Assembly (NCBI RefSeq): GCF_902459465.1 | Contig: NC_047079.1 | Coordinates: 186,001 to 250,000 of the forward strand | Direction of reading: 5' to 3' | Length of the DNA: 64,000 nt | From: Asterias rubens | Lineage: Eukaryota | Shown here: piece by piece, positions 1 to 64,000 of the stretch | Position numbering within the stretch: the stretch's first letter is position 1 | Layout: the number at the start of each line of letters is the position of its first letter | Made by a program: the position numbers and the translations under genes | The notes under the pieces: model-generated | What the model saw: only the letters and a program-made list of their open reading frames with translations | The model's database searches: none | Told to the model about the DNA's origin: nothing

Positions 1-452
1 ATTCAATTGTTTGAGGTACCTGCTGCTAAAAACAGGATTCAAACTGTTTTTGAATGCCGGGTCATATGGGCTTAAATCCTTCAAAAAACTAGTATTCGTT
101 GGTGGTTTTTGTTGTTGTTCCAGAATGTGTTTCTGTTGTTTTGGGGGGAGGGAGGGGGCAGGACTTTGAAAGCAACAATGATACAGTGATTCACACATCA
201 ACATTTGTTATAACTAGAAAAATATGGTTTATTTGTTCTCTTAGTTTTCCTTTGTTTCATCAAAAATATGCATACATGTAAATTTACATGTGAAATGAAA
301 TGTACAATTTTGATAACATCTGCTACACACTAAGTCCCAGAAGAAAAAGAAAAATAACTGACGTTGAATAATACAGAACAAATCAACAATTTACACAAAG
401 TATAAAAGGTTCAGCTGTGTATTATACATTTTATAAATGTTTAAATAATTAA

Positions 453-830
453 AGGCAGTGGACACTATTGGTAATTACTCAAAATAATTATTAGCATAAA
501 ACCTTACTTGGTAACGAGTAATGGGGCGAGGTTGATAGTATAAAACATTGTAAGAAACAGCTCCCTCTGAGGTAACGTAGTTTACGAGAAAGTAGTAACT
601 TTCCTCGAATTTGATTTTGAGACCTCACAGTTAGAATTTGAGTTCTCAAAATCAAGCATCAGAAAGCACACAACTTCGTGTGACAAGGGTGTTTTTTCTT
701 TCATCATTATCTCGCAACTTCGATGACCAATTGAGCTCAAATTTTCACAGGTTTGTTATTTTATGCATATGATGTACAGAAGTGAGAAGACTGGTCTTTG
801 ACAATTACCAAATTACCAATAGTGCCTTTA
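453..830. mobile_element. TTAA-flanked MITE family A (TIR AGGCAGTGGACACTATTGGTAATT), degenerate right end
   Basis: Near-identical to the complete copies at 4127 and 14397. Confidence 0.8.
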
Positions 831-1359
831 TTGTAAATGGCACGCCTTAACAAGAATATTTTTAAAGTTAAGACTTTTATGAACACCCAAATACAAAGTC
901 TCCCTTTTTAAGGTGCTAACTTCATAGTACACACATGTAATTGGTACAAGTCCAATAGACATAGTCCCATTAAATGTTTTTAATTTGCAAAGTGCAATAA
1001 CCTTTCACCGTGTCAAGTTTATTTTTGTCAAAACAGGAGAAGTTGGCTGGTAGTGGCTTGAAAGACATACAATGAAGAGATCTTCTTATAACACATGTTT
1101 AAGAGGTTATACTGTACCTATATATATTTATAGTGCAAGTAATGATTTAAGCACTGGTAAAAAATGCTTCTCATGTGGCCTTTAATTGAGCACTCAAACT
1201 GCTTTTTTGAAAAGCAAGCTAATTTGAATAACAAAATCACATAATTCAACTACTATTTCAGAACTTTTATTTTTCTTCTCCAATTTGTTACTGTTTTCAC
1301 CCCAACTGACCATCATTTATAAAGGTTTGGGTGGCAAGTTGGGTCATATTTCTAAACAG

Positions 1360-1672
1360 TCACGCAGGCACAGACCCCAACAGCTGGGAGGAAGCTGCAC
1401 AGGAACGCACCGCCTGGAGGCACACAGTTGCCACAGGGGTCCACTACGCTGAAGAGAGGCGCACTTCCTTGCTGCGGGAAAAGAGGCAGAGGAGGAAATT
1501 GCGAGTAGCAGCCCCCACCCCTGTGTCAGCCCCCTCCCCGTATGTCTGCAACAACTGTGGCAGAGACTGCCATGCAAGAATCGGACTTCACAGCCGCAGC
1601 TGCAAGAGAGAGGACAACCCCCCAGGCGCAGTCCATCGCCGGTATTGAAGGATGGATGCCTACTACTTGAAC
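1360..1672 (+). mobile_element. RTE-clade LINE, 3' fragment
   Basis: Translates as SWEEAAQERTAWRHTV...YVCNNCGRDCHARIGLHSRSC (RTE C-terminal CCHC-like finger) and ends in gcctactact, an RTE-type short-repeat tail. Confidence 0.8.
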
Positions 1673-1987
1673 TGATTCTAACCATCTGTAATGAAAGAGT
1701 CTGTCTAAATAATTTGCAATATATACAGCTGCAGACAATAAATACTTGCTATAAACTACTCAAAGTAAAAGGTGCAACCAAGCCCCCCCCCCCCCCACCC
1801 CCAACAAAAAAAAAAAATTTTTAAAGGTCAGCTATAAACTACATGTATCTACTTCTCAACATTCCACCATCCCGGCACTCCTGATTGGGGTGATGATCGT
1901 TGTTTTTAACATTCTGGGCCATCTATTTCTTTGGAACAATTTTATTATTTGACAAACTGCAAACATTCCCATTTACTTAATGACAAT

Positions 1988-2305
1988 AAAGGTATTTGAC
2001 ACTATTGGTTATTACTCAAAATAATTGTTGGCATAGCTGTTGATAGCATAAAACATTGTGAGAAACGGCTTCCTCTGAAGTAACGTAGTTTTTGAGTAAG
2101 AAGAAATTTGTCACTAAAATATTTGAATTGAATTCGAGACCTCAGCTGAGGTCTCGGTATCATCTGAAAGCACACACGACTTGTGATAGGGGTGTTTTTC
2201 TTGACAACTTTGACAACCAGTCCAATTTTTCACTGATTAGTTATTTTATGCATATGTTGAGTTACACCAAATGAGAAGACAATTACCAAAGGTGTTCAGT
2301 GCCTT
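1988..2305. mobile_element. MITE family A, diverged copy
   Basis: Internal similarity to other family A copies (gacactattgg...aaacattgtgagaaacggc...attacc...cagtgcctt). Confidence 0.7.
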
Positions 2306-2607
2306 CAAATGTTAATTAGTAAAAAAGCAAGCGCTAAAGAGCTATTGAAACTATACAACATTTAAACAAAAACACCCTTTGCATTAATATAGTTTTAGAG
2401 ACCTCAAACACTGCTTTATATTATAAGTTTTTAATTATGTAAGTTCATTTGTTAACTATTTTCACAACTTTGGATTATTTAGATTTTTGTTTATCTTCAC
2501 ATGGTGAGTGAAAAGATATATTATTTGCAGTCTTTCCCAATTTTTTTGTTTTAACTGTGCACTACACATTATGGATTTAACAAATGAAAACTATTTTGAA
2601 GTTGCAT

Positions 2608-5600
2608 TTAGAGATCTTCATGTGACTGTTGGTTCTGATGCTGTTTGTTCCTCAATTCATTCTCTCGGTCTACTGTATTCCTGTTTTCTGTTGTAATTGT
2701 TTCCATTTCTAAAATTGAAAAAAGAGAACAAAATAAAAAATAAAGTTTCATAGGGTTTATAACAGATATTTACAAAGAATATAATGTGAAAATATTTAAC
2801 AGAAATTGTTAATTCTGAAATTGCCTGTGGTTGATCAATGTTGACGCACCATTTAAAACATGTTGCCTTTTAGGGTTGAACTAAAATTTAGCATTGATTG
2901 ATAAAAACTAAATTCATTCCAATCCTCCACTTTCAATAAACAACCTCCAATAACCTGTAACAGTTTCATAAAGTCTAGGTGAAAACAAAACTGCGTTTCT
3001 GTTGAGCTGTACACATTCAATAGCAATATTGTTCTAGAGGGTCATTGAATCTTGTTTTTCTACAGTGAGTACATTGTACAAAAATGTACATGTACTTCTG
3101 GGGATTGGTCGGAGGGCCCACTATTAATCCACTATTAACCACCATGCGCCCCTGCACCATTGATATCCCGATAGTGGAGTTTGTGTGCAGTACTGACCAG
3201 ATACAGATGCTCTGGTATAACTTTATATTTAGATCAACTTTCTCTTTTTACTAATTGCCAAATCCTTGACTCGACTTCACAATGAAGAAATAAATAAATT
3301 ATAATAATTTTGGAGGCTAATCATCCTTCCTAGCAGCTCACAGCTGAATTGTGAAGGACACGGCTACAACGTGTTTGAGAAGCAGGCATGGGCGCCTTTG
3401 GCAGCAAGCTACATCAACTATTATGTGATCCAAAGTGTTTGATTTTTCCAGTGAGCCAAAAATGCTCTTAGAACAACTTCCAATCTAACACCCTTTTCAG
3501 ACAGGCCTTCAGAGTCGTGCTGAACCAAATTAGTAACTAAGTACATCAAAAGTTTGGCGTCAGAAACATGTAGGAGCGACTGGACGAGCTAGAAGTCAAA
3601 AGATTCTGGGTCGATCAAGAGTTGCTCTTAGTCTCTTTGCTGTAATGTGCAGCATTGAACATGGTGTGTGATTTTTAAACAAGTTATTAATGCTTACCGG
3701 CTGAGGCTGACTTTAAGGATGATTTTAAGCTCTTTCTGAACATAAGCAGTACTTTCTCTATGTTGGCGTCCACTTCCTTTCTTGAAACAATATTATCATT
3801 TCCACTGTCCAAAATTGAGTACACCTTTAACAAACAGGGATAGAAAGCAATATCTTTATCAAAGGAATTCTCCTTGTATGAACCATAGCTCAAGATTCAC
3901 TAGGCAGTTTATAAAGGCATATTATGACCAAGGTGAGAGGGCCTTAAGGCAAACGTTATATATTAAATAAACAAGTATTGAATGAAGAACATTAATGTTA
4001 GAATTAACATGCAGCTCGTTTCCTTCAGGGATAAGGTAGACTGGTGATGAAAAAACTGAACTATGAGCACAAAGCTCATGAGTTGGACTTTTGTTCTAAT
4101 GTTTAGAAAAAACAATAGACTATTAAAGGCAGTGGACACTAATGGTAATTACTCAAAATAATTATCAGCATACCTTTCTTGGTGACGAGTAATGGGTACA
4201 GGCTGATGGTATTAAACATTGTGAGAAACGGCTCCCTCTGAAGTGCCATAGTTTTTGAGAAAGAAGTAATTTTCCACGAATTTGATTTCAATCTCGAAAT
4301 CAACCATCTAAACGCACACAACTTCGTGTGACAAGGGTGTTTTTTTCTTTCATTATTATCTCGCAACTTCGATGACCGATTGAGCTCAAATTTTCACAGG
4401 TTTGGTATTTGATGCATATGTTGAGATACACCAACTGTGAAGGCTAGTCTTTGACAACTACCAATAGTGTCCACTGCCTTTAAACTTAAAATGCACCTGG
4501 CATTGATCAAGTGACATTTTTCAGGTATGTTTTTTTATTTGGGAACAAAGTTTGTTTTTAATCACTGAACACCTTATATTAAAACCTCTGAAGGATCAAT
4601 TAATTTAGATTTATTAATTTGTAATCAGAGTTAACAAAATATAACCACAAATATGTTTTGTTTCTTAAGGAAGAGGCCTGCTTGGAAATATTTTATGACT
4701 CAACAGAGTAGATACAAAGTGAAAGAAATGAATTGAATAACCTAATTTTATCTTATTACCTGTATTCCTCCCTTTTTGGAGCCACCATACTCCTGGTATA
4801 ACGTCAAAAAGTCTGCCTTATACAGTTCACCATTAGAATGAGCTTCAGCTTCATGCATACATGTAAGTAAGAAATCCCTGTCAGGAAACACAAAGACATA
4901 AGAGAGTTAGTCACATTGAATGCTAAGTTCCCTGAACCAGTCATTAACACCCTACACAGTAACCATGGAGGATCTACCTCCATGCAGTAACTGCTCCAAT
5001 TTAGACCCGATTATAAATTTCCAATGTGTGGTTCAGAGTTTTCAAATATTAGATAGATTTTGGAGTGAATATTTGTGATGACCACCGCAGCGCAAATTGC
5101 GCAACCAGACTGATCATGAAGAGAGAGATTTTTTTGGGGTTGGCAATATAATTCAAACAGCGATGCGAAGTAATCATACGTTTAACTTTACACCAATATA
5201 ATGTATCTAAGTTGTCAACTAAGCTTTGGTCCATTGGCTCTTCCAGTTCAGCGGTTGTGTACATGTACCCGATCTTTACTATCGCACAAGGTCAATGTGG
5301 GTCAGCTTTTTCACCTTAAAGACATTGGACACTATTGGTAATTGTCAACGACCAGTCTTCTCACTTGGTGTATCTCAACAGATGCATAAAATAACAAACC
5401 TGTGAAAATTTGAGCTCAATTGGTCATCGATTGGTCATCATGACATCATCAAGTCTTTGTCGTCTTGATATTTAGGTTTGTATGTCTGATGAGTTTCAAT
5501 GTTCAATTCATTTTCAATCTTGATTTGTGCTGCACTAAACCTAAAAAAATACTTTTTGAAGGAAAACAAAGGCAATGTTTGACCCAGGGTAATTACAACA

Positions 5601-8600
5601 CGGATTAAACTAAGATCATACAATTTTGACATTAACTTTTTTAAATGTTGCCCCTGTCTTGATCTGTCATATTGCCCCATTATGAACATCAAAGCTTTCA
5701 CATTCAATGAGATACAGCAAACAGTTCTTAATGAATCAAACATTAGGCAAGTTGGTGTGTTAAACACTACATGTACCTTATTTCATCTGGAGTGAAGCTA
5801 AAAAACTCATGGTCCTCTGTATTTCCGCTATCTCCGTCCAAAATATTAGCCAAGGTTGTCAACGTTTTCAAAGACAGAGCATTAAGCTCTTTATCACAGA
5901 CTAGTTTGCCATCCTGGTTGGCGTCTAATATATCCATCAGCTAAGAAAAACAATAAATTGAATACAATCCGTTGAATAGACCTGTATCATGCTGCCTCAA
6001 TCTTGGTCATGTTCCTCGCATGCTTAGCTTATAAATCATCTTGTAATTAGGAACCAGACTGTTTTGTTCTTTTAGCCTCGGTTTGGTAACATTAATATCA
6101 ACGAGAGAAATTCAAGATGGCTGCACCATGATAAAGGTCTAATGTGCAAGTTCCTTGTGTCTGAAATGTGTTCACTGATCATGACTGATTGACTGATTGA
6201 AATTTGCGATTAATCAACTAACCTTCAATAAAAAGAACTTAAGTTTATTCAAAAACACCATCTTCCACCTCACAAGAATAACCAGTGTGCTTCGGAGGAC
6301 ACATAAACTCACAAAACTCTTTGCAACACAAAGCAGCAGGCTGGCATTCAAGTTTGTGTGTGTGTTTAGTGGTCATGGTGGTAGTCATCCACACGCCACA
6401 CCTTTGATTAGATGGAGGATTGTCATTCACAGTCAACTGGATCAATGAGTCCCTGTAATCATGGTTTGTTTGCCTCCATTAAAAGGCACTGCAAACAATA
6501 CGACTCTTTGCATGGATTTGTGTTTTTATTCTATTTTTGCTTTGATTAAAGACCCATTTCTTTCAACCAACCAAGGTTTTGTTAAGAAGGATAACTGCAT
6601 TGTACCCAGGGCTTTTTGTTCTCTCTCTGTTTGCAGATAATTGGCCAGAAACATGACTGTAAACATGATATGAGCCCACTCAATCTGTAATGTCTACGAG
6701 GGAACATCTTTTTATCCAAAAATTCAATTTAATTCAATTTATTTATTTCATCACAGATTACAAGTAAAAGGTTCCAGTGACAAAGCAAATGTTTAATGGC
6801 TAGAGGTTTTTTTCCAACTGATGAAAGCAATCCAGCATTAGTACAGGAAAATGGATGTATAATCCATAAGGCATGTAAGGGAACAGGGAAACATGCAGAA
6901 AGGCTAAGAATTCATTAGAGATCATGGCTTGATTTTTTTAATTGAAAAACATGGTGCAAGGTAAACAAGGAATACTTAAATGTAAAGGTACATGTACCTA
7001 CCTTGTTTACAATATTTTCAAGACTTTCTTTTATATTTATTTCCTTCAGAACATCTTCATCAAAGTGTTGGGAAATCACAGTAGTTTCCTGAAACTTGTT
7101 TTCTCCACCAAAGTCCAATCCAAATTCCTGATAACAAATATTTTAAAAATCTTTATAAAACACATCACCTTCTGACAAGCCAATTGAAAATCTGTACCAT
7201 CCGTACAAAACACTGGTTTCAGGGTTCTTTGGCCATTGTTCAGCGCTTGAATAGTAATGAAATCACTAAGTATGTGCAATCTCCATGGTGCAATAGACCT
7301 TTATCAAGCAGTCACCATCTTGGTCATGTTCCCCGTTTCCAACAGTAATGAATGTAGCATTCATTGCGCAAACATGGCACCAGACTATTATTTCGACCAG
7401 CCTCAGTTTGGTTACAATAAGTCGGAAGGGAGTAAAATCAAGATGGCCACACCGTGATAAAGGTCTATTGCGTTACAGTACCTAGCACGCCAGGCGAAGA
7501 TTCCTCAGAGCCGAGTGAATCACCCCGAGCTGGGTTGATAGAGGAGCCTGACGAGCAAGCAAACCCACAGCTGGCGGGACCAGAATGGGGCTATGAGAGG
7601 ACACTGTAGTCTTCCTGCTCGATCTTGATCAGCAAGGATGAGTGAGATGGGCGTGAACGTATAGGCCATCCCACTGCACTGATTTAGCATCGATCTTCCA
7701 CATGTTAGGTTTGGGCTCCTTGGACAGTAGATCCGCAGCTGGTTGTTCACATGTTCACTATGCTTCATAGGCAGGCCTGAGACTGGCAAGGTGACACATT
7801 TGCCCTCTCATCCCTTTTTGGGTATGGCCCCTGTACTAGACAATCTCTTAGCCTTAGGCGATTCACTATTCAGTTGGCTGGACCCAAAAACACTTACCGA
7901 AGACAAAGGGACTGTAGGACACAAGAAGTAATTCATTGTATGTAGGGAACAACACATTTGTAGTATTCACTCAACAGGTTAGTAGAGTGAAGTAGCCCAT
8001 TCAATCTATTTTTGACAGATTTTCAAAAGCAATAAAGTAACACAATTACCTCAAGAAGACTTTCCATCAAACTGCTGTGGTCCAGCATTCCCTGCAAGTG
8101 ACACCACTCAATCAATGTCTCACTGTCATGATATTGATACAGATACAAAACAAATTACCAATGTTCAACCCCCCAAAAAGATAATCTATTAGTAAGGAGG
8201 AGTAATTGTGCTAAATTGCTATAAATGCCATCAAAATCAAAATTCTGTATGGCATTATGCACACAATTTTGTCTACAATAATACAGACAGTACTGGGCCC
8301 AATTTCATGGCTTTGCTTTAGTAGGCAAAGAATCGGTGCTTTAACGCATGTAAAAGAACCCAAGGTGCTCTTATCGAAAAGAGAAGGGGTTTGCCCCGAT
8401 GTTCCTGGCTGTGGCTGCTAATGGGATGTAGCGCCTTGTAAACCCTCATAAGGTGCTACATAATTGGGTTTCAAAAGTCTTTACATTTCAATAACCTCTC
8501 TTTCTGTATTAATGTATATTTATACTAAGCGCCTTGAGTACCTTGTTGGTAGATAATGCGCTACATAAGATATTATTATTATTGTTATTATTAAACTCAC

Positions 8601-10826
8601 TTAAGCTCATAAGGATCTGTATCACCCATTGTCTGATCTTCATATCCATCATATGTAAACACCATATTAATTTCAGTCAGAGGGATAAAGTCTTGGCTTT
8701 TGTCATTGCAGTCACTCAAATCAACATCACTCAGTCGTGAAAACAAAACCGAGACAGCCATGTTTCTTGTTCCATATGAGCGCACCTGATGCCAATAACC
8801 TACATCACAAAAAGATAATTTTCACAAGGATTAATTACAATGAATTCAATGGAAATAAAATATAGATGCACTTTCAGCCTTATTGGGGTTTTTTTCTTTT
8901 CTTTTTTTCCCCAATACTGTCAAGGTTTTAGACAACATTGTAGGCCTAGTTATTAATTGTTCGGTTTAACCCATACACACCGATATGTGTGTTAGCACAG
9001 TACTTTCCAGAGTTCTGTGAACAAAATCACAGACATATTACTCGAATGGGATTCGAACCCACAACCTTTGCAATTCTAGAGCAGTGTCTTACCAACTAGA
9101 CATTGTAGTTGTCTATAAAACATCATGCCCCAAAACACTACATTTTTTAAAATTAAGTAAGAAATAATCTAAGGTCTGTTTGAGAATGTAAAATAAACAA
9201 ATTTGCAAAATAATTTCTCGAAATACTCCACTTCGATATCTGAAAGGCATTTGTTTTGAAACTATAAACCCAAATCTTGCTACGTGTAGTAACATGTAAT
9301 TAGTAATAATACACAGAAAATGAAAAAATCCACCCCATAGAATATGGTAGAGGTCAAGAATGTCTTAAAAAACATAGCATTACAAGGCAGCACTCTGTTC
9401 ATTTTCAGTAGAATACACAGGCAGCATAAAATACTAATAATAGTTTTTGTTTTACGTACCATAGGGGAGGTATAGGCAATCACCAGCAGTAAGATTGGCA
9501 TATGTCCAGTCCACATCAGCAAAAGAGGGGTACTTATCCAGATCAACATTGTCAGGATCCAAGAGTGCAAAACCCCCATAAGCTTCAACTTCTTCCTGCA
9601 ATAAATATAAATTGAGTTAATTGTGTATAGTTTATAATTGTGTATAGTTTATAACAGTCAAAAACAGGTTTTCCAACAGTTTGTGTAATAACGAGTTTCA
9701 CATAACAGCTAACAAAAAGACATACCGAAAATTCACTGCCAGAGTTCAGGGCCACAGAGTTACATGCACATGGGAGGGGGAGCTGAACTGTGAAGAGCAA
9801 TGCATTTCAAATATGCTAGGATATAATGCCACACTCAATGCAGAGAGGTTACCGCAGTACACTGTCAACGCTTTTCAAGTCAATTGTGGGGGTGTGGTAC
9901 TGAGCACAAACAGTATTGAGGCAATTTTTTGTTTTTTATGGGATTGTTTTTGGGAAGTGGACTTTTATAGGGGGCAGTGATTAAAAACATCCGCCACAAG
10001 TGCAAAAAATCATGTCATCCAAAGAAGTGGTTTTAAATTGCACATTCAACACAAAATTCCTGAAATCATGCAAAACAAATTTTATGTAATGCTTTTTTGT
10101 GAAGATACAACACTGCTGAGTTCTAGATTTGTGTATAATAAATATCACTGTACATTTCCTTAAATGCTTTATTTTTGTTACGTACCTTACCTTAGCGATT
10201 GGGATGTGATCTTCAAAGGAGGGGTGGATGAAGATCCAGTCCTTTGTTCCAGCATAGAGACAATTGATGGCATTGTCTGCATCTCTATGCAGTAGACTCT
10301 TTGTGCCACCGCTACTCATCCACAAATTAGCCTCCAGAATCCGTTTGACAAAGGTACCACAGGTGAGAAAAGGTAGCACGGAGACCCCAGATGCCATTGG
10401 CTGAGGAAGTTGAGAGACGATGTATGCATTCCTTGACTGATAACTCCTTAAAAAACTGGCGATGGTATCCTGCCCAAGCCCTTTCACTCCAGTTGGAATG
10501 TTCTCTTTTTCAGATTTTGACTCGATCTTTACCTTCAAATCCCCAAAATTGTCCATTAAATAATCATCCGTCCAAAGATGCATCCCTTTTGACAGGTGGG
10601 CTGCTCCTCTAAAAATGACTGGCTTTCGTTGAGCTGCATAGTTCTCCCAGAACTCTCTTGAGGATGGAATCCCTTCAAGTATCTCTATGTGACCAATGGG
10701 GTCTTTATGTTTGCCAAGTTGCATCCCATGACCTTGCAAAAACTTTGTATCAGCACAAGGAATTAAGAACATTAGTAATATTCTTGTAAATAAAGTTACA
10801 CTCGACTGTGATGGATGCATCTTCAT
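2608..10826 (-). CDS. JmjC (cupin-8-like) 2-oxoglutarate/Fe(II) oxygenase with N-terminal signal peptide, C-terminal EF-hand-like loops and C-terminal HEDL; ~559 aa, 9 coding exons
   Basis: Exons (minus) 10826-10191, 9595-9460, 8799-8601, 8122-8050, 7127-7002, 5940-5777, 4877-4760, 3824-3698, 2708-2608. All junctions are GT-AG with phases 0,1,2,0,0,2,0,1 and total 1680 nt in frame. Motifs: KPVIFRGAA; LWMSSGGTKSLLHRDADNAINCLYAGTKDW (H-x-D plus Lys); GDCLYLPYGYWHQVRS (distal His). Hydrophobic N-terminus VTLFTRILLMFLIPC. Loops DANQDGKLVCDKE and DSGNDNIVSRKE. Ends QQSHEDL*. Confidence 0.85.
4127..4479. mobile_element. MITE family A, complete
   Basis: TTAA|AGGCAGTGGACACTA...TAGTGTCCACTGCCT|TTAA. 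Confidence 0.9.
5977..6141. mobile_element. Short MITE (TIR ATAGACCTTTATCA-like); second copy 7293-7468
   Basis: Both copies start atagacc, contain atcttggtcatgttcc and caagatggc, and end gataaaggtcta. Confidence 0.7.
7480..7935 (-). mobile_element. Degenerate DIRS-like (tyrosine-recombinase retrotransposon) pol C-terminal fragment
   Basis: GC-richer island. Minus-strand frames give NNQLRIYC, KIDAKSVQWDGLY, PISLIL and PLIAPFWSRQLW..LLVRLL, resembling the DIRS1 pol tail (N-x-QL-x-x-YC...DAL...W...YAFPP...LIAPxWPRQxW). Stops and frameshifts present. Confidence 0.5.
8345..8592 (+). mobile_element. SINE/LINE-type 3' segment with (TAT)n tail; inverted relative at ~21675-21790
   Basis: Shared agcgccttgagtacc...gtt(g)gtagata..tgcgcta.ataaga followed by a TAT repeat. 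Confidence 0.6.
8965..9101 (-). mobile_element. tRNA-derived SINE; other copies 25500-25655 (+), 25433-25489 (-, partial), 58975-59120 (-)
   Basis: A-box-like TAGTTGGTAAGA and B box GGTTCGAATCCC followed by a shared non-tRNA body (acatgcctgtgat...cacaggactcgggaaagtactg). Confidence 0.8.
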
Positions 10827-11599
10827 TCTTAAGGAAGCCATTGTTCAATTCTTCATGATCAGTCTCACATTTCTGTTTGAAAAAAATAAAAGATTGAAAT
10901 ACATCATTTGTTTGTAATTCTTCTTTTTCTTTCCCCCTGCAAATGTATGTTTTAAACATTTAAACTTCAAACAAACATCCATGCCTACAGCTAGATCTTA
11001 AATGAAGACACTGCTATAATTTCAACATTAGGGGTTTACAAATTACATTAAAGTTTAGTATGAGAACAAATCATAACTCATGAAATTATACTTTGGATTT
11101 TTACAATCAATAAACATAAAAGATCTCTCCTGTAAGAAAGTACCAAGTGATGATTCATGGTGTTCTCAAAATATCTTCTAAAAGCTAGCGTGATACACCA
11201 TCATTACCAAACTAATCCAAGATGTTAGTGTGCTGACTCTTACGAGTTTGGCTGTAATCAATTAAAGACACTGGACACATTTTCCTTTTGTCAAAGAAAA
11301 GTCTTCTCACTTAGTGACATATTCACAAATAATAACAAACCTGCGAAAATTTGAACTCAGATACAACACATATCTTGTTCAATTGTTACAAATTTCAAAT
11401 CTTAACTTTTTTTAACAAAATTATTTGATGCTTTATTACGGAATGGTCATTTTAACAGTAACTTGATTTTGAAATTACTGTAGGCCCTCTGTTGTTTTTT
11501 TATCTCTTCTGCAACTATTGCAGATGAGAGCCTCTCCCGAAAGCTTAAAGCCTTCGTGAAAGACTCAATAAAAATTTAAACGTCTGGCCACAAATTAGC

Positions 11600-12292
11600 A
11601 ATTTTGTGCCGTCACTGTCAGGGGGCAACTTTGAGAGGGGGCAACTTTTCCAAGTGAGGGGGGAGACTTTGCAAAGGGGGAGACTTTGCTAGGTGGCGAC
11701 TCTGCTAGGGGTGAGTTGCCTATCTACCTCTTCCCTACCAGGGCTACCTCTTTTGAAGCTACTCTTCACCCGGTGGCACATAAGATGACTTTGCTAGGGG
11801 TGAGTTGACTACCACATGCACCTACCTTTGTTACGGGCACTGGTGTCCCCTCCCCCCTAGGCTGTACCCCCTAGTTTTGCCACTTTGCTGATGAGTTGCC
11901 CATCTACCTCTTTCACTCTTCACCCGGCAGCACAGCTGGGGGCGAGTTGACTGGCATTCGTTGGCGCTTATGCACCTTCCCAGGGCACGAACACGGGTGT
12001 CCCCTCCCATTATAGGCAAGGTGTCACCTCCCCCCTACCCCCACCCCCTCCTTTCAAGTTTCGCCACTTTGCTGAGTTGCCCGTTTAGAGATGTTACTCT
12101 CCACCCAGAGGCACAGATGTCAATAAGATGACTTTGGGTCTTTGCTGGGGTCGAGTTGACTGCCATCCGTTGGGGCACATGCACCTACCTACCTGGCGCA
12201 CAGACACGGGTGTCCCCTACCCCCTAGTTTCGCCACTTTGCCCATATCTACCTCTTTCGAAGCTACCCGGCAGGACAGATGTCAATAACTAT
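11600..12292. repeat. GC-rich degenerate tandem array (~160-190 bp unit, ~3.5 copies) preceded by short GGGGGCAACTTT/GAGACTTTGC repeats
   Basis: Recurring ctcttcacccgg..gcaca, gagttgact, acgggtgtcccct and tttcgccactttgc blocks. Confidence 0.75.
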
Positions 12293-12545
12293 AAGATTAC
12301 AAATCGTTCTAGTCTATCTTTGGACCGGACGCCTAACGACTGGTCTGAATTTAAGTCCCAGAGGTTCTCGATATATATGGGCTGCTGCGGTCTCCTCCTA
12401 CAACTTTCTAAAAGGTAAATAATAATGATAGGCCTATGTACTATCCTATTTTGCACGCAGTCATTTTGACACCTCAGTCCTCGGACTCTTTTTTAAAAAT
12501 TATCACAAATAATAAATATGGAAATCCATCCATCCAATGGGAATG

Positions 12546-12677
12546 GGAAAAGTTTCCGTATGGCGCCACCACTTTTTCATTCGATATGAAATAATATAGT
12601 ATCTAATTTACCTCAATGAGATATCCCTTTTTGTAAAAATTAGTGAAAAAGTGGTGGCGCCATACGGAAAGTAATCC
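12546..12677. mobile_element. 132-bp MITE family E (TIR GGA(A/T)AA(G/C)TTTCCGTATGGCGCCACCACTTTTTCA); other copies 41796-41927, 54563-54694, 54915-55046, 55557-55664
   Basis: Five highly similar copies with ~34-bp inverted ends; no TSD is evident. Confidence 0.88.
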
Positions 12678-12939
12678 ATTATTAATTAATAATATTATCT
12701 CACCTGTATCTCACCTTGGGGGATAAAGAACATCGACAGAATTAAGTTGTTGGGACCAAGAATTCCTCTTGACTAGGCTGCTTGTGTTTTGTTGTTGTGA
12801 AAAGATAAAACATCTGAGTTGGTATTGCGCCCTCAACTCAGCCGAACGAAAAACCGAAGCCGTGGATTCGAAACGGGGATACGAGTATCCCTAAAAAAAA
12901 ATGGGCAACCTGAAACCGAACTAGCTGCTGAAGGTTGTG

Positions 12940-13119
12940 TAGCCTTTAGTCAAGGCGCACGCGGTACTATACACCGGATGGCACGCACAACCCCAAAAAT
13001 GTCAAGCATGCACGAAAAAGACTATACGCCATTCGCGCTGATAGTATTTTTTTCGTGCGTTACATTTTTGGGGTTGTGCGTGCCATCCGGTGTGCCGCGT
13101 GCGCCTTGACTAAAGGCTA
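12940..13119. mobile_element. Fold-back MITE with 9-bp TSD (Mutator-like)
   Basis: Almost fully palindromic 180 bp (TAGCCTTTAGTCAAGGCGCACGCGG...CCGCGTGCGCCTTGACTAAAGGCTA) flanked by identical AAGGTTGTG at 12931-12939 and 13120-13128. Confidence 0.85.
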
Positions 13120-13153
13120 AAGGTTGTGTCGTCTCGTCGTACTCTGACCCGAG

Positions 13154-13387
13154 CAAAGATTATAGAGCGCCGCAAGGCGCAAGATGCGGAATTCGGGCTG
13201 AAATGTGAAATCCCACTGGACGCCATTTCGGCAAGTAACTCTTTTGATACAACAAGTAGATCAGTGCAGATCAGTGCAGACAATGACCATTCCTATCAAT
13301 GGGAAACAAAACATTCACTTGCTGAAATGGCGCCCATGCGTATTTCACGTTCCGCATCTTGCGCCTTGCGGCGCTCTATAATCTTTG
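13154..13387. mobile_element. MITE with perfect 38-bp TIRs and 8-bp TSD (P-element- or hAT-like)
   Basis: TIR CAAAGATTATAGAGCGCCGCAAGGCGCAAGATGCGGAA at 13154-13191 and 13350-13387; TSD GACCCGAG at 13146-13153 and 13388-13395. Confidence 0.9.
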
Positions 13388-14237
13388 GACCCGAGGTAGT
13401 AAGGGGAAATTGTGTTGTACACGCAATCAATCTGCAGTCTGCGGCGATTGCTCATAAGTTCATATCATTGATTTCCTAGAAATGAAAATGATGCAATTAG
13501 TGTTTCACTTCTTCAGTGTTTTCTTTTAATCAAGGTTTGTATGAATGATTGTGCATCAAAGCAGATGGACAACAAACCGGGCAAACCAGTCTTCGATACC
13601 GTCCGTGTAGGAACAATTCTTTCGACTTTTTGATCGTCTCTGCAGCATCCCCCACCCACCACCTCTCTCTGTTTATTCATCAGCAGAACAGACATCAATT
13701 GTCGTCGCCTTTTACATTGGTAATTGACCAAATCCAGCAGAAATGTTTGTTTGTTTACTTTCAAGTTTCATGACTTAAACTTTTTTTGGTAAATTTGTTG
13801 TTTTTGTCCGCCCCCGCCCCCACCTCAGTTGCTTGTATTTGTAAACCTGCATCCTTCCATCCTCCTCTCTGGTCTGTTCTATGTCTGTCAGGAATATTGG
13901 GTATTTTAAAGCATACACTTATGCAATTGTCATTTCTCACGTCAGGTACATATATACAATGTGCAGTCCAGTAGACGTCATACGTGAGAATGAAGTAAGC
14001 CCAATGGGGACATCCTATAGACAAAATACAATTTATTGACGTTCACGTTGATGTTTTTGCTCGCCTAATGTGCAGCTAAACCTCGCTAATATCACAAACA
14101 AATGATTTGTGGTCAAGTGATACTTCAATTTTCTCTAGAATATTCGAGATGACATGTAGTATCTATAATGTTTATTGATTAAAACTTGTTAATATTGCCT
14201 TTATAGATTGTTGTGACTCGCACAACCAACATTGACA

Positions 14238-17200
14238 ATGAGTAAACGAGTCAGCACAACAGCTACAGCCAGATTGAAGCAAGATTACATGAGAATAAAG
14301 AAAGATCCAGTGCCTTATGTTACAGCTTCACCACTCTCATCAAATATACTTGAATGGTAAGCAAAGTCATGCCACAAATTGATGCATGGATTTTAAAGGC
14401 AGTGGACACTATTGGTAATTGTCAAAGACTAGCCCTCACAGTTGGTGTATCTCAACATATGCATAAAATAACTAACCTGTGAAAATTTGAGCACAATCGG
14501 TCATCGGAGTTGCGAGATAATGAAGAAAGAAAAACACACCTTTGTACGTGTAACACGAAGTTGTGTGCGGTTAGATGGTTGATTTCGAGACCTCAAGTTC
14601 TAAATCTGAGGTCTCAAAATCAAAGTTGTGGAAAATTTATACTTCTTTCTCGAAAACTATGGCACTTCAGATGGAGCCGTTTCTCACAATGTTTTATACT
14701 ACCAAACTTTCCCTATTACCCATTACCAAGCAAGGTTTTTTTTTTATGCTAATAATTATTTTGAGTAATTACCAATGGTGTCCACTGCCTTTAATCTCTA
14801 TCAGCACTCCTCCATGAGTTCAAATCATATAAAAATTACATAAAAGACAACTTAAACATTTGGCTTGCAGGTAGACTAAACCATAATACAGTGACAGATT
14901 CTCAACTAATATCTTCTTAGCAGAATAAGTTTCTAGAAACACTTTTGTTATGAAATGCCATTGTAACTTATCACTACCGCATCCCATATCCAACCAGGCC
15001 TGGAGTCTAGTTGAATATAGAATACCGATAGACTAAAAATGTTTCCGATATACACAAGCTTGCATGTTGACTAAATGTTTCCGATATCCACAAGCTTGCA
15101 TGTAAAAACAAATTTATCTTTAAGCAAACTTGATTCATAGTTTAGAATAGGTGATTAAACAGGATTTGATATGGGCTGTAGGTTCATATAAGACTATTGT
15201 TACTATGACTCCCGTCCTCTACTTACATCTCTCCACACTGGCTCTCCGTAAAAGAAAGAGTTCTCTTCAAAGTACTTTTGTTTGTTTTTAAAGCCTTCCT
15301 GACCAGACGCCATTTTATATATCAAGGATTGCTTTACATTTCATAACCCATTCCTAGGACCCGAAGCAAATCTGGCAATCGCACATTCACTGTAACTGCA
15401 TCCACAGAATGGAACAACATCCCTTCTTTCATTAAAGCCACTAAATCCACAGACCAATTAAAAAAACTTCTGAAAACACATCTCTTCCCTGTTTAAGCTT
15501 CTCTCTTTTTCTCATTCTTTTCAAACATTGTGTTTGTAGATTTTCAATAAGATTTTGTTGTTTATTGTGCATTTTCAGTTTTTGTAAGCGCTGTGTTATA
15601 GTTTTCTAAGGGGAGTGTTTCTAAATACCTGTTGTTATTCTTATTCTTATTATGGATCATCCAATTAGAATCAAGGATTTGAGTTTGCTTAAAGATGCTG
15701 AATGGCAGTCACTGAAGCATACTGAATGATGCATTGTACATAGCTGATAGTGCTTTATGAAGACATAGACAAATTCCCGGTATTGTGATTTGTTCATCTT
15801 AGTGTTGAATAATTGATTATGATATTCCAGGCATTATGTGGTAAGAGGACCAGAAGGAACACCTTATGAAGGAGGGCTTTATCATGGCAAACTAGTCTTC
15901 CCAAGAGAATTCCCATTTAAACCTCCAAGTATCTACATGATAACACCCAATGGAAGATTCAAGTGTAACACAAGGTTAGTCAATTATTCACCAAATTAAC
16001 AATCCTATAGTTTCACATAATGCCAAGATTCCTCAATGTCTCCAATTGTCGGTTTTCCTGTCATTGTATTTGAATAGTTCATCAGTGCCACAGATTTTCA
16101 CTGCAGAACTTAACCAAGGTTGAGAACATTATCTCTCCCAACAGTGATTGGAATTCTATTGTAATTAAGCACAGCTGGTGCTGCGACAGTTTACCGTTCT
16201 CTTTGAAGCACTTTGTGCAATGGCTCTACTATCTATATTACTATTAGCGTGTGTGACACTGTGGTATATTAAGGTATGGGTTGGCGTTAGAAACATGCTG
16301 ATAGATCACGCACAAGAATTATTGCTTATTGTTATTGATTTTATACATCATCAGGGAACACTGGATTGGGTGTGGTTTCAATCTGACAGATTCAATCTGA
16401 GAAAAAGACCTGTACTTGTTGGTAATAGACTGATCCATTAAGCACAACCCATTTGCACAACCAAAAGTCCGCCACTATAAAGTCCGACATGCGCTTGGTG
16501 TGCTGTTAATTGACTGAGCAGAAGGTGTGGTCCATAAACAGCAGCCAGCCACCAGTCAAGGTCATTACCTCACAGTGATGAACCAGATTATCACACCAAC
16601 TACCCGCATGCTGGTGTGACTTTGTTCGGCGACCTTAACCACCTTGAAACCAGTCAGATTTGCTGTGGGAATGGGCTGTCCCAAGTGGTGAACCAACCTA
16701 CACGTAAAGACGCAATCCTTGACCAAATCATCACCAACCTGGCATGTTACTACAATGTCCCTGAAATATGTTCCCCGGTTGGCACCGTAAGCGACCATTC
16801 TTCAGTTCTTTGGTCGCCTCTGAACAGCACCCTCACAAAGATCAACACAACGCGATCCCGAGTTGTACGACCTATGAGAGACTCAGACATCAGAGCGTTT
16901 GGAGTTTGGATTGTGGATCATGACTGGCCAGAAGTTCATGGACAAACAAGTGCTACCGAGAAATGTGATGCGTTTTATGACACCTTGCAATCCAAAATAG
17001 ACCACTACTTCCCTACAAAAACCATGACACTCCATAGTACCGACAAACCTTGGATGACCACCTACGTCAAACGTCTTATCCGGAAGCGCCAACACGTTTT
17101 CCACCACGAGCATCGTTCTTGCAAATGGAAACGACTACAAAACAAGGTCCGTCGTGAAATCGCCAAGGCCAAAGAAGAACATTTCAAAACGAGAGTCCAA

Positions 17201-19161
17201 TGACACAAAAAAGCTAACCCAGCAGAGTGGTATAAGCAGATTAAACTCATGGCTAACTTGAACAACTCTCAATCATGTATACAACCTCCTCCAGGCGTTG
17301 ACTCCCAAGATTTTCAAGCCATTGCTAGCGGTATTAACGACACCTTTGCTTCGGTTGCTAAAGATCTGGAAGCCCTTGACACTTCTCAACTCCCTGTGTA
17401 TCGACCTGATCAACATCCCTGTCCCATTGTTCAGGACTACGAAGTTTACGACATGTTGAGGAAGACAAAGCCAGGGAAAGCCCCTGGACCTGATGGTATA
17501 TCTGCACGGTTAATCAGAGAGTTCGCGTACGAACTTAGCAAACCCCTCTCGAGCATCCTCAATCAATCCTACCATGAAGGTATTGTCCCACCTCGATGGA
17601 AGAGAGCTGTGGTCGTCCCTATTCCCAAATCTAAACCAGCGACTTGGGACAAGTTAAGACCAATATCCCTGACTGACCACTTTGCGAAAGTTGCGGAAGG
17701 CTTCATGGCTAAGTGGCTGCGCAAGGACTTGGATAAATCTATAGACCCCAACCAGTACGGTAATTGTAGGGGAGTCTCTACCACTCATTACCTGGCGAAA
17801 CTTATGGACACTTTGCTCATGAATTCTGATAAGCCTGGTCACGTAAGCTCTGTTGTTATCACTGATTTTAGCAAGGCATTCGATCTAGTTGACCATAATG
17901 TTCTCCTGAGAAAACTCATCTCCCTCGACGTTCGGCCATCGGTTGTTACGTGGGTTGCCAGTTTTCTCACCGAAAGAGAACAATGTGTTCGCTACCAAGG
18001 TGAAACCAGCGATTGGATCAAGTTAAATGGTGGAGTACCCCAAGGCACTCGCATTGGCCCACTTGGTTTTGTAACCATGGTGAATGATGCAGCCTCTGAT
18101 ACCTCCCTTACATCCCTGAAGTACGTTGATGATCTAACCTTGATTGAGACAAGAGCGCATAAAGAACCATCTGTCATGCAAGATCATCTGGATGAACTTG
18201 AGAACTGGGCCGCAGTGAACCATATGAAACTTAATCCTGAGAAATGTGCTTCCATGCAAGTATCTTTCATGAAACACAGCCCCGTTCAAAATTGCCAATG
18301 TTACTTAATACAGACTGTGGAAGTTGCACAAATTCTAGGTGTTCACATACGGTCTGATTTAAAATGGGATAGTCAGATTGCAGAAATGCTTAAAAAGGCT
18401 AATGGCAGATTGTATCTACTGAAACTTCTTAAGCGCTTCAAATTGCCAATGGATGATCTTATCACCATCTTCTCTGGTTTCGTACGTCCCCTGGCAGAAT
18501 ATGCTGCCCCTGTGTGGCATCCTGGTCTTACTGCCAAGGAGAGCGCTGCACTGGAACGAGTTCAGAGAAGGGCTTGTAGGATCATCCTTGGCAATCAGTA
18601 CACACAGTATGATGAGGCACTTGAACTCTGTAAGTTATCCACATTGTTTGATAGACGAGAACAGCTTTGCCTTAATTTCTTCAAATCACTAATGAAATCA
18701 GAGCGTTTCCATAGTTGGGTCCCTCCAAAGAAGAGTACCATCCACAATAGAGACCTAAGGAACTCAAACAAACTGTCCGTTCCTAGATGTAGAACAACTC
18801 GCTGTCAGAAAAACCCTCTCATATAATGGCTAATTTGTGGAACAACAGTTCTGTTTGACTTTGATTTTTTTTTTTTTTTTTCCCATCCGGACCCCATAGT
18901 TCTCCAGCCTGTGCTTATGACTCATGGCTTGTTGTATTTTGTTACCTGGTTCGATTCGTACAATATTAATTGTTTTTTTATTGCATTCCGTTTTATAAAG
19001 CTCTTTTGGTCTTGTTTGTGTTGCAGAGTTCTTGTTAAATGCTGTATTTGTTTAGTCCAAGTGTGTACATGCGTTTTTGTTCCTTTTTGTGTGTGCTGGT
19101 GAGGTGTGTGGTTTGCTGTTTAATTTTATTCCCCTTTTTGCTTGTGTATTTTATATTATTA

Positions 19162-19203
<42 letters not shown>

Positions 19204-19305
19204 TAATTGTTGTTCTCTTAATGATGTTCTTTTAATCTTTTTAAAATATTGTATCATAGTTGCAATTCAGTTTTTATGCTGTGATGGCTATTGTCAATAA
19301 ACCTT

Positions 19306-19341
<36 letters not shown>

Positions 19342-22300
19342 TATTCCCATTACCGTTATTTTTTGCTTATCCTGTGTATAAACCGCAATGCCCCCCAAAA
19401 TAAAAAACAAGATCTAGGTGTCAGCATATAAACTGCCCGGCATATAAACCGCAGTCACAAGCGCACCAAGAGAGAGGCTGTGCGTATTTGCAGTCCTTTG
19501 TGGCGATGTGCAGTGAGTGGCAGTGTCGTCACATCAGTCATTGTACTTTGCCACAAAGTGTGAATTTAGTGCAATAAAGTATGTATTAAAGTTAACACTA
19601 TAGATTGCTGTAATTGTCCACTTCTTTTTTATTGGTATCGCAGTCTTTGAGTATAAAGTCTCTGCTGGGCAGTTTATATTCAAACCAAACCAGTTTTTCG
19701 CTCAATGACGCTACTGCTACAATCAGCATCAAATATACACTCAGAAATCTGCTTACCAATATCACTTCGTGCAAATTTATTGAATTTGTTTATCTTGATA
19801 CAGGTTATGTTTGTCAATAAGTGACTTTCATCCAGATACATGGAACCCAGCATGGTCTGTGTCTACTATTCTTACTGGACTCCTAAGCTTCATGGTAGAA
19901 AAGAATCCTACATTGGGTAGCATAGAAACATCAGATTACACAGTAAGTACCTCACATTGGGTAGCATAGAAACATCAGATTACACAGTAAGTACCTCACA
20001 TTGGGTAGCATAGAAACATCAGATTACACAGTAAGTCACAAGGATTTATCCCTCACATTGGGCAGTATAATAAATGATTTTTTTAGAAACTTTAACAATA
20101 TCGCCAATATCGATGTTGGTTTTGAAATTATCGAAATATCGTTACAGAATGATTTTTGTTTTTCAAAGAAGGTATCTTCTAAAAACACCTTCGCGTCTTT
20201 TCCCATGGATTTCTCACAATCTCACAGCAGTCAGTTTAGTTTGGGTTGATGCAGTTAATCTTTGAGGTTTGTTTTTTTTACTTCAAATTAAGTTTTCGCT
20301 TAATGCATATACTTTGTTTACATCCTCATGTCTAGTCATAGTGGTCTCTCTTTTCAGCGCTTAAGCTGGACAACATTCTTGAAGCGTTTATGTGCTGTGT
20401 GAATATTTATGACGTAGGCCTGATGTTTCTTCAGCGCTGCCATCACAGAGCGGTATTCATCACCTTGATCCAATGGTTATTCTAGTACTTTATTAGTAGG
20501 AGATGAATGAACTGAGTGTTGCCGTGGCCGAGCGTGGGTGCGAAGCTGTAGGGGAAATTCCCTTGGACAGAAATCACCATGCCGTCAACTCACTCGGTGC
20601 CGTCGATCCACCATCAACACCTCCAATAATACATTTTAAAATCCACTAAACAGTCTGGAACTGTAAAGTATTAGCCAAAAGATAATTTTTATTAGTTTTA
20701 GTTACATTTCGGTTATAAAAATTGAGTTTTTTTTATCGTGGAAAAATTATTTCCAAGCGGCAAAGCCGTCGACCGCCATCTTGCTTTTTTTCACAGAGCT
20801 TGTGCATCAAGGACAATAAAGGACAATTCCTGCATTTTGAGTTGTCGCGGCCCAAGACGTAATGATCAGTACCGCGTAGTTAATTATGGACTGTGCTTTG
20901 TGTAAATTGATCGTTGGCGCGTTGAAGGCGAGTTGACGAACACAAGCAAGTTTACTGTAAATATTTGCGTATGATGATTGTGAATGCATTGGAGTAAAAA
21001 TAGCGGCACCAGATTTGTAGAGATCGCAACTGACTCCAATCGATTGAGGTACAAATATGATTTGATTACATCAGAGCCAGTGATGTAAACACTCAAATGT
21101 AACCTGTTCTGTTTCATGGAATATGGATGTTAATTCTGTGATTTTCATATCTAGGATTTGAGGCATTGCATGGTGAGGTATCAATGTATTGGTTTGCGGT
21201 AACACCATGTGTTTATCTACTTGCCAGGTAGAGTTCGTTCTTAGAGAACTGTCTTGCTTAATTCTACTACTGCGGAGTAGATTGTTCGGGTGTTCGGGAG
21301 ACTTCTCAGTTCTAAAAAAGAACTGTCCTGCTTATTAACTATTACCTGGACGGATGGTGTAGAAATAGGCTGGGACTACTACTTTACCTTATAGGATCGT
21401 AATTAACTGCACTACCGCAGAGTCAGTTCTTGGGTTGGTCTCAACGTTTTGACTAACTTGGTCTAGTCATCATTGTTGGTTGATGGGTTCAAGAGTATCA
21501 GAATAGAAATGGAATGTACTCAACCATTACGATGAACTGTCAAACGGGTCGCCATGTTTGCACATGTCTCTATTATCGTGTACCAACTACACCTTCACAT
21601 AATATGATGCAAAGTATAGGATGGGTACTTAGTGCATATTACAACAGAAGCAGCTCATAACATATAGTCAATATTAATAATAATAATATCAAAGTCTTAT
21701 ATATATGTAGCGCACATATCTAACAAACAGGGTACTCAAGGCGCTGAGTATACAAACTTTCAGAAAGATATGTTATTGCAGTGATGAATCCTAATAATAA
21801 TAATAATAATAATAAGACTTGTAATGCGCACATATCCACCCTGCTTGGTGTTCAAGGCGCAGTAAAACCAAAAACAAAACAAAAACAAAACACAACACTA
21901 AGAAAAACAGACACAACAAAAATTAGTCATTGAAACCCTGTGACATAAGATAAGTTTTGAGAAGAGACTTGAATTTTACGGTACAAACACAAGATCGAAG
22001 ATTAAGTGGTAGAGAGTTCCAGATGCGTGGCGCGGCTGAAGAAAAAAAGAGACCCAATCAGCACCTTCTAAGGATTTACAAGGTTCACAATTTAGCAATC
22101 ATTGTTTGTAGTTGTTTTGCATTAATATATTGATTTTATCATTTTGTGCATTCTAGAAAAGACAGTTGAGTGTCCAGAGTGGCCCATTTAACCTGAACAA
22201 CCAAACATTCTGTGAGTTGTTTCCGGATATTGCTGAGGTATGCTTGTTATGTTCTTAACATTTTTATCTAAAGATTTTTACATGTTAAAGTATCCGTGTG

Positions 22301-24320
22301 GAATAGCCATCTGTTACAAACAGTAATGGTTTTGTTAATAAAATGAGTTTTATAAATGTTACATAATGAATGATATTTACCAATCATTTCAACATTTTAG
22401 GACCTCGATTGCAATTTGTACTTTGCAATTCTATTTTCTTGTCCTGTCTGTCATATCTGTACAGTCTTCTCAGTATGTGCCAAACCAACATTCATATCTT
22501 TCATGCTTAAAAGCAGTGGACACTATTCCTATTTACTCAAAACAATTATTAGCATAAAACCTTACTAGGTAACAAGTAATGGGGAGAGGTTGATAGGATA
22601 AAAAAAATAGTGAGAAACAGCTGCCTCTGAAGTGACGTAGTTTTCGAGAAAGAAGTAATTTTCAACGAATTTGATTTTGAGACCTCAGAATTAGACTTTG
22701 AGGTCTTAAAATCAAGCATCTGGAAGCACACAACTTCGTGTGACAAGGGTGTTTTTTCTTTCATAGTTATCTCAAATTTGCACAGGTTTGTTATTTTATG
22801 CATTAGGTCTTTGACAGTTACCAATAGTGTCCAGTGTCTTTAAAGTATTCTCTACAACTATCGTGGAACACAAACCACACCTTTCCCTCACCTGAAATTG
22901 TTTACAGAACATCAAAAAAATATCTGGATCTGGTTAAGTGTTATTGATTTTACTTTCCTTTCACAAGGTGCGTGTGGTGGCACACTGTAACCCTAGAACA
23001 TTATACATTGTACTGCTTGCTAAATGTAAGCTATTAAAGGAACACGTTGCCTTGGATCGGACGAGTTGGTCTTTGAAAAGCGTTTGAAACCGTTTGTTAT
23101 AAAATGCTTATGATTAGAAAGATGTTTTAAAAGTAGAATACAATGATCCACACAAACATGCCTCGAAATTGCGTGGTTTTCCTTTTACCTCGTCGACTAA
23201 CACAGTCTCCCATTTGTGGGAGTCAACTTTTTGACTCCCATAAATGGCTGACCGTGTTAGTTCGCAAAGTAAAAGGAAAACCATGCAATTTCGAGGCAAA
23301 TTTGTATGGATCATTGTACATGTATTCTACTTTTAAATCATCTTTCGAACCATATGCATTTTATAGCAAACGGTTACAAACGCTTTTCAAATACCAACTC
23401 GACCGATCCAAGGCAACGTGTTCCTTTAAGCATTGTTCAGTCCAGGTTATTTTGAAAGTAGAAGATGGAGATTTTTCCAGCTTGACATGACAAGTAGTAA
23501 AGTCGGACATCTTTATTAGGACTGATTTATTTTCTGTATCGCACACTTATGCCTGACGGTATGCTTGATGCGGCTCAAAGACAAAACCCAAGTTGCCCAT
23601 AGAGCTTGTGTTTATAGGGACATTACTGTGGAGCTTGATCTTTAAAGACACTGTACACGTTTGGTAATTTTCAAAGATCAGTGTTCTCACTTGGTGTATC
23701 CCATCGTAGGCATAAACTAACAAGCCTGTGAAAATTTGGTCTCAATCGGTCATTGAAGTTGCGAGAAAATGTTGAAAGAAAAAACACCCTTGTTGGACGA
23801 ATTTGTGTGCTTTCAGATAAGAATAAAAGACTTCTAGCTAGAAGTCTTTTATTATTTTAGTGAGAAATTACCTCTTTCTCAAAAACTACATTACTTCAGA
23901 GGGAGTCGTTTCCCACAATGTTTGATACTATCAACAGCTCTCCAATGATCGTTACTAAGTCAGTTTTTAAGTTTTGAGTAATTACCAAACGTGTACCTTC
24001 CCTTTGAGGGTGAGTTTTATATACCTGATGAAATGAAATTGTTATTGTATTACTTTTTGATCCTGATTGATCAACAGGAAGTAAGAGCAACCATTCGACG
24101 GAGAGAAGAGGAAATCAGAGCCAGTACAGAATCCTCCTCAATACCTGGTCATTCATCAAGGCAAGCAAACACTGTAGACGGTCAACTACCACTAGGTCAT
24201 CAAGGACCACAAGGCATTGTAGGAAGTACACTAGCCAATGTACTGGTCATTGTTGGCTTTGCTGCATTTGCATATACTGTCAAGTATGTATTGAAGAGCA
24301 TAGCACATACCCAGGAATAA
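14238..24320 (+). CDS. UBE2J2: Ubiquitin-conjugating enzyme E2 J2 (Ubc6-type tail-anchored ERAD E2)
   Basis: Exons 14238-14356, 15831-15974, 19804-19942, 22157-22237, 24078-24320, phases consistent. Translation [27 protein letters not shown]...[72 protein letters not shown]..., with C-terminal [23 protein letters not shown]. Closely matches the vertebrate UBE2J2 sequence as I recall it. Confidence 0.96.
14397..14790. mobile_element. MITE family A, complete (UBE2J2 intron 1)
   Basis: TTAA|AGGCAGTGGACAC...GTGTCCACTGCCT|TTAA, opposite internal orientation to the 4127 copy. Confidence 0.9.
15205..15640 (+). mobile_element. L2-group LINE 3' fragment (UBE2J2 intron 1)
   Basis: [21 protein letters not shown]...[17 protein letters not shown]...KKLLKTHLF, followed by an AT-rich tail. 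Confidence 0.7.
16570..19341 (+). mobile_element. 5'-truncated CR1/L2-group (Crack/Daphne-like) non-LTR retrotransposon with APE endonuclease C-terminus and reverse transcriptase
   Basis: ORFs 16616-17203 (GDLN...[14 protein letters not shown]...SDH) and 17249-18826 ([33 protein letters not shown]) are in the same frame, separated by one TGA at 17201-17203. The 3' UTR carries AATAAA (~19296) and a (TATC)8 tail at 19307-19341. Confidence 0.92.
19909..20062 (+). repeat. 44-bp tandem triplication spanning the 3' end of UBE2J2 exon 3 and its splice donor
   Basis: CATTGGGTAGCATAGAAACATCAGATTACACAGTAAGT(ACCTCA) starts at 19911, 19955 and 19999. Confidence 0.97.
21180..21480. mobile_element. Penelope-like terminal-repeat remnant; related pieces at ~47700-47830 and ~52965-53032
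   Basis: Shared tatctacttg(c/t)caggtagagtt(c/t)gttctt(a/g)gagaactgtcttgct with 52986-53030; the minus strand carries a decayed TGA-tgactag-accaag-ttagtc-aAAACGTT-gaga motif. Confidence 0.4.
21795..22056 (-). mobile_element. L2-group LINE 3' fragment with (TTA)n tail
   Basis: Reverse complement reads [18 protein letters not shown]...FKSLLKTYL, then a 3' UTR and a (TTA)n tail. Confidence 0.7.
22511..22839. mobile_element. MITE family A copy
   Basis: TTAA|AAGCAGTGGACACTATT...ATAGTGTCCAGTGTCT|TTAA. Confidence 0.85.
23038..23425. mobile_element. TTAA-flanked MITE family B (TIR AGGAACACGTTGCCTTGGATCGG)
   Basis: TTAA|AGGAACACGTTGCCTTGGATCGG...CCGATCCAAGGCAACGTGTTCCT|TTAA. Related copies at ~29665-30002 (partial) and 49857-50208. 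Confidence 0.9.
23646..24004. mobile_element. MITE family A variant directly upstream of the last UBE2J2 exon
   Basis: TTAA|AGACACTGTACACGTTTGGTAATT...AATTACCAAACGTGTAC; internal similarity to family A. Confidence 0.75.
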
Positions 24321-25384
24321 GGTACACATCAGACTGTAAGCTTGTCCTAGTTATTGGTTTGTACAGACATTGAACTTGACAAAGATTACCGGGGAAATGA
24401 GAGAAGCCTTTGTGTCCCTGGTTGTTTCCTTTTTGCCTTTGAAAGGTTTTTTCCATCAATTGACCCAATTCAACTATTTTCATCATCACAATAATCTTGG
24501 TTGCACTATTTTAGGAGTCAATGCCCCTTTGTCTATACATTGTAGTGCACATTTTAGTTGACGCGACATTGATTCACTTACCATACTTTTACCTGCAGTT
24601 TGGCACTCCGAAATGGCAAGCATAACGACAGAAGTCGTGTCACATTGGGGTAAGGGGTCAATAGACTCTCTGATAGTCATATGGGTGTGCCATTTTATTG
24701 AAAAGAATTCTTGGCCTGGGCAACTATTTGCCATTCATAGGGGTCCACATTGGTAGCTGTGACTGTTGCTATAGTGCAGCCTATGCAACATCCTGAATAA
24801 CCCGGTGATTGAGATTTTGTTGTAACTGCCGTGTAATCTACAATGCATGTGGTTGAGTCTGACCTTTTTCTCTTGCACAAATTTTGCAGGGAAAATATTT
24901 TCCTATAGGTTTATAAAATTGCATTGTTTTTTTGCTTTTTATTCAAACTATCGAACCTTGGCAACTTTACCCAAGATGATTTTAGATGAAGGTACATGTA
25001 CATACTACAATCACGTTATAGAAAAATGCTTAGCTAGTGTGAAAGCACTCGCTTATAAAAAATGTGGCTTTAGTGTTTGTTTTGGTTTTGGTGTTGTTTT
25101 TTTTTCACACTCAACAAAGGTTGGTTTATATGAAGCCTGGTGCTGCATGGGTACAAGCAAAATTGGGTTTAAGATAATATATATAGTCTGTGTCTCTGTG
25201 ACCTGATTCTTTGGGAGTATGTTTTAAAATTCTGCTTATGTTTTTTTTGGTTTTTTTTGCAAACATACATTTTTTATTTGTTGGAAAAATGCGTTTCTTT
25301 TTTAGTAATTATAGTATTAGTTCTACGCTTACACCGATTTGTGATGAGATGAGCACTATGAACTGTGGGGGTAAAGCCACAGAC

Positions 25385-25655
25385 ATTAGTGAGATTCGAA
25401 CCATTGACCTGCACCATTCTAGAGCAGTGTCTGGCATGTTACTCGGGTGGGATTCGATCCCACGACCCTTTCAATTTTAGAGCAGTGTCAACCTTGGTAG
25501 TCTACATGTAGTTGGTAAGACACTGGTCTAGAATTGCAAGGGTCATGGGTTCGAATCCCACCCGAATAACATGCCTGTGATATTTTTTCACAGGACTCGG
25601 GAAAGTACTGAGTATACAGTGCTAACACACATCGGTGTATGGGTAAAAACCAAAA
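25385..25655. mobile_element. Head-to-head tRNA-derived SINE copies
   Basis: Arms 25433-25489 and 25519-25575 are reverse complements; the plus copy continues to ~25655. Confidence 0.8.
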
Positions 25656-26844
25656 TTAAGATCCAAGAGTGCTCGATGAAAGGCTACATGCAGTTGTGTT
25701 ATGAAGATAATAATACTCATTGTTGTTCACTTTTCCCTTGTAATAAATACAAATGTTAACAGAATGATAAACATGAACATGAAGATAGGAATAGCTTTCC
25801 AGGAGTTCATACTACAGTACCACTCATACTGATAAAGCTTGTTTCTTCTTTCTATATCTATTGGCACTACATGTTTACAAAAGGCAGAAAGCTTGGACTT
25901 TTGGCATGTACAACAATAATGCATGTTAAGAATGTAACCTTCTGTATCAACTTTTGGTATGAAGGAATGAGACACATCTCAAAACTTAATCAGCTGTTAC
26001 TTTTGTAATTTTAAGTACTTTCTATTATTAACAACAGGCCTGATAAAGGGCACCGCTTCAAGGAAAACATAAATTTCAAGGGGCAGAAAGAGAATGGCAT
26101 GGGGCATGTACATGCAATGCTAGGAGTCCACTGGGCCAGCGCCAATTGGTGCCAGTTCGGGCCAAAGATTATGTGATTGGCGCGAAGTGGCTCGCTGTGG
26201 CGCCGAATTAATGTCCGCTCGGCATGTGTCGCCAAGTCCTGCGATGCCGCCCTGCTTTTATAGGCGGCAAGTGGCGCCGAATGGCGGGCAACCAGGTGGC
26301 ATTTGGCGCGAAGTAGTCACCAATCAGTTGGGAAATGTCCTCTCTTATTGTAAAGGTGGACTTATAAAACGTCATACTTACATGTGCATGCATGTACAGT
26401 ATATCTTTGCAATAACAAAATCTAAATTGAATCAAAACAAGCCATATTTTCAGCTACAAGCTGGAACTTTTTTTAAAGAGAGATACAGACTTCAGGAAAG
26501 AAAATGATGTGTAGAATCATTGACCAATGAACAGTTTCATATTTTCAGTTTCTCACAATTTGGATCCTTTTAGCCCCGTTTTCAAAAGTATTTTTAATTC
26601 AGAATAGTCTAATATGGCATACAATACATTTAATGTTCACTGGCTGTATTAATGCTGGCTGAAATAATATCATGTTATTATCCTCTGAAGTCAGGTATTT
26701 AAATGTGGAGAGGGCAGGGCCATTTTCATTTTGTATTTGTGGTTCTTCTGTACAAAAATCTGAAAGTCTATGTGTAACTTCTGAATGGAAACCAAGGCCA
26801 AAACTGGGCCAACATAGGAAAAAGCTTCAGGCCAGCCCTCTTAA

Positions 26845-27212
26845 AGATGCTATATCAGATTTTGGGCCGATTGGACTCCAACATTTTGATTTAAAATTCC
26901 ATAGGTATTTTGATGGGGGTCGAGAAAGTTACAAGCGTTCATTTGAACCATTGCTCGAAAATGTCCGCCAATTATTAGTAGCAGTGAAATAAAGTGCTAA
27001 AAATTAGTTTTTGTTGGGATCCCGACAATATATCACGTGACCAATTCTCATGTGTTTTGTAAAGAAACGTTTTTAACTTTTGTCATGGTTCCTGACCATT
27101 AAAAGTAAAAGTTAAACTTTTTTCGTTAGAGTGGGTGATACTCTTTGAAATACCATTCACTAAAAAAAATATATTTTGTAATGTTTGGGGCAAAAAATCT
27201 GACATAGCATCT
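26845..27212. mobile_element. TTAA-flanked MITE (TIR AGATGCTATATCAGATTTT)
   Basis: TTAA|AGATGCTATATCAGATTTT...AAAATCTGACATAGCATCT|TTAA. Confidence 0.85.
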
Positions 27213-28096
27213 TTAAATATTATTACCACAAAAGTGACCCTTGCATTGTTCAGATGTGCTGCAGATTTTGAAGTACATGTACATCTGCCTTAACCAAAAG
27301 GAAGGCATAAGTAAGATTGTACTATTTTGAAGCAAATCACAAGAGCTAAGAAGCAATACCATCGCACTCTTGTCATTAACATGATACTGGAATATTGCAG
27401 TGTTGAAGTTGAGTTTTTGAAGTCCGCAGCACCAGAGAAGTAGATCAGGGAGAATGATTTCTGTACATCTGAAGAGATAAAACAACCTTTTTTTCCACAA
27501 GCCAGGCAAACAATATTGCTGAATTCAGAAATGTCTCATCCCTGGCTTATACATCAAGGTGGTATGTAAAAGAAATGCTACGTTTATATCATTTCAAAGA
27601 TGTTTTTATTTTTAGAATGTTTTTTTTTCTTCTCGTTATAGTCTAATTGATCGATGGAATGATTTTCTGTTAGGCACATAAATAAGAAAGAATGTTTCAC
27701 AGGTTATCTTAGGTCACGGTGATTATAATTTATGACATGATTTTTCTATATTTTTAATTGTTTAAACTAAGTACATGTAGTTTTCCTGTTAATGTATAGA
27801 CAAACTTTAAGAAAATAAAAATGTATATGAATGTACTGATTGCATTGTTCTGTGGTAATATAATTCCTATGCATAGCTGGACAGTGCCAAGACATGGGAA
27901 CTCATCAATTTTAAAATCCAAACGATAGTATTAATTACCATCCCACGCAGGGATGTGATTTCTCCGTTTTTATCTGAAAATCTAGGTTTTTGTTTAAACC
28001 CTCACCCCAATTTACAAGAAAATGGAGATAAAACCATATTGAACACCCCAGAGGGCAAAGTAGAGCTTTCAAAACCAAAGATAAATGTATGTTAGC

Positions 28097-28237
28097 AGCC
28101 ATCGATTTCACTAAACTCTTCCTTACTTAGGATTAATCCTTGGACGTTAGGACGAATTGAACCCATCCTTACTCAGGACGAGTAACTCGTCCTAACTGAG
28201 TTGGGATGAATCCTATCATTTTGTGAAATCGACTGCA
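28097..28237. mobile_element. Short MITE with TTAGGACGAGT repeats; inverted relative at ~56160-56332
   Basis: gatttcac...gtgaaatc ends and shared taggacgagtaac(t/c)cgtc core. Confidence 0.65.
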
Positions 28238-28354
28238 GACTTCGTACCTGCAAGCAAGCTTTCACATTTCATAGTTCAGGTTTTTTCTCAAAAGCCTATC
28301 ACATCCCTACAGGAGGCATATTTGGGATAATTGTTGTTGCATGGTTCTCATTAA

Positions 28355-28685
28355 AGGGTCTATGTAACTTTTTTAGGAAAAAAACACAATGTCCACAGAT
28401 TTACACTAAACTTACACAGTTTGAAGATAATGATAGTAGAAAGCTTTCCTGAAAGTACTACGTGCTGAGGTGCTGTAGTTTTGGGAAATGAGTAAAACAG
28501 TGTCATGAAAATTATCTTAATCATTTACAAACGTATTTTCATGACATTATTTTACTCATTATTCAAAAAGTTCAGCACCTCAGTAAGTAATATTTGAAGC
28601 GAAGCTTTCCACTATAATTATCTTCAAACCCTGTATTAAAGTTTAATGTAAATCTATGGACATTTTGAAAAGGTACCCAAATCCT
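28355..28685. mobile_element. TTAA-flanked MITE (AGGG...TCCT), related in part to 49297-49621
   Basis: TTAA on both sides, AG...CT termini, internal inverted repeats (gcacctcag/ctgaggtgc). Confidence 0.7.
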
Positions 28686-30514
28686 TTAATACTTGTACCA
28701 TTTTAATTCACTTGGTACATTTCTGCCCAAAAGATGCATTGAAAACAAAGTTTGTTCGTTTCATAATACTAATTTCTTACCATTATGACAAAGAGGAACA
28801 CCACTAACTAAATCTGTAGGTCAAGTCAACAATGTTGCGGGAACAAATAATCTTTCAAAAAGTAATCTCAAAACAAGTAATCTCAACGTATTGTTTTCAC
28901 TTTTTTATTTATTCTAAAACATGGTATAAGAACATGAGGAACAAGTAAGTATACAAGTTGTTTATCAAATAATACAAAAACATAAACTTTTAATTAAAGA
29001 CAACTATTGGGAGATAAAAAAGCTAACATTACACAATGCAGAATCATCATGCCACTCTGTCGGTAATTCAAAACCATGAACATTTGTTGTTTGAAAGTTT
29101 ATCTTTAATGGAAAGTACATCAACATTTATTATAGAAGTATCCATGTTATCGTATCTTTAACATGGGGCTGTTTTTGTGGTCGAATCATTCATTTTTTTC
29201 CTCAGTATTTTCAAGTCTACACTTAAGAGTAAGACGTAAGAGTGTGAAAACATATGACGTTGCTCCAATGTCGTGCTTACATAAGCACAGTTAATGGCGG
29301 ACTGTCTCTCGCAACGTAAAACCAAAACTTTAACAATTTCAACACACCATGAAGTGTAAGTGTTATTGTTAACAAAAACTGATAGATGATTTAGAAAAAA
29401 AAATTATTAAGTTTTTGATTGTGAACAATTTTCCTGTTATCCTACTGAAAACACATGACACCAGGATACTATTGTGACCATTACCAATCAGACTATGTTG
29501 TGTCTTTATTTGGCAGAATCTCATGCCACAAAGTGCCACTACACTTTACCATTTAAATCATGACTAAGTAGTTTCTACTACCTTGACTTTCGTTGTCATA
29601 ATTTATACTGAATTCAACAAATAATTAACAAACATACTTTCTGTACTGAAGAATATATCAGGCAGAACATTGAATGTTGCCTTGCATGGATCGGTCGAGT
29701 TGGTCTTTGAAAAGCGTTTGTAAATGTAACCATTAAATTTGTTATAAAATGCATATGATGTATTGAAAGATACACAAGTATCACTCGAAATGCGTGGTTT
29801 TCCTTTTACCTCGTCGACTAACACGGTCGGCCATTTATGGATAATAAACGGCCGACCGTGTTAGTTCACAAAGTAAAATGAAAACCATGTAATTTCAAGG
29901 CAAATTTGCGTGGATCATTGTATTCTACTTTTTAATCATCTTTCTAACCATATGCATTTTATAACAAACGATACAAATGCTTTTCAAAGACCAACTCGAC
30001 CGAGTTAACATTGAGTAGTAAAGACAAAACCCAGTGCTTTATGTTATCAAGCAAACTTTTACGAAGCATTAACACAAAGTGTTGAAGCAAAATGTGATGT
30101 CACTTTAGGTCTTTAAATAGTCACAACTACATCTTTATATTTCTGATTCATAAATACCTCAGACAGTTTCGCTATTCCTATTGGTTGAGAGCACGTCACG
30201 TGGGTGTGTGTATAAATCTTTGTTTATGACCAGTAAAAAGTGTTGAAACATGGGCGTGACACGCGAGCTTGCACCTGTGATTATAAGACAGTTTCTTCAG
30301 CATTCCCTTATAAGGAGTTGTTTACCCGAGGGCCTTGACTGGGCCTTACCATTTCATAGCTGTTCACTCATTGAACAGTCATAATTTTTGCATTTATCTT
30401 ACTTTTTGTCCCAAAGTGTTGATGTTTTTTTATCGAAAAGGTATTTATGAATGGGAATCAAAGTGTATTGAATCGGTTTTTAACTAGTGGTTTAAACCCT
30501 TCGAGGCCTGGTTC

Positions 30515-30789
30515 TTATAACAGGCATGCAACTGCTCGTTGGGGAAAAAAAAGAGCGGAGTGAGGCAGCCGAAACGCCATGGGACATGACACCCAAAATG
30601 ATACCCTAGAAAATGTTGAGGTTTATCATGCTCTTAGGTGCATTGTTAGCATGTACTAGGCTTATTTTACATGATTGTAGTTGTACACTGTTGTTGCCAG
30701 GCATATAATATTAGGCTAAACAAATCTGGGAACAAAAAGATAATATACAAATTTTTTTAAAACGCGGAAGAGTTGCATGCCTGTTATAA
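30515..30789. mobile_element. MITE (TIR TTATAACAGGCATGCAACT) inserted into the 30146 element
   Basis: ttataacaggcatgcaact...agttgcatgcctgttataa. Confidence 0.75.
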
Positions 30790-31434
30790 TTTAATGACAT
30801 TGAAGACAAATAATGACATGTATGCTGAATCTTACCCATTTACCCATGGGTATGGATAACTTTTGACGCAAGCCCCCCAAATTAGGGTTTTTATTATGAA
30901 AAGTGACATATATAACACTGCCATGGCAAAAAAAAAACATTTAACATTTTCAAAACATGAGTAACACAAGGGAACTTACGAAAGATAAATTTCATAAAAT
31001 GATTTAATATTGGATGATATTTATTCTATGTTAACCATGAAAAGTACCAAGTTGGAATCTATTTGCTGGTAATCATCTTGGTATAAGAGGCATGAACAAA
31101 GTTGTAAAATGGTTTATGACTGACCCATGCTTCCTATAGATAGTTCCCACACGACGTAAATCAGCCATCTTTATGGGCAATTGGGTACACACAGCCACGC
31201 GTTTTGAGCAAGAACGGCGTGCTTGATTGGTTAGTAAACAGCATGGTAAGTGTTAATTAACTGAGCTCTTGATGCGCCTGCAAGCCAAAATGCAACTTAT
31301 CTATTGTTTACAAACTGTTCATGCCAATCATATCTTGAATCAAGTTACCACCATATCTAGCTAACAAAGTGTATATGAACTTAAACTGGTCAAATAGATC
31401 CATCAACAACATAGTAAGTGTTGAACATAAGTCT

Positions 31435-34400
31435 CTATGCAGATAGTTTTCTGACAAAAGTTACCATGGAAACAATTGTACAAATACTGAAAGTGAGTGA
31501 TGATGCTCCATTGCAATTATCACCTTGGCAACAGAAAGCACATCCTTCAATGCCAAATAATTCAGCACACAGCTCGGTACATACTTCACTGCAGCTGCGG
31601 GTCACCGATGTTACCTCCCCATTTATTTTTGCTGTAGATTTCTGGAGAATGTAATAAAAAGTTTGGAACCAAAGAAAGCATGATTTAAACAAACGATTGA
31701 AAGTGTAATGGGAGGAAACTTACAAGTCTTGTTTTAATAAACAAAAATAGTTTTTGTTAAACAATCACCAAAAACATCCACATTAACCTAATATCCAGGA
31801 CGTCACTGTAGTATAATACGAATGTGTAAGGCTGCCAGGGCTAACCTGTAAAACTGAAGTCACACACCTGGTTATTTATGTAACACATTAAGGCCATTAA
31901 TTAATAGTGTGTGAACTTATTGTGCATTCTGTTTGGACTTAAAGCCATTGGACCCTTTCAGTAAACAGTGTTGTCCAAGGCCCACACTTTGTGTACCACA
32001 ACTTCTATATCAAATAACAAACCTGTGAAAATTTAGGCTCAATCGGTCATCGGAGTCGGGAGAAAAAAACGGAAAATCCCACCCTTGTTTCCGCACGTTT
32101 CGTCGTGTCATGACATGTGTTTAAAATAAATCCGTAATTCTCGTTAACGAGAATTTATATTGTTTTGCTGTTTTCTCAAAAAGTAAAGCATTTCATGGAA
32201 TAATATTTCAAGAGAAGTCTTTCACCATTGCCTTCTGTAAACCCTGTAAGTTATTTGTAAATCTGTGAACTTTTTTTTTTTTTTCGGAACCGAAAGGGTC
32301 CAATGGCTTTAAGTTAGGCCTGGCAAAACTTGTTTTTAGTAAAAAGTTTTGAACATTATTCAAGCAGTGCTTAGTAGTAAACCTCACCCATATTTCAGAT
32401 GTGTGTAACATGGAAAGACTCTAACTGCTTCGTTAACTACTGACTAATTCTTAGAAAAAAATATTTCATGTTTGGTTCGTCTCATTAAACCATGAGTGTT
32501 CATTTGATAAAGTTGAATGCTAATAATTCTCCAGTCAATTTAGGGATAAAAGTTATACTTTTGTAAAATCAACTTGATGTTAGTTTATGAAAATAAGGGA
32601 TATGGTCGCTTAAATAAAAAAAGGTAGCTTTTAAAGTCACTTCAGGTTTTGCTTTATTAAAATTAATGACAAAAAGTAATTATCACCAATTTCCCGTTTT
32701 TTATTTTAAGTTTCAAATTGAAAGCCCTGCTGAAATATAAGACACCATTATTTGTTGAGAATTGAGTTACAAAAACAATAACTTGAAACGGTCTTATTTG
32801 TGTATTTGTAAGAAAAGCAGTGATGTCAAATGGGGATGGATGTTTTTGCACATGCATTCACTGTACAAAAAAGTGTTTTTTTCACGCACTGATTCAAACA
32901 GATAAATATATATGAGATTAGACATGTACACATTAAAAAATGGATACCCCCTATTGTACAAACAAATTGGTTGCAGGCATGTATGTTTAGTTTTTGAAAG
33001 GACAAGAGCACCGAGGCATTTTCTCCTTGGTAAAGGGCACCCTATGTATTACTATGATGAAATTGTAAATTTCGACTTGGGCATTTCAAAGGCACCGATG
33101 CAACTCTGTGCATCAGCAGAAATTGGAATCTATAAAGTACAAGTTTGGATACAGTTTGGACACTGTTTTTTGTCCTTTGTTGACAGTTTTATTTCTTTCA
33201 TGAAAAGGCTCAGGGTTTTTTTCCCACTAATTCTGAAATCAGTAAAAAGCTTGGATAGAGTAATGACTTGTGCTAAACTTTACCATTTTCCCAAAACAAA
33301 CAAACAAACAAACAAACAAACAAACAAATAAACAAACAAACAAACAAACAAACAAACAAACAAACACTTTCATTGCAATGCTGAAAGAAAAAAAAATTAT
33401 TAATAATTTTAGCAACTGTATTTCATCTGAAGAATAAAAGTGACATTAAAACTTACCATACAGTAAGTTCCTTCACAGGTGTCTGTAGAGTTCCCAGTTG
33501 TATCAAAGGGATCATTGCATTCATCTCCGCTTAGACCAGAGACATAAGCACAAGAGTAACATTGTGCAGCCAGCAATCCATCTGTAAACAGATAAAACAA
33601 TCAACTATGATCCTCACCTGGCAGATTTTCTTGTTGTAATTTGCATTTTAAACTAGTTTCTTAGCTTTTTAGTCAGACTTTTCCTTGGTGTGTAAAATAC
33701 AGTATATATACTGTAATACCACACTGAAGCAATTGGAGGCAACTACTACACGCACCTAGTCATCACCTTCTAGGAAAAGTTGCCTTGCCCTACGCCAGGA
33801 CTGTTAAATTAATAGAGTAATCTCCCAACTAAAATGCCAACCCTATGCGATGAAACAGCCCTTGATAGATAAACCATGCAAAATTCAAGGAAACCACGTA
33901 TTGCCTGTTAGTTTTTGTTCATGCCTCAGTTGTTATTTGTGACAACAATCAATGTGCAACAAGTAGCTACATTTTTTTGATTAATTGGTGACTGCACTTG
34001 AGCTATGCCTTTTGCTTTTGTGTTGTTTTATATTGGCAGCAACATATTTTTCAACATATTATGGCTTTTTCTTTGAATTGAAAAAAAAAAAATAACGATG
34101 GGCGGATGCCATCAACTGATACCCTAATTACCTTCATTTGTTTATAAGAACAATGCAAACATATATTAAAACTTGATGGACATTGAAATTTTCACATCAC
34201 ACATTGATCTTCGATGACTTCAACTGGTCCCATTAGTTCTGACTCAATCTGAGTTTTTCCTGTTTTCAAGGCCAACGAGAAAGTATGGGTTCCTGGTGAA
34301 GCCATACGTGGAAGAAACATCTGCAGGGACTACCAATAGTAGGCCTACCATGACTATGTGTATGACTCTTGTAATAGCCAGTTGTCTTCATTTTATTCCA

Positions 34401-35592
34401 AATATTTTTATGACATTTAAAAAATTACTAGGCCCCCAATGGTAATTTGCAAACAATTTAAATATTTAAAAAGTGTGAACAATTATTGGCTTTCAAATCT
34501 GATTTTTATTTAGTTTTTTGTTCTGTTTTGCCTTCTTCTTAACATTTATAAAAAAGCGTATCAATAAACAGTGATAACTGAATTAACAAGCTGATGTTAA
34601 AATTGTATTGTTAATAAAATAGGCAAATAAAAGTGTAATTGATAAGATGAGGGTTGAACACAAATTCGCCAAATAGCCTAGAGTAGTGACATACATTTTA
34701 TAGTTAGAAAATGAAGGCACATGGCTTTTTTGATAATTAAACCCCTGTATTCTTTTCCAGAATGCTCAGCAGAATGTTCAGTCTCATGATTTGATCATCG
34801 TGAATTATTAAATTGAAAACAAATATTCGTGTTTGATGAAACTTATCCGGTGGGCAATTTTTTTATATATGGCCCGAACATTAGGATGACACATTTTTGT
34901 ACCTTGTTGTAGAATTTATAAATGCCTAAAAAAAGTACCAAACTTTTTGCAGTGAGTTACAACTTAAAAGTGCAACTAACCAGTGGAGCCCTACTTCTAC
35001 ACAGTGTTACATGTTTCTAATCTTAGTTTTGGTCATGTTGGTCAATGGGAGAGGAGACTCTTTGCTTGGCAAGTCAAACCACAAACATTTTATCTAGGGA
35101 CTATGTATTTACATCGCGCACAGAGAGGTAAAAGATTTGCCGCGGTTTTAGGGACACCTTGAAAACAGGACGTCTTACTGACTGTCAGACTGTTGTACTT
35201 ATTATAATTATAATTATAACTTAGTGCTACTTCAACATGTTAAACCAAACAAATGCTGTTTTCTCCAGATTCCAAACATAAAAGTTTGGCTGCATCAAAA
35301 AACTGCCCTTCTATTTTAATTCAACATGTGTATCCTAAAAATGTAACATTGTCCTAGTCTGCTACTAGTGCTAGTGAAGTCTTGTATGTCTCCCTACAAA
35401 AAAACAGCACTGTTAAGTTAGTGTTAGCACCACCTCACCTGCATGACCTGCCTACGCAATCATGGCAATATACATAGATAGGCATGATACTTGAAAGCAA
35501 ATCTCACATTTAAAAAAGATACGAAATTCAAGGATTTATTTGTTCTTACCAACTGCGGCGAAAAGAATGAAAGCAACAAATGCAAACTTCAT
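31435..35592 (-). CDS. Ly6/uPAR (three-finger, quiver/Lynx-like) secreted, probably GPI-anchored protein, 124 aa
   Basis: Exons 35592-35550 (signal peptide MKFAFVAFILFAAV), 33581-33457 (QCYSCAY...ECNDPF...TCEGTYCM), 31641-31435 (…RSCSEVCTELC…GCAFCCQGDNCN followed by a hydrophobic tail). Phases 1 and 0 give 375 nt. The CC-x4-CN terminus and three-exon layout are typical of LU-domain genes. Confidence 0.9.
31943..32308. mobile_element. TTAA-flanked MITE (TIR AGCCATTGGACCCTTTC)
   Basis: TTAA|AGCCATTGGACCCTTTC...GAAAGGGTCCAATGGCT|TTAA. Confidence 0.88.
33293..33366. repeat. (AAAC)n microsatellite
   Basis: Directly visible, ~18 units. Confidence 0.98.
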
Positions 35593-36630
35593 GACGATTG
35601 TGATTTGGTCCCTGTGGTGATGTGAAACAAACAGTGCAACCTCAGTCAGACTCGGAGATTCTGGTTGGTCAGTTGGTTTTGTACAGATTCCTGAATTCCT
35701 ACCGTCCGGTAAAAAGTTAAGAAAGAAGAGTGTTAAAATTAAAAAGGACCAAAAGTACAATAATTGATTGATTTGGTAAGAAAAGATAAGCCTCGTCGTC
35801 CGTTTTATCACAGAAATTGGTGTCTCATCACAGGAATTGGCTTCTCAATCTCAGTCAGTGATCATGTTGATCAGTCTGCTGAATTGTCATTCATTTCAAC
35901 ATGTTCAATCAAACATCTAAAGACGAACCCTGCCCTGGCAAGCATGGCAAGCCATGGCATGCCAAATACATAAGCCTAGATTATAAGTTTTAAGATATAC
36001 CTATGCCTACTAACTATTGACGAAGCTTAGTAATGATTGAAGGAAATCACACTTACCAGTTTTATCGAGTATAATTTGAATGTGTTTGTAGGCCTAATGT
36101 GGTGATAACAGACTTCTTCTTGTTCGCGCTAAAGTGCAAGTGAGGTTTCCCGCCTAATAAAAATACCCTGCACGAAATATTAAACCGTACTTTTGTTTAC
36201 GAGTTATGATTGGTTAACCCTTATCACAATCAGTCGTGATTGGTTGAAACTTTGCCAAACACACAGGGGCGTGTCACAAACATTCACTAGGTCGTACCAT
36301 TAATGCAGCAGGGGGAAATTGAAAGTTACGAAATACCTTTGAAATCCCCTCTCATATCACACACACCGAAGTAGAGTGCGCGTAGGGATTTTACGGGCGC
36401 AGAGATTTAGCAAAGATCGCATGGCACCGCGTAAAATTACTTAAAAAAAATACTCAACAAATAATTTAAATTTCAGACAACTAAACTTCAGATATCTTAT
36501 AAATTTTTGGTTAGCCGTTTTGGAATTTTTGCCAACTACCCTAGAAAAAAAAACACCCAGAAAAATAATGTGCTTTTTCCCAAACCGTTAGCTAGCAGCT
36601 GGATAGCCGGCCCACACTGCCAGTTTCCTA

Positions 36631-36785
36631 GGCCCTTTTCAAAACCACGGTTTCGGCTTTGGATTCGGCTTAAGGCGCCGTTCTATCTCTCGTCTGAGCC
36701 CCTCCTCCCTCTGAGCGTGCGTATGTCAACACAACAGGCGGGACCAAGCTAGCCAAAGCCAAATCCAGTCGTTTCGAAAAGGGCC
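36631..36785. mobile_element. Short MITE (GGCCCTTTTC...GAAAAGGGCC, Harbinger-like); related fragment at ~12826-12878
   Basis: Terminal inverted repeats; shared ccacgg(t/c)ttcgg(c/t)ttt core. Confidence 0.55.
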
Positions 36786-38167
36786 ATAGACTTCCCGTGG
36801 CCACATGCTATGCACAAATTAAAGTTTGCGACGCTCTGCATTCCCCCACAATTGTCAGCCATTTTCATGGTATGGAACAGAATAATAAGTAGGATTCAGT
36901 GAAACAAGTTAATAGTCCCCTAAAAAAAAACGAAAAGGAAACTATCTCAATTCATGGACATAAACTTACTCTTTATTTCAGTTGGTTTTGTTAGTGTCAG
37001 ACAATTACACATATTGCTATCATTGAAAGAAGTGAGTGTTTGCAAATCATTGTAATCGCCCTTATAGAGTTAGGGGCATCTCTGCAATAAAACTAGACTA
37101 TGTATCTATACCATGATATAATATGACTGCAGTAAAAAATAAAAAATAAATCAATATACACATTATATCGGGTCCCATGAATGGTCTACACTTCTAATAA
37201 AAAACATAGACAAACTTACATGTACACTCATGATATTAATAGTATTTTTAAAAAGCAACTAAAATGGCAGCTAGCTCACTGAGAACTTATAGCAAAAAAT
37301 GCGCTTTACTTAAAGTAGCAAAATTCAATAGTTTCACTCAAATTATTAAGTAACCATAATGAGAACTTTGAACATATTTATGCATGCTTGCCTGCATGAC
37401 CTTTTAAACTTACCTGGGCTAAAACTATAACTAAACCAGAAGCTATCCTCAGGACAGAGGAAATTCCTGAAACTGCCGTGGGTGTGTATAAACCAGTAAA
37501 AAGTGTTGAAACATGGGCGTGACACGCGAGTTTGCACCTGTGCTTATAAGACAGTTTCTTCATTCCTATTGATCGATCAGAGCAACGGCCGAGACAGTTG
37601 TGCCACATCACGAGATACGCGCGACGCGCACAGTATTCCCTTATAAGGAGTTGTTTACCAGAGTGCCTCGACAGGGCCTTACCATTTCATAGCTGGAGGG
37701 GAGTTGTGTTGAAAGAAATCATTGAAAAATTATAATTTTTTGCATTTGTTTTACTTTTTGACCATAAGTGCTGATGTTTTTTGACCGAAAAGGTATTTAT
37801 GAACGGGAATCAAAGTGTGTTGAGGCCTGGTTCTTGTTAATTTACCTCGACTTCGTCTCGGTAAAATTATCAAGAACCAGGCCTCGTGGGGATTAAACCA
37901 CTAGTTGAAAACCTCTTCACCACACATTGACTCCCTTATTTAAAAACACAACAATCTGCTAAGAAAACATTGTTTTCAAATGTTTAGCTCCCCAAACTGA
38001 GAATTGTTTGGAAAATATTTGGACCTCCTCCAAAGAAGAACTTGGTTCCTCGGTTGGCATTTACTTTATTGACAGCATTTCAATAAATGCCGATTACACT
38101 TTCTTCAAGAAATTGTTTAGCATTTACAAAATGAGACCAGCTCCCATATCGCAATGTCAACCGTCTT

Positions 38168-41100
38168 TCAAGGACTCTTGCCATCCATATTCTTCATAAA
38201 TTCCTTAAAGTTCATCCATTCAAACTCAGTCATGACTTTATTCAGGGCATATATTTCAAGCCTCTGTCGTTGCTTTAATGCCACTGCCTGATCTCGCTGG
38301 AGTTGCTGTTCTGTCTTTCGTGCTTCATCCCTTTGTTGCTGAACTTTCTTTTTTACCTTCTCCTCCATACCCGAGAGCCGCTCACGGACAGTTCGCTGAC
38401 TCTGAAAATAAAATACCAGCCAGTAATTATAATATTTATATTAAAATTAAACATCAGAGTTATGTAGAGGATTGTAAAACAGATCAAAGCTTGTTTGATA
38501 ACCTTGTATAAAAGAAAAGAAAACCTTTCCCAGGTCATCAATAAAAAATTAAAAAATAACTGTGTAAAGAAGTGAAGAAGAATGCATTACATAATTAGTA
38601 ATGGTAATGAATGAATACAAAAACTTAAGTTTGGTTGTCAATCTAAAAGTAGTAAACTTTATAAACTGGGAATGATGTCCAAATACTTCCGGCGAGAATC
38701 TTTTTTTAAATTTCATCGATATCCAGTTTCTCGTTTCATTTTGTCAAGTAGAAGCTTTATGCTCAAATGAAACAACAAATTGGACACAATAAGGCAATTT
38801 TAATAAATACACTATGTCATCTGAGATTGCCTGGAACTGGTTGTCTGTAAGTTGCAACATGTGACATGTACTTTAAGATTTCTTGCAAATGTGACCAATG
38901 ACCTGTATATGTCACAAGTTGGTTGGATTGTGTTTTTATTATACTTGATTGATGACAACTTCTCAAGGTTTGCTAGTTCCGTTTGAAGTACCGAACATGA
39001 TTAAATATTCCAGTCTCACTTGAAACAAAACATTGTTGTTTAGTAAAGTAAATTTGTTTTGATAATATTACATGAATCTTCATTTAATCTCCATTCATAA
39101 ATACCTCAGACAGTTTCGCTATTCCTATTGGTGGAGAGCGCGTCACGTGGGTGTGTATAAACATTTGTTAATGACCAGTAAAAAGTGTTGAAACATGGGC
39201 GTGACACGCGAGCTTGCACCTGTGCTAATAAGACAGTTTCTTTTTTATTCCTATTGGTCGAGAGCAATGGCCGGGACAGTTGTATCACATCATGAGATAC
39301 TCGCGACGAGCACAGCATTCCCTTATAAGGAGTTGTTTACCCGAGGGCCTAACCATTTCTCAGCTGGAGGGGTGTTGTGTTGAAAGAAATCATTGAAAAA
39401 TTATAATTTTTGCATTTATTTTACCTTTTGATGTTTTTTGACCAAAAAGGTATGAATGGGAATCAAAGTGTGTTGAATCGGTTTTTAACTAGTGGTTTAA
39501 ACCTGCCGAGGCCTGGTTCTTGATAATTTACTTCAACTTTGTCTTAGTAAAATTATCAAGAATCAGGCCTTGTTGGGTTTAAACCACTAGTTGAAAACCT
39601 CTTTACCACACATTGATTCCCTTATTATAAAAAGTTTCTCAATGTAAAAAAGAAAAACCAGTACCTACCCTTAGGTCTGTCATTGATGGAATGTACTGAT
39701 AATTCTGTAACATCTGAGGGGTTGGAGTACCAGGGGGAGCACAAGGTAGAATACATCCAAGCTCCCGAAGGTTACCAGACTGCTTCTCAGACAGGAATAC
39801 CTTAGTAACCTTTGACACGTCGTCCCTTCCTCTATGATGACCTGCATGAAGTCCTCCACCTACTCCTGGTATTCTAGGAGATACTCTACTGCCATACATA
39901 ACTGGATCATGTTCAACAGTTTCTAGAAGTTTTGACCCAATTGTCTCAGATGATATTTTATTGAATGAGTTTATTATTTTCATGTTGTAGTCCTTTTCTT
40001 CTTTGTTGGGTTTGACAGTCTTTTTGTTCTCTGAATCACATTTGTTATATCTGGAGCTGTAAATCTCAACCTTCTTAGGTTCAACAACTACAGGCACAGT
40101 GAGTAGCAATGAACCAATTGAGTTGTCTTGTAGAGGACCTCCTCTATTCTGGGGAGCCTGAGACCCACTTGGATGCTTTGCATCATGAGAATGTCTGTGA
40201 GTTGACTGACTCCTGGATTTGGCTCTGGATTGTCTTTTCTTTTTCTTTGTTGTTTTTTTCTTACGAAGTTTTGAAGAAACAGGATGATCTGTTGATGAGT
40301 AAATTGGAAAGATCCTGGTTTTAAATCATAGACACTGGATGAATGTTACAAAGGAAGAGCAATTCAAAGTATCGTTGACCCTGTGAGGGCATGTTTTAAC
40401 TGTGATGCAAAATGTTTTAAACTAGACAAATATATATGCTTTAGCAATGCAAAGTTATGAGTTTGAATTCCAGCCGAATGATAATTCACAGAACTTGGGA
40501 AAGTACAGTGCTTACCTGGTAGTACACATCAGTGCAAGGGTAATAACAAATTATAAATTTTATACTTTATTGTATGGTAATTTTTCAGGGTGAGTGATAT
40601 TGGTATAAAAGGGATTCTGAAAGTAACGAACGAGGCGAGCCACATCACATCTGAATGGGCAAGAGAAAAACTTACCAATGTGAGATTGTGAGATATAAAA
40701 AATGTTGAGCAAAAAGATTAAATAAATGTTTTCACACATTTCTAGTATGAAATTAATGTATGAGGAACATAGTATTTCAGTTATTTTGATACAATTAATA
40801 CAAATAATAATTATTGTAAACATTTCAAAACAGAGATTTGGTTTACCTGCAACATAAACTTGTATCATTTCATCGGAACGAGCACGATTTTGTTCTTCTC
40901 TGTCTCCAACTGAATTCCCTGGCAATATGGAATTAAAACCAGCTGGAACCTGGGTATCCACCAAGCTTTTATTACATGTTATATGATGATCACAGAGTCT
41001 TGGTTGGTCATTCTCCACCGAGTGCAATGGAGCAACAAGTTCTCTACTGTTAGTCATTGTACTGCTGGATGATTTACCACTTAAAGTTGCTGGACTTTTT

Positions 41101-41534
41101 GTCTTACTGCTTTGAGTCAGACCAAATGCCCTGGTCTTTGCACTTCGTGATAATTTATGAAGAGCTCGAAAGTTTGGAAACATGCTGTTCCTCAATGCTT
41201 GATGCTGAAAGCTCCCAACAAATGTCTCATCGCTTTGTTTTTCTGCAACTTTCTGTGTTTGCAGGAGTAAAGGAGTGTCAGATGACACAAAGGACCGCTG
41301 GCTTGGACTGATTGGTATTTCAGGTAAAGAACATGTGCGGCTGTGGCTGGGTGATGTCTTCCTGCCTTCATTCTGAACTTTCTTGTATATCACAGATGCA
41401 GACGTACTGGTATTGTGTCTTGGGATTGAAGCGGATATAAGCCTTGTTGTAGTAGCTTGACGACTGCTTGATGCACTGCCATAACATGCCACAGATTCAA
41501 TCATCATAGGACGGCTACACAATGTCAGGGACAT
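38168..41534 (-). CDS. Long Ser/Lys-rich, probably disordered protein (~513 aa) with C-terminal small vasohibin-binding protein (SVBP/CCDC23)-like domain
   Basis: Exons 41534-40847, 40288-39669, 38401-38168 (688+620+234 = 1542 nt, phases 1 and 0). The last exon encodes LKQRQRLEIYALNKVMTEFEWMNFKEFMKNM, versus human SVBP [31 protein letters not shown] (recalled). The exon 2 acceptor (caacag|AT at 40288) was chosen to keep frame. Confidence 0.75.
39093..39623 (+). mobile_element. Interspersed element with asymmetric inverted repeat and long 3' palindrome (Helentron/DINE-like); other copies 30146-30515 and ~37470-37938
   Basis: The 5' ATTCATAAATACC is mirrored by a subterminal GGTATTTATGAA in the 30146 and 37470 copies (degenerate here), followed by a ~150-bp imperfect palindrome at ~39458-39621. 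Confidence 0.65.
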
Positions 41535-41555
41535 TGTTAAAGATAATCAAGGAAC

Positions 41556-42690
41556 CTGTCAATTTTAAAGCAAAGACAGAATTACGATAATGAAATTGAA
41601 ACAAACTACAAATTACAATGTTATGATCACGTGCTACTTCTGCAATTGTTTTGGCCACTGCACTTTGCTGCGGAAAAACTGGATTCTGACCTCACTAGTC
41701 ATTACTAATTACTTCCTTATAAATAATTTGTTTCAAATAAAATATCTCAACTGATTTTTATAAATGGTGAAATGTGTAACTTTAGTGTAGATTACGGAAA
41801 AGTTTCCGTATGGCGCCACCACCTTTTCACTAATTTTTACAAAAAAGGATATCTCATTGAGGTAAATTAGATACTATATTATTTCATATCGAATGAAAAA
41901 GTGGTAACGCCATACGGAAACTTTTCCAAATAAATACATACCGCTTTATTATCCGAGTTCTACTCTACTAGACAAGTGATTATCGTATACAGTTTCATGG
42001 TTCCATTTGTCATGTTTATCAGTTGTAATCCACACGGTGGTGTAAATGATATCGTTTCATGGACACGCAACACTAGACACACACACGTAACTCAATCATC
42101 CCACCCAATCGAAATCTTCACCACACAACAAAAACTAAACTGCAGAAGCGGTATTATTGTTGTTTAGGAAATTTGCATACAGAGGTGTGTGTGTACCATA
42201 ACTCTATGTGTGTACAAAGCACAGCCTGGCTGCCCCACACCACCACAGACTGCACATACAGAGAGGCCGGCGCTCGACCTGTGATCGTAAACAATCGCGT
42301 TACTGTTGCTTAGACACTGACGTCAAAACTACAAAACTTGTCTTATAAAAAACACTATATTGGAAAGAAAATATACTATTAAAATAATTTTAATAAATGT
42401 TGATCACTTCAAATTATTTTAATACAATTATAAGCGTTCTTTAGTTTGAAATACACGTTAATTTTATATATTGAGTTGTACAGTAGCTTAAAAGGATCAT
42501 TTGTTTTGCGCCTGCGCATACATCGACACAGCACATGTGTGAAAATGCCATGCGTGTGTGTAGATACGTAGAACTTACGCTCAATTCAGCAATTGGCAAT
42601 TGTTACATGCGTGTAGTGTGTAGTATTTACACGAATGTACGACGAAGGAATCGCTGAACAGAAATAACTTACAGAAATAACTTAAACAAG
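41556..42690. promoter_or_regulatory. Probable bidirectional promoter region of the SVBP-domain gene (-) and NIP7 (+)
   Basis: Divergent start codons 1157 bp apart (41534 and 42691). Confidence 0.55.
41796..41927. mobile_element. MITE family E copy
   Basis: Same TIR and length as 12546-12677. Confidence 0.88.
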
Positions 42691-45600
42691 ATGAGGCCGC
42701 TCACTGAAGAGGAGACCAAATTAGTTTTTGAAAAATTGTCAAAATAGTGAGTAGTTTTTAATCTTGAATTGAATACATAAACATTAATTAGGCAAATTAG
42801 GCCTAATAATTATAGTACAATAAAAATAAAAACAGTCAGAGTGTGTTTACTTGTTTGCATGCAGTCAACAATGGCAGCAAGCAGTTAGTGTCGTGAGTAG
42901 ATTAGGAATAGACAACTCAACCAGTGTCATTGTCAACGGTTTAGACAGCTCGACCGTTCGTAGCCCCACTTCACTTGTGTGGCCAAGGCTAGCCTACCAC
43001 ACAACACAACACAAGTGGGGCTAGACCATTCGGACAACCGGTTACTTCGGCACCTTGCTAACTCGGCACCGGTATTCGGTAAACTCGGCACCTGCAAACT
43101 CGGCACTTACCTTGTCAACTCGGCACCTACAACTCGGTGGGGGGGGGGGTTAGGGTTAGGATTAGGATTTACAGGAAATTCTTGTAAACTTGCAGTAACG
43201 GAGGTCCGTTCGGTTCAACCTTCGGCTTGTCTTGGCCATCCGTCAAGTTGTCCTTGTTGTCTGAACCGTCGAGTTGTCTGAACATGCTGAACCATCGAGT
43301 TGTCCGTCGAACGAGTTATCTGACATCAAACTATTAAGGCTCCCCTGTGAGCCTTATATTAAACGGCGGGGCCTAAAATGTTGCGCTCCTTAATGTTATA
43401 CGATTTCGACAAAATCCTTGTTGTTAAACAAAAAATTATTGGTGAACATTTTATGGTCGTTTGCCATCAATAACCTCATCAATAACTTTACCCACACACC
43501 TATTATACATATGTACATTCATTATAAGCAAGATCACCATTGGAAGCTGTTGTTTTAGGGCCAGTCATAAAGAAGTAAGTTTGTAGAGCGAAGATTGCGA
43601 GTTCGCACTAATAGTGAGAGAATTTCTTTGAGATAGGGAGGAGCCCTGCCATTCTGAGTTTTCCAGGCGAGAACAAAATATTTTGGATTTTATTCTTTGC
43701 CAGACTGGGAGCCAGTGAAGTTGTTTCAATACAGTTGTGATGTGATCGTACAAATGTGTTTTAGATAATACGCGAGCAGCAGCGTTCTGGACATTAGCAC
43801 TTTTGTGATAAGATTCTTGTTTAAATACCATAAAGCAATTCGTTTCCATTATCAAGCTTGGATGTAATGAAAGCATGTATAATGGTAGAGGCAGACTTTT
43901 CTTTGAGGATATTACGAATGCTGCTAATATTTCTATTATTGTAAAAAGCAGATTAACAAATTTTCGTCACATGGGATTCCATGCACATAGTTTTATCCAT
44001 CATGATCCCCAGATTGGGGTCCTACTACTTGCCGTCAACTCGCCGTCAACTCACTAGCGCCGTCAACTCGCCGTCAACTCCTCCAATATACATTTAAAAT
44101 CCACAAAAGAAGCATAGAACTGTAAAGTATCAGCTCAAAGAGAATTCGCGAAAGTTTTAGGTCATATTTCGGAATAAAAATTGAGTTTTTTTGTCGTGAA
44201 AAAATTATCTCGAAACAGCAAAACCGTCGGCCGCCATCTTGCTTTTTCACATTGATTAGTCTTGGCCCAAGATGTCAATGATTGGTACTTTTTTTTTATC
44301 AACACAAAGTCGTTTTTGTGAATGAATTTTTACCGAAAACCATGAGAAATATGTAGTTTAGCCCAGATTTAACACTTCCGTGTCCCATTTATACATTTTT
44401 CATGTAAATTTAATGAGTTGACGGCACGAAAATGAGTTGACGGCAAGTCGGCGAGTTGACGGCAAGTAGTAGGACCGCCAGATTGTGGGCATTTGCAGAT
44501 GATGTTACAGTAGCAGTGCCAATTTGCATCCTGGTCATGCTGGTGATTGATTATTTTGTCTTGGTACAGGTACTTTTACATGTCAAAAATCTTCACTATA
44601 TATCGTCATATTGGCGATATTTACCCGACAATATATTGCCAGTCAAAGTTTTCAATATCGTCCAGGGTTACCTATTAATTATAGGAACAGTTATGTAAAT
44701 AATTGAATTATTCAACTTTCTTGGTTGGATAGACAGATGTAACAATTTATGCATAGTTAAATTTTAAACTTGTTTTAATGTTCTTGTTTTTTGCAGTATT
44801 GGAGAGAATGTAAGGATGTTGATTGATAGACCAGATGGAACATATTGCTTTAGGTTTCACAGAGAAAGAGTCTACTATGTCAGGTATGGTAGTAAAGTAA
44901 CTGAAAGACTCTGTCAACTCCAATTAACTACATTTGTACATGTTTTTCTGCTTCTTTGGTTCCCTTGACCCTCCAAGATCTTCCATGCAGCTGCATGCTC
45001 AAACAACAGGTTCTGTCCTCAGGACGAGCGTTTGTATACAATGTCTTAAAGCACCTACTATTGAATGGATTTGTATATGGTTAGGCAAACAAACGTGTAT
45101 ATTTTGGCCAGCAGTATGATATCTTGTGATGAATGCAGGACACAGTGAGCCCTCCTATTGGTTGATTATTATGTTAATGGTTTGTACAATTTTTGTGTTA
45201 TATGATTGCAAACTTGCAGTACAAGTCAGTGTGGTTCATGCATCTTACTATAATTTGTATTCACCTGTTAAAACTCAGGCAGTTTATCAATTCAACTGAT
45301 TTGTCAACATTAAAGAGGGGGATACTTATACTTTGAATCAAGCAGAATGACTAGAAGAAAAAGTGAATTTGATATGTGTCTGTTTCTTGTGATCTGACTA
45401 GCCAAGACATCATGAAGCGTGCAGCCAGTGTGAGTAGAAAGCAGTTGGTCAGTATGGGGACATGTTTTGGAAAGGTCTCAAAGTCAATGAAGTTTCATCT
45501 GAACATTACTGCCCTGGACTTCCTGGCTCCATATGCAAAGGTACATAAATCAAGAAAACATTTTCCTTTTAGACAAAAACAGTGGCTTTCTTAATCCAGT

Positions 45601-48493
45601 TGGTACTGACTGTTTTATTTCTGATGGAAAAGGCAAACAAAATTTGAAGGTAGAATATTTCTGTTTAAATGAAACCATGACAAAATGGTTTTAAGACACT
45701 ATTGGTAATTGTCAATGACCAGTCTTCTCACTTGGTGTATCTCAACATATGCATAACAAACCTGTGAAAATTTGAGCTCAGTTGGTGGTTGAAGTTGCGA
45801 GATAATAATGAAAGTTTAAACGACCTTCTCTCACTAAGTTGTGTGCTTTCAGATGTTTGATTTCGAGACCTCAAAATCTAATTTTGAGGTCTCAAAATCA
45901 AATTCTTGAAAATTACTTCTTTCTCGAAAACTATGTTCTTCAGAGGGAGCCGTTTCTCACAATGTTTTATACTATCAACACCTCCCATTACTAGTTACCA
46001 AGTAAGGTTTTATGCCAGTAAAACTGCCTACCTCAAAAATCTTCTCTTCGTTTATCATCGCGACAGCTGACTCCGTAAACTGTACGACGCAACAACACTT
46101 ACTCCCACCATCTGTAAGAAAGTGGTTGGTCAGGGTGCCTTTGGTTATAGCGGTCCCCACCTATGGAACAAACTCCCTACAGAAATCCACTAGTCTGGCT
46201 CAATCATGACATTCAAAAACTGTTGAAGACTGAACTGTTCAGAGCCCGCTAGTTTGTTTTTTGTTAGTTTTCTATTTGTTCAGCACCTTGATCTAGTGCC
46301 TAGGATATGTGTGATTTATAAGCACTTTGTATTATTGTATTATTATTAATAAATAGTTAAAGTAACTACCAATAGAGTCCAGTGCCTTTAAATAAAAACA
46401 AACAAACATGGTGGTCTTTAAAAATTCAGATTAACAGGCTTTTTGTCTTAAAGAAAACTTGCAATTAAGCCCTCTTTGTTCAGTGTTACTTAGCTGTATT
46501 TGTGTATGAGGACACAACCTCCTTAGTCAAGTGATTGAGAAGCAGCATTGGTCATTAAATCAATGCCCTTCATCCCAAAACTATTTGTCTAAAGAGCCAC
46601 CATTGTAAGGAAAGTGAGGAGGGCAAAATGCCCGAAAAGTTGAATGCCTGATGTACAGTTAACATGCAATTAAAAGATTTTAAACTTTATAAATTGGCAT
46701 TTACTAACAAATTTGTTCACGGTGACTCAAAGTTTGATGTTTGTTTTTGTTTTATTTCTAGTATAAGGTGTGGGTGAAGCCAGGGTCAGAACAGTCATTT
46801 TTGTATGGTAATCATGTATCAAAGGCTGGCCTTGGTCGTATCACAGAGAATGCAGGACGCTATCAAGGAGTTGTGGTTTACTCAATGGCAGATATTCCAC
46901 TGGTAAGTACATGTAGGTGATCACTACCATCTGGTCATTGACTAGGTTGAATACCATGATTCTAATCAGGGCTTAAGGCCAAGTCACACTGCAGCAATAA
47001 TGAAAACGATAATGATCACGATGCAAGGAGAACACATTCTAGTGGTTGAAATGCTCCACGCAGAATACACCCATGATCATTCAACCAATCGAGGGCATGC
47101 ATCCTTAACATTCTCGTTTTCGTTCTCATCATCGAGGCCTGTGTGTGACCGGGCCTTAACTCAGGACCAATCCCACGCTGATTAATGAAGCTAAGAGGAG
47201 GTAGAGCTTGAGCTTTACTTAAAGCAGATGTGCAGTCAGTGACTATAATGACAAGATGCTAAAGATACTGTTGCGACTTCACATGGTTTGGGGCAGGCTG
47301 TTTGTAGATCACCTATGGACCACCCAAACGAGGCACCATTGTGCTCAACACATTGCTTCATTGGAAAAAATTGTAGATCACAGAACTTGCAGCACTTTGG
47401 CTTTACTGTTTGGTTATCTAGGATCTAAGGAATACAAGGAGGCAACTTTTAGCCGAAACATGATTTTCTATGTGCAGTTTTTTTACTTTGCCTGAATTCG
47501 GGGGTTAGTAGCCCTTCCCCCTCCAAACTTTCTGCAAGTGTTTCAAATCCAACCCCAGTTGTGATTGATTAAGTCATACAAACCAGTGGTCAATGGTACA
47601 CATGTATCAAAGGCCTTGGTTCCAAGTTGACATCTTACAATATAAGAGGTAACAATTTGTAGTAATTCTTGCAAGTGAGTCACCTCTTTTGGAAGGAGTC
47701 ATGGCTCTAAGAATAGCTTTTGGTTTGTTCTTGACATTTCCAACCGTCTACTCTGCTTGTCTTCAGGAGCAGAGGAACAATGTTTGAAATGTCGAGAACA
47801 ACCCAAACTGGAAGATTGACTAGAAGTAGTCACTTCTTGTAATCATAATTCAAACCATACAACAGTACAAAACGTTTCAAATGTATCCATTTCCATACTT
47901 TACATCTTTTCTGAACACTCAATTTTTGCATTACACTGTTGATCTCTCTTTCTCTGAATTTGTTATTCATTTATCAAGGCTTTTTTAATAGAAGTAGCAT
48001 TTCCATTTCAAATTTTAAATTCAAATGTTGATGCCCACGAGCAACTTTTCACCCTTTGTGATGAATTTTTGTTTTCTTTTTGGGTTTTTTATCTTAATTT
48101 TTGTGTTTTGAATGCTTTTCAAATTGTAAATTCCAATCGCAATCGGTCTTTGGATCGCCAATTTTTGAATGGTTTTAAATCAACCAGAAACCATGCAAAA
48201 CTTCTAATTTCACTTGTCTTCCCAACGTGTTAAAATGTGTACTTTGTCACTTCCAACTGAGTCAACAGTGTGACCAGCCCTCAACCTTGTCATTATCATT
48301 CAATGAAGACCGAATCATGCACTGTTTGTTCCTAATAACAATAGTGTGATTTAACTTGTTTCTTTGACTGCAGGGTTTCGGAGTAACAGCCAAATCAACA
48401 CAGGAATGTAGACATGCAGATCCAATGACAATAGTAGTCTTCCATCAAGCCGATGTTGGACAATATCTCAGAAATGAAGATACATTACTCTGA
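42691..48493 (+). CDS. NIP7: 60S ribosome subunit biogenesis protein NIP7 homolog, 180 aa
   Basis: Exons 42691-42746, 44797-44883, 45402-45540, 46762-46902, 48374-48493 = 543 nt. [48 protein letters not shown]...[19 protein letters not shown]...[15 protein letters not shown]...[19 protein letters not shown]. Same length as human NIP7. Confidence 0.97.
42905..43330. repeat. Element with AACTCGGCACC and GAGTTGTC short repeats and a GGGTTAGGGTTAGG tract
   Basis: Five or more aactcggcac repeats (43040-43140) and inverted gacaactc/gagttgtc motifs at the ends. Confidence 0.55.
43560..43900 (-). mobile_element. L2-group LINE RT C-terminal fragment (NIP7 intron 1)
   Basis: [38 protein letters not shown] is the typical L2/CR1 C-terminal motif. 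Confidence 0.75.
44017..44477. mobile_element. MITE with 8-bp TSD and subterminal GCCGTCAACTC repeats (NIP7 intron 1); partial relative at ~20575-20790
   Basis: TIR GGTCCTACTACTTGCCGTCAACTCGCCG; TSD CCAGATTG at 44009-44016 and 44478-44485. Confidence 0.85.
45695..46387. mobile_element. MITE family A copy carrying a nested L2 fragment (NIP7 intron 3)
   Basis: Family A sequence from 45695, interrupted at ~46017-46346, ending CCAGTGCCT|TTAA. Confidence 0.75.
46017..46346 (+). mobile_element. L2-group LINE 3' fragment nested in a TTAA MITE
   Basis: [17 protein letters not shown]...MTFK...KTELF with a (TAT)n tail, interrupting the MITE sequence aaggttttatgc|taataa. Confidence 0.65.
46978..47155. 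mobile_element. TTAA-flanked MITE (GGCC...GGCC) in NIP7 intron 4
   Basis: TTAA|GGCCAAGTCACAC...GTGTGACCGGGCC|TTAA. Confidence 0.65.
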
Positions 48494-49296
48494 GCTGAGA
48501 CAATTCATTATTCATATATCTACACTCAGACCGTGTCCGAATTGGTGAATACAGCTACTGCTGGATCCCTCCATCATCATATATTGAAGTATAGGACATT
48601 CTTAGCAACAGAACACCCTCAAAAAACAGTTATATTCAAAGAAGCCAGTTCGGATACAGCCTAGACGTGATGATGTAGAACACCAATCACAGAATGAAAT
48701 GTGAGAGTCTATTTTATGGGTCCAACGAGAAGTATTGTTACTGGGTGGAGAGCAGTGTTATGTGGCAAGGGATAGTGTCTTCAACTTATGTATAAAGGAA
48801 ATCAACCAAGAAGAAGCATTACATCGTTATATTGCCGCTGTAAATGAAGGTCAAACACAGAGGAAGTTCATAATAAATCCAACCATCTGTGTTTTATTGT
48901 GTATCCTTTAATAAGATAGCCCACTATCATCAGCAACATTGCCCAATAAAACATGCAAAATCTTGTTGCTAGGAATTTTGATTTCTGCTGAAAACACGAT
49001 GGTTGGCTAGTAGTTCCAATGTTTTTACTAATATTTTGCTAACCAGAATTTGGTTACCAACCAAACTGCTATGTCACATGTACAATTTGTGATCGATATC
49101 CTGCTCATTTTTGCTAAGCAGAAAATTCTTAAGCAATATTTTCTGGTTAAGCAGTTTTCTGAAATTGGGTCTTCCCACCTTCAAAGTTACCAGGTTGGTT
49201 CCTGTTGCTATTTAATTGATAAGACATTAACAGTAGCAAGCCCTCATCAGAGTTCATCACACTCGTAAACAACTTTTTAGAAAAACAATTCCTTAA

Positions 49297-50208
49297 AGGA
49301 CTATTACAGAATTTTTTTGAAAAAAAAATTGGTCTAAAGATAACAGATTTACACAAAACTTATTTGGTCTAATGATGATAGTAGAAAACATCCCTTGGGA
49401 TTTTTCTGTTTGATGAGAAATAAATAAAACTAATTTTCTGTTTGGAGTTTAGCGCTCAGTGAATTTTTTTTCTTCATTTTATTTGGATCGATGTCATGCA
49501 CAATGTGTAATCGGTTTTTCTTGTGACCTAGATGGCCGATGGATCTCAAACTGAGGTTTATCAGTGCTTACACTGCCAGGAACTGTTTTGTTAATAGCAA
49601 AATCAATTCTGTAAAGTTCCTTTAAAGATATGTAATAAGACTCGATGTATCTACATAAGCAATGTCTTACAAAATTACTTGAATTGAATTTGAGACTTGG
49701 CTGAGGTCTCTAATATTCAAGCATCTAAAAGCACACAAGTTGTGTGTCAAGGTTTTTTTTCTTTCTTTTTTTTCTCTCGCAACTTTGATGACAAATTGAG
49801 TTCAAATATTTACAGGTTTGTCATTTGATGCTTATGTTGAGATAAACCAAGTTTAAAAGGAACATTATGCCTTGGATCGGTCGAGTTGGTCTTTGAAAAG
49901 CGTTTGTAACCGTTTGTTATAAAATGCATATGATTGGAAAGATATTTTAAAAGTAGAATATAATGATGTACACAAGTATCACTCGAAACTGCATGGTTTT
50001 CCTTTTACCTCGTCGACAAACACGGTCGGCCATTTTTGGGAGTCAAATTTTTGACTTCCAAAAGTGGCTGACTGTGTTAGTTTGCAAAATACAAGGAAAA
50101 CCGCGCAATTTCGAGGCAAATGTGTGTGGAACATTGTATTCTACTTTTTAAACATCTTACAAATACTTTTCAAAGACCAACTCGACTTATCTAAGGCAAC
50201 ATGTTCCT
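49297..50208. mobile_element. Stack of three TTAA-flanked MITEs (49297-49621; family A fragment 49626-49852; family B 49857-50208)
   Basis: TTAA at 49293, 49622, 49853 and 50209 separates recognisable family segments. Confidence 0.7.
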
Positions 50209-51738
50209 TTAAGACTTGTCTTTGTTTCTACCTCCATGGACAAACCAAAGGTGCCCATGCCTGTAACTTAAAACTGATAGTCTACGTATGTGTTCACATT
50301 TGCACAAACAATGCGCACATTAACACCATATGATGCTGGTTGAGGGGCCAGTAATTCGTCCTTGCACAAAGCCTGTAATGGGGTGGATCATTATTCAAGG
50401 ATTCATACAAACTATTTAGTAGTTTATTTTATGCATCAATTGCAATTACTTAAATGTACGTTACAGTAAGAAACAGTTTTGGAAAATGGTTATTGTTAAA
50501 ATGATAAAATAATAAATAAAAAGTATCAAATGGAAACTTACTAGTCTTTCAGTCTGTTTAATCTAACTAATCTTGGCATATGAACTCCAAACTTGGTTTG
50601 TGGATTGCTCTCAGGATCCCCAAGAAGCTTAGTGTTTTTGGACCCCTAGGTCAAATGTAAATGGCATTATGGCTAAAACAAGAGACATGTTGTTTGTTTA
50701 GTGATAACTCAAGATGAACGAGTTAAATGTCACCTGGCATTTGGGTTTGGCTAGGCATCTACCTTGCTTAATTGATATATCAGGAATGTTGTTGATTCCA
50801 TCATTAACTTCCTTCTGTAATGCTATTATTTTCCAAAAACTGAAGATGGAAAGTAACTAGGTGAACTTGGAAGGGGGAGTAATGGATGGAATTCTCGATG
50901 TACAACTGTACACCTATCATGTTTATCATTGGTTATGGTGACCCTGTAAATGTCAATTCATGACAATTTGTTGTTGTTTTTTGGGGGGGTCGTCCTTTTT
51001 TTTGGGGGGGGGGGGGTCGTCTGAGAAATTCTCAAACGACCCATTGAATTACAGTATGGCAAAGCTTAAACTGTGACACTGGTCAATTACCAAAATTGAA
51101 AAATCAAGGGCAGCTTGCAATAAATCAGAGATGTGGCAGTTTCCTTTGCCCCGAAACACTAGTAACAACAGCCCACCTGTCTGGGAAGGAATTTATCAAA
51201 AGAAAAAATTGCAAACAGTTCGTCATTTAGTAACTTGTTGAATGAAGTTTTAAAAGCTTACAACAACCACATGGAAAAGAAATTCTTGCTGTGAGACTGC
51301 TGCCCTCCAATAATAGTAGTGGCAGGCATTAAACTCTTCCTAACTTGCAAGCTTGATTTCTGATTTATTTTGTTTTGCCCTCAGAAAAACCAGCAAAAAA
51401 TATTGAAGACTTATACAACCATTAATTAGTCCAGGTTTTAGTTTAGTTTATTATTTTTTAGTAAACAATGGCCATGCTTTTAAACAGTTTGGCTACTGAA
51501 TTTTCTCACAGATGCAATAATTTGAAAGGGTATTATGGCATGAACAATGACCTGCCATGGAGGAGATCCTCCATGCCTCAACCAACAACAAGATTATTCA
51601 TCTAGAAACACTAGAAACAATGAGGATTGAAATCCGAAATACAAATTGCACCTATCTGGATAATTTTAGCCTAGGAGGCTGCGTGAATGGGATTTTTTTT
51701 AGGGCTACCGTTAAAATGAAGTAGCGCCCTCACTTTAA

Positions 51739-52295
51739 AGTCACCTGGAAATAGCATTTTTTTTCTTTCAAACATAAGAGTATATGCTTACGAACAATAA
51801 AACAATTTTTTTAGTAACTGTTTGTCACGATATATATGTTAAAAAAATATATAAAGTTGTTTGGGGGGCTGACTCCCCCTACCCCTTTTGTGACGTCAAT
51901 CGAGACTTTGCCTGCAATGCGTATAGTAAACACACGTGCAAAGTACATGTACGTCCAAGTCGTGAGTTGGTACGTTTCAAAAAGAGTTTTTCTGCATTCA
52001 GCAGCAATACACCTGGTCGGCATTGCCGGGAAAAAAACAAAAAACTAAACTTTTTTTGAAACGTACAAACTCACGACTTGGTCCGTACATGTACTTTGCA
52101 ATTGTGTTTACTCTACGCATGACAGGCAAAGTCTGCCTCGATTGACGTCACGAACAGCGCCCTCTCGGGTCGGGGTCTATCATTAGAACTAATTTGTTTA
52201 AACCTTAGTTGACTGTTTATTCACATTCCACTCATCAAAACACATAAATTAGTGACAAAAGTTTTATTTTGAAAAAATACCACTTCCAGGTGACT
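51739..52295. mobile_element. TTAA-flanked MITE (TIR AGTCACCTGGAA) with long internal inverted repeats
   Basis: TTAA|AGTCACCTGGAA...TTCCAGGTGACT|TTAA; internal arms ~51890-51985 and ~52053-52150. Confidence 0.85.
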
Positions 52296-54175
52296 TTAAA
52301 CAATTGTTGCAAGAACGAAGGAGACGTCTCCGATTTAGCATTGCGATTGTGGACGACACTGAGTCAAATGCCTTTTGTTTTTTTCGAAAAGTTTGTTTGG
52401 CAGTAATGTTTTTCAACCTATTTTCAAGATTTGTCACCTCTAAAGTCCTCTATATTCTACTATTGGTCGAAAACTAAACTTTTCTCCATTTTGCCTCGTC
52501 CGGTTTTGCCCTCAATCAACCGTTTGTCTCAAGCTTATGAACCAGTTATTATTTTGGGCTGTGTATCTTTTTTGTGTGCAACAAGATTTATGTTGCTAGT
52601 TTACATAGGCCTACATAATTTAGCAACCCCCCTTTTCGTAGTTTATTATTTACACAATAAATATTTTATTTAATTTTTTTAACATCTGCTTATAATCCAA
52701 CTTTTTACATCTTCAGAAGTATGATGGTTTTGTCTTCCGTTTAAAGGAGCAACTTGCTTGAAGACCCGCTTGGACAAAAACAAATTTTGTTTTATGGGGG
52801 AGGGGGGGGGAGGGGTGGATATAATCGTCTGTCCGGACGCTCATGTATTCACTGGATAATTATATACCGTGGATTTACTGCTGGTAGGCTAAGATTGTTA
52901 GCTAACCCTTTCAGTTTTATGCTTTTGCATCAAATTAACGGGCGGTAACAAAATTAACGATAGATACTTGGTTATGCGGCAACTGTATCTACTTGTCAGG
53001 TAGAGTTTGTTCTTGGAGAACTGTCTTGCTTTAAAAAAACAAATTAACGATGTTCTCGCTATTTCAACCTGCCCGCATCAATCATCATGTGAATAATGTA
53101 TCAAGAATTGTTTGTGTGGACATCTTCCCTGAGATTCGCACATCCTCGACGGTGTGCTCGTGTGTGTGTTGCCAGTGTACAGTGTGTAGCCCTACAGCCT
53201 CAAGGCGGGATTACAAACTATGGCCGATTCGTTATTTTGTGTTGCTGTCATTAACTTAAAATAAATGATACAAAAAAGACTGAGGATCGAGGCCAAGGAT
53301 AACACTGTAAAAGCCTAATAATATATCCAGAACGGAGGTCGCGAGCGTCGGCATACAATTACAAAATTAATTGCACTCGTGGTGTGTGTATTTGGGGAAT
53401 CTGGTAAAACAAGCTGTACTAGGCCTATTTAGGTAAAATTTGTCATACTCGGACCGTACCGGGCCCGAAGAAAGCAGCAGCAGCAACAACAACAACAACA
53501 TACACACAAAATAAAGAAAACAAACAACATGATACACACAAAAGAAAAAAACAACACTCAGACACCCAACAACCAAAAATCCCAACATTTTGCCGCTCAC
53601 TTTGCTGTGGTTTGAGAGGGCACGCCCATTCGTACCCGGGGCTGCTAATTAATTGTTTTCTAAAGAAGAGCCAATTTTGACGAAAGGGGAACAAATATAG
53701 CATTGTCGTTTGGGGAAAAAAATCGCCAGGCTACTGTACTAGATAGGCTTGATGATCACATTCCTCAATCCCATCACAGGTGGATCAATGAACAATTTTG
53801 GATACCTATTATAATGTGGGGCGGGTCTTTACGACGTCTTTTTTTTTATTGATGGCTGCCTCTGATCGCCGCCTAGCCTGTGCGCTGCATCGTGCAGCAT
53901 TACATCACACACAACCCGTACACCCGGTACGCGTGCCCCACACCCACCACCACCACACACCACCACAACACAAATAAAGTCATTCAGCACTCACATTCTG
54001 AGCACCACACTAACAATACACGGGCCATGGCGTTTCGGGTCGAGCGTTTGAAGTTAGGAAAGACATTCCGGTAATTCACGCAAAACTGTTGTTAAAAGTA
54101 ACACCTGAGGAATTTCCAACATCTGGAGATTAGCTGTGGTATTGAAGTTGGCTTTGCTTCAATAATTCTAGAACC

Positions 54176-55914
54176 ATGTCATTCAGTAAGGGGAATGAAG
54201 GAGCAAATGGTGGTCTCTCCAGTGCAGCCATAAGCATGGACAACTACGGGGCTACAGACGAAACCAACACGTTAACAAGCGATTACTTGGTGAGAATATT
54301 ATAAACAACCATACAACTCGGGTCTCGTTTAAATTCTTGCGAATACCTAGTCCTAGATTAAACACCACTTCTTGTCAGTAGTTTCTAGTTATTGTCAAAC
54401 TTACTTCTCAACATTATTACCCTAAATGCTGTCAGTGTCAGTGTGTGTCAGTCTTGTCAGTGTCAGCGGTCAAAAATCAGGAATGAAGAATGCTTGTGTT
54501 TTTGTTTTGTTTTTGGTTTTTTTCATGGGGGGGGGGGGGAGGGGGTTCTGAATAAAAATAATGGATAACTTTCCGTATGGCGCCACCACTTTTTCACTCA
54601 TTTTTACAAAAAGGGATTTATCAATCAGGTAAATTAGATACTATATTATTTTATTGCGAATGAAAAAGTGGTGGCGCCATACGGAAACTTTTCCAAAATA
54701 ATTGACCACAAATATTTAGTTTATTATTGCTTGCCGATGTTGCTTGTCCTTCCTTTTTTTCTAGGCAAGTGAGAAATTCATACAAAACGTTTAGGGAATC
54801 TTTCATTGCATTTGATTGTGTTTCAGTCATTTCAAACTTTCATTCACACTTAATTTAAACTTTAAATCTTGAAGAGGAATTTCAGACTTAAATCTGAATT
54901 TGTGGCAAAATTTGGGAAAAGTTTCCGTATGGCGCCACCACTTTTTCATTCGATATAAAATAATATAGGAACTTATTTACCTGATTGATATATCCCTTTT
55001 TGTAAAAATGAGTGAAAAAGTGGTGGCGCCATTCGGAAAGTTATCCAAAATTTGTGCTATTTTCAAGTCCTTGTTTGCAATCATCAAACAGAAGAATGAA
55101 AATAAATGTTTGTTTGACATAACCCACCAGCAATATGGTTGCGTTGTTTCATAGGATAACAAATATTATAAATATCACTTTAAAAAGTTTACATGAAATC
55201 AAATTCTTTTTGTTTCATTTGTATGCCGTATCTATGTATTTAGTGTAATGAGTTTTATAAAATTTTGTTTAATATGGAAATTTTAATGAAATTGATGAAA
55301 AACTGGTGAAACTCTATGATAAGAATGGTAGTTTTTCCTTCTAACTTCTGGTTCTGTAGTGTCTGACACTGTCAGAATTATATCGTTTGAAATAAATTGT
55401 CAAGAGTTTTCATCATAAAAGCCCCAATAAAATGATACTCTCAGCTTACCAGCACATATAATACAAATTAATTCCGTAATTAATTTCTGTGTGTTATAGG
55501 GGGCCTACATAGTACACAGAAGGCCAAAAAGGGGAAACATTTTGTTAACAATTTTTGGATAACTTTCCGTATGGCGCCACCACTTTTTCACTCATTTTTA
55601 CAAAAAGGGATATATCAATCAGGTAAATTTGATACTATATTATTTTATATACGGAAACTTTTCCCAATTTTTTGTTGTTTCCCAACAAAGGCCTATTATT
55701 TAGCAATCTATGGCGCCCCAATAGTCCATAGTAATGCTCACAATTTAATGAATTGTAAAAATAAGATCTTGCTTTTTTTAAAGTACAGTACATTGATCCT
55801 ATGCATTTTCACCCATTTTAATTGCCTCATAAAACCATCTTTGTGGTTCAGACAATAGAATCATCATCTGCGCCTTGAACACCCAGCAGAGTAAAAATGT
55901 GCGCATTACAAGTC

Positions 55915-55954
<40 letters not shown>

Positions 55955-58900
55955 AGAAATTTGTAAGAGGTTTGTGAGGATCTTGAATATTGGCCACTTT
56001 TCAATGGGTGTACAGTCTTTTAAATTATTCAGTGTCTCTCTTTTGAAATGCCACAAGAAAGTAGCCTTTTTCATGTGCAAATACTATCCAAAGCTGCTGT
56101 ACTTCTTACTAGGGAAGTTTTTATTGCAATTACTTTTCAGAGTCATACCAAACGTATACAGCAGCCAATTTCACAAAACTCTAGGAATAATCCAATCTCG
56201 AGTTAGGACGAGTAACCCGTCTTAACTTAGGATGGGTTTTATGCGTCCTAACGTGAGCTGAACTCGTCGCGAACTGAACTCGTCGTAAGTCCGTAAATCC
56301 TAAAATAGGAAGAGTTTGGTGAAATCGAAGGCAGACCCTTTAAATTGCTTTTTCTTGGTTGGTTTCACCATAGAGATAATTAGTTACTGTAAGTCTGTTA
56401 CATTTCATGCATTGGCATGAAAGCCACTTTGCCTGTGGAGTTGAAACCATAAAATTCAACTTAAGTTTGAGCCGGGCAAACTGCATTCTAATCAACAAAA
56501 ATGCTGTGATGAAATCCAAAGTTTTGTTCACATTTAAGTTTAACTACACTGTGGGCAGTCGTATCACCTATCCCTGTCAATTAAATCAACAATTGTGAAG
56601 TATAGTTTCTGGGAAATTATTTTTTCATTGAGAGGGTCTTGGTGCCCCCTGAAATTTTGACAAAGACAATGCCAAAGTGGCATGCCCCATTTAACCAATT
56701 TCTCAGTATGTCCAACCAAAAGCTTCTGCTCATGAAGAAGGCCTTGTAAGTAGCTGGTCCAAAATGCTGGCACTCCCTACTCTCTCATTATTCACACTAC
56801 AACTTTGTTCTTAAATTCAAATGGGTAAACTCACAACATTTGTTTTATAGTGCGTTGTAGCCTAACATGTAGACCTGTAGGACTCACCTTGTATCTGAAG
56901 GTTCCTATTCCTACCCATTGCATAGGCCCTCTCCTGCCATTTTGTTCTCAGTCATCAGTGTCAGTGCATTGCAACCATTAAAAAAAAAGCCTACATGGTT
57001 AATGTTCAATGCGTTATTAATACTTTACTAAAATATTACCGAAAGAACAATGTGTAGTAGGCCCTATATATTTCTGTTCATGTTGTTGTACAAAAACAGA
57101 ATACATTCGTGTCCACTGCGCCATATAAAACTTATATAATATAAATTTTACTGTGTAACTAAATGCTGGCACAGGAGGGTAATGATGCATAATTTCAAGA
57201 AAACACATGTACAAATGTAGTCCTACTGTATGCGTTTAACCATGACGTAAGGCCAAAAACAATTACAAAACAGTTGATCTCTATCCTTATTTGAGGCCAC
57301 ACTATTTTTTTATATATTTTTTTTTCCATTTATTTTTTCAAGACAAATTTTCTGTGTATTTTTCATTTAAATTTATTAATCTGTTAAGAACTTGTTGGGA
57401 CCTTACCAAAAGTAAGTGGTGACTTTAAACTGAAGAACTGGCGGCCAGTTTGAATTAAAATGCTTGCAGCCACCCTTGAAATGAAATACATGTAGAACAT
57501 AAAAAAGGCCCTCATCCTCTTTTTGGAACTACCTGGACGATCAACTGGTATTTTTGTTTACTTGGCCTAACATGCTGCTTAAGTGATAACCAGTATTGCA
57601 GTTGTGCACAATTACATAAACCCATTGAAAGTTAATGAATGCAGATATAAATGCTGGGTCTTCAATAAATATTACTGCAATACTTCATCACTGCGTAGGT
57701 ATACAAACAAACTAATGGCAGCCTGTACTACATGTAGGCATTTTTGTATCTCTATGCACTGGTATCAATGGTGTAGAAATCAATAGAAAAGGTTGATCAT
57801 TGCATGGAGTCTATTATTGATCTCCTCTGCTGTGGTGTGAGGGACAATTACAGCCCATCAGATCAGTCTGTAAACAAGGTCTTTAGATGTAGGCCTTTCC
57901 AATTTGCATTGTGTTACAAATTGCTTCTGGCTTTGACTTGACACACACAAATACACTGTGTATGATTTATTTTATTAAATAAAATGACTGAACATTGTTG
58001 GGTTTCCAAATTAAAAGTTTATGTAGTATTGTATAGTATCAACATCCGAATATAATTATTATCTTTTGCACTGTGCAGTGTATAGAAAGTCCAAATTGTA
58101 TTAAAGTTTATTACATGTAACTGTGTGGAGAGCCATTCATCACTGGCACATTCACATTATTATAGACCCTATACACACAGCAGAGATGAATGGTAGCACC
58201 CGAGTAGAAAACCAGAGAGGGATGGTAGCACCCGAGTGTAAAACAAGAGAGGGATGGTAGCAACTGAGTGTAAGACCAGAGATAAATGGTAGCACCTGAG
58301 TGTAAAACCAGAGAGGGATGGTAGCACCCAAGTGTAAATCCAGAGAGGGAGATGGTAGCACCCGAGTGTAACACCAGAGAGGGATGGTAGCACCCGGGTG
58401 TAAAACCAGAGAGGGATGGTAGCACCCGAGTGTAAAACCAGAGATGAATGGTAGCACCTGAGTGTAAAACCAGATATGAATGGTAGCCCCCAAGTGTAAA
58501 TCCAGAGAGGGAGATGGTAGCACCAGAGTGTAAACCATAGAGGGATGGTAGCACCTGAGTGTAACACCAGAGAGGGACCATAGCACTCATGCCTGTGTGA
58601 TAACTTGTTTACATACTGTATATATTGGTTATTTGACAATACATGTGTAAACAAACTGATATTAAGTTTGATCTCTAATTTTATTAGGATGAAGATGAAG
58701 AAGGCGTTCCCATTGAGTTTGGTCCTCGTCTTGTCAATGATGATCCAGGCACATACTTCAATGATGGAAGAAGAAAGATTGGTGAGTCACAAACAATACC
58801 AAGTATTGTTAATCAATTGTGTTACGAATATTTATTGACCTACTGGGAAGCAAATTGATAAGTTGTTTTTTCCCATTCAGAATGGTTAAAAAATGTGCAT

Positions 58901-59868
58901 TTATAAATTTCAACTTATGTAGCTAGCATAGAAACGGGCAGTCAGTCAGTAAACAAACAAAGCACCATGATATTAATTTTTGGTTTTACCCATACACTGA
59001 TGTGTGTTAGGACTGTATACTCATTACTTTCCCGAGCCCTGTGAACAAAATATCCCAGGCATGTTACTCGGGTGGGATTCAAACCTACGACCCTTGAAAT
59101 TCTAGAGCAGTGTCTTACCATGGAGGAAGGAAGAGAAGGAGCCCGAACGAAGGAACTTCAAAAGTCGAACCTGCGGTACCGCGGTCATTTAACGACACCT
59201 CGTAATCACCCACATACCTTATACAGACAATGGGCGACCTGGCGTATGTGAGTTTGTGCGTGCGCACTTGGTTCTTCACTCAACTATGGGGTCGTATGTC
59301 GTATGGATATAATACAGACCTGATAAAAATTGTGTACACTTGTGCCCACCAAATCGAAAAACACAATTGAATATCTACCACCCTCATGTGGTAATACCCA
59401 AATTTTGAACCACCGCTTGTGACCGGAAAGTCACAAAAAATGTAAAAATATGCCATGATGTTTCCGTGAAACACCACAAACGGTAAATGAAAACGTGTAT
59501 ATTCACAATTCTTGTCTCCAATGATTCAACTTTACAAGCAGGCAAGAGCGCAGACTGGCGGTACCACACGTTCTGTACAAAGAGATTTAATCCTATGTTT
59601 CAAGTACCATGATGTTTTGATGTGCATAGTTGTTCAGATTTGTAGCTTAACAGCATGGTGTAGCTTAACAGCATGGTGGGATTGGTCCTGTTCTATTTAT
59701 AGATTTTGTGATAGTCTATGAGGAAGAGAAACTCTCTGAGAAACAACAGCAGAAGAAGGAGAGAGAAGAACGAGAAAGAGTTGAGAAGAATTTACCACCA
59801 GGACCAGAAGAGGATGAAGATGCTCAGCATCGTGAATGGCGGAAAAAATACATCAGTAACCTGCTAAG
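54176..59868 (+). CDS. Anoctamin (TMEM16) family, first three coding exons; gene continues beyond the window
   Basis: Exons 54176-54289, 58688-58781, 59703-59868 (phases 0,1,2) splice to give ...DPGTYFNDGRRKI-DFVIVYEEE...HREWRKKYISNLL, matching the anoctamin N-terminal F-x-DG-x-R-x-ID-(F/Y)-(V/I)-L-V-Y motif. The paralog cannot be assigned from this fragment. Confidence 0.85.
54563..55664. mobile_element. Cluster of three MITE family E copies in anoctamin intron 1
   Basis: Copies at 54563-54694, 54915-55046 and 55557-55664 (the last internally deleted). Confidence 0.88.
55915..55953. repeat. (ATT)n microsatellite
   Basis: Directly visible, ~13 units. Confidence 0.98.
58183..58580. repeat. 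32-bp minisatellite, ~12 copies
   Basis: Unit ACCAGAGAGGGATGGTAGCACCCGAGTGTAAA (period 32, e.g. 58381 to 58413), with some longer variants. Confidence 0.95.
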
Positions 59869-60385
59869 GTAAATAGTGTAGCAGTACCTCAGTGTCATGG
59901 CACGGCTTACCTAAGAATTGACAGTATACTCTATACTGCAGAGTTCTGTGGTAAGGAATGCGACATCCATGAATATGCTATGGGAATAGTTGTAGCAGAG
60001 TAGTGTCAAAGGTCACAAAAGGACTTAAGTCTGGAATCGGGATTACACAATGACCATCGGAAAAGGGAGATTACCAGCAGAGTTTCCACTACCTCTGTCC
60101 ATCTTTGAATGACAAATGGTGCATGCCTGTATTAGCTACACAATGTCCAGGTGGATACAGGTACGACTTGTCTGCCATTCGTTCCGCCAATTTTACTCTG
60201 TCAATTTGTGAGTAAAAATGCTTGTAAAGATGTGTTGTGCTGCTAACTGCACGCCCTTTGCCTGAAATGCACTCTGCTCACCTACACATAAGGAAAGTGA
60301 TTCCAAAAATGGCTCAACAAATATTTGTCAAGTGACATAAAGGTACTATAAATACAAACTCCTGGAGCAGACATTCCCAAAAGCA

Positions 60386-63300
60386 CTTAGAATTAGAACT
60401 GAATACAAATGTTTGGTTTTCACCATTCAGAGCTGGTTTAGAGACATTTACACTAATATTCATAACATACACTGAATTCAATGTTGGTTTTCACCATTCA
60501 GAGCTGGTTTAGAGACATTTACACTAATATTCATAACATACACTGAATTCAAGTTGGTTTTCATCATTCAGAGCTGGTTTAGAGACATTTACACTAATAT
60601 TCATAACATACACTGAATACAATGTTTGTTTTCATCATTCAGAGCTGGTTTAGAGACATTTACACTAATATTCATAACATACTCTGAATACAATGTTGGT
60701 TTTCATCATTCAGAGCTGGTTTAGAGACATTTACACTAATATTCATAACATACACTGAATACAATGTTTGTTTTCATCATTCAGAGCTGGTTTAGAGACA
60801 TTTACACTAATATTCATAACATACACTGAATTCAATGTTGGTTTTCACCATTCAGAGCTGGTTTAGAGACATTTACACTAATATTCATAACATACACTGA
60901 ATTCAATGTTGGTTTTCATCATTCAGAGCTGGTTTAGAGACATTTACACTAATATTCATAACATACACTGAATTCAATGTTGGTTTTCATCATTCAGAGC
61001 TGGTTTAGAGACATTTACACTAATATTCATAACATACACTGAATTAAATGTTGGTTTTCATCATTCAGAGCTGGTTTAGAGACATTTACACTAATATTCA
61101 TAACATACACTGAATTCAATGTTGGTTTTCACCATTCAGAGCTGGTTTAGAGACATTTACACTAATATTCATAACATACACTGAATTCAATGTTGGTTTT
61201 CATCATTCAGAGCTGGTTTAGAGACATTTACACTAATATTCATAACATACACTGAATTAAATGTTGGTTTTCATCATTCAGAGCTGGTTTAGAGACATTT
61301 ACACTAATATTCATAACATACACTGAATACAATGTTGGTTTTCATCATTCAGAGCTGGTTTAGAGACATTTACACTAATATTAATAACATACACTGAATT
61401 AAATGTTGGTTTTCATCATTCAGAGCTGGTTTAGAGACATTTACACTAATATTCATAACATACACTGAATACCATGTTTGTTTTCATCATTTAGAGCTGG
61501 TTTAGAGACATTTACACTAATATTCATAACATACTCTGAATACAATGTTGGTTTTCATCATTCAGAGCTGGTTTAGAGACATTTACACTAATATTCATAA
61601 CATACTCTGAATACAATGTTGGTTTTCACCATTCAGAGCTGGTTTAGAGACATTTACACTAATATTCATAACATACACTGAATACAATGTTTGTTTTCAT
61701 CATTCAGAGCTGGTTTAGAGACATTTACACTAATATTCATAACATACACTGAATACAATGTTGGTTTTCATCATTCAGAGCTGGTTTAGAGACATTTACA
61801 CTAATATTCATAACATACTCTGAATACAATGTTGGTTTTCACCATTCAGAGCTGGTTTAGAGACATTTACACTAATATTCATAACATACTCTGAATACAA
61901 TGTTGGTTTTCACCATTCAGAGCTGGTTTAGAGACATTTACACTAATATTCATAACATACACTGAATACCATGTTTGTTTTCATCATTCAGAGCTGGTTT
62001 AGAGACATTTACACTAATATTCATAACATACTCTGAATACAATGTTGGTTTTCATCATTCAGAGCTGGTTTAGAGACATTTACACTAATATTCATAACAT
62101 ACACTGAATTAAATGTTGGTTTTCATCATTCAGAGCTGGTTTAGAGATATTTACACTAATATTCATAACATACTCTGAATACAATGTTGGTTTTCATCAT
62201 TCAGAGCTGGTTTAGAGACATTTACACTAATATTCATAACATACTCTGAATACAATGTTGGTTTTCATCATTCAGAGCTGGTTTAGAGATATTTACACTA
62301 ATATTCATAACATACACTGAATACAACAATTGTTTGTTTTCATCATTCAGAGCTGGTTTAGAGACATTTACACTAATATTCATAACATACTCTGAATACA
62401 ATGTTGGTTTTCACCATTCAGAGCTGGTTTAGAGACATTTACACTAATATTCATAACATACACTGAATACCATGTTTGTTTTCATCATTCAGAGCTGGTT
62501 TAGAGACATTTACACTAATATTCATAACATACACTGAATTCAATGTTGGTTTTCATCATTCAGAGCTGGTTTAGAGACATTTACACTAATATTCATAACA
62601 TACACTGAATTAAATGTTGGTTTTCATCATTCAGAGCTGGTTTAGAGACATTTACACTAATATTCATAACATACACTGAATTCAATGTTGGTTTTCACCA
62701 TTCAGAGCTGGTTTAGAGACATTTACACTAATATTCATAACATACACTGAATTCAATGTTGGTTTTCATCATTCAGAGCTGGTTTAGAGACATTTACACT
62801 AATATTCATAACATACACTGAATTAAATGTTGGTTTTCATCATTCAGAGCTGGTTTAGAGACATTTACACTAATATTCATAACATACACTGAATACAATG
62901 TTGGTTTTCATCATTCAGAGCTGGTTTAGAGACATTTACACTAATATTAATAACATACACTGAATTAAATGTTGGTTTTCATCATTCAGAGCTGGTTTAG
63001 AGACATTTACACTAATATTCATAACATACACTGAATACCATGTTTGTTTTCATCATTTAGAGCTGGTTTAGAGACATTTACACTAATATTCATAACATAC
63101 TCTGAATACAATGTTGGTTTTCATCATTCAGAGCTGGTTTAGAGACATTTACACTAATATTCATAACATACTCTGAATACAATGTTGGTTTTCACCATTC
63201 AGAGCTGGTTTAGAGACATTTACACTAATATTCATAACATACACTGAATACAATGTTTGTTTTCATCATTCAGAGCTGGTTTAGAGACATTTACACTAAT

Positions 63301-64000
63301 ATTCATAACATACACTGAATACAATGTTGGTTTTCATCATTCAGAGCTGGTTTAGAGACATTTACACTAATATTCATAACATACTCTGAATACAATGTTG
63401 GTTTTCACCATTCAGAGCTGGTTTAGAGACATTTACACTAATATTCATAACATACTCTGAATACAATGTTGGTTTTCACCATTCAGAGCTGGTTTAGAGA
63501 CATTTACACTAATATTCATAACATACACTGAATACCATGTTTGTTTTCATCATTCAGAGCTGGTTTAGAGACATTTACACTAATATTCATAACATACTCT
63601 GAATACAATGTTGGTTTTCATCATTCAGAGCTGGTTTAGAGACATTTACACTAATATTCATAACATACACTGAATTAAATGTTGGTTTTCATCATTCAGA
63701 GCTGGTTTAGAGATATTTACACTAATATTCATAACATACTCTGAATACAATGTTGGTTTTCATCATTCAGAGCTGGTTTAGAGACATTTACACTAATATT
63801 CATAACATACTCTGAATACAATGTTGGTTTTCATCATTCAGAGCTGGTTTAGAGATATTTACACTAATATTCATAACATACACTGAATACAACAATTGTT
63901 TGTTTTCATCATTCAGAGCTGGTTTAGAGACATTTACACTAATATTCATAACATACTCTGAATACAATGTTGGTTTTCACCATTCAGAGCTGGTTTAGAG
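60386..64000. repeat. 71-bp tandem satellite, ~51 copies to the window end, in anoctamin intron 3
   Basis: Unit CATTCAGAGCTGGTTTAGAGACATTTACACTAATATTCATAACATACACTGAATACAATGTTGGTTTTCAT; period 71 (e.g. 60421 to 60492). Confidence 0.98.

What the first reader, a model, noticed from the sequence alone, without database searches (positions are those of the whole stretch)
2608..10826. Putative ER-luminal JmjC oxygenase with intact HxD...H triad, EF-hand-like loops and a KDEL-like HEDL tail
Seen in sequence: a 9-exon phase-consistent model with a hydrophobic N-terminus, JmjC core HRD...WH plus the 2-OG-binding Lys (GTKDW), two or three EF-hand-like loops (DANQDGKLVCDKE, EAHSNGELYKAD, DSGNDNIVSRKE), and a last exon not in the ORF track (2708-2608) ending HEDL*. 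Established: JmjC hydroxylases (FIH, JMJD5, JMJD7) are mostly cytosolic or nuclear; JMJD8 is the known luminal member; P4HTM is a luminal 2-OG dioxygenase with EF-hands but not a JmjC. Inference: a Ca2+-responsive protein hydroxylase of the secretory pathway, with no vertebrate counterpart of this architecture that I recognise. HEDL does not fit the strict PROSITE ER_TARGET pattern, so retention is uncertain.
Basis: partly seen in the sequence, partly recalled or inferred. Interest (0 to 1): 0.72.

Follow-up and report, generated by a model that had tools for sequence, protein, structure and literature searches.

The report
ER-lumen JmjC oxygenase with EF-hands
This sea-star gene encodes an oxygen-dependent JmjC enzyme with a secretion signal, a calmodulin-like tail domain and an ER-retention-type ending, and it belongs to an old, unstudied animal gene family that was not found in vertebrates.

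Summary
The 9-exon minus-strand model is real. Every intron is GT-AG and the frame is kept. The 564-aa product is letter-for-letter RefSeq XP_033642564.1, "uncharacterized protein LOC117302684" of Asterias rubens. Spliced transcript contigs from independent studies join the C-terminal exons exactly as predicted.

The N-terminal 330 residues are a Cupin_8/JmjC domain with intact Fe and 2-oxoglutarate residues: H185, D187, H266 and K200. Its closest solved folds are JMJD5 and JMJD7.

ER-lumen residence is supported mainly by comparison across the family:
- 157 of 175 full-length relatives have a hydrophobic N-terminus.
- 151 of 175 end in a KDEL-like tail.
- Four cysteines are invariant; three of them align to L, V and I in cytosolic JMJD5 (the fourth is not covered by that alignment).
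- HEDL resembles the tails of known human ER residents (QEDL, REDL, KEDL).

The C-terminal 200 residues fold as two EF-hand-pair lobes, and orthologues pass Pfam EF-hand thresholds. The Asterias protein itself gets no EF-hand hit, and none of its loops is canonical, so Ca2+ control is unproven.

The family has at least three old paralogue clades, in placozoans, sponges, cnidarians, spiralians and non-vertebrate deuterostomes. No vertebrate member and no paper on it were found. It differs from JMJD8, which has HxH and no EF domain or tail. Verdict: a new architectural variant of JmjC hydroxylases; its substrate is unknown.

The parts
10191..10841 (-). Exon 1 (aa 1-217): start codon, signal-type N-terminus (h-region aa 15-28 = 10758-10799), conserved GH..LG.H motif (10707-10736), first half of the JmjC barrel with H185-R-D187 (10281-10289), K200 in GTKDW (10236-10250), and invariant C161 and C194
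   Evidence: ORF and sequence. Cupin_8 E 2.1e-14 on this exon alone. Alignment to JMJD5 puts H185/D187/K200 opposite the corresponding His, Asp and Lys of JMJD5.
9460..9595 (-). Exon 2 (aa 218-263): middle of the barrel, N251-L-T sequon, invariant C257
   Evidence: Cupin_8 E 2.3e-06 on this exon alone. GT-AG and phase. The sequon is kept in 29 of 58 relatives.
8601..8799 (-). Exon 3 (aa 263-329): distal Fe ligand H266 in YWHQV (8783-8797), invariant C293, end of the catalytic domain
   Evidence: H266 is invariant in alignment A2.
8050..8122 (-). Exon 4 (aa 329-353): linker and first helix-loop-helix of the C-terminal domain
   Evidence: The acceptor at 8122 restores the frame. The junction sequence ELNETLIEWC continues as in orthologues. 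The spliced transcript contig covers place 8091.
7002..7127 (-). Exon 5 (aa 354-395): poorly conserved acidic linker and the entering helix of EF-like motif 1
   Evidence: Transcript contigs X1 record 1 and X13 record 14 lie on 7002-7126 and continue directly into exon 6.
5777..5940 (-). Exon 6 (aa 396-450): EF-like loop 1 DANQDGKLVCDKE (5887-5925) and the family's best-conserved C-terminal motif D-x-D-x-x-N-T-E-x-x-E (5803-5838)
   Evidence: Contig pieces 5776-5940. Loop alignment. N and E of the motif are kept in 90% or more of relatives.
4760..4877 (-). Exon 7 (aa 450-489): EF-like loop 2 EAHSNGELYKAD (4811-4846), in a segment longest in echinoderms and canonical-looking only in sea stars
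   Evidence: Contig pieces 4758-4876. Loop alignment.
3698..3824 (-). Exon 8 (aa 490-532): EF-like loop 3 DSGNDNIVSRKE (3774-3809), the position where 12 of 58 relatives have a canonical Ca2+ loop
   Evidence: Contig pieces 3698-3822. PS00018 matches at this column in relatives but not here.
2608..2708 (-). Exon 9 (aa 532-564 plus stop): low-confidence terminal helix and the HEDL tail (2611-2622), stop TAA 2608-2610
   Evidence: Phase-1 acceptor. Identical to the RefSeq protein. Contig depth arithmetic ends at 2708, and RNA reads of the sister species cover 2681. KDEL-like tails in 151 of 175 relatives.

Best explanation
LOC117302684 of Asterias rubens most likely encodes a soluble Fe(II)- and 2-oxoglutarate-dependent JmjC hydroxylase of the early secretory pathway. 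A cleavable signal peptide would take it into the ER. Two probable disulfides and N-glycans fit a luminal fold. The C-terminal HEDL would be read by the KDEL receptor, which returns escaped protein from the Golgi. In the lumen the JMJD5/JMJD7-like barrel would hydroxylate a side chain of an unknown secretory or membrane protein, most likely at C-3 of a basic or polar residue as in its nearest relatives. The C-terminal 200 residues form a calmodulin-like domain of two EF-hand-pair lobes docked on the barrel. In this species the domain probably acts mainly as a structural or substrate-recognition module; Ca2+ binding is at best weak.

Shown: the gene model, its transcription, the catalytic residues, the folds, and the family-wide signal-plus-tail signature. 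[quoted passage not shown]
For: Gene and transcript:
- The model equals RefSeq XP_033642564.1.
- Spliced contigs from separate studies join exons 5 to 8 and cover exons 4 and 9.

Catalytic domain:
- Cupin_8 E 2.1e-32.
- The family profile hits JMJD5 at E 1.9e-28.
- The AF2 model has pLDDT 88.8 and pTM 0.85.
- Foldseek against PDB gives JMJD7 at E 3.8e-18, and JMJD5 at target TM 0.82-0.85 with rmsd about 2.8 A.
- H185, D187, K200 and H266 align to the Fe and 2OG residues of JMJD5. They are invariant or nearly so in 49-58 relatives.

Luminal signature:
- The N-terminus has R5 and K7 followed by a 14-residue hydrophobic core, and there is no other hydrophobic segment.
- Of 175 full-length relatives, 157 have a hydrophobic N-terminus, 151 end in [KRHQSAP]x[ED][LF], and 98 fit strict PROSITE.
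- C161, C194, C257 and C293 are invariant. The first three align to L, V and I in cytosolic JMJD5.
- Sequons are conserved at two columns.
- Human ER proteins end in QEDL, REDL, KEDL and RTDL (PMC2140024).

C-terminal domain:
- 18 of 42 relatives hit Pfam EF-hand families.
- The family profile hits NCS-1.
- All 50 best Foldseek PDB rows are EF-hand proteins.
- VIA-align gives Z 6.0-6.3 for each lobe separately, including the EF-hands of ER-resident FKBP14.
Against: - No signal-peptide predictor was available. The cleavage site is guessed from the -3/-1 rule, so an uncleaved anchor, as proposed for JMJD8, is not excluded.
- HEDL fails strict PROSITE ER_TARGET, and Asp at -2 gave only partial retention in a reporter.
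- EF-hand evidence for this species is fold-level only. There is no Pfam EF-hand hit and no canonical loop. Foldseek E-values are 3.6e-3 or worse, and the Z values are in a range the tool calls common for helical models.
- Disulfide geometry and the domain interface could not be inspected, because model coordinates are not exposed.
- No activity, substrate or localisation data exist for any member.
Confidence: 0.7

Rival explanations
1. One reading: the EF-hand domain binds luminal Ca2+ and switches or tunes the hydroxylase, so that activity follows the filling of the ER Ca2+ store.
For: - An EF-hand-pair fold docked on the barrel: full-length pTM 0.85 and EF-hand matches.
- Canonical PS00018 loops at the last EF position in 12 relatives and at the first in 2.
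- The Patiria and Acanthaster orthologues pass Pfam EF-hand cut-offs.
- Precedent: P4H-TM, an ER 2OG dioxygenase whose EF domain binds Ca2+ with Kd 23 uM near the active site (PMC7948501).
Against: - In Asterias rubens no loop is canonical and Pfam finds no EF-hand.
- 44 of 58 relatives have no canonical loop at all. The conserved function of the domain therefore cannot depend on canonical Ca2+ sites.
- The best-conserved C-terminal motif (D-P-A-N-T-E-E-x-E) lies between the loops, not in them.
Confidence: 0.25
2. The protein is mainly secreted, or resident in the Golgi or extracellular matrix, rather than ER-retained. HEDL would be too weak a signal, and the enzyme would act on extracellular or late-secretory substrates.
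For: - In a reporter, Asp at -2 (AKDDL) left only more than 20% of cells with ER localisation, and QEDL alone gave mostly Golgi localisation (PMC2140024).
- Sea stars, one sea cucumber and the brittle star all carry x-D-L rather than x-E-L.
Against: - The natural proteins ending QEDL, REDL, KEDL, NEDL and RTDL were all found in the ER.
- The tail is under clear selection across the family, at 151 of 175, including KDEL, RDEL and HDEL in crinoid and other orthologues of the same clade.
- An extracellular 2OG oxygenase would lack a supply of 2OG and Fe(II).
Confidence: 0.12
3. It is simply the invertebrate orthologue of JMJD8, the known ER-luminal JmjC protein, and therefore already known, possibly non-catalytic.
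For: - Both have an N-terminal signal and a JmjC-only catalytic part, and both fall in the FIH/JMJD5/JMJD7/TYW5 group (PMC5684140).
- A few spiralian members of paralogue clade C have HxH like JMJD8.
Against: - JMJD8's conserved hallmark is His in place of the Asp ligand. It ends with the JmjC domain and has no EF domain or KDEL tail. Here Asp187 is invariant in 58 relatives.
- JMJD8 is not among the 30 best Swiss-Prot models or the 30 best AFDB clusters, while JMJD5, JMJD7, TYW5 and FIH are.
- No vertebrate sequence is among the 120 best profile hits, although amphioxus and tunicate orthologues score E 1e-143 to 1e-92.
- A JMJD8 sequence could not be obtained for a direct alignment or tree.
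Confidence: 0.06
4. The model fuses two genes, or the last exon is wrong, so the EF-like exons or HEDL do not belong to the JmjC protein.
For: - The 3698-to-2708 joint was not among the printed rows of the read table.
- The C-terminal exons carry no Pfam hit of their own.
Against: - A single 2161-nt contig carries exons 5-8 at record positions 1219-1752. That leaves exactly 1059 nt of exons 1-4 plus a 159-nt leader before them, and 409 nt after them.
- In X13 the depth in bin 2655-2854 equals the contig depth times 54/200, so coverage ends at 2708.
- The RefSeq protein is identical.
- The same architecture is found in more than 100 orthologues.
Confidence: 0.02

Closest known systems
JMJD5 / KDM8 (human; arginyl C-3 hydroxylase; PDB 6f4m, 4gjy and others)
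   Same: Best sequence and fold match of the catalytic domain. Profile E 1.9e-28, target TM 0.82-0.85 with rmsd about 2.8 A over about 245 residues. The H-x-D, Lys at +15 and distal His align residue for residue.
   Different: - Only 22-24% identical.
- JMJD5 is nuclear or cytosolic, with no signal peptide, no KDEL tail and no EF domain.
- Three of the family's four invariant cysteines are L, V and I in JMJD5.
- The substrate is not transferable.
JMJD7 (human, mouse, Drosophila; lysyl C-3 hydroxylase; PDB 5nfn, 4qu2, 7yxg)
   Same: Top Foldseek E-value, 3.8e-18. The N-terminal region before the barrel also aligns.
   Different: 17-21% identical. JMJD7 is cytosolic, with C-terminal dimerisation helices where this protein has the EF-hand domain.
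JMJD8 (vertebrate ER-luminal JmjC-only protein)
   Same: It is the only JmjC protein shown to sit in the ER lumen. It has an N-terminal signal, is N-glycosylated, and belongs to the same broad JmjC-only group (PMC5684140).
   Different: JMJD8 has HxH instead of HxD and is suspected to be inactive. It has no C-terminal domain and no KDEL-type tail, and is thought to be held by an uncleaved signal. It is not among the best structural matches here.
P4H-TM (ER transmembrane prolyl 4-hydroxylase with an EF domain)
   Same: A 2OG dioxygenase working in the ER lumen with an EF-hand pair packed near the catalytic domain. It works as an analogue (PMC7948501).
   Different: - Prolyl-4-hydroxylase type barrel, not JmjC/Cupin_8.
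- Membrane-anchored, with no KDEL tail.
- One EF pair inserted inside the catalytic domain rather than four EF-like motifs appended at the C-terminus.
- That paper states EF motifs are found in no other characterised 2OG dioxygenase.
Soluble ER EF-hand residents with HDEL-type tails (FKBP14/FKBP22, CREC proteins such as reticulocalbin and calumenin)
   Same: Signal peptide plus low-affinity EF-hand pairs plus an H/K/R-x-E-L/F tail. The FKBP14 EF-hands are a top match of the first lobe, Z 6.3. The HDEF tails seen in some relatives are also calumenin's, which I state from my own knowledge.
   Different: Those proteins carry no oxygenase. Here the EF loops are mostly degenerate.

Membership tests
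JmjC / Cupin_8 Fe(II)- and 2OG-dependent oxygenases | Significant match to the Cupin_8/JmjC profile | tested here: met
   PF13621 E 2.1e-32, 113.5 bits against a cut-off of 27.4, residues 62-284. Also met on exons 1 and 2 separately.
JmjC / Cupin_8 Fe(II)- and 2OG-dependent oxygenases | HxD/E...H metal triad | tested here: met
   H185, D187 and H266 align to the ligands of JMJD5. They are invariant or present in 90% or more of 49-58 relatives.
JmjC / Cupin_8 Fe(II)- and 2OG-dependent oxygenases | Basic residue binding the 2OG C-5 carboxylate, 15 residues after the first His as in FIH and JMJD5 | tested here: met
   K200 is at H185+15 and aligns to the JMJD5 lysine. It is present in 90% or more of relatives.
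JmjC / Cupin_8 Fe(II)- and 2OG-dependent oxygenases | Double-stranded beta-helix fold | tested here: met
   AF2 pLDDT above 95 over most of residues 41-290. Foldseek probability 1.00 to JMJD5, JMJD7, TYW5 and FIH.
JmjC / Cupin_8 Fe(II)- and 2OG-dependent oxygenases | 2OG turnover or substrate hydroxylation | not testable with these tools
   Needs recombinant protein.
EF-hand Ca2+-binding domain | Match of this protein to an EF-hand profile | tested here: not met
   No EF-hand family listed for P0255 at E up to 10, nor for its C-terminal 242 residues at E up to 0.01.
EF-hand Ca2+-binding domain | Homology of the domain to EF-hands, judged through relatives | tested here: met
   18 of 42 aligned C-terminal domains hit EF-hand_6, 15 hit EF-hand_7 (best E 4.3e-11) and 12 hit EF-hand_1. 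The Patiria and Acanthaster orthologues are above the cut-offs. The family profile hits NCS-1 at E 1.5e-6.
EF-hand Ca2+-binding domain | Canonical 12-residue loop with ligands at positions 1, 3, 5 and 12 (PROSITE PS00018) | tested here: not met
   No match in P0255. Only 14 of 58 relatives have one. In loop 1 the Glu is at position 13, loop 2 begins E-x-H, and loop 3 has G at position 3.
EF-hand Ca2+-binding domain | Paired helix-loop-helix fold | tested here: inconclusive
   All 50 best Foldseek rows are EF-hand proteins, but E is 3.6e-3 to 3.6e-2. Each lobe reaches Z 6.0-6.3 at rmsd 2.6-4 A over 60-80 residues, a range the tool warns is common for helical models.
Soluble ER residents retrieved by the KDEL receptor | N-terminal signal peptide | tested here: inconclusive
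   R5 and K7, then the hydrophobic core at aa 15-28, then C-A-D. There is no other hydrophobic segment. 157 of 175 relatives have a hydrophobic N-terminus. No SignalP-type predictor was available.
Soluble ER residents retrieved by the KDEL receptor | C-terminal tetrapeptide fitting PROSITE ER_TARGET [KRHQSA]-[DENQ]-E-L | tested here: not met
   HEDL has D at position -2. 98 of 175 relatives do fit the pattern.
Soluble ER residents retrieved by the KDEL receptor | Tail within the experimentally widened KDEL code | tested here: inconclusive
   HEDL itself was not tested in PMC2140024. QEDL (ERp57), REDL (GPX7), KEDL, NEDL and RTDL (MANF) proteins were ER-located, while D at -2 was weaker in the reporter. 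151 of 175 relatives end in [KRHQSAP]x[ED][LF].
JMJD8 | His replacing the acidic metal ligand (HxH), conserved among JMJD8s | tested here: not met
   H-R-D here, and D187 is invariant in 58 relatives. The JMJD8 feature is from PMC5684140.
JMJD8 | JmjC-only architecture ending with the JmjC domain | tested here: not met
   A conserved extension of about 235 residues follows the barrel.
JMJD8 | Closest relative by sequence, fold or tree | tested here: inconclusive
   JMJD8 is absent from the 30 best Swiss-Prot and 30 best AFDB-cluster matches. No JMJD8 sequence could be placed in a tree here.
P4H-TM | Prolyl 4-hydroxylase-type catalytic domain and an N-terminal transmembrane anchor | tested here: not met
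   The catalytic domain is Cupin_8/JmjC. The only hydrophobic segment is signal-like and the tail is that of a soluble resident.

The most novel reading that the evidence does not exclude
This gene represents an undescribed, pre-bilaterian family of catalytically competent JmjC hydroxylases resident in the ER lumen and fused to a calmodulin-like four-EF-hand domain. It would install a so-far unknown hydroxylation on secretory-pathway proteins under the control of luminal Ca2+. The family was lost in vertebrates, which would keep only the degenerate JMJD8 in that compartment.
Probability: 0.25. Interest if true: 0.75.

Novelty: new variant of a known kind. Interest (0 to 1): 0.58.

Why it matters
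Known protein hydroxylation in the ER is carried out by prolyl, lysyl and aspartyl/asparaginyl hydroxylases, none of which is a JmjC enzyme. The one JmjC protein known in the lumen, JMJD8, lacks the acidic metal ligand and has no known activity.

A JmjC family with an intact active site, a signal peptide and a KDEL-type tail is conserved from placozoans and sponges to amphioxus. This implies a further ER-luminal protein modification that vertebrate-centred work has missed.

It would also be only the second fusion of a 2OG oxygenase to EF-hands, arisen independently of P4H-TM. That offers a comparison for how Ca2+ stores and oxygen- or 2OG-dependent chemistry may be coupled.

Members with canonical loops (crinoids, tunicates, sponges) and members with degenerate loops (Asterias) provide natural contrasts for experiments. 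The gene is already annotated, but only as "uncharacterized protein".

Tried and rejected
- Exon 4 acceptor. A first reading with the acceptor at 8092 gave a stop codon. The acceptor at 8123/8122 restores the frame and matches orthologues.
- Pfam on single C-terminal exons found nothing useful.
- The look-up of sequencing runs failed twice before it worked.
- In read laying the joint table was swamped by intronic high-copy repeats, so the true splice joints were not printed. Exon joining was read from the contig-piece table and from depth arithmetic instead.
- Naming short relatives that might have been JMJD8 failed: the listing of cluster members gave no names.
- The Cupin_8 loci of the sea-star genome that I fetched and that cover the first metal-ligand motif all read HxD. 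Whether Asterias has a separate JMJD8 gene stays open.
- Literature searches for JmjC with EF-hand, KDEL or signal peptide, and for the LOC identifiers, returned nothing relevant.
- ARAGORN found no tRNA in the tRNA-like intronic element.
- Earlier findings of the scan added nothing.
- The complex-prediction job was not used. A homodimer would exceed the size limit, and no binding claim is made.

Full report
**Gene model and transcripts**

The region holds a minus-strand gene of nine exons: 10841-10191, 9595-9460, 8799-8601, 8122-8050, 7127-7002, 5940-5777, 4877-4760, 3824-3698 and 2708-2608. Every intron is GT-AG and the phases fit. The coding sequence is 1695 nt and gives 564 aa ending HEDL-stop.

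The translation is identical, residue for residue, to P0255. That is RefSeq XP_033642564.1, "uncharacterized protein LOC117302684 [Asterias rubens]". The window is contig 19:186001-250000 of a 417.6-Mb assembly. The A. amurensis orthologue is 94% identical over its whole length and also ends HEDL.

The first in-frame ATG, in a good context (A at -3, G at +4), is at 10841. Position 10826 is Met6.

Transcript evidence comes from contigs of public runs laid on 2655-8654.
- A 2161-nt contig (X1 record 1) and a 1146-nt contig (X13 record 14) carry 7002-7126, 5776-5940, 4758-4876 and 3698-3822 at directly adjoining record positions. Exons 5 to 8 are therefore spliced as predicted.
- In X1, record position 1219 starts exon 5. 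That leaves 1059 nt, exactly the length of exons 1-4, plus a 159-nt leader.
- Contigs of the same depths cover place 8091 (exon 4) and place 2681 (exon 9).
- In X13 the mean depth of bin 2655-2854 is 36.9, which equals 136.5 x 54/200. That contig therefore covers exactly 2655-2708, the predicted acceptor.
- RNA-seq reads of the sister species also cover exon 9.
- The 3698|2708 joint itself was not among the printed rows, because intronic repeats fill that table.

**Catalytic domain**

- Residues 62-284 match Cupin_8 at E 2.1e-32.
- By sequence the nearest solved proteins are JMJD5 and JMJD7. A profile of 58 relatives hits JMJD5 at E 1.9e-28.
- An AlphaFold2 model of the 94%-identical A. amurensis protein, built with that alignment, has mean pLDDT 88.8 and pTM 0.85.
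- Foldseek places the model next to JMJD7 (E 3.8e-18) and JMJD5 (target TM 0.82-0.85, rmsd about 2.8 A). TYW5 and FIH follow.
- In the pairwise alignment, H185, D187, K200 and H266 stand opposite the iron and 2-oxoglutarate residues of JMJD5. All four are invariant or nearly so in the family.
- The active site is therefore intact.

**Evidence for the secretory pathway and the ER**

The N-terminus has two basic residues, then a 14-residue hydrophobic core and a short C-A-D end. No other hydrophobic segment exists. No signal-peptide predictor was available, so this is a heuristic reading.

The comparative evidence is stronger.
- Among 175 retrieved relatives of 400 aa or more, 157 have a hydrophobic N-terminus.
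- Of the same 175, 151 end in [KRHQSAP]-x-[ED]-[LF]. The commonest tails are RDEL (34), KDEL (20) and HDEL (18). Ninety-eight fit the strict PROSITE pattern.
- Four cysteines (161, 194, 257, 293) are invariant in 58 sequences. Three of them align to Leu, Val and Ile in cytosolic JMJD5. This suggests two luminal disulfides. The geometry could not be checked.
- N-glycosylation sequons are kept at two columns: ref 197 in 38 of 58 (not Asterias) and N251 in 29 of 58.

HEDL fails PROSITE because of Asp at position -2. Raykhel et al. found the human proteins ending QEDL (ERp57), REDL (GPX7), KEDL, NEDL and RTDL (MANF) in the ER. In their reporter, Asp at -2 was weaker than Glu (PMC2140024). Sea stars (HEDL, HDDL), one sea cucumber (HDDL) and the brittle star (RDDL) share this Asp.

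**C-terminal domain**

Residues of about 325-520 are helical and confidently modelled.
- All 50 best PDB matches of the isolated domain are EF-hand proteins, but with weak E-values of 3.6e-3 or worse.
- VIA-align matches each half separately to EF-hand pairs at Z 6.0-6.3, including the EF-hands of ER-resident FKBP14. The tool warns that this range is not decisive for helical models.
- Sequence homology comes through relatives. Of 42 aligned domains, 18 hit Pfam EF-hand families. The Patiria and Acanthaster orthologues pass the cut-offs. The family profile finds NCS-1.
- The Asterias rubens protein itself gets no EF-hand hit.
- None of its three loops fits the canonical pattern. Loop 1 carries its Glu one residue too late, loop 2 begins E-x-H, and loop 3 has Gly at ligand position 3.
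- Across the family only 14 of 58 sequences have a canonical loop, mostly at the last position.
- The best-conserved C-terminal element is an acidic D-P-A-N-T-E-E-x-E motif between the loops.

The domain is therefore an EF-hand-derived module. Its conserved role is probably structural or in substrate recognition. Ca2+ regulation is possible in some lineages and unproven here.

**Family and distribution**

- Exhaustive and indexed searches find hundreds of relatives.
- A quick maximum-likelihood tree of 59 named sequences gives three well-supported clades.
- Clade A holds this gene with single orthologues in placozoans, cnidarians, echinoderms, a hemichordate, amphioxus and a tunicate, in roughly species-tree order.
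- Clade B holds A. rubens LOC117291897.
- Clade C holds proteins of about 430 aa, including A. rubens LOC117301644, and the only spiralian members.
- The sea-star genome shows at least two further family-like loci.
- No vertebrate sequence is among the 61 full-length hits or the best 120 profile hits, while amphioxus and tunicate orthologues score E 1e-143 to 1e-92.

**Relation to known proteins**

- JMJD8 is the one JmjC protein shown in the ER lumen. It has HxH in place of HxD, no extra domain and no KDEL tail (PMC5684140). It is absent from the 30 best structural matches. No JMJD8 sequence could be brought in for a direct tree, so a distant common origin is not excluded.
- P4H-TM is an analogue, not a relative. 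It is an ER 2OG dioxygenase of the prolyl-hydroxylase type with an inserted Ca2+-binding EF pair. Its authors state that EF motifs occur in no other characterised 2OG dioxygenase (PMC7948501).
- Literature searches for this family or its identifiers returned nothing.

**Verdict**

The gene is already annotated, but only as uncharacterised. As a family it is a new architectural variant of the JmjC-only hydroxylases. Substrate, activity and localisation remain to be tested.

Noticed in passing
window 4369-4494 and 5305-5430 (introns 7 and 6): Two inverted copies (126 nt, 87% complementary) of a very high-copy element. Summed contig depths there run to millions, and RNA-seq reads in the thousands lie equally on both strands, with many 'opposite strands' joints. 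It is probably an abundant, transcribed SINE- or MITE-like repeat.
   Followed up: partly
window 5855-6254, 7255-7654 and 8255-8454 (introns 5, 4 and 3): Further intronic stretches with repeat-like depth, in the thousands to 1e5, in all four runs. They were not classified.
   Followed up: no
window about 9047-9130 (intron 2, minus strand): A tRNA-like stretch with a GGTTCGAATCCC box B motif was seen in the sequence. ARAGORN calls no tRNA there, so it is likely the head of a tRNA-derived SINE.
   Followed up: partly
window 16616-17203 and 17249-18826, plus strand: Two long ORFs of 195 and 525 aa. The second has the look of a reverse transcriptase of a non-LTR retrotransposon. It was not searched.
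   Followed up: no
G000 C6:22029915-22030688, C18:3162031-3162189, C11:13813729-13813857, C12:5492929-5493051: The sea-star genome holds further members of the same ER-type JmjC family. They are LOC117291897 (clade B, ends HDEL), LOC117301644 (clade C), and two more loci with family-typical motifs (H-Y-D-A-V-D-N-I-N-C; A-G-D-C-I-Y-I-P-Y). These lie beside recognisable FIH, JMJD4, JMJD5, JMJD7, TYW5 and HSPBAP1-like loci (the names are my own reading).
   Followed up: partly
C-terminal tetrapeptides of clade A orthologues: Asp at position -2 of the retrieval tail is shared by sea stars (HEDL, HDDL), Holothuria (HDDL) and Amphiura (RDDL). Sea urchins have HGEL or HTEL, and crinoids have RDEL or KDEL. 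This may say something about the tolerance of the echinoderm KDEL receptor.
   Followed up: no
window 2681 (exon 9): All 10 RNA-seq reads of the sister species (organism B) carry a 3-nt TTT insertion here, an in-frame length difference in the low-complexity tail region. Four fixed differences also lie at 5841-5908.
   Followed up: no
relatives P0126, P0155, P0156, P0188 (clade C; Macrostomum, Tubulanus, Aplysia): A few spiralian members have HxH at the metal site, as JMJD8 does, yet keep KDEL, RDEL or KEEL tails. This is either a parallel loss of the acidic ligand or a hint about the origin of JMJD8.
   Followed up: partly
Lytechinus variegatus LOC121427977 and LOC121427978 (P0198, P0007): These are two clade A copies on the same contig with consecutive gene numbers, so probably a recent duplication, perhaps in tandem. 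The second copy, as annotated, lacks the last EF motif and the tail.
   Followed up: no
window 38168-41534: Another first-stage note on this window concerns an SVBP-like motif at the end of a disordered protein of about 513 aa. ORFs at 39639-40109 and 40560-41534 on the minus strand lie there. It was not examined.
   Followed up: no

What the first reader, a model, noticed from the sequence alone, without database searches (positions are those of the whole stretch)
38168..41534. SVBP tubulin-detyrosination cofactor motif at the end of a ~513-aa disordered protein, with a self-contained 66-aa ORF in the last exon
Seen in sequence: the last exon closely matches the vasohibin-binding helix (KQRQRxEIYALNxVMTE) but is spliced in frame to ~436 aa of Ser-rich and Lys/Arg-rich sequence (LRKKKTTKKKKRQSRAKSRS). 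An internal ATG at 38368 gives exactly 66 aa. Established: vertebrate SVBP is a 66-aa chaperone and cofactor of the VASH1/2 tubulin carboxypeptidases. Inference: a 'long SVBP' whose basic disordered arm could target detyrosinase activity to microtubules, cilia/sperm axonemes or the nucleus, or a locus producing long and short forms.
Basis: partly seen in the sequence, partly recalled or inferred. Interest (0 to 1): 0.72.

Follow-up and report, generated by a model that had tools for sequence, protein, structure and literature searches.

The report
Starfish SVBP is a long protein
The starfish's only copy of SVBP, the tiny helper of the enzyme that trims tyrosine off tubulin, is the tail of a 513-residue protein, and the same long form occurs in many invertebrates, so the 66-residue vertebrate SVBP looks like a cut-down remnant.

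Summary
On the minus strand at 41534..38168 sit three coding exons with GT-AG introns that give 513 aa. The last exon matches Pfam CCDC23/SVBP (E 4e-17) and holds a 66-aa ORF starting at 38368.

Spliced contigs from four runs, four studies and two species carry all three coding exons joined exactly as predicted, plus a 5'UTR exon in three of the runs.

The genome is Asterias rubens. NCBI already lists this 513-aa model as an "uncharacterized protein". It is the only SVBP locus in the genome, and one intact vasohibin gene lies on another contig.

The long form is not a local oddity. SVBP-domain proteins of about 400-560 aa occur in other echinoderms, hemichordates, amphioxus and molluscs, and shorter models (153-211 aa) with the same extension occur in an annelid and a sea anemone. 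All named 66-68-aa forms are vertebrate.

A roughly 50-residue module just before the helix straddles the exon 2/3 junction, is strongly conserved and has no vertebrate counterpart. The N-terminal arm is predicted to be disordered and carries a conserved basic cluster.

No evidence for a short isoform was found. No paper describing the long form was found. The arm's function remains inference.

The parts
41940..42194 (-). 5'UTR exon (non-coding first exon)
   Evidence: Joint 41553>41940 (CT..AC on the plus strand = GT..AG on the minus strand) in contigs of X1, X3 and X4. Contigs end at 42189-42194. The spliced 5'UTR is 274 nt, with short uORFs and in-frame stops before the main ATG.
40847..41553 (-). 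Exon with the start codon (ATG at 41534-41532); encodes residues 1-229 plus one base
   Evidence: 51% identical to an exon-1 ORF call from what is probably another sea star, which reads through the same 'YVAG' donor boundary. Indels against the other runs are 12 nt and 3 nt, both multiples of three.
41136..41183 (-). Arm motif around FPNFRAL (residues 118-133); the only predicted helix in the arm
   Evidence: Conserved in echinoderms and in weaker form in hemichordates and amphioxus. AF2 helix 122-131 at pLDDT about 62.
39669..40288 (-). Coding exon 2, residues 230-436
   Evidence: Joints 40288>40847 and 38401>39669 in all four runs; GT-AG boundaries.
40191..40265 (-). Basic cluster, residues 238-262 (13 K/R in 25)
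   Evidence: 0 of 500 shuffles reach this density. Most forms of 400 aa or more (15 of 17 tested) have a comparable cluster of 11-15 K/R in 25, at a collinear mid-arm position in the deuterostomes aligned.
39669..39812 (-). Conserved pre-helix module, first part (residues 389-436; LSEKQSG ... PCAPP.TP ... Y.P S..D)
   Evidence: Invariant or near-invariant columns S396, S400, G407, P411, A413, P414, P415, T417, P418, Y428, P430, S431 and D434 across 36-38 sequences from at least five phyla. AF2 predicts four short strands and a short helix at pLDDT 60-83.
38393..38401 (-). Conserved pre-helix module, last three residues (SQR), at the start of the last exon
   Evidence: Q438 is near-invariant and R439 invariant, so the module straddles the intron.
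37877..38401 (-). Last exon: CDS 38401-38168 (stop at 38170-38168) plus at least 291 nt of 3'UTR
   Evidence: Contigs stop at 37877-37919 inside a repeat copy, so the true 3' end is not defined. An AATAAA lies at 38070.
38366..38368 (-). Internal ATG (Met448), start of the 66-aa ORF; aligns with Met1 of human SVBP
   Evidence: The position is Ile or Leu in Antedon, Lytechinus, Dreissena and others.
38183..38356 (-). Pfam CCDC23/SVBP match (residues 452-509); part of a long helix
   Evidence: AF2 helix 432-509 at pLDDT above 90.
38222..38266 (-). Vasohibin-contact core, Q482-F496
   Evidence: Of the ten human SVBP contact residues listed in PMC6937246 (Q35, R36, E38, I39, Y40, A41, L42, N43, V45, L49), nine are identical here and L49 is Phe. 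Mapping by the ungapped alignment.

Best explanation
This is the single Asterias rubens orthologue of SVBP, in a long form that is ancestral to animals rather than specific to this locus. One mRNA (a 5'UTR exon plus three coding exons) encodes 513 aa. Shown: the last ~125 residues form a conserved domain, made of a ~50-residue pre-helix module followed by the vasohibin-binding helix. Vertebrate SVBP corresponds only to the stretch from the internal Met onward. Inferred from homology: the helix inserts into the starfish vasohibin, stabilises it and activates it as a tubulin detyrosinase, as in vertebrates. Inferred with less support: the ~390-residue disordered arm, with its basic cluster and short conserved motifs, and the pre-helix module add something the vertebrate cofactor lacks. 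The most likely addition is electrostatic tethering to the acidic microtubule surface, or regulated localisation. The module may also be a second contact with vasohibin or tubulin.
For: Transcript structure: single contigs of 1.2-2.1 kb in X1 and X2 (organism A) and X3 and X4 (organism B), from four studies, carry the joints 38401>39669 and 40288>40847. X1, X3 and X4 also carry 41553>41940. Unique intron sequence has no or almost no depth. Indels are multiples of three in the coding exons (12 and 3 nt), but 8, 1, 2, 2 and 3 nt in the 5'UTR exon.
Identity: Pfam CCDC23 at 4e-17; PDB SVBP chains at 6e-10, and 1e-18 with the profile; 9 of 10 published vasohibin-contact residues identical.
Only one PF15674 locus exists in the 418-Mb genome, so there is no retrocopy and no separate short gene.
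Partner: one vasohibin gene, six exon matches over the Pfam cut-off. It keeps the equivalents of W74, W78, C169, H204, S221, R222, R223 and L226.
Breadth: of 67 representatives, about half are 400-563 aa with the domain at the extreme C-terminus. Named examples are Patiria, Amphiura, Antedon, Diadema, Lytechinus, Saccoglossus, Ptychodera, Branchiostoma, Aplysia, Lymnaea, Dreissena, Sinanodonta, Mizuhopecten and Solemya, plus shorter models with the same module in Ridgeia and Actinia. All named 66-68-aa forms are vertebrate.
The pre-helix module is conserved across phyla and crosses the exon junction.
Arm: motifs are collinear across deuterostomes, basic clusters are common, and AF2 predicts disorder.
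Context: vertebrate SVBP makes no contact with the microtubule (PMC7449697), and the disordered tails of VASH set microtubule behaviour in vertebrates (PMC9750192 abstract).
Against: No binding or activity data exist for any long form, and no complex prediction could be run, so the cofactor role rests on homology. The runs are labelled 'RNA?' by guess; that they are RNA is inferred from exact intron removal. Contigs cannot show rare isoforms or transcript starts, so a minor short transcript is not excluded. The arm evolves fast. In a partial sample, 4 of 4 listed differences between organisms A and B in the arm change the amino acid, against 1 of 4 in the module. Parts of the arm may therefore be only loosely constrained. 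The pre-helix module's fold is predicted with only moderate confidence and has no structural relatives.
Confidence: 0.8

Rival explanations
1. The working cofactor is a stand-alone 66-aa SVBP made from an internal promoter in intron 2 or by internal initiation. On this view the long mRNA is a minor or non-functional read-in.
For: The ORF is exactly 66 aa and its Met aligns with human Met1. The ATG has a good context, with G at -3 and G at +4.
Against: All four runs carry the exon 2-exon 3 joint, and no contig starts in intron 2 and continues into the exon. The residues just upstream of the Met, and the end of exon 2, are among the best conserved of the whole protein across phyla. The Met is Ile or Leu in several orthologues. 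32 ATGs precede it in the mRNA. The 66-aa gene calls in public data lie on genomic eDNA contigs.
Confidence: 0.08
2. The 513-aa model is a fusion artefact: two neighbouring genes joined by read-through or by assembly.
For: The arm has no Pfam family and looks unrelated to the helix.
Against: The same joints appear in four studies and two species. The same architecture, with collinear arm motifs, is seen in nine deuterostome genera and in molluscs. The pre-helix module was found only together with PF15674.
Confidence: 0.02
3. The long protein is a precursor, and proteolysis releases a small SVBP-like C-terminal fragment that is the active cofactor.
For: A basic cluster and a disordered arm offer many potential protease sites. 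The vertebrate protein shows that the tail alone is sufficient for function.
Against: No evidence for cleavage was found. The conserved block begins about 60 residues before the vertebrate start, which argues that more than the tail is used.
Confidence: 0.07

Closest known systems
Vertebrate small vasohibin-binding protein (SVBP/CCDC23, 66 aa; PDB 6J4O, 6JZC, 6OCF and others)
   Same: The C-terminal 62-66 residues align without gaps. Q-R, the IYALN stretch, M, E and two F positions are invariant, and 9 of 10 vasohibin-contact residues are identical. A vasohibin partner is present in the genome.
   Different: The starfish protein is 513 aa rather than 66. It has a conserved ~50-residue pre-helix module and a ~390-residue disordered arm, neither with a vertebrate counterpart. 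The vertebrate start corresponds to an internal Met here.
Automatically annotated invertebrate orthologues (for example Patiria miniata XP_038061613 / A0A914ACZ4, Saccoglossus XP_002731167, Branchiostoma CAH1240053, Mizuhopecten XP_021374610)
   Same: The same architecture: long variable arm, basic cluster, pre-helix module and C-terminal helix. Patiria is 52% identical overall and 79% in the C-terminal domain.
   Different: None in kind. These records are named 'uncharacterized protein', or 'Small vasohibin-binding protein' by rule. No paper describing the long form was found.
Disordered N- and C-terminal regions of vertebrate VASH1/VASH2
   Same: This is a functional analogy only. Those disordered flanks of the enzyme determine how the complex behaves on microtubules (PMC9750192 abstract). 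The basic arm here could play that part from the cofactor side.
   Different: They lie on a different polypeptide and have no sequence relation. The analogy is untested.
Trypanosomatid vasohibins that work without SVBP
   Same: They show that the enzyme-cofactor arrangement varies across eukaryotes (PMC11761321).
   Different: There the cofactor is absent. Here it is enlarged.

Membership tests
SVBP / CCDC23 (Pfam PF15674) | Sequence match to the family profile above the curated cut-off | tested here: met
   62.4 bits against a cut-off of 27, E 4e-17, profile positions 2-59 of 63. 61.5 bits in the six-frame genome search.
SVBP / CCDC23 (Pfam PF15674) | Conservation of the residues that contact vasohibin in solved complexes | tested here: met
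   Q35, R36, E38, I39, Y40, A41, L42, N43 and V45 are identical and L49 is Phe. The residue list comes from PMC6937246 and the mapping from the ungapped alignment.
SVBP / CCDC23 (Pfam PF15674) | A single long alpha-helix carrying those residues | tested here: met
   AF2 helix 432-509 at pLDDT above 90. This is a prediction only.
SVBP / CCDC23 (Pfam PF15674) | A vasohibin partner in the same genome with an intact SVBP pocket and catalytic residues | tested here: met
   Six exon matches to PF14822 on contig C29. The equivalents of W74, W78, C169, H204, S221, R222, R223 and L226 are kept; V81 is Ala.
SVBP / CCDC23 (Pfam PF15674) | Small stand-alone protein of about 66 aa (the 'small' in the name) | tested here: not met
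   The transcripts encode 513 aa. This feature describes the vertebrate members, not the Pfam family; about half of the representatives found are 400-563 aa.
SVBP / CCDC23 (Pfam PF15674) | Physical binding to vasohibin and stimulation of tubulin detyrosination | not testable with these tools
   No full-length starfish vasohibin protein could be obtained as an unaltered session sequence. The biochemistry is needed.

The most novel reading that the evidence does not exclude
SVBP was ancestrally a protein of several hundred residues. Its conserved pre-helix module is a second, undescribed functional element that contacts vasohibin or tubulin. Its basic disordered arm tethers or localises the detyrosinase. 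Vertebrates then reduced the cofactor to the stretch after an internal Met and moved the microtubule-tuning role onto the enzyme's own disordered tails.
Probability: 0.3. Interest if true: 0.72.

Novelty: new variant of a known kind. Interest (0 to 1): 0.55.

Why it matters
All mechanistic work on the vasohibin cofactor uses the 66-residue vertebrate protein. That protein is treated as a passive chaperone helix that does not touch the microtubule. If most animal lineages use a form six to eight times longer, with a strongly conserved extra module and a basic arm, the cofactor may take an active part in deciding where and when tubulin is detyrosinated. Its vertebrate form would then be a reduction. 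This gives directly testable constructs (tail only, module plus tail, full length) in systems with strong microtubule biology, such as starfish oocytes, sea urchin embryos and sperm axonemes. It also corrects a naming trap: database entries called 'small vasohibin-binding protein' that are 400-560 aa are not annotation errors.

Tried and rejected
- Short isoform: the 66-aa products in public collections lie on ENA metagenome DNA contigs colinear with the genome, including intron 2, so they are ORF calls and not transcripts.
- Second SVBP gene or retrocopy: none in the genome.
- Fusion artefact: rejected.
- Families for the arm: Pfam gave nothing at E up to 1 for exon 1 or exon 2. The protein atlas gave no usable hit for residues 1-388 or 385-445.
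- Fold of the pre-helix module: Foldseek against PDB found nothing. AlphaFold DB clusters returned only other long SVBPs. The PDB profile search matched only from the vertebrate start onward.
- A vertebrate protein carrying the module without the helix: a word-limited search found 13 proteins, all with PF15674 and all molluscan. This is weak negative evidence.
- Literature: seven full-text searches found no description of long invertebrate SVBPs. The library is incomplete, so prior notice cannot be excluded.
- Earlier notes of this scan: the place look-up returned nothing bearing on this gene beyond the finding itself, and the words vasohibin, SVBP and detyrosination occur in no finding.
- dN/dS between the two Asterias-like species: only 12 of about 50 differences were listed, so no formal estimate was made.

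Full report
**What is in the sequence**

The feature lies on the minus strand. One search lists a 66-aa ATG ORF at 38168..38368 and a 324-aa ORF beginning at 41534. A second in-frame chain, using an acceptor 6 nt further on, gives 511 aa.

The 77 residues of the last exon match Pfam PF15674 (CCDC23, the SVBP family) at E 4e-17 and 62.4 bits against a cut-off of 27. They also match solved human SVBP chains at about 6e-10 without gaps. Neither upstream exon matches any Pfam family.

**Are the exons joined?**

I laid the contigs of four runs on 37500-43400. The runs came from four studies: two of the window's species (organism A) and two of a close relative (organism B).

- In each run a single contig of 1.2-2.1 kb carries the joints 38401>39669 and 40288>40847.
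- Three runs also carry 41553>41940.
- All three skipped stretches end CT..AC on the plus strand, which is GT..AG on the gene's strand.
- The bins of intron sequence outside the repeat copies have zero or near-zero depth. The runs are only guessed to be RNA by their records, but this coverage shows they behave as cDNA.
- The genome holds a single PF15674 locus, so the joined form cannot come from a processed DNA copy.
- Indels against the window are 12 nt and 3 nt in the coding part of exon 1. In the 5'UTR exon they are 8, 1, 2, 2 and 3 nt. That is the pattern expected if the long frame is read.

The mRNA has a 274-nt 5'UTR with in-frame stops before the ATG at 41534. 32 ATGs lie upstream of the internal ATG.

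**Whose gene is it?**

One search shows that the 513-aa model is identical to NCBI's "uncharacterized protein LOC117302165" of Asterias rubens. The model itself is therefore already in the databases.

The same genome has one vasohibin gene on another contig, with six exon matches above the Pfam cut-off. Its exons keep the equivalents of VASH1 W74 and W78 (SVBP pocket), and of C169, H204, S221, R222, R223 and L226 (active site).

Ten SVBP residues are reported to contact VASH1 (PMC6937246). Nine are identical in the starfish protein, and L49 is Phe, using the ungapped alignment.

**The long form is general**

An exhaustive HMMER search with the last exon returned 67 cluster representatives. About half are 400-563 aa with the match at the very C-terminus, and most of those match from residue 1 or 2 of the exon, upstream of the internal Met.

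The named long members are:

- Echinoderms: Patiria, Amphiura, Antedon, Diadema and Lytechinus.
- Hemichordates: Saccoglossus and Ptychodera.
- Cephalochordate: Branchiostoma.
- Molluscs: Aplysia, Lymnaea, Littorina, Batillaria, Dreissena, Sinanodonta, Mizuhopecten, Solemya, oysters, Haliotis and Biomphalaria.
- Shorter models that still carry the extension: the annelid Ridgeia (153 aa) and the sea anemone Actinia (211 aa).

All named 66-68-aa proteins are vertebrate: sturgeons, paddlefish, gar, chicken and rodents. The longer vertebrate "isoform X1" models lack the invertebrate extension. Unnamed short hits that resemble invertebrate sequences sit on short contigs and look like bacterial-style ORF calls. 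That last point is my inference for those I did not trace.

**What is conserved**

Alignments of 36 full-length proteins and of 38 C-terminal regions show one conserved block, residues about 389-505 of the starfish protein. It has two parts.

- The second part is the known SVBP helix.
- The first part (389-439) is a module of roughly 50 residues. Its consensus runs K-V-Y-L-S-E-K-Q-S-G, eight variable residues, P-C-A-P-P-A-T-P-T-P, a short variable stretch, E-Y-V-P-S-x-x-D-I-R-S-Q-R.
- Within the module, S396, P411, P414, P415, P418 and R439 are invariant across the 38 C-terminal regions, and eight more positions are at least 90% conserved.
- The module ends three residues into the last exon, so the intron cuts through it. 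This is independent evidence that exon 2 and exon 3 belong to one reading frame.

A profile of the whole block matches human SVBP only from profile position 67 onward, with human Met1 on the starfish internal Met. In a word-limited search the module was found only in proteins that also carry PF15674.

**Predicted structure**

AlphaFold2 with these alignments gives the following:

- A long helix at residues 432-509, pLDDT above 90.
- Four short strands and a short helix for the module, pLDDT 60-83.
- Disorder for residues 1-388, apart from a short helix at 122-131.

Fold searches found only other long SVBPs.

**The arm**

The arm is 16% Ser. Most forms of 400 aa or more (15 of 17 tested) have a mid-arm cluster of 11-15 K/R in 25 residues, reached by at most 2 of 500 shuffles (9 of 500 in Branchiostoma).

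Across nine deuterostome genera the arm keeps short motifs in the same order:

1. A C-R-x-P motif near the N-terminus.
2. L-P-x-I.
3. F-P-N-F-R-A-L.
4. The basic cluster.
5. K-V-E-I-Y-S-S-R-Y-N-K (echinoderms only).
6. An I-Y-G motif.

Between the two Asterias-like species, the listed differences are a partial sample. In the arm 4 of 4 change the amino acid. In the module 1 of 4 does. The arm is therefore homologous and kept in frame, but only loosely constrained outside its motifs.

**Short isoform?**

I found no support for one.

- The 66-aa gene calls in public data lie on metagenome DNA contigs that are 97-99.9% identical to, and colinear with, the genome including intron 2.
- The internal Met is Ile or Leu in Antedon, Lytechinus, Dreissena and others, as expected for a hydrophobic helix position rather than a conserved start.
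- Contigs cannot exclude a rare transcript, so I leave this at under 10%.

**Mechanism**

- Shown: the gene structure, the single locus, the conserved helix and contact residues, the intact partner enzyme, and the cross-phylum long architecture.
- Inferred from homology: the helix binds and activates the starfish vasohibin.
- Inferred more weakly: the extra parts add function. In vertebrates SVBP has no contact with the microtubule (PMC7449697), and the enzyme's own disordered tails set its behaviour on the lattice (PMC9750192 abstract). A basic disordered arm on the cofactor could do the same job through the acidic tubulin tails, or could act as a nuclear or other localisation signal. The pre-helix module, being the most conserved novelty, is the better candidate for a specific second contact.
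- None of this could be tested here. A complex prediction was not possible because no unaltered full-length vasohibin sequence was available.

**Novelty and score**

The protein model and its Pfam hit are already public, and UniProt names several orthologues by rule. Seven full-text searches found no paper that describes long invertebrate SVBPs or the pre-helix module. The library is incomplete.

I rate it a new variant of a known kind and give it moderate interest. It is surprising for people who work on the tubulin code, and easy to test. It rests on sequence evidence only for anything beyond architecture.

Noticed in passing
window 37492-37946 and 39093-39632: Two same-orientation copies (86-89% identical) of an interspersed repeat of roughly 450-540 nt that ends in a 72-nt hairpin. 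One lies in intron 2 and one in or just after the 3'UTR; a fragment is at 30146-30253. The repeat is extremely abundant in the RNA-like contigs (summed depth in the thousands to tens of thousands), and the transcript contigs break at its edge.
   Followed up: partly
window 40847-41472 (coding exon 1): The contigs of both organism-A runs lack 12 nt relative to the window within exon 1. This is an in-frame four-codon length polymorphism in the disordered arm. The exact position was not shown.
   Followed up: no
window 41940-42194 plus 41535-41553: The 274-nt 5'UTR holds six upstream ATGs that open short uORFs of 3-17 codons. This might dampen translation of the main ORF.
   Followed up: no
G000:C29:90955-95924 (minus strand; loci L002-L007): The starfish vasohibin gene. 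The open frame of its first matched exon offers a Met only 27 residues before the conserved core, and that stretch is acidic. The enzyme may therefore lack the long N-terminal tail of vertebrate VASH1. No gene model was built.
   Followed up: partly
proteins P0083 and P0034 (public records): A 69-aa SVBP-like protein in JGI/IMG carries the name 'prephenate dehydratase'. The Gigantopelta long SVBP is named 'PRRC2C-like'. Both look like mis-namings.
   Followed up: no
window 38070: An AATAAA lies 98 nt after the stop codon, yet all four transcript contigs run at least 150 nt past it. A shorter 3'UTR variant may exist.
   Followed up: no
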